From an uncultured bacterium (lineage in GTDB: Bacteria; JAUVQV01; DATDCY01), in contig CAZEOK010000003.1 of assembly GCA_964513745.1 (NCBI GenBank), positions 3,150-67,149 of the forward strand: a stretch of DNA of 64,000 bases, in the 5' to 3' direction. The translations under genes were made by a program, and so were the position numbers. The notes beneath the pieces were generated by a model. The model was not told the DNA's origin and did no database searches. It was given only the letters and a program-made list of their open reading frames with translations. Every line of letters starts with the position of its first letter. The first letter of the stretch is position 1. Below are positions 1-64,000 of the stretch, one piece after another.

Positions 1-756
1 TACTTCCGCGACCTGGACAATGGCCCCTGGTTCGGTATCCGCGAAGAGGAGCGCTTCACCGGGGCCAGCCTCCTGAAGGTCCCGTCGATCGTGGCCGCAT
101 TGCTTCAGGCGGAGGGATCCCCCGGATTCCTGGCGAGGACGGTGCGATTCGCGGGCTACCCGGATGAGGGTTCGCCCGGCCAGTACCGGCCGGAGCAGCG
201 GCTGGTTCGAGGGCAGTCCTACGCGGTGGATGAATTGCTCCGGCGGGCCGCCGTCTATTCCGACAACGCCGCCGTCGGGGTGCTCAACCTGATCGTCAAA
301 CCCGAGTACATTGCCAGGGTCTACCGTGAGCTCGACTTGCCCCAGCCCCCGACGGACCAGCCGGGGTCGCGGTCGATCTCGCCGCGCGGCTATGGGCACC
401 TTTTCCGCGTTCTCTACAACGCGAGCTACCTGGACCGCATGCTTTCTGAGCGGGCGTTGGGATACTTCGCCCAAAGCACCTTCCGCGCCGGCCTCGAGGC
501 GGGTGTCCCGCCCGGGACAACCGTCGCCCACAAGTTCGGTATCTACACGATCCCGGGGCGCACGCAGACGGCACAGCTGCACGACTGCGGTATCGTCTAC
601 CGTCCGGGGCGGCCCTATTTCCTCTGCGTGATGACCGAGGGAGGCGATACCGACAGGCTGGCCGCAGTCATCAGGCAGATATCCCGTGAGGTTTTTCTCG
701 CCGTCGACAGCCAGTCAGCACCCATGCAGGGCGAGAGTGGGGAGCCAGCACGGTGA
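1..756 (+). CDS. serine hydrolase with class A beta-lactamase fold (5' end outside window)
   Basis: Frame 1 is open from base 1. SxxK (SLLK, 67-78), SDN (259-267) and a KTG-like KFG (532-540) occur in canonical order. Stop TGA at 754-756. Confidence 0.75.
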   Translation, partial: YFRDLDNGPWFGIREEERFTGASLLKVPSIVAALLQAEGSPGFLARTVRFAGYPDEGSPGQYRPEQRLVRGQSYAVDELLRRAAVYSDNAAVGVLNLIVKPEYIARVYRELDLPQPPTDQPGSRSISPRGYGHLFRVLYNASYLDRMLSERALGYFAQSTFRAGLEAGVPPGTTVAHKFGIYTIPGRTQTAQLHDCGIVYRPGRPYFLCVMTEGGDTDRLAAVIRQISREVFLAVDSQSAPMQGESGEPAR

Positions 757-778
757 CGAACTGATCGTCAGGCAGCTT

Positions 779-1354
779 TCAGCGTTTGTCGGTGGCGCCC
801 TGCCACCTCTCGAAGAAGCAGATCTCCTCGAGCGGCTTGCGTTTCGGCCCTTCCTTCTTCTCCTCGGCCGGGTAGCCGAGCGGGAGGAGGCCGACGACGC
901 GGATATTCTCCGGAATGCCGAGCAGATCGCGCAGCGGCTCCTCCTGGAAGATGCCCACGAAGACCGTCCCAAGCCCCTGGGCGCGCGCAGCGAGCATCAG
1001 GCTCTGGGCGGCGATCCCGGCGTCCGCGAGATAATAGTCCTGCCCGCGGATGGCCCCCGACTGGGCCGGGTCGGCACAGAGCACGATCACGACCGGTGCC
1101 TGCGCGAGAGCCTTCATCGCCGGATTGGCCTTGTAGCCCTTCGGCGCGAAGAAGGATTCGAGATAGGTAAGTTCGCTGATCCCCTGCCTCGTGTCGGCGT
1201 CCTTGACCACGACGATGCGCCAGCACTGCTGGTTCGCCCACGAAGGAGAAGCGCGGACGGCTTCGAGGACCGCGTGGAGCTTTCCCTCCTCGACCGGGCG
1301 TTCCTGATACCGGCGGATGCTGCGGCGTGTCGACAATGCCTCGAAGAATTCCAT
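779..1354 (-). CDS. nitroreductase family protein
   Basis: 191 aa. N-terminal RRSIRRY motif and overall NfnB/FMN-nitroreductase-like sequence ([21 protein letters not shown]). Confidence 0.85.
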
Positions 1355-1420
1355 CGCTGCCTCCTCGGCGTGGGTTCCCCGTCGTTTCTGCGGCCCGCCC
1401 GGGCCGCGTCACGCGGGCAG

Positions 1421-2107
1421 TCAGGTGGATCGGCCGACGCACGCGGCCATGCGCAGAAAATTGCCGAACAGGATGGGGGCGCGGCGGCGCCACCACGGGA
1501 GACGCACCGGCTGAACCCGGCGCAGCTCGACGAAATCCGCGGTGCCGATCGACCACGTTTCGATCATCGCGGCGTCGATCTCGGGATGGAATTGCACGCC
1601 CCAGGACATCGCGAAGCGGAAGGCCTGGTTGCGGCAGGCGTCGGTGGTCGCCAGCAGCTCCGCCCCCGGCGGCAGCGAGAAAGCCTCCTGGTGCCAGTGG
1701 AAAACACGCAACGGCGAAGCGAGGCCGGAGAAGAGCGTGTCGCGCCGGCCGGCCGGCGTGAGCTGCACGCTGGACCAGCCCTGCTCGGCGACCGGGGCGG
1801 CCTGCACCGAGCCGCCGAGCGATCGCGCGAGGATGCGGGCACCGAGGCTGATGCCGAGCACGGGAACGCCGGCGACGACCGCGCTTCTGAGAAATGAGGC
1901 CTCGTCACGCAGGAAGGGGAACTGTCGCTCCTCCCCGGCGCTCATCGCCCCGCCGAGGGACACGATGGCCTTGAAGCGCCGGACATCGTTCGGGAAAGGG
2001 TCACCCAGGTGCAGCCGCAGCGTGCGGTGGGCCAGGGAGCGCCTCACGAGCAGGGTGCGCAGAGCCCCGGCCGGGAACAGCGGATCGTGAGCGATCAGCA
2101 GAATCAT
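1421..2107 (-). CDS. class I glutamine amidotransferase-like protein (nucleophile Cys replaced by Ser)
   Basis: MILLIAHDP start at 2107. GATase1 pattern PVLGISLGARILA ... VFHWH ... QFHPE. The 32 upstream codons of the track ORF look non-coding. Confidence 0.8.
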   Translation of the reverse strand: MILLIAHDPLFPAGALRTLLVRRSLAHRTLRLHLGDPFPNDVRRFKAIVSLGGAMSAGEERQFPFLRDEASFLRSAVVAGVPVLGISLGARILARSLGGSVQAAPVAEQGWSSVQLTPAGRRDTLFSGLASPLRVFHWHQEAFSLPPGAELLATTDACRNQAFRFAMSWGVQFHPEIDAAMIETWSIGTADFVELRRVQPVRLPWWRRRAPILFGNFLRMAACVGRST

Positions 2108-2284
2108 GTTACAAGCATACAACAATACCTGATCAGGACTGTTCTCATTGAGAAGATGGGGTTGCTCAATTACGCCCGGCCGCAGAGAAGGGTCCAGATG
2201 CAAGGCGGACGACGATCCGGTGACTGAGGCGGGCTGGCGCCCGCCGCAGGGAGACGGGAGGAGTTCAACGCCGCAGATGGGCCG

Positions 2285-3850
<1,566 letters not shown>

Positions 3851-4226
3851 GTTCCTCCCTCAGCCGATCATGACGCCAATAGAAGGCAGCCGTTGAAGTA
3901 TCCTACTGAATTGTATGGACAGGTGAAGGTTCCGTCAAATCCCCGCAGAGGCGCGGCTTCGTTGCCGCCGCGCACCCCCAGCAGCCGCGCCGCCCGGCCG
4001 GGTGCAAGCGAGACCTCGACCGCCGCGAGCCGCAGCGTTTCGCTCCAGCAGCGCCCAGAGTGAATCAGGTTCGGTCGTCATCAGCCTTTCGTGGTGCCTG
4101 GCGTTTCCCCGCCGATTATATCGGCTATCGGTGTGACAGGCAGCTCTTTGTCGCAAGAGATGAGCCTTTTTCAAACACCTGGCGTCTCTGGCGGACGAGA
4201 CCCGCCTGGCTTAAGATGGGGTGGCC

Positions 4227-5318
4227 ATGATCATCGGTGTCCCGAAGGAAGTGAAGATCGGCGAGAACCGTGTCGGCATCGTGCCGGCGGGCGCGCAGGC
4301 GCTTGTCGACGCGGGTAACCGAGTCATCGTGCAGGCTGGCGCAGGGGAGGGGAGCGGCATCCCCGACGAGGCCTACCGCGCGGCAGGGGCCGGAATCGTC
4401 GCCGACGCCGTCGCCGCATGGGGCGAGGTCGACATGGTCGTGAAGGTCAAGGAGCCGGTCGCCGCCGAGTACGCCCTGCTGCGGCCCGGGCTCGTCCTGT
4501 TCACGTATTTGCACCTTGCGACGACGCGCGAATTGACCATGACGCTGGCTGAAAGGGGGGTCACGGCGATCGCCTACGAGACCGTCGAGGCATCGGACGG
4601 CTCGCTCCCGCTGCTGGCACCGATGAGCGAGGTCGCCGGCAGGCTGGCGACACAGATCGGCGCGACGCTGCTGCAGAAGGATCGCGGCGGGCCGGGTATT
4701 CTCCTCGGCGGCGTCCCGGGTGTTCGCCACGGCCGCGTGACGGTGATCGGCGGCGGTTCGGTGGGGGTGAACGCCGCGCGTGTCGCGGTGGGCATGGGTG
4801 CCGAGGTGAAGCTGATCGACGTCGACCTCAGACGTCTTGCCGTGATCGACGAGCACTTCCAGGGCACGGTCGAGTCGCTGATGTCCAACCGCGCCACCAT
4901 CGAGGAGGCGGCGGTCGCCTCGGATCTGCTCGTCGGCGCAGTGCTCGTCGCGGGAGCGCGCGCCCCGATGCTCGTTTCAGAGGAGACGGTGCGACGGATG
5001 CGGCCCGGCTCCGTGATCGTCGACGTGGCGATCGATCAGGGCGGCTGCGTGGCGACGATCCGGCCGACGACGCATGCCGACCCGATCTATGTCCGCCACG
5101 GGGTGACCCACTACGGCGTAACGAACATGCCCGCGCTCGTGCCGCGCACTTCCACCTATGCGCTGACGAATGCCACGCTTCCCTATGCGCTTTGTCTTGC
5201 CCGTGGTGTCGATGCCGCGCTTGCGGCCGATCCCGGGCTCGCGAAAGGGCTGAGCACGGTCGGGGGGAGCGTGGTGCACCCCGGGGTGGCCGCCACACAC
5301 CGGCTGGCGGCCCGCTGA
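4227..5318 (+). CDS. ald: alanine dehydrogenase
   Basis: MIIGVPKEVKIGENRVGI N-terminus and NAD fold VTVIGGGSVGVNAA. Full-length resemblance to Ald. The ATG at 4221 is an alternative start. Confidence 0.95.
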   Translation: MIIGVPKEVKIGENRVGIVPAGAQALVDAGNRVIVQAGAGEGSGIPDEAYRAAGAGIVADAVAAWGEVDMVVKVKEPVAAEYALLRPGLVLFTYLHLATTRELTMTLAERGVTAIAYETVEASDGSLPLLAPMSEVAGRLATQIGATLLQKDRGGPGILLGGVPGVRHGRVTVIGGGSVGVNAARVAVGMGAEVKLIDVDLRRLAVIDEHFQGTVESLMSNRATIEEAAVASDLLVGAVLVAGARAPMLVSEETVRRMRPGSVIVDVAIDQGGCVATIRPTTHADPIYVRHGVTHYGVTNMPALVPRTSTYALTNATLPYALCLARGVDAALAADPGLAKGLSTVGGSVVHPGVAATHRLAAR

Positions 5319-5334
5319 ACAGGGCCGCCCGCCC

Positions 5335-5811
5335 TCAGCGCGGGCGCTGGTACGTCCCCACCAACTGGGCTTCGGCGAGGACATGGCCCGCCATCGCCGC
5401 GAGGAGCTGCGCCTTCGTCGGCCTGCCCAAGTCTCGAAGCACCCTGTCGAGCGCGTAGAGCTTGTGGAAGTAGCGGTGCCGACCGATCGGTGGGCAGGGG
5501 CCGCCGTAGCCGGTGCGGCCCCAGTCGTTGAGCCCCTCGAGCGTGCCCGCGGGGAGATTCGCCGGGCTGAGCGCCTCGGCGAGGCCTTCGGCTGTGGGCG
5601 GGATGTTGTAGAGGACCCAGTGGACATAAACCCGCTTCGGGGCCTTCGGGTCGGGTGCATCGGGGTCGTCGACGATCACGGCGAGGCTTTTCGTGCCAGC
5701 GGGGATGTCCGTCCACGTCAGGGGCGGCGAGTGGTTTTCGCTGTCGCAGGTGAACGCCTTCGGGATCGCGTCCTGATGGACAAACGAGGGGGATCGCAGT
5801 TCCATGGTCAT
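5335..5811 (-). CDS. YbhB/YbcL family PEBP (Raf kinase inhibitor-like) protein
   Basis: Start MTMELRSP at 5811. Motifs LAVIVDDPDAP, HWVLYNIP and GYGGPCPPIGRHRYFHKLYALD. Confidence 0.85.
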   Translation of the reverse strand: MTMELRSPSFVHQDAIPKAFTCDSENHSPPLTWTDIPAGTKSLAVIVDDPDAPDPKAPKRVYVHWVLYNIPPTAEGLAEALSPANLPAGTLEGLNDWGRTGYGGPCPPIGRHRYFHKLYALDRVLRDLGRPTKAQLLAAMAGHVLAEAQLVGTYQRPR

Positions 5812-6021
5812 GTCTCCTTTTTGCGGCGCGAGGACTCGATGGCTGCGGCGAAGGTTCCGGGTCGGCCAGCGGTGCGCCGCTGCCACTCGCGCTGCCTCCC
5901 AGAGCTTTCTCCCCCGCAAGGCCCGGCATGTCTTGGAATTCATAGCGCGAACCGTCGCCGGGTGTCAACGCCTGCGCATGGCTGCGGGGCGTTCGCGAAG
6001 CGCCATGGTAGGATTGCGGCA

Positions 6022-6852
6022 ATGAACACCATGCGGACGGCGGCGGCAGCGATGGCTCTTGCCGCCAGCCTGCTGCTTGCGGCGCCCGTTCCGGGTGCCG
6101 CGGGCAACCCGTGGACGGCTCTTGCCGCCGGCCTCGACCTGGGCCGGTTCACCCTGGACGGCCCAGGGTTCCCTGGTGCACAGGTGCACGTCCTGCGCAT
6201 CGACCCGCGGCGCTGGGAACTGACGATCCACGGGCTCCCGAGCGGGGAGTCCGTGGGCTACACCGCGCGCGAGTGGTCTCGCCGCGAGGGGCTGGTCGCC
6301 GCAATCAACGCCGGGATGTACCAGGCGGACTACCGGACCCACACGGGGTACATGATCGTCGATGGCCGCGTCCTGAGCCGCGGGAGAAACGGCTATCTCT
6401 CCGCGGCAGCGTTCGGGCCCGTCGACCCGAAGGACCCGCCGTTTCGGGTCTTTGATCTCGACGACGACCCTCTGGCGTCGGTGCTGCCGCGCTATCGCCG
6501 CGTCGTCCAGAACCTGCGGCTGGTCAAGCGCCCCGGGGAGAATCGCTGGTCGCCGCTTGAGCGCCGCTGGAGCGAGGCGGCGCTCGGCGAGGACCGCGAG
6601 GGCCGGGCCCTGTTCATCCTCTGCGCGGCGCCGCTGCCGCTCGATCAGCTCATCGACGCGGTTCTGGCCTTGCCCCTCGGTCTTGTCGCGGCCCAGCATC
6701 TCGAGGGCGGCTCGCAGGCGCAGCTTTTCGTCTCGGCAGCGGGGCAGAGCATCGAGCTTGTCGGTGGACATGAGGGGACTTTCCCGGACCCGGGTCGCCC
6801 GGCCTGGCCGATACCCAACGTGATCGGCGTCCGCCCCCGCCCTTCTCCGTGA
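6022..6852 (+). CDS. secreted phosphodiester glycosidase (DUF2233/NAGPA-like) family protein
   Basis: MNTMRTAAAAMALAASLLLAAPVPGAAG signal peptide. AINAGMY ... DGRVL ... HLEGGSQAQL pattern. The upstream part of the track ORF overlaps the PEBP gene on the opposite strand. Confidence 0.6.
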   Translation: MNTMRTAAAAMALAASLLLAAPVPGAAGNPWTALAAGLDLGRFTLDGPGFPGAQVHVLRIDPRRWELTIHGLPSGESVGYTAREWSRREGLVAAINAGMYQADYRTHTGYMIVDGRVLSRGRNGYLSAAAFGPVDPKDPPFRVFDLDDDPLASVLPRYRRVVQNLRLVKRPGENRWSPLERRWSEAALGEDREGRALFILCAAPLPLDQLIDAVLALPLGLVAAQHLEGGSQAQLFVSAAGQSIELVGGHEGTFPDPGRPAWPIPNVIGVRPRPSP

Positions 6853-6952
6853 CCGCTGCTGAAAAACCGGCCCACGGCCCATAGCGGCAAACGGCGGTGC
6901 GCGGGGCCTCGGCGCCTCGTCCCGGGGTGAAACGGCAGGAAGCCGCCCGCAT

Positions 6953-6982
6953 CATATAAACAAATGCTTATGCGTTTATATG
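6953..6982. promoter_or_regulatory. 9-bp perfect inverted repeat CATATAAAC-N12-GTTTATATG, candidate ArsR/SmtB operator
   Basis: AT-rich palindrome in a GC-rich background, 24 nt upstream of the likely arsR-like start at 7006. Confidence 0.5.
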
Positions 6983-7005
6983 ACAACGGGGAGGGCGATG
7001 CCGTA

Positions 7006-7401
7006 ATGGTTACCTTGGTGAAGTGCCTGCGCGCGCTTGGGGACGAGACCCGTCTGCGCATCTTGATGCTCCTGCGTGAACGGGAGCTCTGCGTCCTCGA
7101 GATCCTCGGTTCGCTCGGCATATCGCAGCCGCTCGCATCGAGCCACCTGGGCGTCCTGCGCGCGGCCGGGCTCGTGACCTCGCGTCGGGAAGGCCGCCGG
7201 ATGCGCTACAGCCTTTCAAAGGAGGCGCGCCGCGGCGGCAAGCACCGGTTGCTGCAGCACGCGGCGGCCGCGATTGCGGGCGAGCCGATCATCGCCGCGG
7301 ATCGCGCCCGCCTTGACGAGTGTGTCGCGTTCCGCGGGGACAACGGCACCTGCGACAAGAGAACTCTCGCAAACTTCCGCTCGAAGAGGAGGGCACCGTG
7401 A
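7006..7401 (+). CDS. ArsR/SmtB family transcriptional regulator
   Basis: LGDETRLRILMLLRERELCVLEILGSLGISQPLASSHLGVLRAAGLV winged-helix signature. An alternative upstream start at 6964 would lie inside the palindrome. Confidence 0.85.
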   Translation: MVTLVKCLRALGDETRLRILMLLRERELCVLEILGSLGISQPLASSHLGVLRAAGLVTSRREGRRMRYSLSKEARRGGKHRLLQHAAAAIAGEPIIAADRARLDECVAFRGDNGTCDKRTLANFRSKRRAP

Positions 7402-8810
7402 TCACGAAGGCACGCCTAACCGCCGTTTCCCCGTCGGTCCTGCTGGCTGCGGCGCTGGTGTCCGCGGCGCCGTCCTTCGCCCTGGAACGGTTGACGCTTG
7501 CCGAGGCCACGACCGAAGCCATGGTCAAGAGCGATCTGTTACGCGCGGAGGACGCGCGCGTCGATGCCGCGGCGGGCGCCGTCGCCGCTGCGCGCGGGAA
7601 CTTGCTGCCAGCGGTCACGTTCGAGGAACGGTTTCTCGCGACGGACAACCCCGCCTACGATTTCTCGATGAAAATCAACCAGGGCAACTTCACCCCATCC
7701 GATCTGCAGGGTGCGCCGGGAACCTTCAACTCCCCGGATGCGATCGTGGACTTTCAAACGAGTCTGACGCTCACGCAGCCAGTCTACTCGCGCCGCGCCG
7801 CCCTTGGCGTGGCGATGGCGCGGGCGGAGGCCGGTGCGGTCGGCCTTGACCGGGACCGGCGCCGCGAGGAGGTCGCGCATCGGGTGCTGCAGGCCTGGCT
7901 CGGATCGCACGCGGCCGAGGCGTACCTCGAGACCGCGATTCGGGCCGAAAAAGACGCGGCCGAGCACCTGAGACTGGCCGGCGTTGCCGAGAGCGTCGGC
8001 ACCGGGCTTGCCTCGGACCGGCTGCGCGCCGAAGTTGCGCTCGCGGAGTCGCGCCGGATGCGGCTGAGTGTCGAGAATGACCTCGAAATCGCCCGCCGCG
8101 GGCTTGGGCTGGCGGTTGGTCGCGAGGAAGCGCTGGCCCCGGCGGAAGGTGAATCCACCCAGGTCGAGCCCAGTCTCGAGTCCTTGCTCGCCGGAGTCGA
8201 TCGCCGTGCCGACCTGCGTGCGTTGGCGGCCAGGGTGGCGAACGCGCGCCGCGCCGCACGGTTGGCTGGGGCGGCCCGGCTCCCCGAAGTGGGTTTCACC
8301 GGATCGCTGCAGGCCAACGATCCGGACGCGCCCCTGGGTACTTCGGGGACCAGCTACTCGCTCGGCATCGGGGTGACCTGGCGTCTCTTCGACGGTAAAC
8401 GCAGCACGGCTGCCGAGGCGCAGGCCGACGCGGGCGCCCGCCAGGCTGAAAGCTATCTTGCCGCGCTGACGAAGGAGGCCCGGTACGGCGTGCGTGAGGC
8501 GTGGTTGCGCTGGCAGGAGGCGCAGGCGGGGATAGCGATCGCCGACCGCGCGCTGGCCGCGGCGGCGGAGGGCGTGCGCCTGGTGCGCGTGCGCTACGAG
8601 AACGGACTGGCGCCGATGGTGACGCTGCTCGATGCACAGAGCGCGCTCAACCGGGCGCGCGCCGACGCCGCCAGGGCACATGCCGGCGTGGCTTCGGCTC
8701 TCGGCGAGTTGCGGTTCCGCGCCGGGGTGCTCACGGCAGGCGAAGCCAGCGTGTTTCGGGCGTCCGCCGTGCAGGGCGATCCTGTTGCGTTCGAACCGCG
8801 GGTGAAGTGA
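7398..8810 (+). CDS. TolC-family outer membrane efflux protein
   Basis: GTG start overlaps the arsR stop (GTGA) and is preceded by GAGGAGGG. Signal peptide present. Two OEP-type repeats with Ala/Arg/Glu-rich coiled-coil character. Confidence 0.85.
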   Translation: MITKARLTAVSPSVLLAAALVSAAPSFALERLTLAEATTEAMVKSDLLRAEDARVDAAAGAVAAARGNLLPAVTFEERFLATDNPAYDFSMKINQGNFTPSDLQGAPGTFNSPDAIVDFQTSLTLTQPVYSRRAALGVAMARAEAGAVGLDRDRRREEVAHRVLQAWLGSHAAEAYLETAIRAEKDAAEHLRLAGVAESVGTGLASDRLRAEVALAESRRMRLSVENDLEIARRGLGLAVGREEALAPAEGESTQVEPSLESLLAGVDRRADLRALAARVANARRAARLAGAARLPEVGFTGSLQANDPDAPLGTSGTSYSLGIGVTWRLFDGKRSTAAEAQADAGARQAESYLAALTKEARYGVREAWLRWQEAQAGIAIADRALAAAAEGVRLVRVRYENGLAPMVTLLDAQSALNRARADAARAHAGVASALGELRFRAGVLTAGEASVFRASAVQGDPVAFEPRVK

Positions 8811-8854
8811 TGAAACATCAGATGCGCGTCTCTGGCGCAGGGAGAGGGAGAACG

Positions 8855-9991
8855 ATGAATAAAAAGTTCGCGGGGGGCGGTCTTGCGGGCGCGGCGGTTC
8901 TCGCGCTCATCATCGGCTGCGGTGACCGGAAGGCGGACCACGCCACGAAGACGCCGCAAGCCGAGCCGGCCGTGGTGACGGGCCTGCAGATTGCCGCGGT
9001 GGCGACCGAGTCCGCTCCGCTCGAGCGCGAGCTGGCCGGCAGCGTGCAGGCGGCGGTGGTGAGCCAGGTTTCCGCGAAGATCATGGCCCAGGCGATCGCC
9101 GTGCCGGTGGCGGCGGGAGACCAGGTGAGAAAGGGGCAGCTGCTCGCGCGGCTCGACGACCGCGAGTTTCAGGCCAAGGTGCGCCAGGCCGAGAGCGGGC
9201 AGCGGCAGGCGGAGGCCGGTCTGAAGCAGGCACAGGCGCAGCGGGATCTTGCCGCAGCGACGCACACCCGGTTCAAGGCGCTTCTCGATGGCAAGGCGGT
9301 GTCGCGTCAGGAGTACGAGCAGGTAGCGGCGCAGGAGGCCGTGGCACAGGCCGCGGTTGCGCAGGCCGAAAGCGCGGTTGCGCAGGCCGTCAGCGCCGTC
9401 GATGAGGCGCGCACCTGGCTGGCTTTCGCCGAGGTCAACGCGCCGTCTGCCGGGCGGGTGATCGCCAGGCAGATCGACGCCGGCTCGATGGCCACCCCGG
9501 GAGCACCGCTGTTCGTTATCGAGCAGGAAGGGCGTTTGCGCCTCGAGCTGCCGGTGGACAGCTCGCTCTCCGGCACCGTCGTTCTGGGGACGCCGCTGGC
9601 GGTGGGCGTCGAGGCGGCGAGATTCGCCGGGACGGTGCCGGTGACCGATGTCGTCGCCGCGGGCGATCCGGTGTCGCGGACCTTCCTCGTGAAAGCCGAC
9701 CTGCCGGCGAGCCCGGGCCTGCGCTCGGGGCAATACGCGCGGGTGCGCCTCGCGCTCGGCACACGTGACGCGGTGACGGTTCCCGAAACGGCCTTCGTGC
9801 GTCGCGGCCAGCTCGACGGCGTCTTCGTGCTCGAAGCCGGCGATCGTCTGGCCTACAGGATCGTGCAGCCGGGCCGCGAGACGGCGCCGGGCCGCCGCGA
9901 GATCCTCTCGGGTCTATCGCCCGGCGAGCGCATCGTTGTCGGCGGTGTCGGGCTTGCCCGCGACGGGGCCCGCGTGGCGAGCGGGCAGTAG
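8855..9991 (+). CDS. efflux RND periplasmic adaptor (MFP) lipoprotein
   Basis: MNKKFAGGGLAGAAVLALIIGC lipobox after a GGGAGA RBS (alternative ATG at 8810). HlyD-like coiled coil and beta-barrel segments. Confidence 0.85.
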   Translation: MNKKFAGGGLAGAAVLALIIGCGDRKADHATKTPQAEPAVVTGLQIAAVATESAPLERELAGSVQAAVVSQVSAKIMAQAIAVPVAAGDQVRKGQLLARLDDREFQAKVRQAESGQRQAEAGLKQAQAQRDLAAATHTRFKALLDGKAVSRQEYEQVAAQEAVAQAAVAQAESAVAQAVSAVDEARTWLAFAEVNAPSAGRVIARQIDAGSMATPGAPLFVIEQEGRLRLELPVDSSLSGTVVLGTPLAVGVEAARFAGTVPVTDVVAAGDPVSRTFLVKADLPASPGLRSGQYARVRLALGTRDAVTVPETAFVRRGQLDGVFVLEAGDRLAYRIVQPGRETAPGRREILSGLSPGERIVVGGVGLARDGARVASGQ

Positions 9992-10003
9992 GGGGATGCG
10001 GCC

Positions 10004-13252
<3,249 letters not shown>

Positions 13253-13419
13253 CGTTTCGGGCAGCCGCGGAGCCGGCGGGCGCATGCCCGCCGCGCCGCG
13301 GAACCGGCTCCTCACCCGTGGCGGGCTTTGGGGTTGCGCAATAGCCGGACATTGCACACACTAAGCGCCGTGAAATTGTTCCCAGGCCACGTGCCGCCGG
13401 CGGATAACGGCACGTCTCC

Positions 13420-15843
13420 ATGAGCCAGTCGATGGGGTCGGGCAGCCATGCCAAGGGGGGCTCGCCGGCTGCTCCATCGCGCGCGGGCCGGTGGCTGAGC
13501 TTTGCCGAAAGATTCCAGGTCCAGCTCGTCGCCCTCGCCGTTTTCGCCATTACGCTCTCGTGTTTCAGCGGCAGGTTCACCGTCTACCGTGACAGCTATC
13601 TGATCTGCGCCCCCTCCAAGGACCTGATCGGCCAGTCACTCAGGAGGGGCGAACTCCCCGTCTGGAATCCCCATCAATATCTTGGCCTGCCGTTCGCGGC
13701 CGACATCCTTGCCGGCTGTTTTTATCCCCTCAATCTGCTGTACGCCGTCCTCCCGTTCGCCAGCGCCGACCGGATCTTTCTTCTCCTGCACTTTCCCCTG
13801 GCGGCTCTCGGGGTACACCTGCTCCTGAGGGAACTGCGTCTTGGCGCTTGGGCCTCCCTGCTCGGCGGCGTGGTCTTTGCCTGTTGCGGCTATCTGGTCA
13901 ACATGTCAGTCAGCCTTCCCTACCTCCTCGGGCCGGCGCTGGCCCCGTTCGCCCTCTGGGCCGCCTTGAAGCGGGGGCATTTCCTGGCCTGGGGGTTGCT
14001 CGGCGGGGCCGTTCTGTCTCTCCAGGTGCTTGCGGGCGAGCCCCAGAGCGCCGCCGTCACCGCCGTCCTGTCGCTGGTGATCATCCTCGTGAGCGCGCAG
14101 ACCTCCCGGGAATTCGCCCGTGCTGCTCTCAAGGCCGGGACGACCCTGCTCGCCGCGCTCGGCATGTCGCTGATCCAGGTCCTGCCGACACTGGAGGTCC
14201 TGGGCAACAGCTTCAGGAAGGGCGGGCTCGGCTTCGAACAGGCATCCTTTTTCTCCTTCCACCCGGCGAGGTTGTGGGAGCTGTTCTGGCCTCATCCCTT
14301 CGGCACCCTCTTCCCGAAGACCACCTTCTGGGGGTTCTTCGCCGTGGAGCCCTCGCCGATGAACATCCGCCATCCCTGGTCCTTCCAGAACTATCTGGGG
14401 CTGGCCGTGCTCGCGCTGGCGATCTGCGGATTCTTCAGGGCAAGAAAAGGACTGCGGCTCGCTTTGGCAGCCGGTGCGATCTTCTTTCTCGCCTTGTCCC
14501 TGGGGCACCACACCCCGGTCTTCAAGTTCCTGCACTCCTGGGTGCCCTTCTTCGACATCTTCAGATATCCCTCAAAATACCTGGCCTACTTCATGCTTTT
14601 TCTCGCCCTGGCGGCCGCAGTCGGCATGGAGCATCTGCTGCTCCGGCTGGAGGAGCGACCACGCCGCGCTCTGGCTTGGGCGCTGGGTCTCGTGATCGTC
14701 ACGGCGGTCGTTTTCTCGGTCGCGCTTGGCTTCTCCTCCGAGGTGGTGGCGGGTCTGGGCGGTCTGCATCCCGGAACCCCACCCCATCGGGCAGCCCTTC
14801 AGGGGATTCTGCAGGGCGGGCTGCACCTGCTGGCGCTGAACACGATCCTCGCCGGCATTCTCCTGCTTGTCGCGCTCGGCACCTTCCCGCCCCGGTTCCT
14901 GACGCCGGCCCTGCTGCTCGTGCTGGCGGTCGACTGGTCTCTGGTGAATTTCCGCGGGGTGCCCGTGGCCGATGAAAGTTCCTCGACCGGCTCTCTGGCT
15001 GCCCGGGTCATCTCACCGGGAGGCCGGCCGCCGCTCGGGGCTTATCGCATCCACCGCGAGGATTTCGGTTTCCGCGATGCCGCTCCCGGCACCGGTTCCT
15101 ATTTCGCGCGGCGGTACCGGTGGCAGCGCGACACGTTGCAAAGCAACCTGGGGGACCGGGAAGGATTCGAGAATCTCCTCGGCATCAACGAGTCCGTTCC
15201 CCAGGAAGGCTTGTCGCTTCTCGATACGCCGACCGCCAGGACGCTGGAGGTGTTCAACGTCGGCTACCTGCTCTCCAGATCACAGCGCAGGCCGGTTGCC
15301 TCGGCCAGGAGCGAACTGCTGCTGGATGACCTTCCCGACGATTTGAGCCTGCGGCGGCTCACGGGCGCCTTTCCAAGGGCTTACTGGGTGCCGGAGGCGG
15401 TGGCTGCGCCCGACACGAAAAAGGCCATGGAGCTTTTCCCCGCCACCGATCTGACCCGTCGGGTCATTCTCACCACCGATGAGCCCCTGGCTGCCGACAG
15501 CACGGGCGGCGCGTTGTTGCCGGCCGCTATCAGCTCTTATGCGCCCGGCAGCGTGCTCATCGACGCCGAGGCGCCCGCTCCCGGGTGGCTGGTGCTGTCG
15601 GATCGCTTCTATCCGGGGTGGTTTGCGGAAATCGACGGGAAGCCCACGACCATCTACCAGGCCAATGTCCTGGTCCGAGCCGTCCGATTCCCGGGCGGGA
15701 GGCACAGGGTCCGATTCGATTACCATCCCCGCTCCCTGCGCATCGGCGGCTGGATCTCGGGCCTGAGTTGGCTGGTGGCCCTGGGAGTATGGTGCAAGGC
15801 GGCCGGGGCGTTTGCGCGACTGCGACACCGGCCCGGCGGTTGA
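13420..15843 (+). CDS. YfhO family polytopic membrane protein
   Basis: Many TM segments. C-terminal DRFYPGWFAEIDGKPTTIYQANVLVRAVRFPGGRHRVRFDYHP is typical of YfhO. Confidence 0.75.
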   Translation: MSQSMGSGSHAKGGSPAAPSRAGRWLSFAERFQVQLVALAVFAITLSCFSGRFTVYRDSYLICAPSKDLIGQSLRRGELPVWNPHQYLGLPFAADILAGCFYPLNLLYAVLPFASADRIFLLLHFPLAALGVHLLLRELRLGAWASLLGGVVFACCGYLVNMSVSLPYLLGPALAPFALWAALKRGHFLAWGLLGGAVLSLQVLAGEPQSAAVTAVLSLVIILVSAQTSREFARAALKAGTTLLAALGMSLIQVLPTLEVLGNSFRKGGLGFEQASFFSFHPARLWELFWPHPFGTLFPKTTFWGFFAVEPSPMNIRHPWSFQNYLGLAVLALAICGFFRARKGLRLALAAGAIFFLALSLGHHTPVFKFLHSWVPFFDIFRYPSKYLAYFMLFLALAAAVGMEHLLLRLEERPRRALAWALGLVIVTAVVFSVALGFSSEVVAGLGGLHPGTPPHRAALQGILQGGLHLLALNTILAGILLLVALGTFPPRFLTPALLLVLAVDWSLVNFRGVPVADESSSTGSLAARVISPGGRPPLGAYRIHREDFGFRDAAPGTGSYFARRYRWQRDTLQSNLGDREGFENLLGINESVPQEGLSLLDTPTARTLEVFNVGYLLSRSQRRPVASARSELLLDDLPDDLSLRRLTGAFPRAYWVPEAVAAPDTKKAMELFPATDLTRRVILTTDEPLAADSTGGALLPAAISSYAPGSVLIDAEAPAPGWLVLSDRFYPGWFAEIDGKPTTIYQANVLVRAVRFPGGRHRVRFDYHPRSLRIGGWISGLSWLVALGVWCKAAGAFARLRHRPGG

Positions 15844-15861
15844 GAACGGGGAAGCCGTGCC

Positions 15862-16989
15862 TCATCCCGCGGGGGGGGCCGTCGCAGCGAGGCGCTCGAG
15901 CATGTCGTCCAGCGTCGCCACGCACCCGCCCAGGTCGAAGCGCTGCCTCAGCGCGGCGCGCGAGACGCAGGGATCATCCACAACCGGGGTGCCGCGCACG
16001 ACGAGGGCCCGCAGGCGCTCCGTCAATTCCGCATCGCCACCGTAAAGGAACTCCTGGGGATACAACTCCGGGTAGGCCAGCCGCCCCGGCAGCAGAGGGC
16101 GCGCGCCACAGTACACGGCTTCCATGACGGCGATACCGAAAAACTCCTGGATCGCGGTCGAGACGACGATGTCCGAGTCCCAGAGCAGCCGGATGTAGTC
16201 CTCCCGACTCGGCACGTGTCCGAAGGTCGCGATCCTGTCGCCGAGCAGCTTTATTGCCTCGAGGAACGGTTTAGGCCGGACCTGGAAGTTCTCGCCGGCG
16301 ATATGGACGCGGAACGCCAAATCCTCGGCAGCCAATTTTGCGAGCGCCTGGAAGAAAATTTCCGGTTGCTTGTCGAATTCCCAGCGGTGGTTCCAGAGGA
16401 TGGTGACCGGCCGCCCGGCGCGATCCGGTTCGTGCCGGTGGCGCTCCAACTCGGCGCAGTCGATTCCCGGGTAGACGACGGAGCACTTCGGCCGCAGCCC
16501 GTCGGCGAGACCAACCGGCCGGTGGTCCGGCATCGGCTTGAGGAATTCGGCGATGCCGCCGAGAAATTCCTCCTGGTGGAAGCGCGAGTTGAACACGAGC
16601 CGGTCGGCGGCGAGGGCTGTCGAAATGTTTGTGAAGCCGAAGTGGACGTCTTTCGTTTCGCCGGGGGCGACCGGGTAGGCCAGTTGACTCTCGTGGAGAT
16701 AGACGACTTTCGGGATGCGCGCCAGCTGCGGCAGGGCACCGACCAGCTCCGCGAGACTGAGCATGCCGCTGCTCAGCAGCGCGTCGAACTGCCCGAGCCG
16801 CGCGCGGACCTTCTCGAGCAGCGAGAGGTGCGCGCCGCGCATCCGCCACTTCCAGAAGCTGCCCGGCAGGGTCAGAGTCTCCACGCGGTGGCGCGATTGC
16901 GCCGCGAGCCTCTCCGCGAAGAGACGGTGAGAACCGCCGTGGAACGGCTCGAGGAACAGGACGCGCACGTGCCGGCTCCGCTCGGGCAT
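15862..16989 (-). CDS. DUF3524 plus GT4 glycosyltransferase, homologue of eukaryotic GTDC1 (queuosine-tRNA mannosyltransferase family)
   Basis: Collinear matches to human GTDC1 as I remember it: [84 protein letters not shown]. Confidence 0.85.
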
Positions 16990-17052
16990 TGCGGGATTGT
17001 AGCAGGGCGGGTGGCGTTCAATCCGGGGGGCGTTGGGGTATCATGTCGGGCC

Positions 17053-18876
17053 ATGGCCGTGCAGAACCGCCTCGCCCGCGAGAAGAGCCCGTACCTGCTC
17101 TCGCACGCCCGCAATCCGGTCGACTGGTACCCCTGGGGCGAGGAGGCCTTTGCCGCGGCGCGCGAGCGCGACGTGCCGCTGTTCGTCTCGATCGGCTATT
17201 CCGCGTGCCACTGGTGCCATGTCATGGAACGCGAGTGCTTCGAGGATGCCGCTGTGGCCCGCCTGATGAACGAGCACCTCGTCGCGGTGAAGGTCGACCG
17301 CGAGGAGCTTCCGGCCGTGGATCACCTCTTCATGGCCTACTGCCAGGGCATGACCGGCAGCGGCGGCTGGCCGTTGACGGTGGTGCTGACCCCGGACGGC
17401 AAGCCCTTCTTCGCCGGCACCTATTTCCCGAAGGAGTCGGGGTTCGGGCGACCGGGGATGCTCGAGCTGGCGCCGCTGCTCGGCCGCCTCTGGCGTGACC
17501 AGCGCGAGCAGGTGCTGCGCACGGCGCAGGAGCTGGAGAGAGCGCTCGCGACGCAGGTGCGGCCGGCGGCCGCCTCGCTGCCGGGGCGCGAGGTCGCCGA
17601 CGAGGTCCAGGGCGAACTCGTGCGCCTCTACGACCCGCGTTGGGGCGGTTTCGGCAACGCGCCGAAGTTCCCGACCGTGCCGTGGCTGTTCTTCCTGCTG
17701 CGGTATTCCGAGAAGCACGGGGGAGACGGGCGCGCCCGCGTCATGGTTGAGGAGACCCTGCGCGCGCTGCGTCTCGGCGGGATCTTCGACCAGCTCGGCT
17801 ACGGTTTCCATCGCTACTCGACTGACGCGGGCTGGCTCCTGCCGCACTTCGAGAAGATGCTCTCCGATCAGGCGCTGCTCGCGCTGGCGTACACGGAGGC
17901 GTTCCGACTCTGGGGGGACGCCGCGTTCCGGCGCGCGACGGAGGAGATCCTCGCATACGTGCTGCGCGACCTGCGGGCTCCGGAGGGCGGGTTTGCCGCG
18001 GCGGAAGACGCCGACAGCGAAGGCGAGGAAGGGCGGTTCTACCTCTGGAGCCTCGACGAGGTGACCGCGCTGCTCGGACCGGCGGCAGCCGAGGAGTTCG
18101 CGGCGGCGTTCCACATGGAGGCGAACGGCAATTTCACCAGCGAGGTCGGCGAGCGGTCCGACCGCAACATCCTGCACCGGCTCTCACCGCTGGCGATTGC
18201 CGCGAGCGATTTCACGCTGCACGCCGGGGGGCTGCCGCCGTCTCTGGAGTCCGCGCGGGCAGCGCTTCTCGCCGCGCGGGACAAACGCGTCCGTCCCCAC
18301 CGCGACGACAAGGTGCTCGCCGACTGGAACGGGCTGATGGTCGCGGCGCTGGCGAAGGCCGCCGCCGTGTTCGGTGAAGCGCGCTATGCGCAGGAGGCCG
18401 TCCGCGCGGCGGAATTCGTCCTGACGAAGCTGCGCGACGCGGAGGGCAACCTGCTCCACCGGTACCGCGACGGCGAAGCCGCGTTCCCGGCGGTTGTCGA
18501 CGACTACGCGGACCTCGCCTGGGGCTGCCTCGAGCTGTACGGCGCGACCGGCAAGCCGCGCTGGCTTGACGAGGCGCGGTGGCTCGCCGAGGCGATGGAG
18601 GTCCGCTTCGGCGACGGCGCCGGAGGACTCTATTTCTCCGCGCCGGATCCGCTGCTGTCGCTGAGGCAGATGATCGCGACGGACGCCGCGGTGCCGGCGG
18701 GCGCCGCGGTGGCCGCCGAGGTGCTCATCCGTCTCGGCAGCGTGACGGGAGAAGCGCGGTTCACGGAGCAGGCCCGCGAGCTGATCCGCTCGCTCGGCGG
18801 CGACCTCGAACGCGCCCCGCTCGGGTGCGCCCACCTGCTGTCGGCGGCGCTGCTGCTCGAGGAGGAACCGGCGTGA
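17053..18876 (+). CDS. thioredoxin-domain protein (YyaL/SSP411, DUF255 family)
   Basis: [27 protein letters not shown] ... [14 protein letters not shown] ... GGWPLTV signature, followed by a six-hairpin glycosidase-like region. Confidence 0.9.
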
Positions 18877-18977
18877 CCAGGAGAATCAAGAACGTGCACG
18901 TCTTGGCACACGAACGGCGGCGGGGTGACGCGGAGGGGAGGTCCGCAGCGTCAGGACCCCGACGATCGGCATCGGCA

Positions 18978-19709
18978 ATGATGATCCAGATCAGCGCACT
19001 GACCGTCCTGGCGCTCGCAGCGATCGGCTCTCTGGGGCCGGCGACGCTGTGCGCCGCCGAAGGCGACATTCTCTTCCGCGAGGAGTTCACGAGCCTCGAG
19101 GCCTGGCGTCCGTTGACCTTCCCGAAGATCGAGCGGCACTCGACGTACGCCGTCGCCACGAACGACGAGAAGTCCGAGTTCTGGCTCAGGGCCGAGAGTG
19201 ACCGTTCGGCGTCCGGGATCGTCTGGAAGAAGCAGTACGACGTCTACGCGTACCCGCGGCTGCGTTGGCGCTGGCGCATCGAGAACACCTACGTCAAGGG
19301 CGATGCGACGAAGAAATCCGGCGACGACTATCCGATACGGCTCTACGTCATGTTCCAGTACGATCCGGCGACCGCCCCGGCCGGCAAGCGTTTCAAGTAC
19401 GGTTTCGCCAAGGCCGCCTACGGGGAGTACCCGCCCGACAGCGGGCTGAACTACGTCTGGGAGAGCCGCGAACCCCCGGCCGAGTTCATCGTCAGTCCCT
19501 ACACCGATTCGATGATGATGTTCCTCAAGGAGAAGGGCGCGGCGAAGGTCGGCCAGTGGGTCGAGGAGGAGGCCGACGTCCTCGCCGACTACCGCAGGGC
19601 CTTCGGCAGGGACCCGCCGCGCCGCGCGAGCCTGGCCGTGATGAGCGACTCGGACAACACCGGCGAGAAGGGTCTCTCCTTCATCGACTGGGTCGAGATC
19701 GCCCGCTAG
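18978..19709 (+). CDS. DUF3047 domain-containing secreted protein
   Basis: MMIQISALTVLALAAIG signal peptide. LRWRWRIEN ... GDDYPIRLYVMF ... YGEYPPDSGLNYVWE pattern. Confidence 0.7.
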   Translation: MMIQISALTVLALAAIGSLGPATLCAAEGDILFREEFTSLEAWRPLTFPKIERHSTYAVATNDEKSEFWLRAESDRSASGIVWKKQYDVYAYPRLRWRWRIENTYVKGDATKKSGDDYPIRLYVMFQYDPATAPAGKRFKYGFAKAAYGEYPPDSGLNYVWESREPPAEFIVSPYTDSMMMFLKEKGAAKVGQWVEEEADVLADYRRAFGRDPPRRASLAVMSDSDNTGEKGLSFIDWVEIAR

Positions 19710-19725
19710 CCGGCGGCCTGCGCCA

Positions 19726-20739
19726 TCACGGCGCCAGGGCGGCATCTGGGCGCGGCAACCGGTAGTCCCAATAATCGGGCCTTAGGACCCACGCGAGGAG
19801 GGCCGGGTCTCGTCGGACTTCCCGCCGGTGGAAGAGGTGTCCGGCGAGACGCGCCCGCTCCAGGCGCGCGAGCAGTCGGCCGCGTCTGGAGCCCACGGAT
19901 CGCCACAGGCGGCGCAGGCCCCGTCCCGCCTCTTTCCAGTCCGAGCCGGCGGGGATCCTCCCGGTCGCCCTGATCTCGGCGTAGGAGTTGCATACCCCCT
20001 GGTAGAAGTACCGTTCCTCGAACGCGGCGACCGTGAGTCGTGCCGCCGGGATCCGGTGATGAAGAAGCGCACCGGGGGCGTAGAAGGCCTTGTGTCCCCG
20101 GGCCTTCGCCTTGCGGGCCAGACCCGTCTCGCCGTCCCCCTGGTAGCGCTGCAGGTGCTTCGGCATGCAGTCGGGATGAAAGCCGCCGAGCGCGGTGAGC
20201 GTCTCTTTGCGAATCGCGAAATTCAAGCCCCAGACCCACGACGGGTCGATCTCCCGCGCACGGCTGCCGAGGTCGAGGAGGCTCAAATCACCGCAGAGCG
20301 TCTGCGCGCCGTCGCGCGACCAGAGCCACTCGAGCCACGGGGGCGGCGGGATCTCGTAGCGCGGCAGGCTCGGCCCGCCGACGAGATGCACCGCGGGGTC
20401 CTCGAAGGCGTCGACGATCGCGCGCAGCCATGCGGGATCCAACTCGACGTCGTCGTCGATGAAGGACAGCAACTCCCCCCGTGCCTCCCGTGCCCCGCAG
20501 TGGCGCCCGGCGAGCAGACCCGGCACCGGTTCCTCGATGATGCGGGTGGCCAGATCGGGATGGGACCGGACAAGCGCCTCGGCGACCAGCCGGGTCTCGT
20601 CTGTGGAACCGTTGTCTATGACGAGCACCTCGAACCGTTCACGGGGAAAGTCAAGTAACGCAAGTGACGCAAGGGCCCGCCCGAGGGCCTCGGCGCGGTT
20701 GCGCGTGGGGACGATGACCGAGACGACGGGTGCGCTCAT
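19726..20739 (-). CDS. glycosyltransferase family 2
   Basis: MSAPVVSVIVPTRNRAEAL ... EVLVIDNGSTDET ... FIDDDV (DxD). Start overlaps the stop of the upstream methyltransferase (ATGA). Confidence 0.85.
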   Translation of the reverse strand: MSAPVVSVIVPTRNRAEALGRALASLALLDFPRERFEVLVIDNGSTDETRLVAEALVRSHPDLATRIIEEPVPGLLAGRHCGAREARGELLSFIDDDVELDPAWLRAIVDAFEDPAVHLVGGPSLPRYEIPPPPWLEWLWSRDGAQTLCGDLSLLDLGSRAREIDPSWVWGLNFAIRKETLTALGGFHPDCMPKHLQRYQGDGETGLARKAKARGHKAFYAPGALLHHRIPAARLTVAAFEERYFYQGVCNSYAEIRATGRIPAGSDWKEAGRGLRRLWRSVGSRRGRLLARLERARLAGHLFHRREVRRDPALLAWVLRPDYWDYRLPRPDAALAP

Positions 20740-21404
20740 CGGACGCGGTAGACCTGCAGGTTGGGCAGTCTGGTGACCAGGTCGGCCCGTCCGGCGACGG
20801 ATTCCCTGACCACCCGCTGGACGCCCTCGGCCCACTCGGTGTCGTGGAAGGCGACGAGCGATCCCGGGCGCAGCAGCGTGGAGTAGAGCTCCCAGTCGCG
20901 CGCGACCGCCTCGTGGTTGTGGTCGCCGTCGATGAAGAGGAAATCGCAGCAGGGCGCCGCCGCGCGCACCCGGGGGAAGGCTTCGTGGCTCCATGCCCGG
21001 AACTCGACGATCCTGTCCCGGTACGGCGCCGTGTTCTCGCGAAACTCGGCGTGCGTGTCGCGCGGCTGGGCGTCGGTGTCGGTGGGGACGTAGGCCATGG
21101 CGTCGTTGCCCCAGGTGTCGATGCACAGGATGCGCGAGCGCGCCGACACGGCGTGCGCGATGAAGCAGGTGCTGGCGCCGAGGTAGGAGCCGATCTCGAT
21201 GCAGACCGCCGCCGCGGGCAGTCGGCGCAGGGTTCTGTGGAGGAGGCATTTTTCTGCGACGCTCAGGTGCGTGAAGATTCTGTTCTCCCGGTGCAGGCGG
21301 TGCGCCGCGATATAGAGCGGGCAGAGCAGGTCGCGTGTTCTGAACCAGAGACCCTCACGCACCCGCCGGAGGCCGATGTTTCGGAGGAGGTGGGGCGTGC
21401 TCAT
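20736..21404 (-). CDS. class I SAM-dependent methyltransferase (CmcI/Methyltransf_24-like)
   Basis: IEIGSYLGAS SAM-binding loop and FLFIDGDHNHEAV motif. Confidence 0.7.
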   Translation of the reverse strand: MSTPHLLRNIGLRRVREGLWFRTRDLLCPLYIAAHRLHRENRIFTHLSVAEKCLLHRTLRRLPAAAVCIEIGSYLGASTCFIAHAVSARSRILCIDTWGNDAMAYVPTDTDAQPRDTHAEFRENTAPYRDRIVEFRAWSHEAFPRVRAAAPCCDFLFIDGDHNHEAVARDWELYSTLLRPGSLVAFHDTEWAEGVQRVVRESVAGRADLVTRLPNLQVYRVR

Positions 21405-21589
21405 GGGACCCGATGAAACCGCAGGCGCGGCAGCCCGGCGCGAGTGTCCCGGGGCGGAGCTTCCGAGACCTGTTCGGCGGAGGCCCTGGTGTCATCGTCC
21501 CTTGTCTTCATGGGCCTTCCCGCCTCCCCTCTCGCGGCAATGAGACGGATGATACCATGCGTCCTCGCCGGTTTCCGCGGCCCGCGCGG

Positions 21590-21618
21590 TTGACAAAGCG
21601 TTCGACACGCGAATAAAT
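21590..21618 (+). promoter_or_regulatory. candidate sigma-70 promoter TTGACA-N17-ATAAAT
   Basis: -35 at 21590-21595 and -10 at 21613-21618, about 40 nt upstream of the GTG start at 21660. Confidence 0.45.
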
Positions 21619-21659
21619 GTACGCTGGACGCAGCGGGAGGGGAACGAGAGGGTGGGGAC

Positions 21660-22679
21660 GTGAGGATACTCGTCGTCTGCAAGGGCTCGAGCCAGATCGG
21701 GCTCGGTCACCTTTTTCGCACCGTCACGTTCGTGAAGGAGGCATCCCGGCGCCACGAGGTTTCCGTGATAGCCGTGCTCGAGCCGGATCTCCACGAGATC
21801 CTGCACAACATCGCGGACTGCACCACCATGGTGGAATCCGATGCCGAGGTGGTCGCCGCACTCGGGGACCGCACGCCCGATGTTGTGGTTTTCGACACAG
21901 TCACGATGGACCATCCGGCATTCATAGCCGCGGCTGCGCTCGGGAAGCTGCGCGTCTCGCTGAGCCCGGTGTTTGCCTACGCCTCGGAGATCGACCTGCT
22001 CTTCACCCGCACCGCGCGGGGAGAGAGCGCCGGCCCCACTGTCGTCTACGGTGGCCTGCAGTACTCCGTCTTCAGCGATCACTGCACGGCCATCGCCGAC
22101 GAGCAGTACTTCGCCAATCTCGGGAAACCGGCGTTGCCGATCGGGCTTTGCATGGGCGGCGCGGACGCTGCCAACAAGACGCTCGCCGTGCTGCGGTCGC
22201 TCGTGTGCCTCGAGGAGGTGTGCACCTTCTGGGTGCTGCTCGGCGAAGGCTACCAGCATTCCTACAACGACCTCGTGAACGTCACCCGGAGCGCCCGGCG
22301 CCACGAGGTCATCCTCGCGAAGACGAACCGCTCGATGTGGAAGATCCTCGGCAACTGCGCCCTGGCGGTCCTCGCCGGCGGTCTGACGACCGTGGAGGCG
22401 ATCTACGCTGGACTCCCCACGGTCAACCTCTTCGAACGTGAAGAACACCTGGACGTCATCTCGCGGGACCTCTTCGAGCGCGGCGTCTGTCTGAACGGCG
22501 GCTTCTTCCGCGAGGATTCGCTCGTCGCGCTGCGCGTTACGCTGCGGGAGCTCATGGAGCGCAAGAGCCGTCTGCTCACGATGCGCGAGAACACCAAGGG
22601 TGTCGTGGACAAACTCGGCTGCGAGAGGATTCTAGAGAAGATCGAGCTGCACGCGAGGGAGCGGGGCGTCCGGATCTGA
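21660..22679 (+). CDS. PseG/SpsG-like GT28-type nucleotide-sugar hydrolase or glycosyltransferase
   Basis: MRILVVCKGSSQIGLGHLFR resembles the PseG N-terminal SSQIGxGH motif. C-terminal GGLTTVEAIYAGLP is GT-B like. Confidence 0.62.
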   Translation: MRILVVCKGSSQIGLGHLFRTVTFVKEASRRHEVSVIAVLEPDLHEILHNIADCTTMVESDAEVVAALGDRTPDVVVFDTVTMDHPAFIAAAALGKLRVSLSPVFAYASEIDLLFTRTARGESAGPTVVYGGLQYSVFSDHCTAIADEQYFANLGKPALPIGLCMGGADAANKTLAVLRSLVCLEEVCTFWVLLGEGYQHSYNDLVNVTRSARRHEVILAKTNRSMWKILGNCALAVLAGGLTTVEAIYAGLPTVNLFEREEHLDVISRDLFERGVCLNGGFFREDSLVALRVTLRELMERKSRLLTMRENTKGVVDKLGCERILEKIELHARERGVRI

Positions 22680-22683
22680 ATCT

Positions 22684-24537
22684 CTACTGCAGATGGGCGG
22701 AGAGAATCTCGCCGAGCGTCGGATAGCCCTCCCCGATCAGGTTTCCGCGGGTGAAGGCGCCAACCCTGCCAAGGGCCGCGTTGCGCGCCAGCGGGTCCTC
22801 GACAAGGGCGCGCGCCGCTTCCCACAGCTCCTCAGGCGTTCGCGTGACAGTGCCGGCCGCAAGGTACAGGTCGGCGTAACGATATGGCTCGGTCCGGCCG
22901 AAAAGGGGGTCTGTCCAGAAGAAGACGATCGGCTTGTGGGCGCGGGCGGCATGGATCAGGGCTCCGCCGCAATAATTGAGAGCGATGACGAAGTCGGTCT
23001 GCCGCAGCGCATCTTCCAGGGAAACGTCCGGTGCCAGCAGCTGGACATTGGGGGCGATGTCGATCGCGGCAAACAGCTCACGGTCGGGCCAGTGGGGATG
23101 GGTCTTGATCGCGAGCGACAGCAACGAGCGGAGTCGCGGTGGGGGTGAGGCTGCGGTCCGCAGGGCGTCGCGCTGTGCGGACATGGTGATGGAAGGTGCG
23201 AGGTGCATCGGGAAACCGACCGGATTCGTCAGAACGAGGGCCCGAGCCGGCGTGGTGGCGGCGGGAAGCACCAGATTCCGCATGGGGTATTCCTCCGATG
23301 CGATGAGGTCGCGGCAGGGGATCATGCGGTCCTCCGGGGTGCCGGAGAGCCGATAGATCCTGCTGTGGATTCGCCAGTCGTAGAGGACGCGATCGGCCGC
23401 TATCTGATCGTAGGTTCTGGTGATGCCGGCCCCGTGTGGCACGGCGTAACTGGGCACCCCGCACCTCTTGGCTGCTGCGGCGGGCAGTTGCGATTCACCG
23501 TCCGGCAAGGTGCTCACCACGACCACGGCAGGGCGGGTCCGGCGCCACAGTCCGACCCAGTGGCCGAGGCTCAGTGCCAGGGTGGGCCACCGCCGCGTGC
23601 AGGATGAGACAAAAGTGGAAGCCAGGTGCTCAAGCGCTGCTTCCCACGGCTGACCGCTCGAATTCCGGCGGACCTTTGCATAGCCGTCGAGAAATTGCCG
23701 TGCCAGATGGCGCGGTGGCGCTGTCGCCGGCGGTCCTGGAGCGACTGGAACGGCGAGCGCCGCGGCGATGGTGCCTGCCGATTTCTCGTTGCCCGATAGG
23801 AGCGCCAGGGACACCATGCCAGGATGCGTAGCCGCCAGTTCCCGGATCGCGGGAGAAAACCGGTGGACTTCACCCTCATTGAGCGCGAATACCACTCCTG
23901 CTGCGGGCAGGGCGACCTGGGTCGCTCCCGAGCGAAGGCAGCGGGAGAAGGGGCGGCACAGCGCACGGTGTGCGAGATGCCTCAGGGGTTGGCGGAGGCG
24001 CCGCGCTCCGCGGAGCATCGCATTGGAGGAGTTCACTCTGCGCAATTCGACGCGTGTGCTGAGCAATCCCTTCCAGAGACTGCCGCAGATATCCGCCGGG
24101 TTGTAGTAGAGCGCCGGCTCCCCGGCGTGACCGTGCCAGAAGCGAAGCAGTCCGACGTTTCTCGACGCGCATGTGATCGCGAAGGCTTCCGCCAGCAGCA
24201 CGTCCCTCCAGAAGTAGTACAGAGCGTGGTGGTCGAGGTCCGGCCAACAGATGCCGTCGGCCGTGAATTCCGCCCGCGCCGTTGCGAACCATTCCCGCTC
24301 GGCGTGTGCCGCCGAGATTTTCGCCCGCAGCAGGTCCTCCACACTCAGCCAATCATCGAGGACGGTGAAGGGCACCCCGCTTGCGATTGCTGTGCCGACT
24401 GCGGCGACATCGAGGGCCAGAACGGTACACCCTTCCTCCGGGCAGCTGCGGAGGATGCGCGCCGCGTTGCGGGGAGCCTCCCGGCCGAAGAACGCAAGAA
24501 CCTTGCTCATCACCGGCGGGATGCGGGGTCCCTGCAC
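22684..24537 (-). CDS. large protein of unknown function in the glycan cluster (possible GT-B-like C-terminal half)
   Basis: 617-aa ORF (GTG at 24537, alternative ATG at 24510) with normal amino-acid composition. The C-terminal DFVIALNYCGGALIHAARAHKPIVFFW resembles capsule/teichoic GT-B proteins. No family recognised. Confidence 0.75.
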   Translation of the reverse strand: MQGPRIPPVMSKVLAFFGREAPRNAARILRSCPEEGCTVLALDVAAVGTAIASGVPFTVLDDWLSVEDLLRAKISAAHAEREWFATARAEFTADGICWPDLDHHALYYFWRDVLLAEAFAITCASRNVGLLRFWHGHAGEPALYYNPADICGSLWKGLLSTRVELRRVNSSNAMLRGARRLRQPLRHLAHRALCRPFSRCLRSGATQVALPAAGVVFALNEGEVHRFSPAIRELAATHPGMVSLALLSGNEKSAGTIAAALAVPVAPGPPATAPPRHLARQFLDGYAKVRRNSSGQPWEAALEHLASTFVSSCTRRWPTLALSLGHWVGLWRRTRPAVVVVSTLPDGESQLPAAAAKRCGVPSYAVPHGAGITRTYDQIAADRVLYDWRIHSRIYRLSGTPEDRMIPCRDLIASEEYPMRNLVLPAATTPARALVLTNPVGFPMHLAPSITMSAQRDALRTAASPPPRLRSLLSLAIKTHPHWPDRELFAAIDIAPNVQLLAPDVSLEDALRQTDFVIALNYCGGALIHAARAHKPIVFFWTDPLFGRTEPYRYADLYLAAGTVTRTPEELWEAARALVEDPLARNAALGRVGAFTRGNLIGEGYPTLGEILSAHLQ

Positions 24538-24544
24538 GCTGCCA

Positions 24545-24688
24545 TCATCCGGGGGGCACCGGAGCCAGCCGCGGTTGGTCTTGCAGCAGTACGAGTCCCC
24601 GGTCCGCGAAAAGCTTCACGTACTCCAGAACGTGCCTGACGCGCAGGCCGCACTGGAATCTCTCGAGTGTGAACCGCGGTATGCCCAT
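24545..24688 (-). CDS. possible 47-aa small ORF between the neuB-like gene and the 617-aa ORF
   Basis: ATG preceded by AAGGGAGGAGCGAGGGG. Fills the gap 36 nt after the neuB-like stop and ends 8 nt before the GTG at 24537. No recognisable family. Confidence 0.3.
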   Translation of the reverse strand: MGIPRFTLERFQCGLRVRHVLEYVKLFADRGLVLLQDQPRLAPVPPG

Positions 24689-24723
24689 GGCGTCCCCTCG
24701 CTCCTCCCTTCGGAGATCGACGG

Positions 24724-25740
24724 TCAGTCCCTGGGCTGGAAGCCGATGTGGCCAACGGTGAAGGCCTCGTGCCGGGCAATGCCCTTCGTGAGCACTTTGC
24801 CGACCAGGTCGTCGCATTGGCTGGCGCTCATGGCATTCTCCGGACGGAGGATCAGGATGTCTTCGTCGCGGATGGTTTCCCCGGCCTGCATCTCCCGAGC
24901 GGCGTACAGCGCCCGCCGGGCGCGTTTCCTCGTGGCGCGTTCAGCCTCGCCCACCTTGTCCGCGGCCTCGCGGATCGCAGCCTGCGCGGCTCGGAGATCC
25001 GAGACGTAGGTCGTCATCCCGGCCTCGTCCATGGCATGGTGGTGGTCGAATCCCTCCTGCGCCCGGTCCCGGGTCACGTGCTTCTCGATGTAGGTCGCGC
25101 CCTTGGCGATGGCGATGGCCGCGGCGATCGCGCCCTCGGTGTGGTCCGAGAAGCCGACAGGGAAGCCGAATCGCGAAGCGAGGACATCGATGAAGGAGAG
25201 GTTCGTCTCCTCGAGTCGCGCAGGGTAGACCGAGACACAGTGCATGAGCACGAGGTCGTGAAAGCCGGTCCTCAGGATCTCCCGCACCGAGAACTCGATC
25301 TCCGCGAGCGACGACATCCCGGTCGAGAGGATCATCCTCACGCCCTTCTCCGCCACCTGCCGCAAGAAGCGCACGTTGTTCAGGTCGGTGGAGGCGACCT
25401 TGACGTATGCGGGTTGCAGGGAGCAGAGCAGCTCGAGGCCGCGCCGGTCGAAGACCGACGCGCTGAAATCAAGCCCGAGCTCGCGGGCGCGATCCGCGAG
25501 CTGGCGGTAGGCGTCGTCGGGCAGCATGAAGCGGCGGCGCATCGCGACGACCTCGCGGATGTCGTAGTGGCCGTACTCGTAGTCGCCCGGCAGATAGAGC
25601 TCGTCTGGATCGATGATCTGGAACTTGACCGAGTCCGCGCCCGCGCGGCTCGCGAGATCGATCAGCCGCAGCGCCTCGTCGAGGCTGCCGTTGTGGTTGG
25701 CGCCGGCTTCGGCGATCACGTGGGTGTTGGCCGGGCGCAT
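24724..25740 (-). CDS. N-acetylneuraminate/pseudaminate synthase family protein (NeuB/SpsE-like, with SAF domain)
   Basis: VIAEAGANHNGSLDEALRLIDLA ... DSVKFQ ... GFSDHT ... IEKH motifs. C-terminal SAF-like LRPENA region. Confidence 0.85.
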   Translation of the reverse strand: MRPANTHVIAEAGANHNGSLDEALRLIDLASRAGADSVKFQIIDPDELYLPGDYEYGHYDIREVVAMRRRFMLPDDAYRQLADRARELGLDFSASVFDRRGLELLCSLQPAYVKVASTDLNNVRFLRQVAEKGVRMILSTGMSSLAEIEFSVREILRTGFHDLVLMHCVSVYPARLEETNLSFIDVLASRFGFPVGFSDHTEGAIAAAIAIAKGATYIEKHVTRDRAQEGFDHHHAMDEAGMTTYVSDLRAAQAAIREAADKVGEAERATRKRARRALYAAREMQAGETIRDEDILILRPENAMSASQCDDLVGKVLTKGIARHEAFTVGHIGFQPRD

Positions 25741-25746
25741 GGCTGG

Positions 25747-26814
25747 CTAGCGGCCGAGGACGAGCCGGGCATACCGTGTGCAGCCGTCGAGCAGCGCCGC
25801 CCTGAGCTCGCACCAGGTCCCGCGCCTGAGGGCGGCGATGGTGGTCTCGTGGTCCACCCGGGCGTCGAGCCTGCGGGCCACGTCGCCCGGGACGTCGCCG
25901 GCGAGCATGTCGACATTCCAGGCGCCGAGCCCCACCGTCTCGATGGCGCTGCGGCCCCGTTCGTCGTAGCTGACGGGTATTGCGAAGGTCCCGAGCGCGA
26001 GGCAGGGCAGGAAGGAGTGGAGGCGGTAGGTGACGTTCAGCCGGGCGTTCTTGAGCAGGGTGAGGTAGGTAAACACGTCCTCTGTGTAGGCGTACTCGAT
26101 CCCCCGAAAAGAGGCGGCGAACGGGATGTCGCGGTGGTCGTGGCAGAGGAGCTTCACCTGAGCGTATCCCCGCTGCCGTAGCAGCTCGACGGTCCGGATG
26201 ATGTCCTCCCTGACCCGGTATTGCCAGGACACCGGGACGCTCATCAGGTGGGGCGCGCGGATCGAGATGAGCGCATCCGCGCCGTCCCTCTCGGCGAGGG
26301 GGTCGAAGTGTATCGGCATCTCGTCGATGAAAAGCGACGGGCAGCCGCAGACGAGGCTCGAGCACCCGATGCTCTCGAGGTAGTCCCGGGTCGCGACGTC
26401 ACGCACGAGGGAGAGGTCGGCACGGTCGTTGAGGGACCTGATCAGCTCGTCCGGCATGACGTTGGTCCGGTCGACGAGTCGCAGGTCGCGGTTGTAGATC
26501 CTGCCGCGGGCGAGGCTGAACAGGAGCAGGGGCACCTCAAGCGCCCGCAGCGCGGTCGGGTTGATCTCGATCTCGCCGTTCTCGTAGAGATTGCCGCCGC
26601 CGACGATCAGCCCGCCGCCGAACTGGTTGATCTCGTAGACGGTCTGGGCGGTGATGCCGGCCTTCCGGTGGGTCTCGTACTTGCCCGTGGCAGGCAGCGA
26701 GATCAGGTTGACGGCCTCGCCGAACGCCTGCCGCACGAAGTGCTTCAGCCCGAGAAAGATGACATCGTTGCCGATGTTGAACCCTTTCGGGCGGATGCAG
26801 TAGAGGTTAACCAC
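25747..26814 (-). CDS. polysaccharide pyruvyl transferase family protein
   Basis: NIGNDVI ... GGGNLYENG ... VRDVATRDYL ... TYRLHS pattern typical of CsaB/WcaK-like pyruvyl transferases. Confidence 0.8.
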   Translation of the reverse strand: MVNLYCIRPKGFNIGNDVIFLGLKHFVRQAFGEAVNLISLPATGKYETHRKAGITAQTVYEINQFGGGLIVGGGNLYENGEIEINPTALRALEVPLLLFSLARGRIYNRDLRLVDRTNVMPDELIRSLNDRADLSLVRDVATRDYLESIGCSSLVCGCPSLFIDEMPIHFDPLAERDGADALISIRAPHLMSVPVSWQYRVREDIIRTVELLRQRGYAQVKLLCHDHRDIPFAASFRGIEYAYTEDVFTYLTLLKNARLNVTYRLHSFLPCLALGTFAIPVSYDERGRSAIETVGLGAWNVDMLAGDVPGDVARRLDARVDHETTIAALRRGTWCELRAALLDGCTRYARLVLGR

Positions 26815-27499
26815 GGTGCAGGCCCAGCCTCCGGTAGGTGCGGACGATTTCCTCCACGGATGGGGTCTCGTTCCGGCTCAGGCCGGCGAGGAGCTTCTCC
26901 AGGATTTCCCGGTCTTCGGGGGTGTCGACGACGAGGCGGACGTCGTGGTCGTTGCCATGCGTGTAAGTGTAGAAATAAGCGCGGCATTTGTCCATGTTCT
27001 CGTAGAACCACGCCGTGATGTGCTCTCGCTGGTGCGGATTGAACCCGGGGCAGCGGGAGATGAAGACGTCCGACCGCAGGGCCTCGAGGCTGATGCCGTA
27101 GGGAAACGCGCGGGGCACGAGGTTGGTGACGAAGTCGTAGCCGCCTCCCTCGAGGATGGAGAATCCGGCGGAGATGAGCCCCTTGTTCGGGAAGGGGCTG
27201 TCGCCGTTCACCCGCGCGAACAGGTCGATCCCGTGGCGCTCGAGGCAGTCCCCGACCCGCCGTGCGACGTCATCGCAGGCGCCCCGGAAGCAGGCGATCC
27301 CGGCCCGCTCGGCCACCGCGGCGAGCGGGTCGTCGAGCGGCCGGTCCGTCGTGGCGAGTATGACCGCGAAGCCCGCGGCGGGGTGCAGGGCGTCGATGCA
27401 CCGCTCGAGGAGCGTCTTTCCGGCCAGCGGTGCGAGGGCTTTGCCGGGAAACCGGCGGGAATCGAGGCGCGACAGGATGACGGCGGCTTTCCGGCTCAT
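26807..27499 (-). CDS. cytidylyltransferase (SpsF / acylneuraminate cytidylyltransferase family)
   Basis: AAVILSRLDSRRFPGKALAPLAGKTLLE N-terminal nucleotide-binding motif. 8-nt overlap with the downstream pyruvyl transferase gene. Confidence 0.8.
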   Translation of the reverse strand: MSRKAAVILSRLDSRRFPGKALAPLAGKTLLERCIDALHPAAGFAVILATTDRPLDDPLAAVAERAGIACFRGACDDVARRVGDCLERHGIDLFARVNGDSPFPNKGLISAGFSILEGGGYDFVTNLVPRAFPYGISLEALRSDVFISRCPGFNPHQREHITAWFYENMDKCRAYFYTYTHGNDHDVRLVVDTPEDREILEKLLAGLSRNETPSVEEIVRTYRRLGLHRG

Positions 27500-27502
27500 C
27501 GC

Positions 27503-28777
27503 TCAGGAGGTCCCGAGGCTTTGAATCGTCCACAGGCTCTTGCGGTAGGCGCCGCCGGATCGCGAGACGTTCGAGAAGTCCAGGGCGCGCCCCGTGTCCT
27601 TGCTCTGGATGACCGTGAAGTCCAGAGCCGCCTCGACGAAGTCGTCAACGCCCTCGTGCACGGCATGCCGCAGCCACACGGTCAAAGTGTACTCGCCGGG
27701 GTAGAGCGTCAGCTGCGGCACCCGGATGCGGAAGGAGCAGGTCCCGGGCTCGAACGTTCGCGGGTCGTTCTCCCACGTGGAGGGGAAGTGGTGGAGCCGC
27801 GTCCCGGAAACTGTCGAAATGCAGAAGCCGATCTCCGGGTTGCGCAGGCGCTGGGTGAACCGGACGGTGAGTTCCGCCCCGAAGTCGCTCCCGAATTCGA
27901 ACGTGTCGGCGACCGCCCCGTCGCCGGCGAGCGTGGCGAGCGTCAGCAGTTCGCCGTAGCGGCGGCTGCCGTGGCGTTCGAAGGTGGCGCCTGCGACCGA
28001 GAAGTCCGCGGTGCCGCGCCCCGTGATCCGGTTCTCCAGGTAGCGCCGGACCGCCTCGGCGGCGCTCCCGTGGAAGGCGGTCGTCCCGCCGCTGAGAAGC
28101 AGCCCCTGCGCGCAGAGCGTGTTCACCGCTCCCATGCTGTGGCTGACGAAGATGACGGTCCGGCCCGAGTCGCTCAGGTCGCGCATCCGGCCGAGGCACT
28201 TCCTCTGGAATTCGGCGTCGCCCACCGCGAGGACCTCGTCGACGAGCAGGATCTCCGTCTCGAGGTGCGCCGCCACCGCAAAGGCCAGGCGCACGTACAT
28301 GCCGCTGGAGTAGCGCTTGACCGGCGTGTCGACGAAGGGCTCGACGCCCGCGAACGCGACGATGCTGTCGACCGCGCTGCAGACCTCGCGCCGCGACATC
28401 CCGAGAATCGCGCCGTTGAGGAAGATGTTCTCCTTGCCGGTGAGTTCGGGGTGAAACCCGGTCCCGACCTCGAGGAGGCTCGCCACGCGCCCGCGCAGGC
28501 GCGCCTCCCCCTCGGTGGGGTCGGTGACCCGGGCGAGGATCTTCAGCAGCGTGCTCTTGCCGGCTCCGTTGCGCCCGATGACCCCGAGGGTGGTGCCGGC
28601 CCCGACCGCGAAGGAGACGTCACGCAGCGCCCACAGGGTCTCGCGCCTGGCGGCCGGCGGGCCCGGGAGGACGCCGCGCACGGAGCGCGCCAGGCTCTCG
28701 CGCAGCGTGCGGTACGGGAGGCGTTCCCCGAGGAGGTAGCGCTTGCCGAGGCCACTGACGGTGATGACGGGCGCCAT
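27503..28777 (-). CDS. wzt: O-antigen/polysaccharide ABC exporter ATP-binding protein with C-terminal Wzt_C-like domain
   Basis: Start MAPVITVSGL at 28777. Walker A GRNGAGKST, signature YSSGM, Walker B LLVDEV. About 180 aa of extra beta-rich C-terminal domain. Confidence 0.9.
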   Translation of the reverse strand: MAPVITVSGLGKRYLLGERLPYRTLRESLARSVRGVLPGPPAARRETLWALRDVSFAVGAGTTLGVIGRNGAGKSTLLKILARVTDPTEGEARLRGRVASLLEVGTGFHPELTGKENIFLNGAILGMSRREVCSAVDSIVAFAGVEPFVDTPVKRYSSGMYVRLAFAVAAHLETEILLVDEVLAVGDAEFQRKCLGRMRDLSDSGRTVIFVSHSMGAVNTLCAQGLLLSGGTTAFHGSAAEAVRRYLENRITGRGTADFSVAGATFERHGSRRYGELLTLATLAGDGAVADTFEFGSDFGAELTVRFTQRLRNPEIGFCISTVSGTRLHHFPSTWENDPRTFEPGTCSFRIRVPQLTLYPGEYTLTVWLRHAVHEGVDDFVEAALDFTVIQSKDTGRALDFSNVSRSGGAYRKSLWTIQSLGTS

Positions 28778-28782
28778 CGCGG

Positions 28783-29616
28783 TCAGATGACGTCGGCGAA
28801 GGAGCGCTCGACGCGGCGGAAATAGAAGAGACCGCCGACGAGGATCAGCGCCGTCACCAGGGCCGACGTCCCCAATGCCTGCCACGGCACCGGCCGCTGG
28901 TCGAGCAGCGCCGCGCGGAAGGCCTCGACGGTCCCGCCGACGGGGTTCAGGGCGAGCAGCCAGCGGTGGCGCTCGGGAAGCAGACTCGCCGGGTAGATCA
29001 CCGGAGTCACGAACAGCCCGAGCTGGACGAGGAAGGGGATCACGTACTGGAAGTCCCGGTATGCGACGTTGAGCGCGGCGAGCCAGAGTCCGCACCCGAT
29101 GGCGGCCAGAAACAGCAGCGCGACCAGGAACGGCAGCAGCGCGATTCCTGCCGCGGACGGCGCGATGCGGTAATGGAACATCATGAGGATCAACAACAGC
29201 GAGGCGACCCCGAGGTCGACGAGTCCCCCGAGGGCAGCGCCGGCGGGGATCAGGATCCGGGGGAAGAAGACCTTGGTGACGAGAGAGGCGTTGGCGACAA
29301 CGCTCGCACCCGCTCCGGCGACGGCTCCGGCAAAGTAGTTCCACGCCAGCAGCCCGCTGTAGACGAAGAGCGGGTAGGGCGCTCCGTCTGATGGCACCCC
29401 GGCATACCGACCGAAGACCACGGAAAAGACGGCCATCGCCGTGAGCGGCTGGAGGATTGCCCAGGCGGCGCCGAGCGCGGTCTGCTTGTACTTGACCGAG
29501 ACGTCGCGCCACGCAAGGAGGAACAGCAGCTCGCGGGAGGACCAGAGATCATGAAGGGCAAGGGGAGACCAGCCCCGTCGAGGGCGGATGACGATCTCGC
29601 GGTCGGCGGTGTTCAT
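28783..29616 (-). CDS. wzm: ABC-2 type polysaccharide export permease
   Basis: Six TM segments. LAWRDVSVKYKQTALGAAWAILQP signature. Confidence 0.9.
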   Translation of the reverse strand: MNTADREIVIRPRRGWSPLALHDLWSSRELLFLLAWRDVSVKYKQTALGAAWAILQPLTAMAVFSVVFGRYAGVPSDGAPYPLFVYSGLLAWNYFAGAVAGAGASVVANASLVTKVFFPRILIPAGAALGGLVDLGVASLLLILMMFHYRIAPSAAGIALLPFLVALLFLAAIGCGLWLAALNVAYRDFQYVIPFLVQLGLFVTPVIYPASLLPERHRWLLALNPVGGTVEAFRAALLDQRPVPWQALGTSALVTALILVGGLFYFRRVERSFADVI

Positions 29617-29793
29617 ATCGCCGATGCCGGCGACCCTGGACTCCGGGATCCCTCATCCACTGCGTCACGATAGAGCCGCCCCCAGATGTTGTCAAGCCGC
29701 GAAGCGCCAAGAAACCGAGGTGTGCGCCGACTCAGGCGCGCGACATGCCCGCCGGGCGCGGGTATACTCCGCCCGCAACCGGGGGAAGACGAG

Positions 29794-31074
29794 ATGACCG
29801 AGACGCAGGGGCGAGTCCGCCCCGTCGAACGCCCGGACGTCGCGATCCTGCTCTGCCGGGACCACGCCGTGATCTGCCACGACGTGTTGAACGCCGCGCG
29901 CGTCTGGGCCCGCCAGGGGCACGCCGCCGACGTTCTCGCGCTCTGGAGTGACGCCTGGCCGCAGCCGAACCAGATCGACCGGGGCGTGCGGCTCATCGCT
30001 CCCCGGACGCTCGGCGGCCTTCTGCGCGCGCTCGCGGTGCGATGCGACGGCGCCGCGACCGGCGCTGCCGCGACCGGGAAGGCGCCGGCGCCGTCGGCAC
30101 CCAGCCGCTCGCGCCTTGCCCGAGCCGGCGCGGCGTTTCTCCACCTGCTTCAGAAGACGGAGTTCGTGCTGCGACACACCGCACGCCTGCTCTTTGGGGG
30201 CTATCGCATCGCGGTGGCTTGCGACACCCCGGGGTTGATCGCCGTCCGCGTCGCCAAAGCGCTGCGCGGCATCCCGTACCTCTACCACTCGCGGGAACTC
30301 GTGCTCTCCTGGGATCTGAAGTCCCGGGGGGCGCGGGCCGCCAAGCGCATCGAGCGTGCCTGCCACCGTGCGGCAGCGTTCGCCGTGATTCAGGACGAAC
30401 GGCGCGCCGGGCTGCTGGCGCTGGACAACGGTGTCCCTCTCGAGGCGTTCACCTTGGTGCCGAACGCCCCGCTTGGCCTCTGGACGGGCGCGGCGTCGAC
30501 CTTTCTGGCGCGGGAGCTCGGGCTCCCGCCGCACACCCCGATCGTCCTGCATGCCGGCTCGATCGTCCCGGAGCACATGGTCCTTGAAATCATCGAGTCC
30601 GTCGGCAGCTGGCCGGCAGGTCCGGTCCTCGTCATCCATGGGACCCCGGCGTACTCCTACGGCCCGCAGCTGCGGGAGGCCGCGGCGCGTTTCCCGGGGA
30701 GAGTCGTGTTTTCGTCGGCCATCGTGCCGCCGGAGCGTGTCGATGAGCTCTTCGCGAGCGCAGCCGTCGGGTTGGCCCTGTACCGGCCCGACGGCGACAA
30801 CTTCCGTTGCGTCGGGCTCGCCGCGGGCAAGATCTTCAACCTGATGAAGGTGGGAGTGCCGACGATCGCGAACGACCTGCCGGGGCTGAGGGAGCTGCTG
30901 GAAGGGCGCGGCTGCGGACTCGTGGTCGCCGGTCCAGCGGGAATAGGCCTGGCCGTCGGGCGTCTGCTTGCGGATCGCGAAGGCTTCCGGGCCGCATGTC
31001 TCGCGGCCTTCCCGCCTTTCGAGTTCGAACAAAACTACCGGGCGGTCGTCCGCCGCGCAGTCGCACTCCTGTGA
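29794..31074 (+). CDS. glycosyltransferase family 4 (GT-B, group 1)
   Basis: Start MTETQG at 29794. C-terminal GLAAGKIFNLMKVGVPTIANDLPGLRELLE resembles the GT4 E-x7-E region. Confidence 0.75.
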   Translation: MTETQGRVRPVERPDVAILLCRDHAVICHDVLNAARVWARQGHAADVLALWSDAWPQPNQIDRGVRLIAPRTLGGLLRALAVRCDGAATGAAATGKAPAPSAPSRSRLARAGAAFLHLLQKTEFVLRHTARLLFGGYRIAVACDTPGLIAVRVAKALRGIPYLYHSRELVLSWDLKSRGARAAKRIERACHRAAAFAVIQDERRAGLLALDNGVPLEAFTLVPNAPLGLWTGAASTFLARELGLPPHTPIVLHAGSIVPEHMVLEIIESVGSWPAGPVLVIHGTPAYSYGPQLREAAARFPGRVVFSSAIVPPERVDELFASAAVGLALYRPDGDNFRCVGLAAGKIFNLMKVGVPTIANDLPGLRELLEGRGCGLVVAGPAGIGLAVGRLLADREGFRAACLAAFPPFEFEQNYRAVVRRAVALL

Positions 31075-31835
31075 ATCGGCCGCTGGGCGACCACCATCAC
31101 GTTCCAATCGCTCAGCCCCGGCTCGGCGTCAGGCCGGAGAAACGGTGCGAGCAGCAGCTGACGCAGGCCGGCGCCCTCGAGCAGCAGCGCGATCTCGCGG
31201 GGGAAGAAAAAGCGCATCCGGTGCTCCTCTTCGCAGCGCTCGAGAAGGGCGCGCCCCTCTCGAGCCTCCGTTGCGAAGTTCACGGCGACCACCTGGCTCA
31301 GATAATCGATCCGGCTGGTCGTCCGCCGCGCGACGCGACGGGTGCCTTCGCGCACCACCTTTTCACGGTCCTGCGGCGGGTCGCAGAGCACCGCCGGGCC
31401 GAACCAGACATCGAACATGAACAGGCCGCCGGGCCGCAGGTGCGCAGCCGCGGTCGCGAGGGCGGCGCGGATCTCTTCGTCGCTGGTTTGGTAGCCGAGG
31501 ACGGCAAACATCGAAATCACCGCGTCGAAGCGTCGTCCGAGGCGAAGGGCGCGGATGTCGCCGCGCGCGAAGGAAGCCGCCCCCGCCGCGGGCCGGGCCT
31601 TCGCGCGGGCAGCGCGCAACATCCCTGCCGAACGGTCCACGCCCGTGACGCTGTAGCCCCGAGCAGCCAGTGGCAGCGCGTGGCCGCCGGTGCCGCAGCC
31701 GAGGTCGAGCACCGTGCGCACCCGCCGCGGCGAGAACCGCTCGAAGAGCAGCTCGATCCCGTCCACCTCGGCGGCGTAGTCCTTGTCGCGGTAGAGCAGG
31801 TCGTAGTACCGCGCGTAGCGTCCGAAGGTGCTCAT
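31035..31835 (-). CDS. class I SAM-dependent methyltransferase
   Basis: YARYYDLLY ... VLDLGCGTGGHALPLA ... GVDRSAGML motifs. 40-nt convergent overlap with the GT4 gene. Confidence 0.85.
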   Translation of the reverse strand: MSTFGRYARYYDLLYRDKDYAAEVDGIELLFERFSPRRVRTVLDLGCGTGGHALPLAARGYSVTGVDRSAGMLRAARAKARPAAGAASFARGDIRALRLGRRFDAVISMFAVLGYQTSDEEIRAALATAAAHLRPGGLFMFDVWFGPAVLCDPPQDREKVVREGTRRVARRTTSRIDYLSQVVAVNFATEAREGRALLERCEEEHRMRFFFPREIALLLEGAGLRQLLLAPFLRPDAEPGLSDWNVMVVAQRPIHRSATARRTTAR

Positions 31836-32974
31836 GCTCCGCCCCGGTCCGCCAGATGCGCGATCGTCTCGCAGACCCGGTCGATCTGCGCCGGCGATAT
31901 CACCGGCCCCGTGGGGAGGTAGAGTCCACCGGCCGCAAGACGCTCGGTGACGGGGAACCCGCCGTGCGATCCCACGCCCGCCTTGGCGAGTGCCGGCTGG
32001 GAGTGCAGGGGTTTGAAGAACGGGCGGCTATCGATGCCCGCCGCGTGCAAGGCCGCAGCCAGAGCATCCCGGTCCATCCCGAACCGCTCCGGATCCACCA
32101 CGACGCCGTACATCCAGTAGACGTTCCGCACCTGCGGGCGCTCGGTTGGGAGTTGCAGTCCGGGGACATCGCGCAGTCGGTCAGAATAGCGCCGCGCGGC
32201 GGCGATGCGGCGGCGAATGAGTTCGTCGGCGCGCTCGAGTTGGGCGACGCCGAGAGCGGCCTGGAGGTTGGTGAGGCGGTAGTTGTAGCCGACGTCGTCG
32301 TGGATGTAGTCGCGAGCGCCGGTGAGCGGGAAGCAGAGATTGCGGTAGGACCGGCAGCGGTCGGCTACGCCGGGATTGTCGGTCAGCACCATGCCGCCCT
32401 CGCCGGTCGTCAGGATCTTGTTCGCGAAGAAGCTGAAGGCACTCGCAACGCCGAAGCTGCCGCAGCGGCGACCGCGGTACTCCGCGCCGTGGGCCTCGGC
32501 GGCATCCTCGACGACGTTGATGCCGCGCTGCTCGGCGAGAGCGAGGATCGGGTCCATCTCGCAGGGGTGCCCGTAGATGTGCACCGGCATGATCGCGCGG
32601 GTCCGGGGCGTGATCGCCGCTTCGAGGAGCGCCGGGTCGAGCGTCCAGGTGTCGGGCTCCACGTCGACGAAGACCGGCCTGGCGCCGAGGTAGAGCACGG
32701 AGAAGAGGCAGGCCGCCATCGTGAAGTCCGGGAGCACGACCTCGTCGCCGGCGCCGACGCCGACGGCGCGCAGGGCGAGGTGAAGCGCCGTGGTGCCGCT
32801 CGTCGTGGCGATGCCGAAGTGCCGGTCGCACCACCTGGCGAAGCCGTTCTCGAAACGGGTCACGTACTCCCCGGACGAGGAGATCCACCCGCCGCGAAGC
32901 GCATCGAGCAGGTAACGCTCTTCGTTGCCGTCCAGCGCAGGGGAGCAGACCGGGATCAAGGGCGGCCTACTCAA
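31832..32974 (-). CDS. DegT/DnrJ/EryC1/StrS family sugar aminotransferase
   Basis: GTTALHLALRA ... VVEDAAEAHGA ... SFFANKILTTGEGGM (PLP lysine). ATGA overlap with the downstream methyltransferase. Confidence 0.9.
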   Translation of the reverse strand: MSRPPLIPVCSPALDGNEERYLLDALRGGWISSSGEYVTRFENGFARWCDRHFGIATTSGTTALHLALRAVGVGAGDEVVLPDFTMAACLFSVLYLGARPVFVDVEPDTWTLDPALLEAAITPRTRAIMPVHIYGHPCEMDPILALAEQRGINVVEDAAEAHGAEYRGRRCGSFGVASAFSFFANKILTTGEGGMVLTDNPGVADRCRSYRNLCFPLTGARDYIHDDVGYNYRLTNLQAALGVAQLERADELIRRRIAAARRYSDRLRDVPGLQLPTERPQVRNVYWMYGVVVDPERFGMDRDALAAALHAAGIDSRPFFKPLHSQPALAKAGVGSHGGFPVTERLAAGGLYLPTGPVISPAQIDRVCETIAHLADRGGA

Positions 32975-33365
32975 AACGCTCCTTGTCCTCGGTGCCGGTG
33001 TAGGGGCCCTGCTTGACCTCGATGATCTCGGTGGGTTCGAGCATCGTCATGCCGTGTCCGCCCGCGGCGAGGAGGATGACGTCCCCGGTTTCGAGGATCT
33101 GGCTGGCGACGAACGCCTTTCCCTGCGTGTAAAGGTCGATGCGGGCGCGACCGCGCCGGATGAAGAGCACCTCGCGCGTGAAGCGCACCTCGCGCGGTAC
33201 TTCGTGGTGCACGTGGGCGGGGATGCGGTGGCCGGTGGGCCGCTTCATGTAGGCGAGCTGCTGGGAGAACTCGTTCGGGGTGAAGAACTCGAGGCCTTCG
33301 GGGGCGTGGTCGTTCGGAACGATGATGGCGATGAGCTCGCCGTCCTTCTCGATGCGTCGGATCAC
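32967..33365 (-). CDS. cupin-fold protein (WbuC/CapF-like), start uncertain
   Basis: HRIPAHVHHEVPREV ... GDVILLAAGGHGM cupin motifs. GTG at 33365 is preceded by GGGGGGA. The track ORF extends to 33467. Confidence 0.6.
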   Translation of the reverse strand: MIRRIEKDGELIAIIVPNDHAPEGLEFFTPNEFSQQLAYMKRPTGHRIPAHVHHEVPREVRFTREVLFIRRGRARIDLYTQGKAFVASQILETGDVILLAAGGHGMTMLEPTEIIEVKQGPYTGTEDKERFE

Positions 33366-33516
33366 GCTCGTCCCCCCCTGTCCCCCTGCCTTCGCCGCGT
33401 CGCGCGCTCCTCGATGCGCTTCCAAGTATATACCGGCGCTCATGTCGCGGGAAGCGCTCCACCGCACCGGCGGTTCGGTACGGGTCGCGGGTGGTGTGCG
33501 GCGGTGGATCGTGGAT

Positions 33517-34365
33517 TCAGCCGCTGCCCGGCCGGGCAGCGGCCTGCGTCTGCCGCAGCGCCGGGACTGCCTCGCTTATCGCGAACAGCGCGGCTGCAGC
33601 CACGACGATCGACGGCCCCGCCGGGGTGTCCCAGCGCAGAGAGCCCCAGAGCCCGGCCCCGACGGCCGCGCAGCCGAGCAGCGCGGCCGCGGCGGCCATC
33701 GCCTCCGGTGAGCCGGCGAAGCGCCGGGCGGCGGCGGCGGGGATGATCAGCAACGCGGTGATCAGGAGCATGCCGACGACCTTCATCATCAGCGCAACGA
33801 CCACGGCGAGGAGCAACACAAAGGCCGACTGAATCAGGCCGACGCGGACGCCCTCGACGCGGGCGAGCTCCTCGTGAACGGTCATGGCGAGCAACGGCTT
33901 CCAGAGGGCGGCCAGGGCGGCGAGAGCCGCGATGCCGCCGCCGTAGATCCAGAGCAGATCCCCCTGCGTTACGGCGAGGACGTCGCCGAAGAGGTACGAA
34001 ATGAGGTCGACGCGTAGCGTTTCGAGGAACGCAACGGTCACCAGGCCAAGCGAGAGGGCCCCGTGGGAGAGGATGCCGAGGATTGCGTCTTCCGGGAGCC
34101 GCCCGCGGCGCTGCACGGCGAGCAGCAGCAGGGCGACCGCCGCGCAGACGGCGAAAACGCCGAGGGCGGGGTTCACGTGCAGTGCGAACCCGAGCGCCAC
34201 GCCCAGCAATGAGGCGTGAGCCAGCGTGTCGCCGAAGTACGCCATCCGCCGCCAGATGACGAATGAGCCGAACGGTCCCGCAACCAGGGCCACGCCGACG
34301 CCGCCGGCCAGCGCTCTGCAGAGGAAATCATCCACCGTGCCGGTCTCCGATGCCGCAGGATTCAT
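33517..34365 (-). CDS. znuB: zinc ABC transporter permease
   Basis: YFGDTLAHASLLGVALG and LLITALLIIPAAAARRF motifs of ZnuB/ABC-3. An alternative GTG start at 34335 would shorten the overlap with znuC. Confidence 0.9.
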   Translation of the reverse strand: MNPAASETGTVDDFLCRALAGGVGVALVAGPFGSFVIWRRMAYFGDTLAHASLLGVALGFALHVNPALGVFAVCAAVALLLLAVQRRGRLPEDAILGILSHGALSLGLVTVAFLETLRVDLISYLFGDVLAVTQGDLLWIYGGGIAALAALAALWKPLLAMTVHEELARVEGVRVGLIQSAFVLLLAVVVALMMKVVGMLLITALLIIPAAAARRFAGSPEAMAAAAALLGCAAVGAGLWGSLRWDTPAGPSIVVAAAALFAISEAVPALRQTQAAARPGSG

Positions 34366-35137
34366 CGCGCTCGTGGCGGTGGGCGTAGAGAGCGAAGCCC
34401 GGGAGGCTCGTCGGGAACAGGCGCAGGTACGCCGGGTCGCTGGAGACGGTCAGAGGCGCCCCGGTGCAGCAAATCGTGCGATTGAGGCAGACGACGTGAT
34501 CCGTGGAGCTCATCACGAGGTGCAGGTCGTGCGAGACCATCAGGACGCCGCAACCGTGTTCGTTGCGGATACCCGTTATCAGTGCGAAAAGCTCCTCCTG
34601 TCCCGCGAGGTCCACCCCCTGGCTCGGTTCGTCCAGGACGAGCAACCCGGGCTTCCGGAGCAGCGCGCGGGCCAGGAGCACGCGCTGCATCTCCCCACCG
34701 GAGACCGACTGGATCGGGGTGTGCAGCGTCCGGGAGGCGTTGACCCGTGCAAGGACCTCTTTGACGCGATCCCCGGCGTCCGGAGCCGCCATCATGAGAA
34801 ACCGGCGGACGGTGATCGGGAGCGCCGGGGCGACCGTGAGCCGCTGCGGCATATAACCGATGCGCAGCCCGGGTTCCAGCCATACCTCACCGCGATCAGC
34901 GCGGAGCAATCCCAGCGCAACGCGCAGCAAGGTCGTTTTCCCCGCGCCGTTCGGTCCGATCAGCGTCACGATCTCCCCGGCGCCGACTTCAAGCCCGACG
35001 TTTTCGAGGACCGGCGCGGCGCCAAGGCTCATCGAGATCCCGCGCAGGGAGAGCAGCCTGCGGCCGGATCCCCTCGGGTCGGCGGGCGGGCTGGTCAACC
35101 GTGTCGTGAAGATATCGCTCCCGGACGTCTCATGCAT
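34328..35137 (-). CDS. znuC: zinc ABC transporter ATP-binding protein
   Basis: Walker A GPNGAGKTT, signature SGGEMQR, Walker B LLVLDEPSQGVD. Confidence 0.9.
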   Translation of the reverse strand: MHETSGSDIFTTRLTSPPADPRGSGRRLLSLRGISMSLGAAPVLENVGLEVGAGEIVTLIGPNGAGKTTLLRVALGLLRADRGEVWLEPGLRIGYMPQRLTVAPALPITVRRFLMMAAPDAGDRVKEVLARVNASRTLHTPIQSVSGGEMQRVLLARALLRKPGLLVLDEPSQGVDLAGQEELFALITGIRNEHGCGVLMVSHDLHLVMSSTDHVVCLNRTICCTGAPLTVSSDPAYLRLFPTSLPGFALYAHRHERDESCGIGDRHGG

Positions 35138-35183
35138 CGCGGTCGTCCCTCCACCGTGGCATGCCGCAGTGTATCATTCACCA

Positions 35184-36143
35184 ATGAGCACGGCACCAGA
35201 AGCAGCCCGCCCCACCAGGCGTCGTTCCTGGACGAGGGCCGCCGTTGTCATCTCGCTTTTTCTCGCGAGTCCCGTCGCTGCGTTGGCCGCCCCGCGGGTC
35301 GTCGCGACCGTCAAGCCGCTGCACTCGCTGGTTGCGGGTGTCATGACAGGGATCGGGGCGCCGGACCTGCTCATCCGGGGCGGCGGCTCACCGCACACCT
35401 ACAGTCTCAATCCGTCGGCGGGCCGGTTGCTGGAGCGCGCGCAGGTCATCTTCTGGATCGGCGGCTCGCTGGAGGCTTTCATGGAGAAACCCCTGGCAGC
35501 TCTCGGGGCGAACGCGCGCATCGTCACAGTGACGCAGGCGCCGGGCATCGTGCTGTTGCCCGCGCGGGCGGGCGGGCGCTGGGACGAACCTGACGGCCAT
35601 GAAGGTTCCGAGCACGGCCATGCGACGCAGGACGGCCACCTGTGGCTCGACCCGGCCAACGCGCGCGTTATCGCACGGCTGGTGGCGGACGTGCTGGGTC
35701 AGGCGGACCCGGAAAACCGGGGGCGCTACGCGGCCAATGCCGACGCGCTGGTCTCCCGCATCGACGCGCTCGATTTCAGCTTGAAGACTGCGCTCGGCCC
35801 CGTGCGGGACGTCCCATTCGTCGTCTTCCACGACGCCTATCAGTATTTCGAGAAGCGTTACGCATTGCGCGCGGTCGGTTCGATCGCGGTGAGCCCGGAG
35901 CGCGCGCCTGGCGCGCGGCGGGTGCAGGAGATCAGGGACAGGATCAGGAGCCTCGGGGTGCGCTGCGTTTTCAGCGAGCCGCAGTTCTCGTCGGCGATCA
36001 TCGGCACGCTCCTCGAGGGGACGAACACCCGCGCGGGCACGCTCGATCCGCTCGGCGCCGGATTGCCCGCCGGCCCGGATGCCTATTTTACGCTGATGCA
36101 CGCTCTTGGCTCCACGCTCGCGACCTGTCTGGGTGCGCCCTGA
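35184..36143 (+). CDS. znuA: zinc ABC transporter substrate-binding protein with His-rich loop
   Basis: Signal peptide. VATVKPLHSLV, GGGSPHTYSL, HLWLDP, VFHDAYQYF, FSEPQF. His/Asp/Glu loop DEPDGHEGSEHGHATQDGH. Confidence 0.9.
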   Translation: MSTAPEAARPTRRRSWTRAAVVISLFLASPVAALAAPRVVATVKPLHSLVAGVMTGIGAPDLLIRGGGSPHTYSLNPSAGRLLERAQVIFWIGGSLEAFMEKPLAALGANARIVTVTQAPGIVLLPARAGGRWDEPDGHEGSEHGHATQDGHLWLDPANARVIARLVADVLGQADPENRGRYAANADALVSRIDALDFSLKTALGPVRDVPFVVFHDAYQYFEKRYALRAVGSIAVSPERAPGARRVQEIRDRIRSLGVRCVFSEPQFSSAIIGTLLEGTNTRAGTLDPLGAGLPAGPDAYFTLMHALGSTLATCLGAP

Positions 36144-36213
36144 GGGGCCTCTGAAAACCGGGCCGCCGCGCCGGCAGTCACCAATGCTGCAAGGTCTCGT
36201 TTAACGTCCTACC

Positions 36214-36232
36214 GCATGACAAAAGCATGACA
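36214..36232 (+). repeat. direct repeat GCATGACA-aaa-GCATGACA (11-bp period) upstream of the radical SAM gene
   Basis: Read directly from the sequence, about 95 nt upstream of the start at 36325. Function unknown. Confidence 0.3.
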
Positions 36233-36324
36233 TCCCGGCCCCATATTCCCGCCTGGTACGGCGCGCCGCTGGCTGGTCGGCCGCGGCGCGCCGATGGGAC
36301 CACGGTCTGCAGGCGGAGGGTACG

Positions 36325-38055
36325 ATGGGGCATCGAGCGTCATCCGGGCGGTACAAGAAAATCCTGTTGAGCGGGGTGTTCGGCCCCTTCGGCGTCGACG
36401 ACGACTACGGGCGGCGCGAGAATATCATGGAGCTGTTCCACAACCAGGTCACCCGCGAGCAGGGCGTCGCGTCGTTTCGCTTTCACCACCGCTCCTTCGG
36501 GCTCTATTTCCTGGCGGAGAATGTAGATGCCGACGTGACGGTGCTGGACTTCCCGTCAAAGGAGCGTTTCGAGCGCGAGCTGCGCAATGGCTATGACATC
36601 GTGGGGATCTCCTTCATCACCCCGAACTTCGTGAAGGCCCGCGAGATGGCGCGCCTGGCGCGGCTGCACGCCCCGGGGGCCGTCGTCCTGCTCGGCGGCC
36701 ACGGGGCGGCGATCGAGGGCGTGGAGCGGCTCATCGACTGCGATCACGTGATCAAGGGCGAGGGCATCGGCTGGTTGCGGCGCTTCCTCGGGCAGGATCC
36801 CGACGCGCCGATCGTCCACCCGGTGCTGCCGAGCACGGAGCGTCAGAGCATCCTGGGCGTGCCGCTGACCGGCGTCTGCTCGAGCCTGCTCGTGCCCGGG
36901 CTCGGCTGCGTCAACGGCTGCCGCTTCTGCAGCACCACGCACTTCTTCGGCAAGACCTACACCTCGTACCTGCCCACGGGGCGCGCGATCTTCGAGAACG
37001 CGCTGCGCATCGCCGACGCGCGCGGCACCGACACCTTCTTCGTGATGGACGAGAACTTCCTGAAGGACACCCGGCGCGCCCGGGAGCTGCTTGCCGAGAT
37101 GGAGCGCGAGCGGCGCTTCTTCCGGTTCCAGATCTTCTCGTCGGCCGAGGCGATCCTGGCTTTCGGCCTGGACGACCTGGTGCGGCTCGGCGTGAACTTC
37201 ATCTGGATGGGAGTGGAGACCAAGAGCCGGGAAGCGAATTTCGCCAAGAACCAGGGTGTGGACCCACAGAGGCTCGTCCGGGAGCTGCGCGACCGCGGGA
37301 TCAACGTGCTGGTCTCGGGGATCCTGTGCATGGAGCACCACACCCGGCAGAACATTCAGGAGGACATCGACCACCTGATCGACCTGGAGGCGGACTTCAC
37401 GCAGTTCATGCTGCTGACGCCGCTGCCGACCACCGCGCTCTACCAGGAGAAGAAGGCGAGCGGCCTGCTGCGGCAGGAGCTGCCGTACGAGGAGTGGCAC
37501 GGGCAGAAGATGCTCAACTACAAGCACCCTCACTTCCCCGGCGATGCGGCGGAGCGCTGGATCACGCAGGCTTTCCGCCAGGAGCACGAGGAGAACTCGA
37601 GCTCAATCTATCGGGTCACGGACACGGCCCTGCGGGGCTACCTGTACCTGGCGGGCCTGAGCCGCCGGGACGCCTGTCTCGCGGCGCGTCTCGAGCAGGC
37701 CCGCGAGCGGGCGGCGGAATACGCGCTGATACTGCCCGTGATCGAGCGACATCCGGTCAACGGGCTGGAGTGCGAGCGCGCCGTCGATCTCTCCCGGCGG
37801 ATGAAGGGTGCTCTGGGCGCCCCCCGGCTGCGAGAACGGGCCTTGCGGCTCGCGGTCCGGCTCTTCGCGGCGCGTTGGCGGTGGCGGGTGCGCTGGTTCG
37901 GGGACGACATCCAGCCCGCGACGCTGGTTATCCGGTACCCCGCGGGCCGGGCAGCACGAGGCGTCGCCCGGCCCGCAGCGTGTCCGCTGCCGGAGGCGCG
38001 CGAGACCCTGCAACGGCAGCAAGCGGCGGCGATCGGGGTTCAGGTGACTAGCTAG
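36325..38055 (+). CDS. B12-binding domain-containing radical SAM protein (class B)
   Basis: N-terminal B12-like domain (DIVGISFITPNF ... VVLLGGHG). CxxxCxxC cluster motif CVNGCRFC at 36907-36930. Long C-terminal extension. Confidence 0.85.
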   Translation: MGHRASSGRYKKILLSGVFGPFGVDDDYGRRENIMELFHNQVTREQGVASFRFHHRSFGLYFLAENVDADVTVLDFPSKERFERELRNGYDIVGISFITPNFVKAREMARLARLHAPGAVVLLGGHGAAIEGVERLIDCDHVIKGEGIGWLRRFLGQDPDAPIVHPVLPSTERQSILGVPLTGVCSSLLVPGLGCVNGCRFCSTTHFFGKTYTSYLPTGRAIFENALRIADARGTDTFFVMDENFLKDTRRARELLAEMERERRFFRFQIFSSAEAILAFGLDDLVRLGVNFIWMGVETKSREANFAKNQGVDPQRLVRELRDRGINVLVSGILCMEHHTRQNIQEDIDHLIDLEADFTQFMLLTPLPTTALYQEKKASGLLRQELPYEEWHGQKMLNYKHPHFPGDAAERWITQAFRQEHEENSSSIYRVTDTALRGYLYLAGLSRRDACLAARLEQARERAAEYALILPVIERHPVNGLECERAVDLSRRMKGALGAPRLRERALRLAVRLFAARWRWRVRWFGDDIQPATLVIRYPAGRAARGVARPAACPLPEARETLQRQQAAAIGVQVTS

Positions 38056-38159
38056 CAGCCTGCCCGGTCGGTGGAGTTCAAGGCACAGCGGATTGACAAA
38101 CCTCCGTATTGACATCAGAGTTTGGCTCAGGACGCGATGCACCAGACCGGAGGCGACCG

Positions 38160-38765
38160 ATGGACCCGCATTACCGCGTAGCGATCTTCGGCTCCGCGCG
38201 GATCGAGGAGGGCACCCCGGAGTATCGGGATGTCTTCGAGATAGCCCGGGGCCTGGCCACGCTCAACTTCGACATCGTCACCGGCGGCGGGCCCGGCCTC
38301 ATGCAGGCCGCCAACGCCGGCTGCATGAGCGTCTCGTCGCCTGCCGACTCGATCGGGCTGAACATCAAGCTGCCGCACGAGCAGGTCGCCAATCCGTTCC
38401 TGGATATCAAGAAGGAATTCGACCGGTTCAGCAGCCGGCTCGACACGTTCATGTCCCTCTCCGACGCGATCGTCGTGGCGCCCGGCGGCATCGGAACCCT
38501 CCTGGAGCTGTTCTACTCCTGGCAGCTGGTCCAGGTGGGCCACATCTGCTGGACACCGATCATCCTCTACGGGGAGATCTGGCGCCCCCTGCTGCACTGG
38601 CTCAACGAAGAGGTGCTGCGTCGCGGTTTCATGAGCGCTGGAGATTTACAGTGCGTCTTTCACCGCGACTCCGCGACCGGGGTCGTCGACCTGATCCGTC
38701 GGATCCACGAGGACCGTTCCCGGACCGCGAACGTCTGCGTGAACTTCGACAGGTACCGCACCTGA
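38160..38765 (+). CDS. LOG family protein (TIGR00730; nucleotide phosphoribohydrolase)
   Basis: ATG at 38160 follows a [21 protein letters not shown] and PGGIGTLLE motifs. Confidence 0.85.
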
Positions 38766-38776
38766 CGGGGGTGAGC

Positions 38777-38803
38777 AGGCCGCTTGCCTGGTTACGGCTT
38801 TTT
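38777..38803 (+). terminator. weak hairpin plus T5 run after the LOG gene
   Basis: AGGCCG-N12-CGGCTT followed by TTTTT. The stem is short and imperfect. It is nested within a longer AGCAGGCC/GGCCTGCT pairing (38774-38815). Confidence 0.25.
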
Positions 38804-38813
38804 CAGTGGCCTG

Positions 38814-39134
38814 CTAGATGCGCGCGATGTACTGCTTGATCTTTTCCCAGTCCTCCCGGCCCATCCGGGTGAACCTCACCCCCATGCCCATCATCGCCTG
38901 ACGCCAGGAGACAACGCCTTCACCCACGATCGGCTTGTCGGAGATCTCCGGCGGGACCGTCATGCGGAACTTGACGGTCTTGCCGAGCTCCAGCGGATTG
39001 ACCGTGTCGATGAACAGCCCGCCGATGCTGATGTCGGAGATCCTCGCGTTCAGCACGCTGCTGTCGCAAAGGTACTGTATCTCCGCCACCAGGGGAGCGC
39101 GCAGGTGCTTCCGCTTGTCCTCGCCGCGAGTCAT
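38814..39134 (-). CDS. PilZ domain-containing protein
   Basis: Start MTRGEDKRKHLRAPL at 39134. RxxxR (RKHLR) and DxSxxG (DISIGG) c-di-GMP-binding motifs. Confidence 0.75.
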   Translation of the reverse strand: MTRGEDKRKHLRAPLVAEIQYLCDSSVLNARISDISIGGLFIDTVNPLELGKTVKFRMTVPPEISDKPIVGEGVVSWRQAMMGMGVRFTRMGREDWEKIKQYIARI

Positions 39135-39210
39135 GGTCGGCCGCAAGAATACCAGTATTTTCCCACCGAAGCTTGCGCGGTCTCCAGCGCGGTAGTATAT
39201 CGGACGGGGT

Positions 39211-40164
39211 ATGCAGAGCGGCCAGTCGCACAAGATTGAGCGGATCCGGCAGAGCCTGAGCCTCGTCAAGCCGATCGTCACGCTCTCCGTCGGCGTGGTG
39301 CTGCCGGTGCTGCTGTCGACGGCGGTCGGCATCGTTGCCATTGTCGCCGGCGAGAGCTCGCTCACGCTGATCCTCGGGATCCTCGTGGTTTCCTTTACGG
39401 CCGCGGCCATCGGCGGGGCCGTGATCCTCTACGTGCTCCTGGGCAGGCGCGCACGGCTGGCGCGGTTGCAGTCGGACCTGCTGGCCAACGTCACCCACGA
39501 CCTGCGCACGCCGCTCGCCGCGATCCGGGTCTACGCGCAGACCCTGCAGTCAGGGCTGTTGCAGTCCGATCCGAGGCGCGCCGAGGATTGCCTGCGGACC
39601 ATCGTGCGCGAAACAGAGTGGCTGGATGCGATGATCGATCGGGTTCTGAGCTGGCGGACGGCGGCGAAGGACAGGGGACTCGCCGATTTGCAGTGCGGAT
39701 CGATCCGGGCCGCCGTGGACGAGGCAGCGGCGCGGTTTTTGCGGATGGTCCCCCCCGACGAGGTGCAGATGAGCTACAGCTTCGAGAGCGCGAACACAGT
39801 CCGCCACGACGCCCGGGTCCTCGAGCAGGCGATCCTCAACCTGCTGGTCAATGCCGCCAAGTACTCGGCGCCGCCTAGGAAAATCACGCTGGCAGTCCGG
39901 GATCAGGGGACGTGGGTGGTGGTCAGCGTAGAAGACAACGGAATCGGCATCCCCGCCGGGGAGGTCCGCAGGATCTTCGAGCCGTTCTACCGCGTGAACC
40001 GTCCGGCCGCAAAAATATCGGGGGCTGGCCTCGGGCTGGCGATCGTGCACCACGCGGTCAAGGCCCACGGCGGGAAGATCACCGTGGACACCAGGGAAGG
40101 CGCGGGCAGCCGTTTCTCGATCTTTCTGCCCGCGTGCGCCGCGATCGGGGAGGGCAGTGGATGA
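39211..40164 (+). CDS. sensor histidine kinase (two TM segments, no sizeable periplasmic loop)
   Basis: H-box NVTHDLRTPL, N-box NLLVNAAKY, G-boxes DNGIGIP and GAGLGLAIV. Confidence 0.85.
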   Translation: MQSGQSHKIERIRQSLSLVKPIVTLSVGVVLPVLLSTAVGIVAIVAGESSLTLILGILVVSFTAAAIGGAVILYVLLGRRARLARLQSDLLANVTHDLRTPLAAIRVYAQTLQSGLLQSDPRRAEDCLRTIVRETEWLDAMIDRVLSWRTAAKDRGLADLQCGSIRAAVDEAAARFLRMVPPDEVQMSYSFESANTVRHDARVLEQAILNLLVNAAKYSAPPRKITLAVRDQGTWVVVSVEDNGIGIPAGEVRRIFEPFYRVNRPAAKISGAGLGLAIVHHAVKAHGGKITVDTREGAGSRFSIFLPACAAIGEGSG

Positions 40165-40886
40165 AGCGCGGAGAAAACGCGTCTCCACGGTCGCCGCAAG
40201 CCGGTGGTGAGATCATCCTTGTCATCGAGGACGACCGATCGCTGCGCGAAGCCCTGGCCATGAACTTCCAGTTGCGCCGGTACCGGGTGCTGACCGCCGG
40301 GGACGGGGAGGCAGGGGTGCGACTCGCCTTCGACGAGCGGCCGGACCTGATCGTGCTGGACCTGATGCTCCCGGGCTTCGACGGCTTCGAGATCCTGGGC
40401 CAGCTGCGGGAGAAGGAGATCGACGTCCCGGTCCTCATCCTGTCGGCCCGGGGGCAGGTGTCGGACAAGGTGAACGGGTTCCGCCTCGGGGCCGACGACT
40501 ACGTCACGAAGCCTTTTCAACTGCCGGAGCTCATCGCCCGGGTGGAAGGGATGCTTCGCCGTCGGCGCCGTCAACGCGCGTCGCTGGGCGCGATCACGTT
40601 CGGTGAGATCGTCGTCGACCCCGCTGGGCGAACGGTGCGGCGCGCGGGGGGCGAGGTGCCGCTGCTCGCGAAGGAATTCGACCTGCTCTTGCTGCTGGCC
40701 GGCAATCCGGGGCATCCCTTCAGCCGCGAGACCATCCTCGACCGCGTGTGGGGGTGGGGCTTCGAAGGCACCACCCGCACGGTCGACAACTACATCCTCG
40801 CATTGCGCCAGAAGCTTGAGACGGACCCGGCGCGGCCTCGCCACATCACCACCGTTCGCCAGGTCGGCTACCGGTTCGATCCCTGA
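40161..40886 (+). CDS. OmpR/PhoB family response regulator
   Basis: ATGA overlap with the kinase gene. Receiver domain (LIVLDLMLPG, DDYVTKPF) plus winged helix (TVDNYILALRQKLE ... VGYRF). Confidence 0.9.
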   Translation: MKRGENASPRSPQAGGEIILVIEDDRSLREALAMNFQLRRYRVLTAGDGEAGVRLAFDERPDLIVLDLMLPGFDGFEILGQLREKEIDVPVLILSARGQVSDKVNGFRLGADDYVTKPFQLPELIARVEGMLRRRRRQRASLGAITFGEIVVDPAGRTVRRAGGEVPLLAKEFDLLLLLAGNPGHPFSRETILDRVWGWGFEGTTRTVDNYILALRQKLETDPARPRHITTVRQVGYRFDP

Positions 40887-40992
40887 ATCGTTGCGCCATC
40901 GCCGCCGTTTCGGGCCACTTCACTGAATAAACTGCACCGCTTCGTTATACTGACTTCATGTGACTGTAGGGTCTTCAGGAGGAGATGGTGTC

Positions 40993-41307
40993 ATGCCAGT
41001 GTACGAATACGAGCACGTCGCGAAGAAGTGCGCCCGGGGGAAGCGCTTCGAGGTCCGTCGGGGGATCGATAGCGAGCGCCTGAGCGTCTGTCCCGACTGT
41101 GGCCAGGAAGTGCGGCGGGTGTTTTCGCCGGTCTTCGTGAACACCCCCCGGACGGACAGTGACCTGAAAGGGCTGGGATTCACCAAGCTGGTGCGCCGGG
41201 ACAAGGGCGTCTACGAGAACGTCACCGCAACCGGAGGAGAAAGCCGGATCTGGGATGCGAACAGGCCGGAGACAAGTCCGCACCTGCACAAGAAAATCCG
41301 GGACTGA
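40993..41307 (+). CDS. FmdB-family zinc-ribbon-like protein with degenerate first knuckle and extended tail
   Basis: MPVYEYE N-terminus after an AGGAGGAG RBS. CPDCG second knuckle. The first CxxC is reduced to a single Cys. Confidence 0.65.
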   Translation: MPVYEYEHVAKKCARGKRFEVRRGIDSERLSVCPDCGQEVRRVFSPVFVNTPRTDSDLKGLGFTKLVRRDKGVYENVTATGGESRIWDANRPETSPHLHKKIRD

Positions 41308-41326
41308 CGGCGGCTGTCCGTCTGTC

Positions 41327-41345
41327 CCCGTGCTGACTGCGGGGT
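41327..41345 (+). repeat. REP-like element, truncated copy (18/19 match to the 31-nt consensus)
   Basis: cccgtgctgactgcggggt. Pairs as an inverted repeat with 41386-41411. Confidence 0.7.
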
Positions 41346-41385
41346 AAGAATGTTTTGACCGATCAGGCTCTGGCTCTTGTCGCTC

Positions 41386-41411
41386 GCGACAGGACCCCGC
41401 AACCAGCACGG
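41386..41411 (-). repeat. REP-like element copy (25/26 match, inverted orientation)
   Basis: Reverse complement is ccgtgctggttgcggggtcctgtcgc. Confidence 0.75.
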
Positions 41412-41472
41412 AAATGAAGTTTCCTGAAGGGCGAGGTCCTGCGCTCCGGGTTCTCGATTGGTGACGCGTGCC

Positions 41473-41946
41473 TTATTTCGCCTGGTGCAGTGGCATCCCG
41501 CACTTGCAGGTGCCGGGCTTGTCGGAGACCGTGTTGCAGCCGCAGGAACCGCCGCAGTTGCAGAAATAGATCCCGGTGCCCTCGAGGTTGATCCTCTTGA
41601 CCGGCTTGCCGCAGCCGCACTTCGTGTGGTCATTCGGGTCGATCTTGCAGGCGCAGGTCGGCCCACAGGTACAGACCAGCGCGGTGTTGCCCTCCGTGTA
41701 GACGACGTGACCGCCGGCCAGTTCCTTGCCGCAACCGCACTTCCCCGGCTTCAAGGAGACGGTGTTGCATTTGCACTCCGGGCCGCAGTCACACCAATAG
41801 ATGGCGGCGCTCACCTGGGCCGGGCCCATGCCTTCCATGGAACCGTGTCCCTGATGCATCCCCTGGTGCATGCCGCCACCCGGGGCGCAGGCGCCGAGGA
41901 CGAATGCGGCGGTGATCAGTGCGAGTACTGCTGCGAATCGTTTCAT
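41473..41946 (-). CDS. cysteine-rich lipoprotein with Met/His linker and three Cys6 repeat modules (family not recognised)
   Basis: Signal peptide with lipobox LGAC (Cys20). GGGMHQGMHQGHGSMEGMG linker. C-x-C-x3-C-x-C-x9-C-x-C occurs three times with identical spacing. Confidence 0.75.
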   Translation of the reverse strand: MKRFAAVLALITAAFVLGACAPGGGMHQGMHQGHGSMEGMGPAQVSAAIYWCDCGPECKCNTVSLKPGKCGCGKELAGGHVVYTEGNTALVCTCGPTCACKIDPNDHTKCGCGKPVKRINLEGTGIYFCNCGGSCGCNTVSDKPGTCKCGMPLHQAK

Positions 41947-41994
41947 ACCATCCCTCCCCTGTTGGTTGCCAGGACCGCTCGAGTCAAGTCGACG

Positions 41995-42324
41995 TCACGC
42001 CCCGAACGAGCAGACGTATTCGGCGATGCCGCTCTCGACCTCTATGTCGAAGGCGGAGTTCGCGCCCACCGGGAACGAGGTGCCAGCGGCGTACGGCTTC
42101 CACGCGCTCTCGCCCTTGAGGCGCACGCGGCAGGAGCCCGCGACGATCGCCATCACCTCGGCGGCGCCGGTCGTGAAGTGGAACGAGCCGGGGTAGATCA
42201 GGCCGATCGTCTTTTTCGATCCATCGGCGAGATACACGGTGTGGCTGACGACCTTCCCGTCGAAATAGACGTTGGCCTTGGTGACGACGGAAACCCCGTC
42301 GAACTTCTCCGGTGCACTGGGCAT
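41995..42324 (-). CDS. ppnP: pyrimidine/purine nucleoside phosphorylase (DUF1255, YaiE)
   Basis: 109 aa. KANVYFDGKVVSHTV ... GSFHFTTGAAEVMAIVAG cupin-like signature. Confidence 0.85.
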   Translation of the reverse strand: MPSAPEKFDGVSVVTKANVYFDGKVVSHTVYLADGSKKTIGLIYPGSFHFTTGAAEVMAIVAGSCRVRLKGESAWKPYAAGTSFPVGANSAFDIEVESGIAEYVCSFGA

Positions 42325-42352
42325 GGCTTTCTCTCCGTTCTCCCGAGGGTTG

Positions 42353-43756
42353 CTATTTCCGGTCCAGGTTCAGGAATTCCGCGATCGCCGTCGCCGACGC
42401 CGGCAGGTCCACCGGGCGGTTCTGCAGTTCTTTTTTCGGTGTCACCTCGTACTCGGCGGGCAGGCTGCCCTCGAAGTACTTCTGCTGGAAGTCGGCGAAC
42501 TTGAGCTGGTGCGCGGTGGAGTCGACCACCACGCGCATCCCCGGCTCGATCACCTTCGCGCCGAGCGCGGCAGCCAGCCCGGCGACTCCCTCGCCGCCTT
42601 GCGTGCAGATCACGTGGCCGTGGCGGTTCGCGGTGAGCATCGCGTCCATGATCTGCTGCTCGCTGACCTCGACGACCGCGAAACGCTCGCGGAAGTGCTC
42701 CTCGACGAGGCGGCGGACTTTCGGGAAGGAGACGGGATTGCCGATCATCGCGGCCTGGGCGACGCTCGAGGTCACCTGCACCGGCTCGTAGGTGCCGCTC
42801 TTCCTCCAGAGGTAGACCGGGTTGGCATGGCGGCTCTGCACGCCGACGAGCAGCGGCAGCTTCCCGATCATCCCGAGGCGCTGCAGGTCGAGGAACCCCT
42901 CCATGACGGCGGTGACGTTGCCGGCGTTGCCGATCGGCACGACCACCGCCAGGTCCTCGGTGCGCCACCCGGCGTCCATCGCCACCTCGTAGGCGTAGGA
43001 CTTCTGCCCGTTGATCCGCACCGGGTTCTTGGAGTTGAGCAGGAAGACCTGGTAGTCGCGCGAGAGCTCCTCGACGATGCGCATGCAGTCGTCGAAGACG
43101 CCCGGGACCTGGATGACGGTGGCCCCGCTGCCGAGCGGCTGGGAGAGCTGCTGCGGCGTGACCTTCCCCGCGGGGAGCAGCACAACGGACTTGACCGTCC
43201 CCTTGGGCAGGTAGGCGAGATAGAGCGCGGCGGCGGCCGAGGTGTCGCCGGTGGAGGCGCAGATGCCGAGCACGTCGCGCACCCCCCAGCGCTTGATGGC
43301 GTGGTTCAGGTACGAGATCGCCGAGGCCATGCCGCGGTCCTTGAAGGAGGCCGAGGGGTTGAGGCCGTCGTACTTGATGAAGAAGGGGGCGCCGACCGAC
43401 GCAGCGAGATCGGCGTTGGCCGGGATCACCGGTGTGTGCCCCTCGCCGAGCCAGACGACGTCTGCCGGGGGGACGCAGGGGAGGATCAGCTCGTGAAAGC
43501 GGAAGATCCCTTTGAGCGAGGCCGGCTCGGGAGCCAGCGCCCGGTAGGCGAACAGGCGCCGCCAGAATTCGCCGCTTCTGCCTTTGAGCGTGTCGAAGGC
43601 GAGGTCGCGCAGCGAGAGCAGGCCGCCGCAGGCCGGGCAGGTGTAGGCGAAGCGCTCGATCGGGTGGCGGGCGGCGCAGGAGACGCACTCGTAGACGACG
43701 TCGCCCCGGTAGGTGGGGACGATGGCGTCGCGGACGTCGGCGGGGAAGTCGATCAT
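42353..43756 (-). CDS. thrC: threonine synthase (long form with N-terminal zinc ribbon)
   Basis: CVSC...CPACGG ribbon. PLP-lysine motif NPSASFKDRG. ASTGDTSAA and GNAGN motifs. AAGGAGGT RBS. Confidence 0.9.
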   Translation of the reverse strand: MIDFPADVRDAIVPTYRGDVVYECVSCAARHPIERFAYTCPACGGLLSLRDLAFDTLKGRSGEFWRRLFAYRALAPEPASLKGIFRFHELILPCVPPADVVWLGEGHTPVIPANADLAASVGAPFFIKYDGLNPSASFKDRGMASAISYLNHAIKRWGVRDVLGICASTGDTSAAAALYLAYLPKGTVKSVVLLPAGKVTPQQLSQPLGSGATVIQVPGVFDDCMRIVEELSRDYQVFLLNSKNPVRINGQKSYAYEVAMDAGWRTEDLAVVVPIGNAGNVTAVMEGFLDLQRLGMIGKLPLLVGVQSRHANPVYLWRKSGTYEPVQVTSSVAQAAMIGNPVSFPKVRRLVEEHFRERFAVVEVSEQQIMDAMLTANRHGHVICTQGGEGVAGLAAALGAKVIEPGMRVVVDSTAHQLKFADFQQKYFEGSLPAEYEVTPKKELQNRPVDLPASATAIAEFLNLDRK

Positions 43757-43835
43757 GGCCCGTTACCTCCTTGTTCGAGGCAGTGAGATTAGCATGAAAC
43801 GCCATCCGGGGAGGGGTTCGGTCTCCGTGCAGCCC

Positions 43836-43866
43836 CCCGTGCTGGCTGCGGGGTCCTGTCGCTGCG
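43836..43866 (+). repeat. REP-like element, full 31-nt copy
   Basis: cccgtgctggctgcggggtcctgtcgctgcg. 30/31 identical to 46984-47014. Confidence 0.8.
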
Positions 43867-44010
43867 CACCCCCGTCGGTGCTCGCGAGACGCTGCGCGCC
43901 GCCGGGGTCCCCTGCTTCGCGCCACCCCTTCGCCCAGCTTGAGACAAAGCTCCTGACACCGTCCAGGTTCTTCGAGAAGACTATCATGAAAGAAGTAAAG
44001 GAATCACCGC

Positions 44011-44553
44011 TCAAGGCTGGCCCGGGCCCCTGTTCTCGTCGGGGAGCGCGCCGAGGTACGGCAGGTTGCGGTACGTCTCGCGGTTGTCCAGGCCGTAGCC
44101 GACGAGGAAGCGGTCGGGGACCTCGAAGCCGGTGTAGCGGATCGGCAGCTTGGCGAGCCGCCGGACACGCCGGTCGAGCAGGGTGCAGACGGCGAGGCTG
44201 GCCGGTTCGCGCGCCTGGAGGGTGCGCACGAGATAGCCGAGGGTCAGGCCGGTGTCGACGATGTCCTCGACGAACAGCACGTCGCGGCCGGTGATCGCCA
44301 GGTCGAGGTCCTTCTCGATGCGCACCACGCCACCGCGCTTGCCCGCCCCGTAGCGCGTGATCGCCATGAAGTCGAGGTTGATCGGGACGGTGATGGCACG
44401 CGCCAGGTCCGCGAGGAAGATGAACGATCCCTTGAGGACCGAGACGAGGATCGGGGTGCGTCCCGCGTAATCGCGCGAGATCTCGGCTCCCAGTTCGAGC
44501 ACCCGCCGCCGCAGGTCCTCCTCGCTGATCACGACAGAAATATTTTCAGCCAT
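44011..44553 (-). CDS. hpt: hypoxanthine phosphoribosyltransferase
   Basis: Start MAENISVV at 44553. LKGSFIFLADL and PRPP motif VLFVEDIVDTGLTL. A TATAAT hexamer (44588-44593, minus strand) lies about 35 nt upstream. Confidence 0.9.
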   Translation of the reverse strand: MAENISVVISEEDLRRRVLELGAEISRDYAGRTPILVSVLKGSFIFLADLARAITVPINLDFMAITRYGAGKRGGVVRIEKDLDLAITGRDVLFVEDIVDTGLTLGYLVRTLQAREPASLAVCTLLDRRVRRLAKLPIRYTGFEVPDRFLVGYGLDNRETYRNLPYLGALPDENRGPGQP

Positions 44554-44780
44554 GTTGACTCCAAACGTTGCAAATTCTCCTCTGGGCATTATATTGGAAT
44601 TGGGCCCCGAGAGGTTGGAACGGCGGCGTCTTTGAGGGAACGGGACGAAGGCTGGCTCCAGAGCTTGAAACAGAGCCTGTGCCAGAAACAAAACGACCGT
44701 TAGGAGATTCCCTCAGAGAAGCGAAAAGCCAAGTACGGTCACTCGGGGCCGCTTGCTTTTCCCCTGCCGGCTTGTTTGCG

Positions 44781-45740
44781 CTACTCCATGCCAAACTTCT
44801 GCGCCAGCTTCCTGAAATCGCGACCGTAGAAGATCAGTAGCTTCTTGTCGGGGTAGAGTTCCCTGAAGAGGCGCACCTTGCGGTTCTTCTTCGTGACGAG
44901 GGACTGTCTCATCGTGGTAAGTTCGAGGTAGGTGTCCATCTCGTTGAGGTAAAAGTCCGGGGAGAAGCTTGACTTGACGCGGCCGTCCGGCCACCACTCG
45001 ATCGGGAAGGTCTCCGGCTCATACTCCCAGGGGATGCGATAGAAATCCAGGACTTTCGCGAATTCGACCTCGCTCTCGTTGGCGAAACGCGTAGCCGCGG
45101 GCGAGGTCGGGAGAGGCTCGAGAGGGATCTCCTTCACCCCCCGGGCGAGGGCGCAGGCCCGGAGCTGCTCGAAGCTCCCTGCTTGTGCCAGTCCGACGGC
45201 GTTTGCCGCAAGCTCTATCACGTGCGCCGCACCCTCGACGCCGAGCGTGTCGACACGTAGCGCAAGATCGTAGTGTTCGCCGCGCGTCAGGTCCTTGCCG
45301 GAGTAGCGCCGCACGAGCCGCCGCCGCTCCTGCTCCCGCCGCTGCAGCGCAGCGACGCCACGTCCGGCACCCTGCGCCTCGGAGGTCGCGAGACGGAAGT
45401 CGAGACCGGCGGTCAGACGCACGTGCAGCGCGCAGGGGCACCCGGCAAAGAGAAACTGGCCACCGAAGCCGAGGAGCACGAGATTTTCACGGAAGGCCAG
45501 GTGCCAGAGGATCCCTTCGGTGGCAGCGCGGACGGTTCGCTCCTCCTCGTCGGCCTGGCTTGCAAATTCCGCAGTGGACGGCTCGTGGAGCCGCCCGATG
45601 GCCGAGAGCAGGTCAAAGCTGTATAGCAGTTCGCGCATCAGCGGCCGGTCGACGAGGCGGAAGCCCAGACGCCGGGCGGCCTCGGCGGCGACGTCCTCGC
45701 CGCGGCAAGCCTCAAGGCGCGAGATAGTGACGATGGACAT
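44781..45740 (-). CDS. cytidylate kinase-like (PF13189-like) domain with degenerate P-loop, fused to an unknown C-terminal domain
   Basis: Start MSIVTISRLEACRGED at 45740. The N-terminal half parallels the paralogue at 49680-50480 but lacks GSGG. The C-terminal ~110 aa (FANESEVEF ... SPDFYL ... YLELTT ... KKNRK) is not recognised. Confidence 0.7.
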   Translation of the reverse strand: MSIVTISRLEACRGEDVAAEAARRLGFRLVDRPLMRELLYSFDLLSAIGRLHEPSTAEFASQADEEERTVRAATEGILWHLAFRENLVLLGFGGQFLFAGCPCALHVRLTAGLDFRLATSEAQGAGRGVAALQRREQERRRLVRRYSGKDLTRGEHYDLALRVDTLGVEGAAHVIELAANAVGLAQAGSFEQLRACALARGVKEIPLEPLPTSPAATRFANESEVEFAKVLDFYRIPWEYEPETFPIEWWPDGRVKSSFSPDFYLNEMDTYLELTTMRQSLVTKKNRKVRLFRELYPDKKLLIFYGRDFRKLAQKFGME

Positions 45741-45767
45741 ACGGTTCGGGGAACTATAGCGGGGGAA

Positions 45768-45792
45768 GGGGACAGATTTCAAATCTGTCCCC
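45768..45792. promoter_or_regulatory. perfect 25-bp palindrome GGGGACAGATTT-C-AAATCTGTCCCC in a divergent promoter region
   Basis: 12-bp arms. Lies between the divergent starts at 45740 (minus) and 45843 (plus). Followed by a second hairpin GGGCAAC-ggta-GTTGCCC at 45795-45812. Confidence 0.45.
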
Positions 45793-45842
45793 TTGGGCAA
45801 CGGTAGTTGCCCCCGCCGCCGCCCCGGGGGTAGAGTACGACC

Positions 45843-46166
45843 ATGGCAGCGCGTCAGCGGCTCCGCGACATGAAGGCCAAGGCGCCCGACGGCCGGTCCG
45901 TCTCCGAGATCGTCGGGGAGTTGCGCAGGAACCTGCCGACCTCGGACTACCGCGAGCAAAGCCTGCGGATCCATGGGCTCATCTGCGCGAAGTGCGCGCG
46001 CGAGTTCGAGGCCAAGGACCGCCACCTGCTCAGCGTGCACCACAAGGACGGCAACCACCGCAACAACCCGCCCGACGGCTCGAACTGGGAGAACCTGTGC
46101 GTCTACTGCCACGATGACGAGCACAGTCGCGGCGGCCTCGGGGAGTACTACCGAAAAGGCGGATGA
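45843..46166 (+). CDS. yajD: YajD family HNH nuclease
   Basis: CAKC ... HHKDGNHRNNPPDGSNWENLCVYCHDDEH, an HNH motif with a zinc-binding cysteine pair. Confidence 0.85.
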   Translation: MAARQRLRDMKAKAPDGRSVSEIVGELRRNLPTSDYREQSLRIHGLICAKCAREFEAKDRHLLSVHHKDGNHRNNPPDGSNWENLCVYCHDDEHSRGGLGEYYRKGG

Positions 46167-46969
46167 AAGAGATCTCCAGCTTTCGCAACCGCGCGCTCCA
46201 GCGCTATCGCGACCTGCGCGACTCAGGGGTGCGGCGACAGACGGGTTTAGCCGCGGCCGAGGGCTTCAACATCCTGCGCGAAGCGCTCCTCTCCAGGGCC
46301 GAACTTGTCCAGGTCTTCCTCAGCGAGCGGGCGCGACGCCGTCCCGACTTCGAGGATCTGGCCGCACGCCTTGAGACCGGCGAGGCCGCGGGGCGCTGGG
46401 AGTGCTACGCGATCCACGGCGAACTGCTCGAGCGCTCGGCGCACACCGAGAGCCCTCAGGGGGCGCTCGCCGTCTTCCGGCCGCGCGTGTTCACACTCGA
46501 AGAAGTTCTCGGCGGCGACGGCCCGGTCCTGCTGCTCGATCGGATCGCGGACCCCGGCAACCTCGGCCTCATCCTGAGGACCGCCGAGGCAGCAGGCGCT
46601 GCCGGGGTGGTCGTCTCGCCGGGGACGGCGGATCCGTGCAACCCCAAGTGCGTCCGGGCGAGTGCGGGGAGCATCTTCAGGTTCCCGATCGCTCACGCCG
46701 ATCTCGATGCGGCTGCCGCGGCGTTGGCGGCGAACGGCGGACGACTTTTCGCGACCTCGTCTCACGGAGGAGTGGTGTACACGGCCGCGGACCTCTCGGG
46801 ACGCATCGGGTTGCTTCTGGGCCAGGAGGGCGGGGGGCTCGCGCCGGCTTTGCTCGAGCGCTTCGAGGCGCTGCGCATCCCGACCGGGAGGGTCGAGTCG
46901 CTCAACGTGGCGATGGCGGCCGGCATCCTGCTCTACGAGGCCCGCCGCCAGAGAACCGCCCGCACCTGA
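46163..46969 (+). CDS. TrmH/SpoU family RNA 2'-O-methyltransferase
   Basis: ATGA overlap with yajD. DPGNLGLILRTAEAAG, LLLGQEGGGL and ESLNVAMAAGILLYE motifs. Confidence 0.85.
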   Translation: MKEISSFRNRALQRYRDLRDSGVRRQTGLAAAEGFNILREALLSRAELVQVFLSERARRRPDFEDLAARLETGEAAGRWECYAIHGELLERSAHTESPQGALAVFRPRVFTLEEVLGGDGPVLLLDRIADPGNLGLILRTAEAAGAAGVVVSPGTADPCNPKCVRASAGSIFRFPIAHADLDAAAAALAANGGRLFATSSHGGVVYTAADLSGRIGLLLGQEGGGLAPALLERFEALRIPTGRVESLNVAMAAGILLYEARRQRTART

Positions 46970-46983
46970 AACCAACGTCTGTT

Positions 46984-47014
46984 CCCGTGCGGGCTGCGGG
47001 GTCCTGTCGCTGCG
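46984..47014 (+). repeat. REP-like element, full copy (left arm of a ~104-nt composite palindrome)
   Basis: cccgtgcgggctgcggggtcctgtcgctgcg. Confidence 0.8.
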
Positions 47015-47056
47015 AGGGGGACCCCCGCCGCGCAGCGCAGTGAGCGGGCGGGGGTG

Positions 47057-47087
47057 CGCGGAGACAGGACCCCGACGGCTGGAACGG
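47057..47087 (-). repeat. REP-like element, diverged inverted copy (22/31, 12-nt core perfect)
   Basis: Reverse complement is ccgttccagccgtcggggtcctgtctccgcg. Together with 46984-47014 it flanks a CCCCGCC/GGCGGGG inner hairpin. Confidence 0.65.
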
Positions 47088-47100
47088 TTTGTGGATCGTT

Positions 47101-47898
47101 CTAGCCGGTCAAAGAAAGCGCCTCTTCCGGGCAGCGCCTGCGGCAGATGCCGCAGCCGTGGCAGCGCGCGGCGTCGATCGCCGCCTGACCGTCGACAATC
47201 GCCACCGCCCCGAACTGGCAGGCCTCGATACAGGCGCCGCAGCCGGTGCAGCGGGTTCCCTCGACGGTCGCTTTCTCCTCCCCGGGGAAATAGGTCGGGA
47301 GCCCGCGCCGCGTGTAGTTCACGGCGAGGCACCCGGACGGGTCGCAGTTGCAGATTCCACCGATGAACGGCGTGATGAACGTCCAGACCGTATGGATCGC
47401 CCCCTCGTCCTCCAGCGCAGTCATCTGGGCCAGCGCCGCCTCGGGGCTCACGCGCTCCATCCCGGCGACGAAGGGCGCGGCCTCCTCGCGCCTGCCGATC
47501 AGCTCGCGCATGCCGAGCCGGTCGGGCGAGGCGGCGATCAGGTAGCAGACCGCATTCTCCTTCTTCTCGAGGACCGTGCGGCAGACACAGGGGAGGCGGA
47601 CGACCTGCCCGGTGATCGCGAGGATCGCGGCCACGTCCTCGATCGGGAGCACCTGCCCGAAGTGCACTCCCTGCAGCTCCTTTGACTTGAGCCGGGAAAC
47701 CCGTCGCGCGAGTCGCGGGCTGACCCGGTTGGCCCGGTCGAGCACCCGTAGCCAGCGCCCGGCGTTGGCGGTCATTTCGGGGATGAAGTCCTCGACGTAC
47801 TTGGCCCGCCGTGCATCGTGGAGCAGCTCTTCGGCATAGTTGCCTGCCTTGAGGTACCACTTTTTGCCGTCGCCGTGTTGGACGCAAAAATCACACAT
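47101..47898 (-). CDS. 4Fe-4S dicluster domain-containing protein (function unknown)
   Basis: N-terminal MCDFCVQHGDGKKWY and mid-protein Cys cluster CNCDPSGC. C-terminal CTGCGACIEAC ... CHGCGICRRRCP ferredoxin motifs. Confidence 0.8.
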   Translation of the reverse strand: MCDFCVQHGDGKKWYLKAGNYAEELLHDARRAKYVEDFIPEMTANAGRWLRVLDRANRVSPRLARRVSRLKSKELQGVHFGQVLPIEDVAAILAITGQVVRLPCVCRTVLEKKENAVCYLIAASPDRLGMRELIGRREEAAPFVAGMERVSPEAALAQMTALEDEGAIHTVWTFITPFIGGICNCDPSGCLAVNYTRRGLPTYFPGEEKATVEGTRCTGCGACIEACQFGAVAIVDGQAAIDAARCHGCGICRRRCPEEALSLTG

Positions 47899-47900
47899 AG

Positions 47901-47929
47901 TTGCACTTGTCCATATTTTGCAATAGTAT
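47901..47929 (+). promoter_or_regulatory. candidate sigma-70 promoter TTGCAC-N17-TAGTAT
   Basis: AT-rich patch about 100 nt upstream of the start at 48027. Confidence 0.35.
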
Positions 47930-48026
47930 TACACATCTCTCACGACACGAGACCACCATTACAGGAACATCGCCCCTCGTGACGGGCATCCGGAGCACGG
48001 GGCTTCTCACCCAAGGAGGACGCGCC

Positions 48027-48494
48027 ATGGCAAAAGCAAAGAAGACGACCCCGACCCCGAAGTCAGCACCCGCCGACAAGACTACTCCGGCACCGAAAGC
48101 GGAGCGGCCTCGTCGGAAGGCTTCGGCGGCGAAGGCGGCACCGGCGGCCAGGGCGAAGAAGACCCCCGAAGCCAAGCCGGCCAAGCCGGCGGGCATCGCG
48201 AAGCGCTATCTCAAGGACCGCCCCGTCTGCAAGGTGACCTTTGTGCTGCCGAAGGACGCAGCCCCCGAGGCGGAGTCGGTCTGCATTCTCGGCGAGTTCA
48301 ACAACTGGGCCCCGGACGCGAACCCCCTCGCGAAGCTCGAGGGGGGCGATTTCACGGTCACCCTCGAGCTCGAAACCGGTCGTGCCTATCGCTTCCGCTA
48401 CATGATCGACGGCTGGAAGTACGAGAACGACTGGTACGCTGACCGCTACGAGCCAAATCCCTACGGCGGCGAAGACTCCGTCGTCGACGTCTAG
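48027..48494 (+). CDS. CBM48 / isoamylase early-set (glycogen-binding-like) domain protein with Lys/Ala/Pro-rich N-terminal tail
   Basis: AAGGAGGA RBS. About 60 aa of KAP-rich low-complexity sequence, then VTFVLP ... ILGEFNNW ... YRFRYMIDGWKYENDW. Confidence 0.7.
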   Translation: MAKAKKTTPTPKSAPADKTTPAPKAERPRRKASAAKAAPAARAKKTPEAKPAKPAGIAKRYLKDRPVCKVTFVLPKDAAPEAESVCILGEFNNWAPDANPLAKLEGGDFTVTLELETGRAYRFRYMIDGWKYENDWYADRYEPNPYGGEDSVVDV

Positions 48495-48621
48495 GTCGTC
48501 GGCCGATAAGGGCCAGCCTGCCGCGTTCCGCGCGCGCCACGCGTTCGGATCCTTTTCGCCGGCTTCCCCAGGCAGGGGCAACGAGCGCTTCTGTAAGGGT
48601 ATGTAGTATTCTGACCAGCAT

Positions 48622-49647
48622 ATGAGTTCCTCCGTTCTGTCGGCAGGAAGCGCTCTGGTTGGCAATCCCGCAAGGATCGTCGTGCGGGCTCCCAACTGGC
48701 TGGGCGACCTGATGATGGCCACGGGAGTGCTGCGGGCGATCCTCGAGCGCTGGCCGGCGGCGTCGGTCGATCTGATCGTGCGCGCGGGTCATGAGGCGCT
48801 CCCGTTGCCTCGGCGCGGGCGGGTCGTCCCGTTCAATCCCGGAACGATTTCGGCAGGGGTTTTCGGCCTCTCCCTGCGTGCGGCGGGTTACGACCGTTTC
48901 TATGTCCTGCCCCCGAGCTTCTCGTCGGCGTGGATGGCCTGGCGCAGCCGGGTTCCCGAGCGCGTCGGATACCGCGGGCATCTCCGGGGACTGCTGTTGC
49001 GCCCGGGAGTCGCGCCCCGGGAGCCTGCGCGTGGCGTTCATATCACGCGCGAGTTCCTCGACCTGATCGACCCAGGGCTCGACACCGACTGCTATCCGCC
49101 CCGGCTGGATCTCCCGGGAACCTGGGTTGCGGCGCAGCTGGCCCGAATCTGCCGCGAGTTGCCGGAGCGGTTCGTCGCGATTGCCCCGGGAGCGGTGTAT
49201 GGACCGGCGAAAGCCTGGCCTGCCGAGCGTTACGCGGAGCTGGCGCGCGGCCTGCGTGGCCGGACCGGCATGCCGGTGCTGCTGCTCGGCACGGCGGACG
49301 AACATGCGCTTGGCGAGCGGGTCCGCGATGCGGGGGAGGGCATCCTCAATTGGTGCGGCGCGACGGACCTGCCCGCCCTGGTCGCCGTGCTCTCCCGCGC
49401 GGCGCTGCTCGTGAGCAACGACTCGGGTGCGATGCATGTTATGGCCGCGCTCGGGCGCCCGCAGGTGGCGATCTTCGGCTCGACATCAAAGACGTGGACC
49501 GGCCCGGTCAACGCGAAGGCAACGGTCGTCACGCACGAGCTGCCGTGCGCGCCCTGCTTCGCGCGCACCTGCCGGTATGGGCATGGCGACTGCCTCGGGA
49601 AGATCACGGCCGCGCAAGTCCTGGAGGGGGCGCTGGCGAGTCTCTGA
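48622..49647 (+). CDS. waaF: lipopolysaccharide heptosyltransferase II (GT9)
   Basis: IVVRAPNWLGDLMMA ... IAPGAVYGPAKAWPAERY ... NDSGAMHVMAALGRP ... CAPCFARTC. Confidence 0.85.
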   Translation: MSSSVLSAGSALVGNPARIVVRAPNWLGDLMMATGVLRAILERWPAASVDLIVRAGHEALPLPRRGRVVPFNPGTISAGVFGLSLRAAGYDRFYVLPPSFSSAWMAWRSRVPERVGYRGHLRGLLLRPGVAPREPARGVHITREFLDLIDPGLDTDCYPPRLDLPGTWVAAQLARICRELPERFVAIAPGAVYGPAKAWPAERYAELARGLRGRTGMPVLLLGTADEHALGERVRDAGEGILNWCGATDLPALVAVLSRAALLVSNDSGAMHVMAALGRPQVAIFGSTSKTWTGPVNAKATVVTHELPCAPCFARTCRYGHGDCLGKITAAQVLEGALASL

Positions 49648-49679
49648 GCCACTCGTACACGCACCCTTTCGCCGGCTAT

Positions 49680-50480
49680 CTAGCGGTAGTGCAGGTCGAA
49701 GCGCACCGGGTGCTCCCCGGCGTGCGCTCGGACAGCCTCCTGAATCGGGTGTTTCTCCTCCGGGCGGTGGAGTACACAGCGTACGAGTATGCCCCCGCCT
49801 TCCTCGAGCACCTCGAGCGTCGGCAGCTGCAGGTGCGGGTCGGTGAAGAGCGCAGCGCGCACGCGGGCGGCGGCGAGGCGCAGGTCGAGCACCCGCCGTG
49901 CCGCTTCACGACCGGCCCGGTCGCGGTCAGAGAGGTGCGCGACGATGTCGGCTGTGACGGCCTCCGGATCGAGCAGGCTCGTGTCGCACGTCATCTCGTA
50001 GGCTGTCGGATCGTCCCACGGCCGGTGGTAGATGGCGCGGATGAAACCGGCGCGCTCGTGGTCGATCCGCTCGATCAACCGACGCACGCTGTCGTGGTCG
50101 GCGTGCTCGCGGCGCATGATGCGCTCGATGCGCGCGGCAAGCGGGGCGACGATGCGCACGTGCAGTGCGGTGGGGACGCCGGCGAGCAGAAAGGCGCCGC
50201 CGCGGCCGACGATGACGACGCGATCTCCCGCGGCAGCCTCGAGGATGTGGCGCTGTAACAGCGCAGCGTACCCGCGGAACGACCAGTCGAAGCGTTCCCA
50301 GAGCGAGGGCGTGTGCTCGTCGTACTCGTCGCCGAAGCGCTCCCATCTCGGGTCTGTCGTGCGCAGGGCGGCCAGCAGCGTGACGCGGTCCTCGTAGGCG
50401 TACCCGAGCCGCCCAGCCACCGCGCGCCCTATTTCCCGCCCGCCACTGCCGTACTCCCGGGAGATCGTGAGAATTGCCAT
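49680..50480 (-). CDS. cytidylate kinase-like family protein (PF13189-like)
   Basis: MAILTISREYGSGGREIGRAVAGRLGYAYEDR start at 50480, with an intact glycine-rich loop. Confidence 0.75.
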   Translation of the reverse strand: MAILTISREYGSGGREIGRAVAGRLGYAYEDRVTLLAALRTTDPRWERFGDEYDEHTPSLWERFDWSFRGYAALLQRHILEAAAGDRVVIVGRGGAFLLAGVPTALHVRIVAPLAARIERIMRREHADHDSVRRLIERIDHERAGFIRAIYHRPWDDPTAYEMTCDTSLLDPEAVTADIVAHLSDRDRAGREAARRVLDLRLAAARVRAALFTDPHLQLPTLEVLEEGGGILVRCVLHRPEEKHPIQEAVRAHAGEHPVRFDLHYR

Positions 50481-50484
50481 GGTG

Positions 50485-51243
50485 TTACCCTCCGCTCTGC
50501 TCCGGGCCGCTGCAGGTCCCGTCCCCTGCCGGACCTTCAAGCTTCTCGGCGCGCGCCGCTACCCAGCGCAACCAGATTTTACCGGTAACGATCACTCCCG
50601 CCGCGCTGGCCACCTCGGCAATCCAGAGCGCGCGTTCGGGAAGCACGACCAGCCGCGCGGCGACGGGATCGGTGAGCACCATCTCGGCTGCGACTTTGCC
50701 GAGCACCGCGGCCCCTGCGTAGAGAATCGCCGGGTAACGGTCCATGAGCATCGAGAGCAGTCCGCTCGTGAAGACAACGAAAGGAATCGAGAGGACGAGA
50801 CCGAAGCTCAGCAGGAAAAGGTTGCCGTGGGAGGCGCCACCAACGGCGAGCATGTTGTCGAGGGCCATCGTGATGTCGGCAACGACGATGACGCGCACCG
50901 CCTGCCAGACGGTGGTTGCCGCCCGTTCCCCAACCTCTTCGGGGGTCCCCTCGACAAAGAGCTTGACGGCGATCCAGCCGATGAGCAGCCCGCCGACGAG
51001 TTTGATATAAGGCGTGCGTAGCAGCTGCGCCACGAAGAAGGTGGCGACGACACGCAGCAGCACGGCCGCCGCCGAGCCGAGCAGGATTCCCCGCCGTCGC
51101 TGCTCGCGCGGCAGCGAGCGCACCGCCATGGCGATGACGACCGCGTTGTCGCCGGCGAGAATCAGATCGATCAGGACGATGCTGGCGAGCGCCGAGAAAA
51201 ACGCCGCGTCGAAGGTGACGGTGCCGATCGTCCCGAAGTCCAT
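50485..51243 (-). CDS. TerC/YjbE family integral membrane protein
   Basis: Paired LAGDNAVVIAM and ALDNMLAV motifs. About 7 TM segments. Confidence 0.85.
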   Translation of the reverse strand: MDFGTIGTVTFDAAFFSALASIVLIDLILAGDNAVVIAMAVRSLPREQRRRGILLGSAAAVLLRVVATFFVAQLLRTPYIKLVGGLLIGWIAVKLFVEGTPEEVGERAATTVWQAVRVIVVADITMALDNMLAVGGASHGNLFLLSFGLVLSIPFVVFTSGLLSMLMDRYPAILYAGAAVLGKVAAEMVLTDPVAARLVVLPERALWIAEVASAAGVIVTGKIWLRWVAARAEKLEGPAGDGTCSGPEQSGG

Positions 51244-51268
51244 GACAGCCTCCCGACGTCCCCGGTCC

Positions 51269-51297
51269 TAGTGTGGCTTGTCGGGCACGGTTGTCAA
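51269..51297 (-). promoter_or_regulatory. candidate sigma-70 promoter TTGACA-N17-ACACTA for the TerC-family gene
   Basis: Read on the minus strand. The -35 hexamer is perfect and the -10 is weak. Confidence 0.3.
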
Positions 51298-51397
51298 CAG
51301 GGAAGCCCCGCCGTACACTGAACCGCATGGCTGCGGCAGAGAATCCCGATTGCGTGGAGGCCCGGGCGTGCTGCACGTCCCGGAGATTCTCGGCGGG

Positions 51398-52201
51398 ATG
51401 ACCGCAGCTGGCCGTACCACCCTCGCCGTCTGCATCATCACCCTCGACGAGGAGGACCGCATCGGCGACTGCCTCGACTCGGTCTCGTGGGCCGACGAGC
51501 TGCTCGTCGTCGACTCCGGCAGCACCGACCGCACCGTCGCGATCGCGCGCGAGAAAGGCGCACGGGTCGTCGTCCGCGAATGGCCGGGGTACGCCGCCCA
51601 GAAGAACTTTGCGCTGGAGCAGGTCGCGGCCGACTGGGTGCTGAGCATTGACGCCGACGAACGGGTCACCCCCGAGTTGGCTGCCGAGATCCGCGGCCTG
51701 CTGGCGGACCCGCCGGAACAGATCGTCGGCGCCAGCCTGCCGCGGCGCACCTGGTACCTCGGTCGCTGGATCCGTCACGGCGGGTGGTACCCCGACCGCA
51801 AGGTGCGCCTCGTGCGCCGCGGCCGGGGCCGATGGGACGGCGAGAGCATCCACGAGCGGCTCGTGGCGGAGGGTGCGACCCGCAAGTTGCAGGGCGACCT
51901 TCTGCACTTCACGTATCGTGGCATCGCGGACCACCTGCGGACCATCGACAGGTTCACGACGGAGTCGGCGCGGGAGATGGCGGCCCGCGGCAGGTCCGGG
52001 GCGCTCTTCGGCATGATCGTCAATCCGCCGCTGAAATTCCTGAAGATGTACCTGCTCAAAGCGGGGTTTCTCGACGGGTCGCCCGGGTTCGCCGTGGCGG
52101 TGTTGGGGAGCTATTATGTGTTCCTGAAGTACGCAAAGCTGTGGGAGTTGCGACGGGAAGGACGTGGCGGGGTGAGGAGGCCCCGGGGCGATGGGAACTG
52201 A
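51398..52201 (+). CDS. glycosyltransferase family 2 (LPS core-type)
   Basis: LAVCIITLDEEDRIGDCLDSV ... VVDSGSTDRT ... SIDADE motifs. An in-frame GTG at 51368 is an alternative start. Confidence 0.85.
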   Translation: MTAAGRTTLAVCIITLDEEDRIGDCLDSVSWADELLVVDSGSTDRTVAIAREKGARVVVREWPGYAAQKNFALEQVAADWVLSIDADERVTPELAAEIRGLLADPPEQIVGASLPRRTWYLGRWIRHGGWYPDRKVRLVRRGRGRWDGESIHERLVAEGATRKLQGDLLHFTYRGIADHLRTIDRFTTESAREMAARGRSGALFGMIVNPPLKFLKMYLLKAGFLDGSPGFAVAVLGSYYVFLKYAKLWELRREGRGGVRRPRGDGN

Positions 52202-53312
52202 CAATCTGATTTTTCTCGAAGTCCTCGAGTGGTTCGACCAGAGCGGCCGCGAGCTGGTGCACCGCATCCCGGAAGGCGGTTCGGGCGAGATCAAGTACGG
52301 CGCGCAGCTCACCGTGCGCGAGAGCCAGGCGGCCGTGATGTTCTACCAGGGCAAGGCCTTCGACGCGTTCGGGCCGGGGCGGCATACGCTGGTCACCGGC
52401 AACATCCCGATCCTGACCAAGATCCTCTCGGCGCCCTGGGGGATGAAGAGTCCGCTGCGGGCCGAGGTCTACTTCGTCAGTCTCAAGGACTTCGCGAACC
52501 TCACCTGGGGGACTCGCGATCCGGTGGCCTTCAAGGACTCTAAGCTTGGGCTGATCCGACTGCGGGCGCACGGCGTGTTCAACGTGAAGGTCGTGCAACC
52601 GGTGTTGCTGATCAACAGCCTCGTCGGCACCCAGGGGGTCTTCACGACCGAGCAGATCGAGGAGTACCTGGCGCGCGTCATCGTCTCGCGCTTCAACGAC
52701 CACCTGGGGGAGCACCTCGACTCGGTTGTCGATCTTCCCGGGACCTACGAAGAGCTCTCGGCGGGGCTCACGAAGAGGCTGGCCGAGGACTTCGCGCGCT
52801 ACGGGCTGGCGCTCACCCAGCTCTGCATCGTTTCGGTGACCCCGCCCCAGGAGGTCCAGAAGGCGATCGACGACAAAAGCCGGCTCGGCGTCTTCGACGA
52901 CCTGAACAAGCTGCTGCAGCTGAAGGCCGCTATGGCCGTCGAGAAGGTCGCCGAGCAGCAGGGGGCGGCAGGGGCAGGCGCCGGGATGGGACTCGGGCTG
53001 ATGATGCCGTCGTTTTTCGCCCAGGCCTTCGCCAACGGCGGCGCGCCCGCGGCTGCGCCGCCGACGCCCTGTCCGGCGTGCGGCTATCCGGCGGCGGCGG
53101 ACGCGCGCTTCTGCGCACGCTGCGGCGGTCAGCTCGTCGTCTTCCAGAAGTGCGCGCGCTGCGCCGAGGACGTCGCTCCCGGGGCGCGTTTCTGCGGCCG
53201 TTGCGGCACGCCGTCCGGGGCGAAGCCGCAGGAAAAAAAGTGCGCGCGCTGCGGGCTGGAGAACCTGCCGAACTCCGTCTTCTGCAACCAGTGCGGCGAG
53301 AAGCTTGCCTGA
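52191..53312 (+). CDS. SPFH-domain protein of the YdjI type with three C-terminal zinc ribbons
   Basis: VLEWFDQSG ... AEVYFVSLKDFANLTWGT ... PPQEVQKAI resembles B. subtilis YdjI. The C-terminus carries CPACG..FCARCG, CARC..FCGRCG and CARCG..FCNQCG. 11-nt overlap with the GT2 gene. Confidence 0.85.
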   Translation: MGTDNLIFLEVLEWFDQSGRELVHRIPEGGSGEIKYGAQLTVRESQAAVMFYQGKAFDAFGPGRHTLVTGNIPILTKILSAPWGMKSPLRAEVYFVSLKDFANLTWGTRDPVAFKDSKLGLIRLRAHGVFNVKVVQPVLLINSLVGTQGVFTTEQIEEYLARVIVSRFNDHLGEHLDSVVDLPGTYEELSAGLTKRLAEDFARYGLALTQLCIVSVTPPQEVQKAIDDKSRLGVFDDLNKLLQLKAAMAVEKVAEQQGAAGAGAGMGLGLMMPSFFAQAFANGGAPAAAPPTPCPACGYPAAADARFCARCGGQLVVFQKCARCAEDVAPGARFCGRCGTPSGAKPQEKKCARCGLENLPNSVFCNQCGEKLA

Positions 53313-53474
53313 GCCGCGAGCGCACTTTTCCGCCCTGGCGGCGTTGCGCTCCTCGGCCCTCCCTGCGGCGTACACCAGTACACCTCAGTCGAGCCTCGTC
53401 GCGTCGCCTTGCCAGGACAAAAAATTGCGATCGCGGCAATAGCATGAACAAGTCGGAGCCATCGGGCGCAGATC

Positions 53475-54725
53475 ATGGCTGAGAGCAGGATTATGTCGGT
53501 CGAGCACGAGTGCCCGCAGTGCGGTGGCGCGGTGCAGCTCGGCGAGGCCGACCGCCTCCTGGCCTGTCCATTTTGCCGGGCGCGTCTCGCCCTGTGGCCG
53601 GGGGAGTTCTTCCGCTACTGGATACCGCCGGCGGCCGCGGCCGGCGACGAGGTGCTGCTCGCGCCGTACTGGCGCATCCGCGGCCTGGACTGCGCGCTGC
53701 GCCCCTACCAGGTGCGCGAGCGCGTGCTGGACGCGACCTTCCCGGCGATCACATCGAGCTGCCTGCCACCCACCCTCGGCCTGCGCCCGCAGGCGATGAA
53801 GCTGCGCTTCGCGACCGCCAGGACGCCGGCGTTCTTCCTCGCGCCCGACCGCGGGCTCGTCGCCGCGCTCGCCGGGACTGCCGATCTCTCGCGCCTGGCG
53901 GACGAGGCGATCGAGGGCGCACCGTCGCTGCACCGCGAGTTCATCGTCGAAACGGCAAGCCTCGTCTACACGCCGCTCGTGATTCGCGGTGAGACAATCC
54001 TCGACGCGCTGCTGATGCGGGAACTCTCCGGATGCGCGGGGGAGGCCGACGCGCTGCTGGAGCGCGTGGAGCGGGACCGGCACTGGGGGCTGAACTTTTC
54101 CGCCTCGCTCTGCCCCGAGTGCGGCCGCGACCTCGACGGTGGGCCCCGCAGCGTCGTGCTCTTCTGCCGCAGCTGCCGCGCGGGCTGGCAGGGCTCGAGC
54201 GGGGGTTTGCAGCGCGTGCCGTGCGAGGCGCTGCCCGCCACCGCGGGTGCCGTGCTGCTCCCGTTCTGGAGGCTGCGCGCGACCCTGAGCGCCTTCTCGC
54301 TGCGCACGGGCGACGACCTGATCCGTTTCGCGAATGTTTCGCGGGGCGTGCAGAAGGGCGCGGGCGAAGACCCGCTCTGGTTCTGGGTGCCGGCCTTCCC
54401 GATTGCGCCGGGCCCGTTTCTTCGCGTGGCGCGGCAGCTCACGCTCGCCCAGCTCCCGCTCGGCGCCGAGGCCCGCGAGGGCGCCGAATGGGAAGCTGTG
54501 CAGCCCGCGACGATCGAGGCCGCGAAGGCTGTCGGGGCGGTCAAAGTGCTGCTCGCGCAACTCGGCCAGCCGCGCAAGGAGGTCTTTCCGATGATCCCGT
54601 CGGTCGTGGCGACGCTCGAGGAGGCGCGACTCGCGCTGCTGCCCTTCGCGCAGTCCGCAGGCGACTGGATCCAGCCTGACACCGGCGCTGCGATCGCGCG
54701 CGCCACCCTGCGGCCGGGACGATGA
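53475..54725 (+). CDS. internally duplicated double zinc-ribbon protein of unknown function
   Basis: Cys13/16/31/34 and Cys213/216/231/234 have identical spacing, each followed by LL(A)P(Y/F)WR(I/L)R. The likely start may be the ATG at 53493. The stop overlaps the recQ start (ATGA). Confidence 0.75.
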   Translation: MAESRIMSVEHECPQCGGAVQLGEADRLLACPFCRARLALWPGEFFRYWIPPAAAAGDEVLLAPYWRIRGLDCALRPYQVRERVLDATFPAITSSCLPPTLGLRPQAMKLRFATARTPAFFLAPDRGLVAALAGTADLSRLADEAIEGAPSLHREFIVETASLVYTPLVIRGETILDALLMRELSGCAGEADALLERVERDRHWGLNFSASLCPECGRDLDGGPRSVVLFCRSCRAGWQGSSGGLQRVPCEALPATAGAVLLPFWRLRATLSAFSLRTGDDLIRFANVSRGVQKGAGEDPLWFWVPAFPIAPGPFLRVARQLTLAQLPLGAEAREGAEWEAVQPATIEAAKAVGAVKVLLAQLGQPRKEVFPMIPSVVATLEEARLALLPFAQSAGDWIQPDTGAAIARATLRPGR

Positions 54726-56599
54726 CGGCCCACCCCCCTCCGGGAGTCGCAGGCGAGGCCCTGAAGAAGCACTGGGGCTATCCGGCCTTCCGACCGTTGC
54801 AGCGCGAAGCCGTCGAGGCGGCGATCGCGGGGCAAGACGTGCTGGTCGTGCTGCCGACCGGCGGCGGCAAGAGTCTCTGCTACCAGCTGCCGGCGGTCTG
54901 CGGCCGGGCGCTGGTGCTCGTCGTCTCGCCGCTGATCGCGCTGATGGACGACCAGGTGGCCGGCGCGCAGCAGGCCGGACTGCGCGCCGCCGCGTTGCAC
55001 TCGAACCTCGGCGAGGAGCGTCGCCGGCAGGCGTTCGGCGACGCGGCGCGCGGCCGCCTGGAGATTCTCTACGTTTCACCCGAGCGGCTCGCGGTCGGCG
55101 ACCTGATCGACGTGCTCGCCCCCCGCCTCGGCCTGGTCGCCGTCGACGAGGCGCACTGCGTCTCGCACTGGGGGCACGACTTTCGGCCCGAGTACCGCCA
55201 GCTCGCTCCGCTCTTCGACCGGGCGCCCGCGGCGGTCCGCATGGCTTTGACCGCCACCGCCACGCCGCAAGTGCAGGAGGACATTTGCGCGCAACTCGGT
55301 CTGCGCTCCCCGCTGCGGCTGGTCGGCCACCCGGACCGGCCGAACCTGGTGTACCGCGCCCACCCGCGCGCGGAAGGGTCGCGCCAGATCCTCGACGTCG
55401 TGCGTCGACACCCGGGGCAGGGCGGGATCGTCTATGCGCTGACGCGCAAGGACACCGAGCGCATCGCCGAGGCGCTGCGGAAGGCCGGCGTCGACGCCCG
55501 CCCCTATCACGCGGGGATGGAGCCAGATGCCCGTGCGCGCGTCCAGGACGACTTTGTCAACGAGCGGCTGCAGGTGGTGGCGGCGACGATCGCCTTCGGC
55601 ATGGGGATCGACCGCTCGAACGTGCGCTTCGTCGTCCACGCGCACCTGCCGCGCTCGCTCGAGCACTACCAGCAGGAATCGGGCCGCGCCGGCCGCGACG
55701 GCCTGCCGGCCGAGTGCGTCCTGCTTGCCAGCGCCGGCGACCTCTTCCGGCACCGGCGCATGGCGCAGCTGGACGGTCCGCTGCAGCAGGATCGTCGCGT
55801 CGCCCTCGACCGCCAGCTCCGGGACATCGGCCGCTTCGCGGTGGCGCCGGTCTGCCGCCACCGCATCCTCGTCGAGCACTTCGGTTTCACCCTGGCGCAC
55901 GAGCCCGCCGGCTGCGGGGCCTGCGACGTCTGCCTCGGCGAAACCTCCGAGCTGCCGGCGTCGGAGGCACTGGTGATCGCCCGCAAGATCATCAGCGCGG
56001 CCTGGCGCTGCGGCAACTCGTTCGGTGCCGCGCACGTGGCCGAGGTCCTGCGCGGTGGCGATTCGGAGAAGGTGCGCCGCTTCGGCCACGAGCAGCTCTC
56101 GGTTTTCGGGTTGCTCGCCGGCGTGCCCGAGGGCGCGGTGCGCTCCTGGATCGACCAGCTCGTCGTGCAGGGCTATCTGGAGATTCGCGACAAGGAGGGG
56201 TTCCCGCTGCTCGCGATGACTGAGGCGGGCAGGACGCTGTGCGGCGAGGCGGGCGAGGTGCGTCTCGGGCGTTTCGAGGAGCGGCCGCGCGCGGGAAAGT
56301 CGAAGACCTCCGGCAAGGCGGCGCGCGTCGCGCACGAGGAGACACTCGGTGCCGAAGGAGTGGAACTCTTCGAGCGGCTGCGCGCGCTGCGCCGGCTGAT
56401 CGCCGAGCGGCTGCACGTCCCGCCCTATGTGGTCTTCTCCGATGCGACGCTGCGCGATCTGGTGCTGGTGCGCCCGCGCGACGCCGACCAGCTCCTGCTC
56501 GTCAAGGGCATCGGCGAGCACAAGCGTGAGCGCTTCGGCCCGTCGTTTCTCGCGCTGCTTGCGGGCGAGGACCCCGAAGCGGCGGCTGCGCGTCAGTAA
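54722..56599 (+). CDS. recQ: ATP-dependent DNA helicase RecQ
   Basis: FRPLQREA, TGGGKSLCYQLPA, DEAHCVSHWGHDFRPEY, RQ-C zinc motif (CRHR...CGACDVC) and a C-terminal HRDC domain. Confidence 0.95.
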   Translation: MTAHPPPGVAGEALKKHWGYPAFRPLQREAVEAAIAGQDVLVVLPTGGGKSLCYQLPAVCGRALVLVVSPLIALMDDQVAGAQQAGLRAAALHSNLGEERRRQAFGDAARGRLEILYVSPERLAVGDLIDVLAPRLGLVAVDEAHCVSHWGHDFRPEYRQLAPLFDRAPAAVRMALTATATPQVQEDICAQLGLRSPLRLVGHPDRPNLVYRAHPRAEGSRQILDVVRRHPGQGGIVYALTRKDTERIAEALRKAGVDARPYHAGMEPDARARVQDDFVNERLQVVAATIAFGMGIDRSNVRFVVHAHLPRSLEHYQQESGRAGRDGLPAECVLLASAGDLFRHRRMAQLDGPLQQDRRVALDRQLRDIGRFAVAPVCRHRILVEHFGFTLAHEPAGCGACDVCLGETSELPASEALVIARKIISAAWRCGNSFGAAHVAEVLRGGDSEKVRRFGHEQLSVFGLLAGVPEGAVRSWIDQLVVQGYLEIRDKEGFPLLAMTEAGRTLCGEAGEVRLGRFEERPRAGKSKTSGKAARVAHEETLGAEGVELFERLRALRRLIAERLHVPPYVVFSDATLRDLVLVRPRDADQLLLVKGIGEHKRERFGPSFLALLAGEDPEAAAARQ

Positions 56600-58059
56600 A
56601 GGATCACCTTCACGCCGCGGCCCGCGAGAAAGGCGAGGATCTGCTCTTCCGGGGCGGTGTCGGTGAACAGCAGGCTCTCGCCGGCCTGCTTGAGGAAAAC
56701 TCCGGGGACGGAGATCGTGAACTTGTCCTTCCCGGTGCCGCCCGGTTCCCTGAATTCCACCCGTGGGGAGGAGTGGCCAAGCCCCAACGCGGCGAGCAGG
56801 GCGGCGACCGTCTGCTGCGGGGAGAGGTGGGGAAGAATGGTCGCGTGGCCGATCTCCTGGGCGTCCATGAGCCCGGCAAGAGGCTGGGGGATCTCGCGGA
56901 ACGAGACGACCAGCCGTCGCGCACCCTCCACCAGGAGGTCCGCCCTGTAGCTCATCGCAACCCCGCCACCCTCTTCGGTGTAGAGGCTCAGGTCAAGATC
57001 GCTGAGGAAGGGCAGTCCGAGCCGTGCGAGCAGCTTGCCCAACAGCTCCGCCCGGCTGGCGCTGCGGATCGATTCGGTCGCGGCACGCACGGACGGGGCC
57101 GGCTCATCGCGCGAGCTTTCCTCCAGCGAAGCCGGGATGTTGACGACCTGGATGTTGTGTCGGGCGGCGTATTCGCGGATCGCCCTGGGGATGACCTCCC
57201 GGGGGTAGCGGGCGTAGTTGATGGCGTAGAGACTGCCGTCCACGATGCTGTCCGGGGTTTTTTCGACAAGCCAGTCGCAGGAGAGCGACACTCGCACGTC
57301 CCCCCCCAGGACCAGATCCTTGGAGCGGGCCACCGCGGCGTAGCCGCTCTGCCGCAGCAGACGGTCGAGAGCCTCCTCGGGCGACGCGGCGCCACCCAGG
57401 CGTACCAGCCGGTAGTTCGGCCAGGTCTTTTCGAGCAGATCCTTGAGTGTGACGGGGAGGGTGTCCCGGGGGTCGAGAACGAGCACGGCGCCGCTGCGCA
57501 GGGAGATGAGCGGGTACCGTGCGCTGTCGAGGCTCAGGGTCCCCGATCCTAGGATGGGGATGTAGAGAGAGCCCTTGTTCTGGACGGTCTCCCCCATCCG
57601 CGTGAATGCCTGCTGCGGCAGCAACTCGGCGTCGGGGGGAGAGGGGACCGCAGGCGGGGAGATGCGCACCGGAGCGGGAACGGCAGGCATCGGCGTGGCT
57701 CCCGGCGCCGGTTTCCCCGCGGCTCCGGCCCCGGCACTGCTGCTTGCCGGCGAGCCCGTGCCCGCTGGCGGGGGGAAGATCAGCACCTGCCCGGGTCGGA
57801 TGAGATTGATGTTCCTGATGGACGGATTGGCGCCCTCGAAGAGGCGCAAATAGGCGGGGATGGCCTTCTCCTCAAGACCCATCCTGCGCAGGATGCGGTG
57901 CAGGCAATCGCCCGGCTGGACGGTGTATTGTCCGGGGATATTCGCGCGTTGGCTCGAAAGGGTCTTGGTCAGGACCATATCCACGTCCTCGGCAGCGGCA
58001 CGCTCCTGGGCGAGGAGCGGGAGGATCAGGGAAAGGATCGAAATGATGGCGAATGGCAT
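56593..58059 (-). CDS. secreted LysM domain protein with large uncharacterised C-terminal region
   Basis: Start MPFAIISILSLILPLLA at 58059. LysM segment YTVQPGDCLHRILRRMG...IRPGQVLIFP. Pro/Ala linker. 7-nt convergent overlap with recQ. Confidence 0.75.
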   Translation of the reverse strand: MPFAIISILSLILPLLAQERAAAEDVDMVLTKTLSSQRANIPGQYTVQPGDCLHRILRRMGLEEKAIPAYLRLFEGANPSIRNINLIRPGQVLIFPPPAGTGSPASSSAGAGAAGKPAPGATPMPAVPAPVRISPPAVPSPPDAELLPQQAFTRMGETVQNKGSLYIPILGSGTLSLDSARYPLISLRSGAVLVLDPRDTLPVTLKDLLEKTWPNYRLVRLGGAASPEEALDRLLRQSGYAAVARSKDLVLGGDVRVSLSCDWLVEKTPDSIVDGSLYAINYARYPREVIPRAIREYAARHNIQVVNIPASLEESSRDEPAPSVRAATESIRSASRAELLGKLLARLGLPFLSDLDLSLYTEEGGGVAMSYRADLLVEGARRLVVSFREIPQPLAGLMDAQEIGHATILPHLSPQQTVAALLAALGLGHSSPRVEFREPGGTGKDKFTISVPGVFLKQAGESLLFTDTAPEEQILAFLAGRGVKVILY

Positions 58060-58128
58060 TGTGAACCAACCTTCCCGCGATTTCGAAATCCAGTGACGGC
58101 ACCGTTCGCACGCACACCAGCCTTTTTC

Positions 58129-58157
58129 AGTATGGTGTCCGGGGAGTAGGTTGTCAA
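58129..58157 (-). promoter_or_regulatory. candidate sigma-70 promoter TTGACA-N17-CATACT for the LysM gene
   Basis: Read on the minus strand, about 70 nt upstream of the start at 58059. Confidence 0.4.
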
Positions 58158-58383
58158 ACCACAGATTGGTGCCCGCCGCAGCAGCTGGGCGTTTTTCAGC
58201 AACCTGCCAGCGGGGACTCGACGCCCGCGCCGTACGAGAGTGGTCGTGGAGCGACGTCCCGGAGGACGGGGGGCGTTGCATTTGGTAAATATTCTTCCAT
58301 ATTGATATGTGAAACAGGTTGTCCAGTCCAGGGGGATGCCCTTCGCGATACCGCACCGGTCGGCTGTGGGAAGGAGGTCCGCG

Positions 58384-58869
58384 ATGAACAGGCAGCAGAA
58401 GTCCCGCACCAACACGAAGATGATCCAGCCGGAGCGCCACGACACCTACAAGGACCGAGGCAAACTTCACGAACCGACGGTTTGCAGCGGTTGCGGGGCG
58501 GTTTTTCTCGATGGGCGATGGTCCTGGGCAACGGCGCCCCGGGGAGCCAACAAGGCGGTCTGCCCCGCCTGCCTGCGTGTCGCCGATCGCTTCCCCGCGG
58601 GCCGCGTCGAAATCGGGGGAGGGTTCTTCAAGGAACATCGGGAGGAGATTCTGCGCCTTGTGCGCAACGTCGAGGCCACCGAGAAGAAGGAGCGTCCGAT
58701 GGAGCGGATCATGGCCATCGCGGACGACGGCGACCAGACCATCGTGACGACCACCGGCATCCATGTTGCCCGCCGCATCGGCGAGTCTCTCTCCCACTCC
58801 TACCAGGGCGAGTTCGCCTTCCGCTATGGCGATGGCGAGGATTCCATTCGCGTTAGCTGGTCGCGCTGA
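58384..58869 (+). CDS. BCAM0308-family (NMD3-like zinc ribbon) protein
   Basis: GGAAGGAGG RBS before the ATG at 58384. CSGCG ... CPAC pairs. EHREEILRLVRNVEATEKKERPMERIM ... TTTGIHVARRIGESL pattern. Confidence 0.7.
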   Translation: MNRQQKSRTNTKMIQPERHDTYKDRGKLHEPTVCSGCGAVFLDGRWSWATAPRGANKAVCPACLRVADRFPAGRVEIGGGFFKEHREEILRLVRNVEATEKKERPMERIMAIADDGDQTIVTTTGIHVARRIGESLSHSYQGEFAFRYGDGEDSIRVSWSR

Positions 58870-58890
58870 CTGTACGGAGGGCGGCCTCGG

Positions 58891-59445
58891 TCACGACGGC
58901 TCCGACGCGCCGATCCCGGACAGCGCCACCCCGATGTATGGCAGGGTGCGCCAGCGATCGGCACAGTCCAGGCCGTAGCCCACGGCCCAGACATCGGGAA
59001 TGTCGAAACCGACGTAATCAGCCTCCACCTCGATCTGGAGGCGGGAGGGTTTGCGCACCAGAACGCACGTCCTGAGCTGCGATGGCCCGCGTCCCCGGAA
59101 AAGCTGCAGCAGGAAGTGCAGGGTGTGGCCGGTGTCGAGAATGTCCTCGACCAGCAGCACCGGCCGTCCGGCAAGCTCACTGCGCACATCGGTCAGCAGC
59201 GCGATGTTCCCCGAGGCTGCGGTCCCGCCCCCGTAGTGCGAGGTCGCGACGAAATCCACGGCGTGGGGGACGGTGATCCGTCGGGCGAGGTCGGCCAGGA
59301 AAATGAACGCTCCCCGCAGCACACCGACGAGGAGCAGCCCCTGCGCCCCGCTGAAGTCCCGCGAAATCTCGGCGGCCAGCTCCTGGACCCGTGTCCGGAT
59401 CCGCTCCTCGCTGATCAGCACGGGCGGGCGCACCTCGTTGCTCAT
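58891..59445 (-). CDS. hpt: hypoxanthine phosphoribosyltransferase, second paralogue
   Basis: Start MSNEVRPPVL at 59445. LRGAFIFLADL and PRPP motif VLLVEDILDTGHTL. Lies 2 nt downstream of the ade stop. Confidence 0.9.
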   Translation of the reverse strand: MSNEVRPPVLISEERIRTRVQELAAEISRDFSGAQGLLLVGVLRGAFIFLADLARRITVPHAVDFVATSHYGGGTAASGNIALLTDVRSELAGRPVLLVEDILDTGHTLHFLLQLFRGRGPSQLRTCVLVRKPSRLQIEVEADYVGFDIPDVWAVGYGLDCADRWRTLPYIGVALSGIGASEPS

Positions 59446-59447
59446 TG

Positions 59448-61163
59448 TCAAGCCTCCTCGGGAAAGAGCGGCACCAGGGTGAATCGCTCGACGTCCACCA
59501 GCCCCCGATCGGTGATTTTCAGCGCCGGGATCACCTCGAGGCCGAGAAAACCGAGCGCGAGAAAGGGGTCGTGCAGCCGGGACCCGAGCGTCCGGACGGA
59601 GGCGAGGAGGGCCCTGTCCTGCGCGAGGACCGACTCCAGGGGCTGACGGGACATCAGCCCGGCGATCGGGAGCGGGAGCACGGCGAGGACGCTTTCTCCC
59701 TGCGCCGCCGCAAGCCCGCCCCCGGCCTCGGCCACCGCACGGGCCGCAGTCGCCATCGACTGGTCGTCCGCCCCGGCGACGATCAGGTTGTGGTGGTCGT
59801 GGGCCACCGTGCCCGCGATCGCGCCTCGCTTCAACCCGAGCCCGCGGACGAAGCCAAGGCCGAAGCGGCCCGAGGCGTGGTGCCGTTCGATCACGGCGAT
59901 CTTCGCCAGATCGCGCGACGCGTCCGCCACTGCGTGGCCCTGTTGCGCGCCGGCCTCGAGCAGCAGGTGCTCGGTGACGATCTCGCCCGGCACGACCCCG
60001 ATCACGCGAATCCTCCTCCCCCGGAGCGGGATGGAGAAATCCAGGTCTGCCCAGTCGATGTGGACCGTGTCCGCGGTTCCGGCCGCGTCCCGGTCGCCGC
60101 GGGGCCAGAGCGGCTTGCCGTCCAGCGCAACCAGCCTCCCGTCCTTGTACACCATCTCCGGGCGGGGTTGCGCCAGGTCCCGGAAGACGACGAGGTCGGC
60201 CCGGCGGTTCGGCGCCACGACGCCGCGGTCGGCAAGGCCGAAGCGTGCCGCTGGGTTGACCGTGGTCATGCGGATGGCCACCAGCGGATCCACGCCTGCC
60301 GCGATGGCGCGGCGGACGAGGTGGTCGATGGACCCCTCGCCGGCGAGATCCTCGAGGTCCCGATCGTCGGTGCAGAGGCACAACCGCCGCTCGGTGGACG
60401 CGGTGACAAGCGGCAGGAGGGCGTCGATGTTCCGGGCGCTCGTGCCTTCGCGGATGTAGATCCACATCCCGCGCCGCAGCTTCTCCCGCGCCTCCGCCGC
60501 GGTGGTGCACTCGTGGTCCGAATCGATGCCGGCCGCGACATAGGCGTTGAGGGGACCCCCGGAGAGGCCGGGCGCGTGCCCGTCGATCACGCGGCCGCCA
60601 AAGGCACGGATCTTCGCCAACACGGCCTCGTCCCCGCGCACCACGCCGGGGTAGTTCATCACCTCCCCGAGGCCGAGCACGCCCGGCTCGCTGAGCAATC
60701 CGACGAGGTGGGCGGCCTCGAGAACGGTGCCCGAGGTCGAGAGGTGCGAGGCCGGCACGCAGGAGGGGGCCATCGAGAGCACGTCGAGGGGGACATCCGC
60801 CGCGTCCCGGAGCATGAAGCGGACCCCCTCGAGGCCGAGGACGTTGGCCGTCTCGTGAGGGTCGATCACCACGGTCGTCACGCCGCGCGGGACAACGGCG
60901 CGCGCGAACTCGCGCGGCGGGACCAGGGAGCTCTCGACGTGGACATGGGCGTCGATGAATCCGGGGGCGAGAAACCTCCCCGCCAGATCCACGGTTTCCC
61001 GGGCCGAGTACCCCTTGCCCATGGCGACGATCCAGGGCCCGGCCACGGCGACGTCGGTCTCCTCGATCTCGCCCGTGTACAGCTGCAGGACGCGGGCGTT
61101 CTTCAGCAGCAGGTCCGCCGGCACATCGCCGCGGGCTGTTGCGACCCGCTCAGCGAGAGTCAC
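59448..61163 (-). CDS. ade: adenine deaminase
   Basis: GFIDAHVHVESS metal site, DGHAPG, DSDHE and DHHNLIV motifs. GTG at 61163 follows GGGAGGGAGG. The track ORF extends to 61208. Confidence 0.9.
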   Translation of the reverse strand: MTLAERVATARGDVPADLLLKNARVLQLYTGEIEETDVAVAGPWIVAMGKGYSARETVDLAGRFLAPGFIDAHVHVESSLVPPREFARAVVPRGVTTVVIDPHETANVLGLEGVRFMLRDAADVPLDVLSMAPSCVPASHLSTSGTVLEAAHLVGLLSEPGVLGLGEVMNYPGVVRGDEAVLAKIRAFGGRVIDGHAPGLSGGPLNAYVAAGIDSDHECTTAAEAREKLRRGMWIYIREGTSARNIDALLPLVTASTERRLCLCTDDRDLEDLAGEGSIDHLVRRAIAAGVDPLVAIRMTTVNPAARFGLADRGVVAPNRRADLVVFRDLAQPRPEMVYKDGRLVALDGKPLWPRGDRDAAGTADTVHIDWADLDFSIPLRGRRIRVIGVVPGEIVTEHLLLEAGAQQGHAVADASRDLAKIAVIERHHASGRFGLGFVRGLGLKRGAIAGTVAHDHHNLIVAGADDQSMATAARAVAEAGGGLAAAQGESVLAVLPLPIAGLMSRQPLESVLAQDRALLASVRTLGSRLHDPFLALGFLGLEVIPALKITDRGLVDVERFTLVPLFPEEA

Positions 61164-61224
61164 TCTCCGCCTCCCTCCCGACCGTGATGGTTTGCCGCAT
61201 GGCGCCACTCCCGGCGCGGCGTGC

Positions 61225-61659
61225 TCAGATGTCGAGAACCACGGACGCCTCCCAGCCGCGCGCCGTCCGCTCCACCCGGAGGCGGTGCAGGGTCACGGCC
61301 TTCACATCGGCCTGGAGGTGGTGCCGGAGCGGGTCGAGGGGCTCGCCGCGCGCCTCGGCATCGAGGACGAGAGCGCCGTCCCCGCGATGGATGCGGACCA
61401 CGGGGACCCGCAGCAGGAGCCCTTCGACGTCCTTGAGGTAGACCAGCTCTTCCAGCAGCCGGTACAGGAGCAGGTCGGCGCTCTGCTCCTCGATGCGGAT
61501 CGGTCGGCGCTGCCGGTCCTCGATCGCCTCGAGGTTCTCCACCATCGTGTTCGTCGTGGCGTCGGCGGCGGCGACAAACAGCTCCTCGATGGTCGCGCCC
61601 CAGGCCGCGAAGGCGGCGTCGGCGATGGCGATGTCCTCGCGGAAACGGTAGGGGCTCAT
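61225..61659 (-). CDS. archease
   Basis: 144 aa. MSPYRFREDIAIADAAF ... VKAVTLHRLRVE pattern. ATGA overlap with the rtcB stop. Confidence 0.85.
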   Translation of the reverse strand: MSPYRFREDIAIADAAFAAWGATIEELFVAAADATTNTMVENLEAIEDRQRRPIRIEEQSADLLLYRLLEELVYLKDVEGLLLRVPVVRIHRGDGALVLDAEARGEPLDPLRHHLQADVKAVTLHRLRVERTARGWEASVVLDI

Positions 61660-63113
61660 CCCTTCACATTGCCGATGGGTACGAGGCGCGCCACCCGCCT
61701 GCTGATCCCGGCGAGCTCGGTGGCGCCGACGACCAGATCGATGTCCTTGTAGGCTGCCCCTGCCTCCTCGGCCAGGCCGGAGTAGCAGGCCGTGCGGATG
61801 CAGATCCCCCGCTCCTCCATGTCGTGCTCGAGCTTTCTCCCGGAGAAGCGTCGCTTCGCCTCGTGGCGGCTCATCGACCGGCCGCTGCCGTGAGCGGTCG
61901 AGAAGAAGGTCTCCCGCCCTCCTGCCGTTCCCGCGAGCAGGTAGGAGCCTGTCTGCATGCTGCCCCCGATGATCACCGGCTGCCCGGTCTCCCGGTAGAC
62001 CTCCGGGAGCTCCTCGCGGCCCGGGCCGAAGGCGCGCGTCGCGCCCTTGCGGTGCACGAGCAGCTCGCGGACCTCGCCGTCGACGAGGTGGCGCTCGAGC
62101 TTGGCCGTATTGTGGGAGACGTCGTAGACCTGGCGCATCCCGAGATCCCGCGGGTCCTTGCCGAAGACCGCGGAGAAGACCTCGCGGATGCGGTGCGCGA
62201 TCACCTGGCGGTTGGCAAAGGACATGTTCAGCGCGCACTTCATCGCCGCGAAGTAGTCCTGCCCCTCGGGCGAGGCGAAGGGGGCGCAGGCCAGCTCCCG
62301 GTCGGGGGTGGTGATCCCGTACCGCGGGCCCATCACCTTGAGGAAACTCGTCAGGTAGTCGGAGGCCACCTGGTGGCCGAAGCCGCGGCTGCCGCAGTGG
62401 AACATCACGACGACCTGGTTCGGCAGCGTGATCCCGAAGGCGCGGGCCAGCCCGGCGTCGAAGATGTTCTCCGGTCGGGCGACCTGGATCTCAAGGTAGT
62501 GGTTCCCCGAACCGAGAGTCCCGATCTGCTCGCAGCCGCGCGCGACGGCCCTGTCGCTGACCTTCGATGCGTCGGCGCCGCCGATGCACCCTCCCTCCTC
62601 CGTCAGCTCGAGGTCCTCTTTCCAGCCGTAGCCTTCCCGGACGGCCCAGGGCGCCCCCTGCTCCACGATGCGGCGGAACCGCGCCGGGGCGAGTTTCAGG
62701 AAACCCCGGCACCCGACCCCAGCGGGGACCCGCGCGAAGAGCCCGTCGACGAGCTCCTGCAGCCGCGGCCGCACTTGCTCCTCGGTCAGGCTCGTCAGCA
62801 GCAGCCGCATGCCGCAGTTGATGTCGAAGCCGATGCCGCCGGGGGAGATCACCCCGGTGCGGGGGTCCATCGCCGCGACGCCCCCGATGGGGAATCCGTA
62901 ACCCCAGTGGCCGTCGGGCATGCAGAAGGCATGGTTGACGATCCCCGGCAGGGTCGCGACGTTAGTGACCTGATTGAAGACACCCTCGTCCATCTCGTGC
63001 AGGAGCCGCTCGGTGGCGTAGATGCGCGCGGGCACGAGCATTCCCGGCTTGAAGCTGGCGGGGATCTCCCAGACGGTGTCCGAGATCTTGCGGATTCCCT
63101 TCGGAAGGGGCAT
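61656..63113 (-). CDS. rtcB: RNA-splicing ligase RtcB
   Basis: MPDGHWGYGFPIGGV, GGIGFDINCGMR, GSGNHYLE, HCGSRGFGHQ and HGSGR motifs. Confidence 0.95.
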   Translation of the reverse strand: MPLPKGIRKISDTVWEIPASFKPGMLVPARIYATERLLHEMDEGVFNQVTNVATLPGIVNHAFCMPDGHWGYGFPIGGVAAMDPRTGVISPGGIGFDINCGMRLLLTSLTEEQVRPRLQELVDGLFARVPAGVGCRGFLKLAPARFRRIVEQGAPWAVREGYGWKEDLELTEEGGCIGGADASKVSDRAVARGCEQIGTLGSGNHYLEIQVARPENIFDAGLARAFGITLPNQVVVMFHCGSRGFGHQVASDYLTSFLKVMGPRYGITTPDRELACAPFASPEGQDYFAAMKCALNMSFANRQVIAHRIREVFSAVFGKDPRDLGMRQVYDVSHNTAKLERHLVDGEVRELLVHRKGATRAFGPGREELPEVYRETGQPVIIGGSMQTGSYLLAGTAGGRETFFSTAHGSGRSMSRHEAKRRFSGRKLEHDMEERGICIRTACYSGLAEEAGAAYKDIDLVVGATELAGISRRVARLVPIGNVKG

Positions 63114-63220
63114 GGCGCGTGCCTCCTTTCGCCCGGTTACCCGGCGATTGTACCCCGAGTGCTGCGGGACCAGCCGTCCGAGTCAATCGGGAGCGTCATG
63201 GCCTCCCGAGTTACCCGGGC

Positions 63221-64000
63221 CTATTCGAATTCCATCGCGAAGCTGTAGACGTCCTCTTCGAGCCGGCTGCTGACCTTGAGGCCGCTGTGGTTGAAGACGG
63301 CCTGCATCCGGCGGTTCTCGCGCAGCACCTCCGCGGTGAAGCCGCCGATCCCGGCGCGCTTGGCGATCGTCGCCAGGTGCGCGAACAGCGCGTGGCCGAT
63401 GCCGCGGCCCTGCCACTCGTCGCGGACCGTGAAGGCGACCTCGGCGCGGTTGGTCTTCTCGTCGAGATAGTAGCGGCCGACGGCGATCATCTCCTCGCCG
63501 TGCGCCTCGGGGACGGTGCCGACGATCGCGACGTCCCGGCGGTGGTCGATGTAGACGTAGTTCAGGATCTCCTTGTGGGTGAAGCGCTGCACCCGCGTCA
63601 TGAAACGGTAGTAGATCGTGTCCTGCGAGAGCGCGTAGTGCAGCTCGCGCATGCTCGCCTCGTCCGTCGGGCGCACCGGCCGGAAGGTCACCTGGGTGCC
63701 GTCCTCGAGCACGAATGAGGTGCGCATCTCCGGGGCGGCGATGACGAACTTGTCCTCGACCTGCGCCAGTTCCTGACGCAGATAGCGTGCCTCGATGGCG
63801 TCGTGGAAGAGCTGGGCGCGGAACTTCGGGTGCGCGATCGAGATCAGCGCGAGCGCCCGCTCCTGGATGCTCTTGCCGTGCAGGTAGGCGACGCCGTGCT
63901 CGGTGACGACGTAGTGCACGGCGCCGCGTGTCGTGACGACACCAGCGCCAGGGGAGAGGCGGGTCACGATGCGCGAGATCTCGTCGTTGTGCGCCGTCGA
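63221..64000 (-). CDS. acetyl-CoA hydrolase/transferase C-terminal region fused to a GNAT acetyltransferase domain (5' end outside window)
   Basis: The reading frame stays open to base 64000. GAGVVTTRGAVHYVVTEHGVAYLHG is typical of the ACH C-terminus. A GNAT motif (QGRGIGHALFAHL) follows. Confidence 0.8.
   Translation of the reverse strand, partial: STAHNDEISRIVTRLSPGAGVVTTRGAVHYVVTEHGVAYLHGKSIQERALALISIAHPKFRAQLFHDAIEARYLRQELAQVEDKFVIAAPEMRTSFVLEDGTQVTFRPVRPTDEASMRELHYALSQDTIYYRFMTRVQRFTHKEILNYVYIDHRRDVAIVGTVPEAHGEEMIAVGRYYLDEKTNRAEVAFTVRDEWQGRGIGHALFAHLATIAKRAGIGGFTAEVLRENRRMQAVFNHSGLKVSSRLEEDVYSFAMEFE

Follow-up and report, generated by a model that had tools for sequence, protein, structure and literature searches.

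The window analysed here, a stretch of 64,000 nucleotides from an uncultured bacterium, encodes on its minus strand a cysteine-rich lipoprotein which, judging from its conservation, is the product of a real gene and belongs to a conserved, unnamed family. [quoted passage not shown] The evidence leans slightly towards a role as a periplasmic thiolate metal buffer, store or chaperone whose metal is probably Cu(I), the binding of metal being a property that we infer. The family is new in that it has no name, and it would belong to a known general kind, that of the Cys-rich metal-binding proteins and chaperones, in a form derived from a named domain.

A conserved gene and its family

The sequence-only reading of the window had proposed a minus-strand open reading frame of 157 residues, and translation returned a protein identical to the one quoted there. 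The Shine-Dalgarno sequence of the gene is placed inside the 48-bp gap that separates it from the ppnP stop codon. The region 41200-42500 was searched for a sigma-70 consensus promoter and for an intrinsic terminator, and none was found. The window has a GC content of 68%. A spurious open reading frame, one of the cases named in that reading as fatal to it, is ruled out by conservation across homologues. The features of the locus are collected in Table 1.

Table 1. Features of the lipoprotein gene and its surroundings, in window positions
Feature	Position	Strand	Description and basis
Zn_ribbon_8 (FmdB-type) gene	40993-41307		Convergent with the lipoprotein gene; Pfam 37.3 bits, threshold 34.4 bits
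Cys-rich lipoprotein CDS	41473..41946	(-)	157 aa; TAA stop at 41473-41475; translation, homologues, Cys conservation
Module 3 motif, C129-C149, then G150 and M151	41500..41562	(-)	'PGxCxCGMxL' tail, the most HMBD-like; hhalign
Module 2 motif, C92-C112	41611..41673	(-)	DPxD replaces SxxPG; Asp106 invariant; hhalign
Beta-hairpin connector, residues 77-91, AGGHVVYTEGNTALV	41674..41718	(-)	Contains invariant His80; predicted AF2 strands 77-85 and 88-92
Module 1 motif CxCx3CxCx9CxC, C52-C72	41731..41793	(-)	Within unit IYWCDCGPECKCNTVSLKPGKCGCGKEL; hhalign homology to module 3
Met/His-rich flexible linker, residues 23-41, GGGMHQGMHQGHGSMEGMG	41824..41880	(-)	AF2 pLDDT below 50 at residues 32-42
Sec-type signal peptide with lipobox LGA/C, residues 1-20	41887..41946	(-)	Cys20 is the predicted lipidation site; by pattern only
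Shine-Dalgarno GGAGG	41953..41957	(-)	6 nt 5' of the ATG; sequence read

Relatives of the protein are numerous. A word-indexed search with a limit of E<=1e-3 returned 430 homologues, of which the best, self aside, are 75-83% identical over the full length. When 1.84 billion cluster representatives were searched exhaustively with a profile, 299 clusters at 50% identity were obtained. Among the best 150 of these 299 clusters no fusion to a transporter or an enzyme was present, and each protein had at most 218 residues. In contigs representing one genome per species, 133 stretches encode a relative. The best 80 of the 133 all come from MAGs; the closest matches among these 80 belong to Candidatus Rokubacteria (78%), probably the window's own lineage in view of its GC content, and the other hosts among them are Nitrospirota/Thermodesulfovibrionales, Desulfobulbia and Desulfuromonadales (Desulfobacterota), Holophagae and other Acidobacteriota, and Verrucomicrobiota. 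Across 45 diverse homologues no variation occurs at 15 of the 18 module cysteines, and the remaining three are at least 90% conserved. Invariant as well are His80, Asp106 and Gly150, and Met151 is at least 90% conserved. The exact Cys6 spacing was counted in 539 modules from 248 of the 270 proteins collected.

All these homologues are named "hypothetical protein" in every source. Searches of Pfam, NCBIfam and PDB sequences with the window protein gave nothing significant, and no description of the lipoprotein family was found in the literature on the motif, on periplasmic metallothioneins or on HMBD. The earlier statement that the protein belongs to no named family therefore stands for the whole protein, which has no Pfam, NCBIfam or PDB match, but has to be qualified for its modules, which probably relate to HMBD. 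One paper citing PF19335 describes an MxCxxC ferredoxin-like domain instead.

Architecture of the protein and its probable relation to HMBD

The signal peptide MKRFAAVLALITAAFVLGAC has a K/R n-region, a hydrophobic core of 13 residues and the LGA/C site. In a check that was rule-based only, the N-terminus MKRFAAVLALITAAFVLGA, followed by C20, matched the lipobox pattern [LVI][ASTVIG][GAS]C, so that the signal peptide and lipobox with Cys20 described in the sequence-only reading are borne out by the pattern rule. The twin-arginine motif is absent from the signal peptide. In the family, a lipobox was detected in 115 of the 249 members having an N-terminus.

The Met/His tract reported earlier is present from residue 23, but it is no family-wide feature, since 79 of 222 family linkers contain no His, Met or Cys at all. 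Together these three residues make up 13% of the 222 linkers, a share that is typically about 5-6% in bacterial proteomes. Their distribution is bimodal, the linkers devoid of them standing opposite 75 in which they reach at least 15%. The Met/His form is kept only among near relatives of the window protein; other clades have tracts of the HPCPNCPHGGP type (CPxCP-rich), the CGPCMMW type or the Met-rich MTPAMTPAM type, and many have a plain signal peptide only. That soft-metal ligands have been enriched repeatedly and independently argues for the ligand-rich linker as a putative metal-capture arm, accessory and not essential.

The window protein contains 19 cysteines, at positions 20, 52/54/58/60/70/72, 92/94/98/100/110/112 and 129/131/135/137/147/149, all of them within the 138 residues of the mature protein. 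The regular expression C.C.{3}C.C.{9}C.C has exactly three matches (residues 52-72, 92-112 and 129-149), and the three modules of identical spacing described earlier were thus recovered at every cysteine position given for them. A single such motif appeared in only 130 of 200,000 composition-preserving shuffles, so three motifs in register are not a product of chance. Comparison of the modules by hhalign gave probabilities of 99.1% for modules 1 and 3, 97.1% for 1 and 2, and 96.4% for 2 and 3; by these profile alignments the three modules are homologous repeats of about 37-40 residues each.

An AF2 model built on an alignment of 45 sequences predicts a core of short strands and coil with a pLDDT of 88-95 (pTM 0.66), in which a beta-hairpin of residues 77-92 connects modules 1 and 2 and no helix occurs outside the signal peptide. 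For the modules it predicts a two-knuckle layout with short strands, an arrangement that may be of the zinc-ribbon type. Foldseek comparison of the full model with the PDB gave no match (best E = 1.9), and that of a single-module model gave zero matches, which is explained by the small size of the modules. A module profile search of PDB sequences likewise returned no solved relative.

HMBD is a unit of about 28 residues, YxCPMHPE...PGxCPxCGMxL, which is found N-terminally in SilP, LpCopA and CueA-type Cu/Ag P-type ATPases and in some CusB-type RND adaptors, and which is poorly characterised biochemically. Its Pfam model has 28 positions and a gathering threshold of 23.6 bits. The window protein did not match this model even at E<=10, and its three modules scanned singly against Pfam gave no HMBD match and reached no threshold. 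The link comes from the family. PF19335 was matched by 6 of 83 distant members (best E=7.2e-9), and the distant members P0238 with 35.9 bits and P0211 with 23.8 bits exceed the cut-off at the position of module 1. In distant members a 4-Cys unit such as YVCPDCHVTALQAGKCPKCGKDM replaces the Cys6 module 1 and aligns position by position with IYWCDCGPECKCNTVSLKPGKCGCGKEL, and this positional equivalence in the family alignment supports homology between module and domain. The family consensus of module 3 scored 21.4 bits against PF19335 (E=2.4e-4), below the cut-off.

The modules were also aligned with a set of eight classical HMBD sequences collected by tblastn on plasmids, from SilP, heavy-metal P-type ATPases and a periplasmic RND adaptor of the CusB type. 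Module 3 matched this set with a probability of 94.3% (P=1e-7) over only 17 columns, which correspond to the second knuckle, the PGxC(x)CGMxL half. Module 1 aligned from Y-x-C on with a four-residue insertion (P=0.0035), and module 2 gave no match. The replacement of module 1 by an HMBD unit and the match of module 3 together suggest that the Cys6 module is a derived HMBD/zinc-ribbon unit. It is best read as a unit in which a CGPx insertion may have brought two additional cysteines into the first knuckle, and in which the second knuckle may have been shortened from CxxC to CxC. The window protein would be a derived relative of HMBD, although its sub-threshold Pfam score means that it should not be filed as a member.

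Both kinds of unit share the two-knuckle layout, with aromatic-x-C, PGxC and CG(M)xL. They differ in their ligands: the classical HMBD has three Cys with a Met and a His (CPMH...CPxCGM), whereas the family modules have six Cys (CxCGxxCxC...CxCG(K/M)), no His and a four-residue insertion in the first knuckle, and CxC in place of CxxC in the second. HMBD is a transporter appendage; the family protein is secreted and free-standing, with three tandem copies. A His-rich tract precedes the domain in SilP, LpCopA and an adaptor from Fibrella, as it does in the window protein. In SilP and LpCopA a poly-His tract adjoins TCPMHPEIR (PMC6387184). The periplasmic RND adaptor of Fibrella has a lipobox, then HSEHDGHDHAG and then YTCPMHPQ..., which is the layout of the lipoprotein itself.

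The cysteine pattern of the first knuckle resembles the C-terminal motif of CopY-type repressors and motifs of plant metallothioneins. The CopY motif is more usually written CxCx4CxC, and the CxCxxxCxC motifs of plant type 1/2 metallothioneins form thiolate clusters. Written CxCxxxCxC, as in PMC7558416, the CopY motif takes up either one Zn(II) or two Cu(I). The cysteine spacing of the first knuckle equals that of CopY as written in that paper and that of the plant metallothionein motifs, with no homology beyond the Cys pattern; CopY and the plant proteins are cytosolic, whereas the lipoprotein family is exported. Among the metallothionein models of Pfam, Metallothio_PEC gave the window protein E=6.5 and 7.6 bits against a cut-off of 31.8, and Metallothio_5 gave a consensus module E=0.018, below threshold. 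Metallothio_PEC was matched by 5 of 83 members (best E=1.5e-4), and all these metallothionein matches are sub-threshold and driven by Cys composition. Classical metallothioneins have a higher Cys content than the 19/138 of the window protein.

What Csp1/Csp3, SmtA/BmtA and MymT share with the proposed role is the principle of a small protein whose many Cys thiolates buffer or store Cu(I) or Zn(II). None of these families was matched by the window protein in Pfam. Csp1 is exported like the lipoprotein, but by the Tat route and not by Sec with a lipobox, and the Csp proteins are four-helix bundles, whereas the predicted core of the lipoprotein consists of beta strands and coil. SmtA and MymT are cytosolic and differ in this from the exported lipoprotein.

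Genomic neighbourhoods

In the window, the lipoprotein gene lies downstream of hpt-thrC-ppnP, all on the minus strand. In Rokubacteria relatives the hpt-thrC-ppnP-lipoprotein block is conserved and the downstream side variable. The two-component pair (HK plus OmpR-type RR) that had been placed 0.6 kb away ends at 40886, 587 bp from the 3' end of the lipoprotein gene, and is convergent with it; as a regulator it was rejected, a pair being near the gene in just one of five Rokubacteria relatives (L007). The degenerate FmdB-like gene noticed in the same reading holds up, as it passes the Zn_ribbon_8 threshold and its first knuckle has a single Cys. It was rejected as a partner because it was seen near the gene in loci L001 and L088 and is not consistently linked.

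Over 83 loci, neither all-vs-all clustering of the open reading frames within +/-4 kb nor Pfam counts on 141 flanking frames revealed a universal neighbour; the clustering returned as recurrent only antisense shadow frames and generic ABC and HK families. In about 88% of the loci, among them the window and the Rokubacteria relatives, the gene is surrounded by housekeeping or unrelated genes. No metal exporter was found near the HMBD-type members P0238 and P0211.

A single function-specific neighbourhood recurs among the 83 loci. In about 10 of them (L004, L011, L013, L031, L038, L041, L042, L051 and L084, and L067 partly), genes for NosL, SCO1/SenC, a MacB/FtsX permease and an ABC ATPase, confirmed by Pfam and custom HMMs, adjoin the lipoprotein gene in differing arrangements and in more than one phylum. 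The cluster also holds a conserved protein of about 108 residues without a Pfam match, and its SCO1/SenC is divergent. In L011, L013, L031 and L042 the order is SCO1(-), then lipoprotein-NosL-small-MacB-ABC, and looks like that of an operon. In L084, from Nitrospirae, a NosL paralogue stands on either side of the lipoprotein gene. NosL has been established as a chaperone of Cu(I) (PMC6530538). The linkage is concentrated in Desulfuromonadales-like genomes; being lineage-biased and yet rearranged between lineages, it favours a functional tie to copper trafficking there. NosL and SCO1/SenC are periplasmic like the lipoprotein, and NosL is also a lipoprotein, but their folds and motifs are unrelated to it, which makes them neighbours and candidate partners and not homologues. 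Of the two properties that the sequence-only reading had proposed to check in homologues, conservation of the 18 cysteines was found (each at least 90%), whereas copper-gene neighbours were limited to these loci.

Candidate functions and their meaning

A periplasmic metal store or chaperone fits the link to HMBD, the ligand-rich linkers, the NosL/SCO1/MacB neighbours and the layout of the Fibrella adaptor. The protein would be exported by Sec and probably anchored in the periplasm by a lipid, and the mature form would consist of the flexible Met/His tract and a compact beta-rich core of the three tandem modules. The six thiolates of each module could hold one or more soft metal ions in thiolate-bridged form, as in CopY and the plant metallothioneins; the ion would most likely be Cu(I), Zn(II) or Cd(II) being the next candidates. 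The Met/His arm might take up ions and pass them on to the core, and the protein would then buffer or store the metal, or donate and accept it in a copper-trafficking route which, in some lineages, may include NosL, SCO1/SenC and the MacB-type ABC transporter.

A more detailed version of this reading is possible, if speculative. Each Cys6 module would contain a putative polynuclear cluster of Cu(I) and thiolates, such as Cu2-Cu4 with six bridging thiolates, and the protein would be a lipid-anchored, Sec-exported periplasmic "metallothionein", a copper store with an expanded HMBD fold as its building unit. Copper would enter by way of the Met/His (or Cys/Pro) arm and would pass to and from NosL, SCO1 and a MacB-type ABC machine, serving the assembly of cuproenzymes in soil and sediment phyla that are for the most part uncultured.

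Variation within the family bears on an unlikely alternative, in which the modules are zinc ribbons with a purely structural Zn(II). Four Cys would bind each zinc, the two inserted Cys would pair in a disulfide or make up a further structural site, and the protein would have another job, such as that of a periplasmic scaffold, a partner-binding protein or an envelope component. About 35 members have 4-Cys variants of the module (CxxC...CxxC or CxC) which resemble ordinary zinc ribbons and match the Zn_ribbon_6, Zn_Ribbon_1, Zn_ribbon_LapB and A2L_zn_ribbon models weakly, below threshold. In all variants C1, C4, C5 and C6 are kept as a core, and C2 and C3 are gained or lost as a pair. Structural zinc would agree with this core and with the lack of a metal link in most gene neighbourhoods, but it leaves unexplained the two extra Cys in each module with exact spacing in hundreds of copies, the linkers rich in His, Met and Cys that were gained repeatedly and independently, and the linkage to NosL and SCO1; moreover, HMBD, the named domain closest to the modules, occurs together with Cu/Ag exporters. 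A ZnuABC locus in the window (33.5-36.1 kb), 5.3 kb from the gene, would suit a zinc protein. It was rejected as a partner, as four unrelated genes lie between, and no Znu match occurs within the flanks of the Rokubacteria relatives.

Quite improbable is a metal-free protein knotted by three disulfides per module, nine in all, which would stabilise an extracytoplasmic protein such as an inhibitor, an adhesin or a structural protein. Each module has an even number of Cys and Sec export leads to the periplasm, which in aerobes is oxidising, so that six Cys could equally make three disulfides; some hosts (Nitrospira, Rokubacteria) are aerobes, and neither the predicted structure nor the sequence of the protein matched a solved metalloprotein. 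Many other hosts, however, are strict anaerobes (Thermodesulfovibrionales, Desulfobulbia, Desulfuromonadales), and a sub-clade has just three Cys in module 1 (C52, C60 and C70), an odd number that cannot fully pair. Probable homology to a metal-binding domain also argues against such a knot, as do the CxC and CxCxxxCxC patterns, which are hallmark motifs of thiolate clusters, and the conserved His80 and the methionine of CGM, which are typical extra ligands.

Very improbable is a role in periplasmic redox chemistry or electron transfer, for which each module would carry rubredoxin-like Fe(Cys)4 sites or iron-sulfur clusters, and distant CxxCH members haem c: the two-knuckle Cys motifs are rubredoxin-like, the rubredoxin-type Zn_ribbon_LapB model is matched weakly, 8 of the 4-Cys modules (module 1 of distant members) read CxxCH and the hosts include metal-respiring Desulfuromonadales, but no Fer4 or rubredoxin model of Pfam was matched, no redox partner adjoins the gene, the Sec-type signal lacks the twin-arginine motif expected for export of a pre-assembled Fe-S cluster, and the haem and Fe-S readings of the window protein are rejected for the absence of CxxCH and of ferredoxin spacing (CxxCxxC), as the sequence-only reading had already observed.

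As far as it is known, copper handling in the periplasm works mainly through Met/His sites (CusF, CopC, PcoE/SilE, PCuAC) or through one or two Cys (SCO1, NosL). Dense storage on thiolates is a trait described from metallothioneins, which are cytosolic, and from the helical Csp proteins. If the metal store or chaperone reading is true, a secreted protein with 18 Cys in three HMBD-derived modules would represent a different structural solution, and it would provide a free-standing, tractable model for a domain that has been poorly characterised. The biology of the hosts is hard to reach, the best 80 of the 133 genome matches being MAGs throughout, but the protein is small and easy to express. 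On that reading, a conserved "hypothetical protein" would acquire a role in phyla relevant to nitrogen and metal cycling in soil and groundwater.

NosL-linked loci

In six loci carrying relatives of the Cys-rich lipoprotein, a conserved, membrane-anchored protein of about 108 aa is encoded between NosL and the MacB-type permease (Table). It gives no match in Pfam and shares the motif LTDL.L..EARYTRHPS..D....FQD.P...EHFP.G. This protein is an uncharacterised part of this putative copper-handling ABC system. In the Nitrospirae locus L084, the Cys-rich gene is flanked by two NosL-like genes. The second, with the sequence CDNCGM..., is a diverged paralogue that matches the NosL profile at E=6e-9.

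Coordinates of genes in the window and at loci of family relatives
Gene	Location	Strand	Remarks
ABC-3 permease	window 33517-34365	-	ZnuABC-type locus
ABC ATPase	window 34328-35137	-	ZnuABC-type locus
ZnuA, divergent	window about 35187-36143	+	ZnuABC-type locus; His-rich loop DEPDGHEGSEHGHATQDGH
B12-binding radical SAM enzyme	window 36325-38055	+	between Znu locus and two-component pair
PilZ-domain protein	window 38814-39410	-	between Znu locus and two-component pair
Zn_ribbon_8, FmdB-type	window 40993-41307	+	Pfam 37.3 bits (cut-off 34.4)
Threonine synthase-like PALP enzyme	window 42353-43756	-
~108-aa protein	L031:6966-7298
~108-aa protein	L042:7054-7386
~108-aa protein	L041:3654-3980
~108-aa protein	L038:7363-7671
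~108-aa protein	L051:9491-9802
~108-aa protein	L004:13478-13807
First NosL-like gene	L084:5177-5650
Second NosL-like gene	L084:6448-6948

Other genes in the window

The FmdB-type protein has lost one Cys from its first knuckle (HVAKKCARGKRF) and retains a complete second knuckle (CPDCG). A Zn_ribbon_8 gene is also present within 1.5-2.5 kb of the family member at each of the loci L001 and L088. The PALP enzyme bears an N-terminal zinc-ribbon-like CxxC...CxxC extension (YECVSCAARHPIERFAYTCPACGG), and its DUF7129 match is sub-threshold (24.6 vs 30 bits). A ZnuABC-type metal uptake locus occupies 33517-36143, 5.3 kb and four unrelated genes away from the Cys-rich gene. No connection to the latter was seen for the radical SAM enzyme or the PilZ-domain protein.

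Module 1 variants and paralogues

In the sub-clade of homologues P0049, P0052, P0054, P0055, P0063, P0064, and P0067, module 1 is degenerate and has just three cysteines left, corresponding to C52, C60, and C70 (IYWCGSATDGPCSGISTTPGTCPDGKPM), while modules 2 and 3 are intact. The four-Cys module 1 of the distant members P0172, P0184, P0211, P0226, P0238, P0265, and P0268 contains the haem c attachment motif CxxCH (e.g., YVCPDCH and YTCDKCH). It would be possible to misread such periplasmic proteins as small cytochromes, or haem binding could be genuine in some of them.

Several MAGs carry two or three family paralogues on different contigs (L014, L016, and L080 in a single Thermodesulfovibrionales MAG; L059 and L074; L071 and L076), which suggests a lineage-specific expansion of the family.
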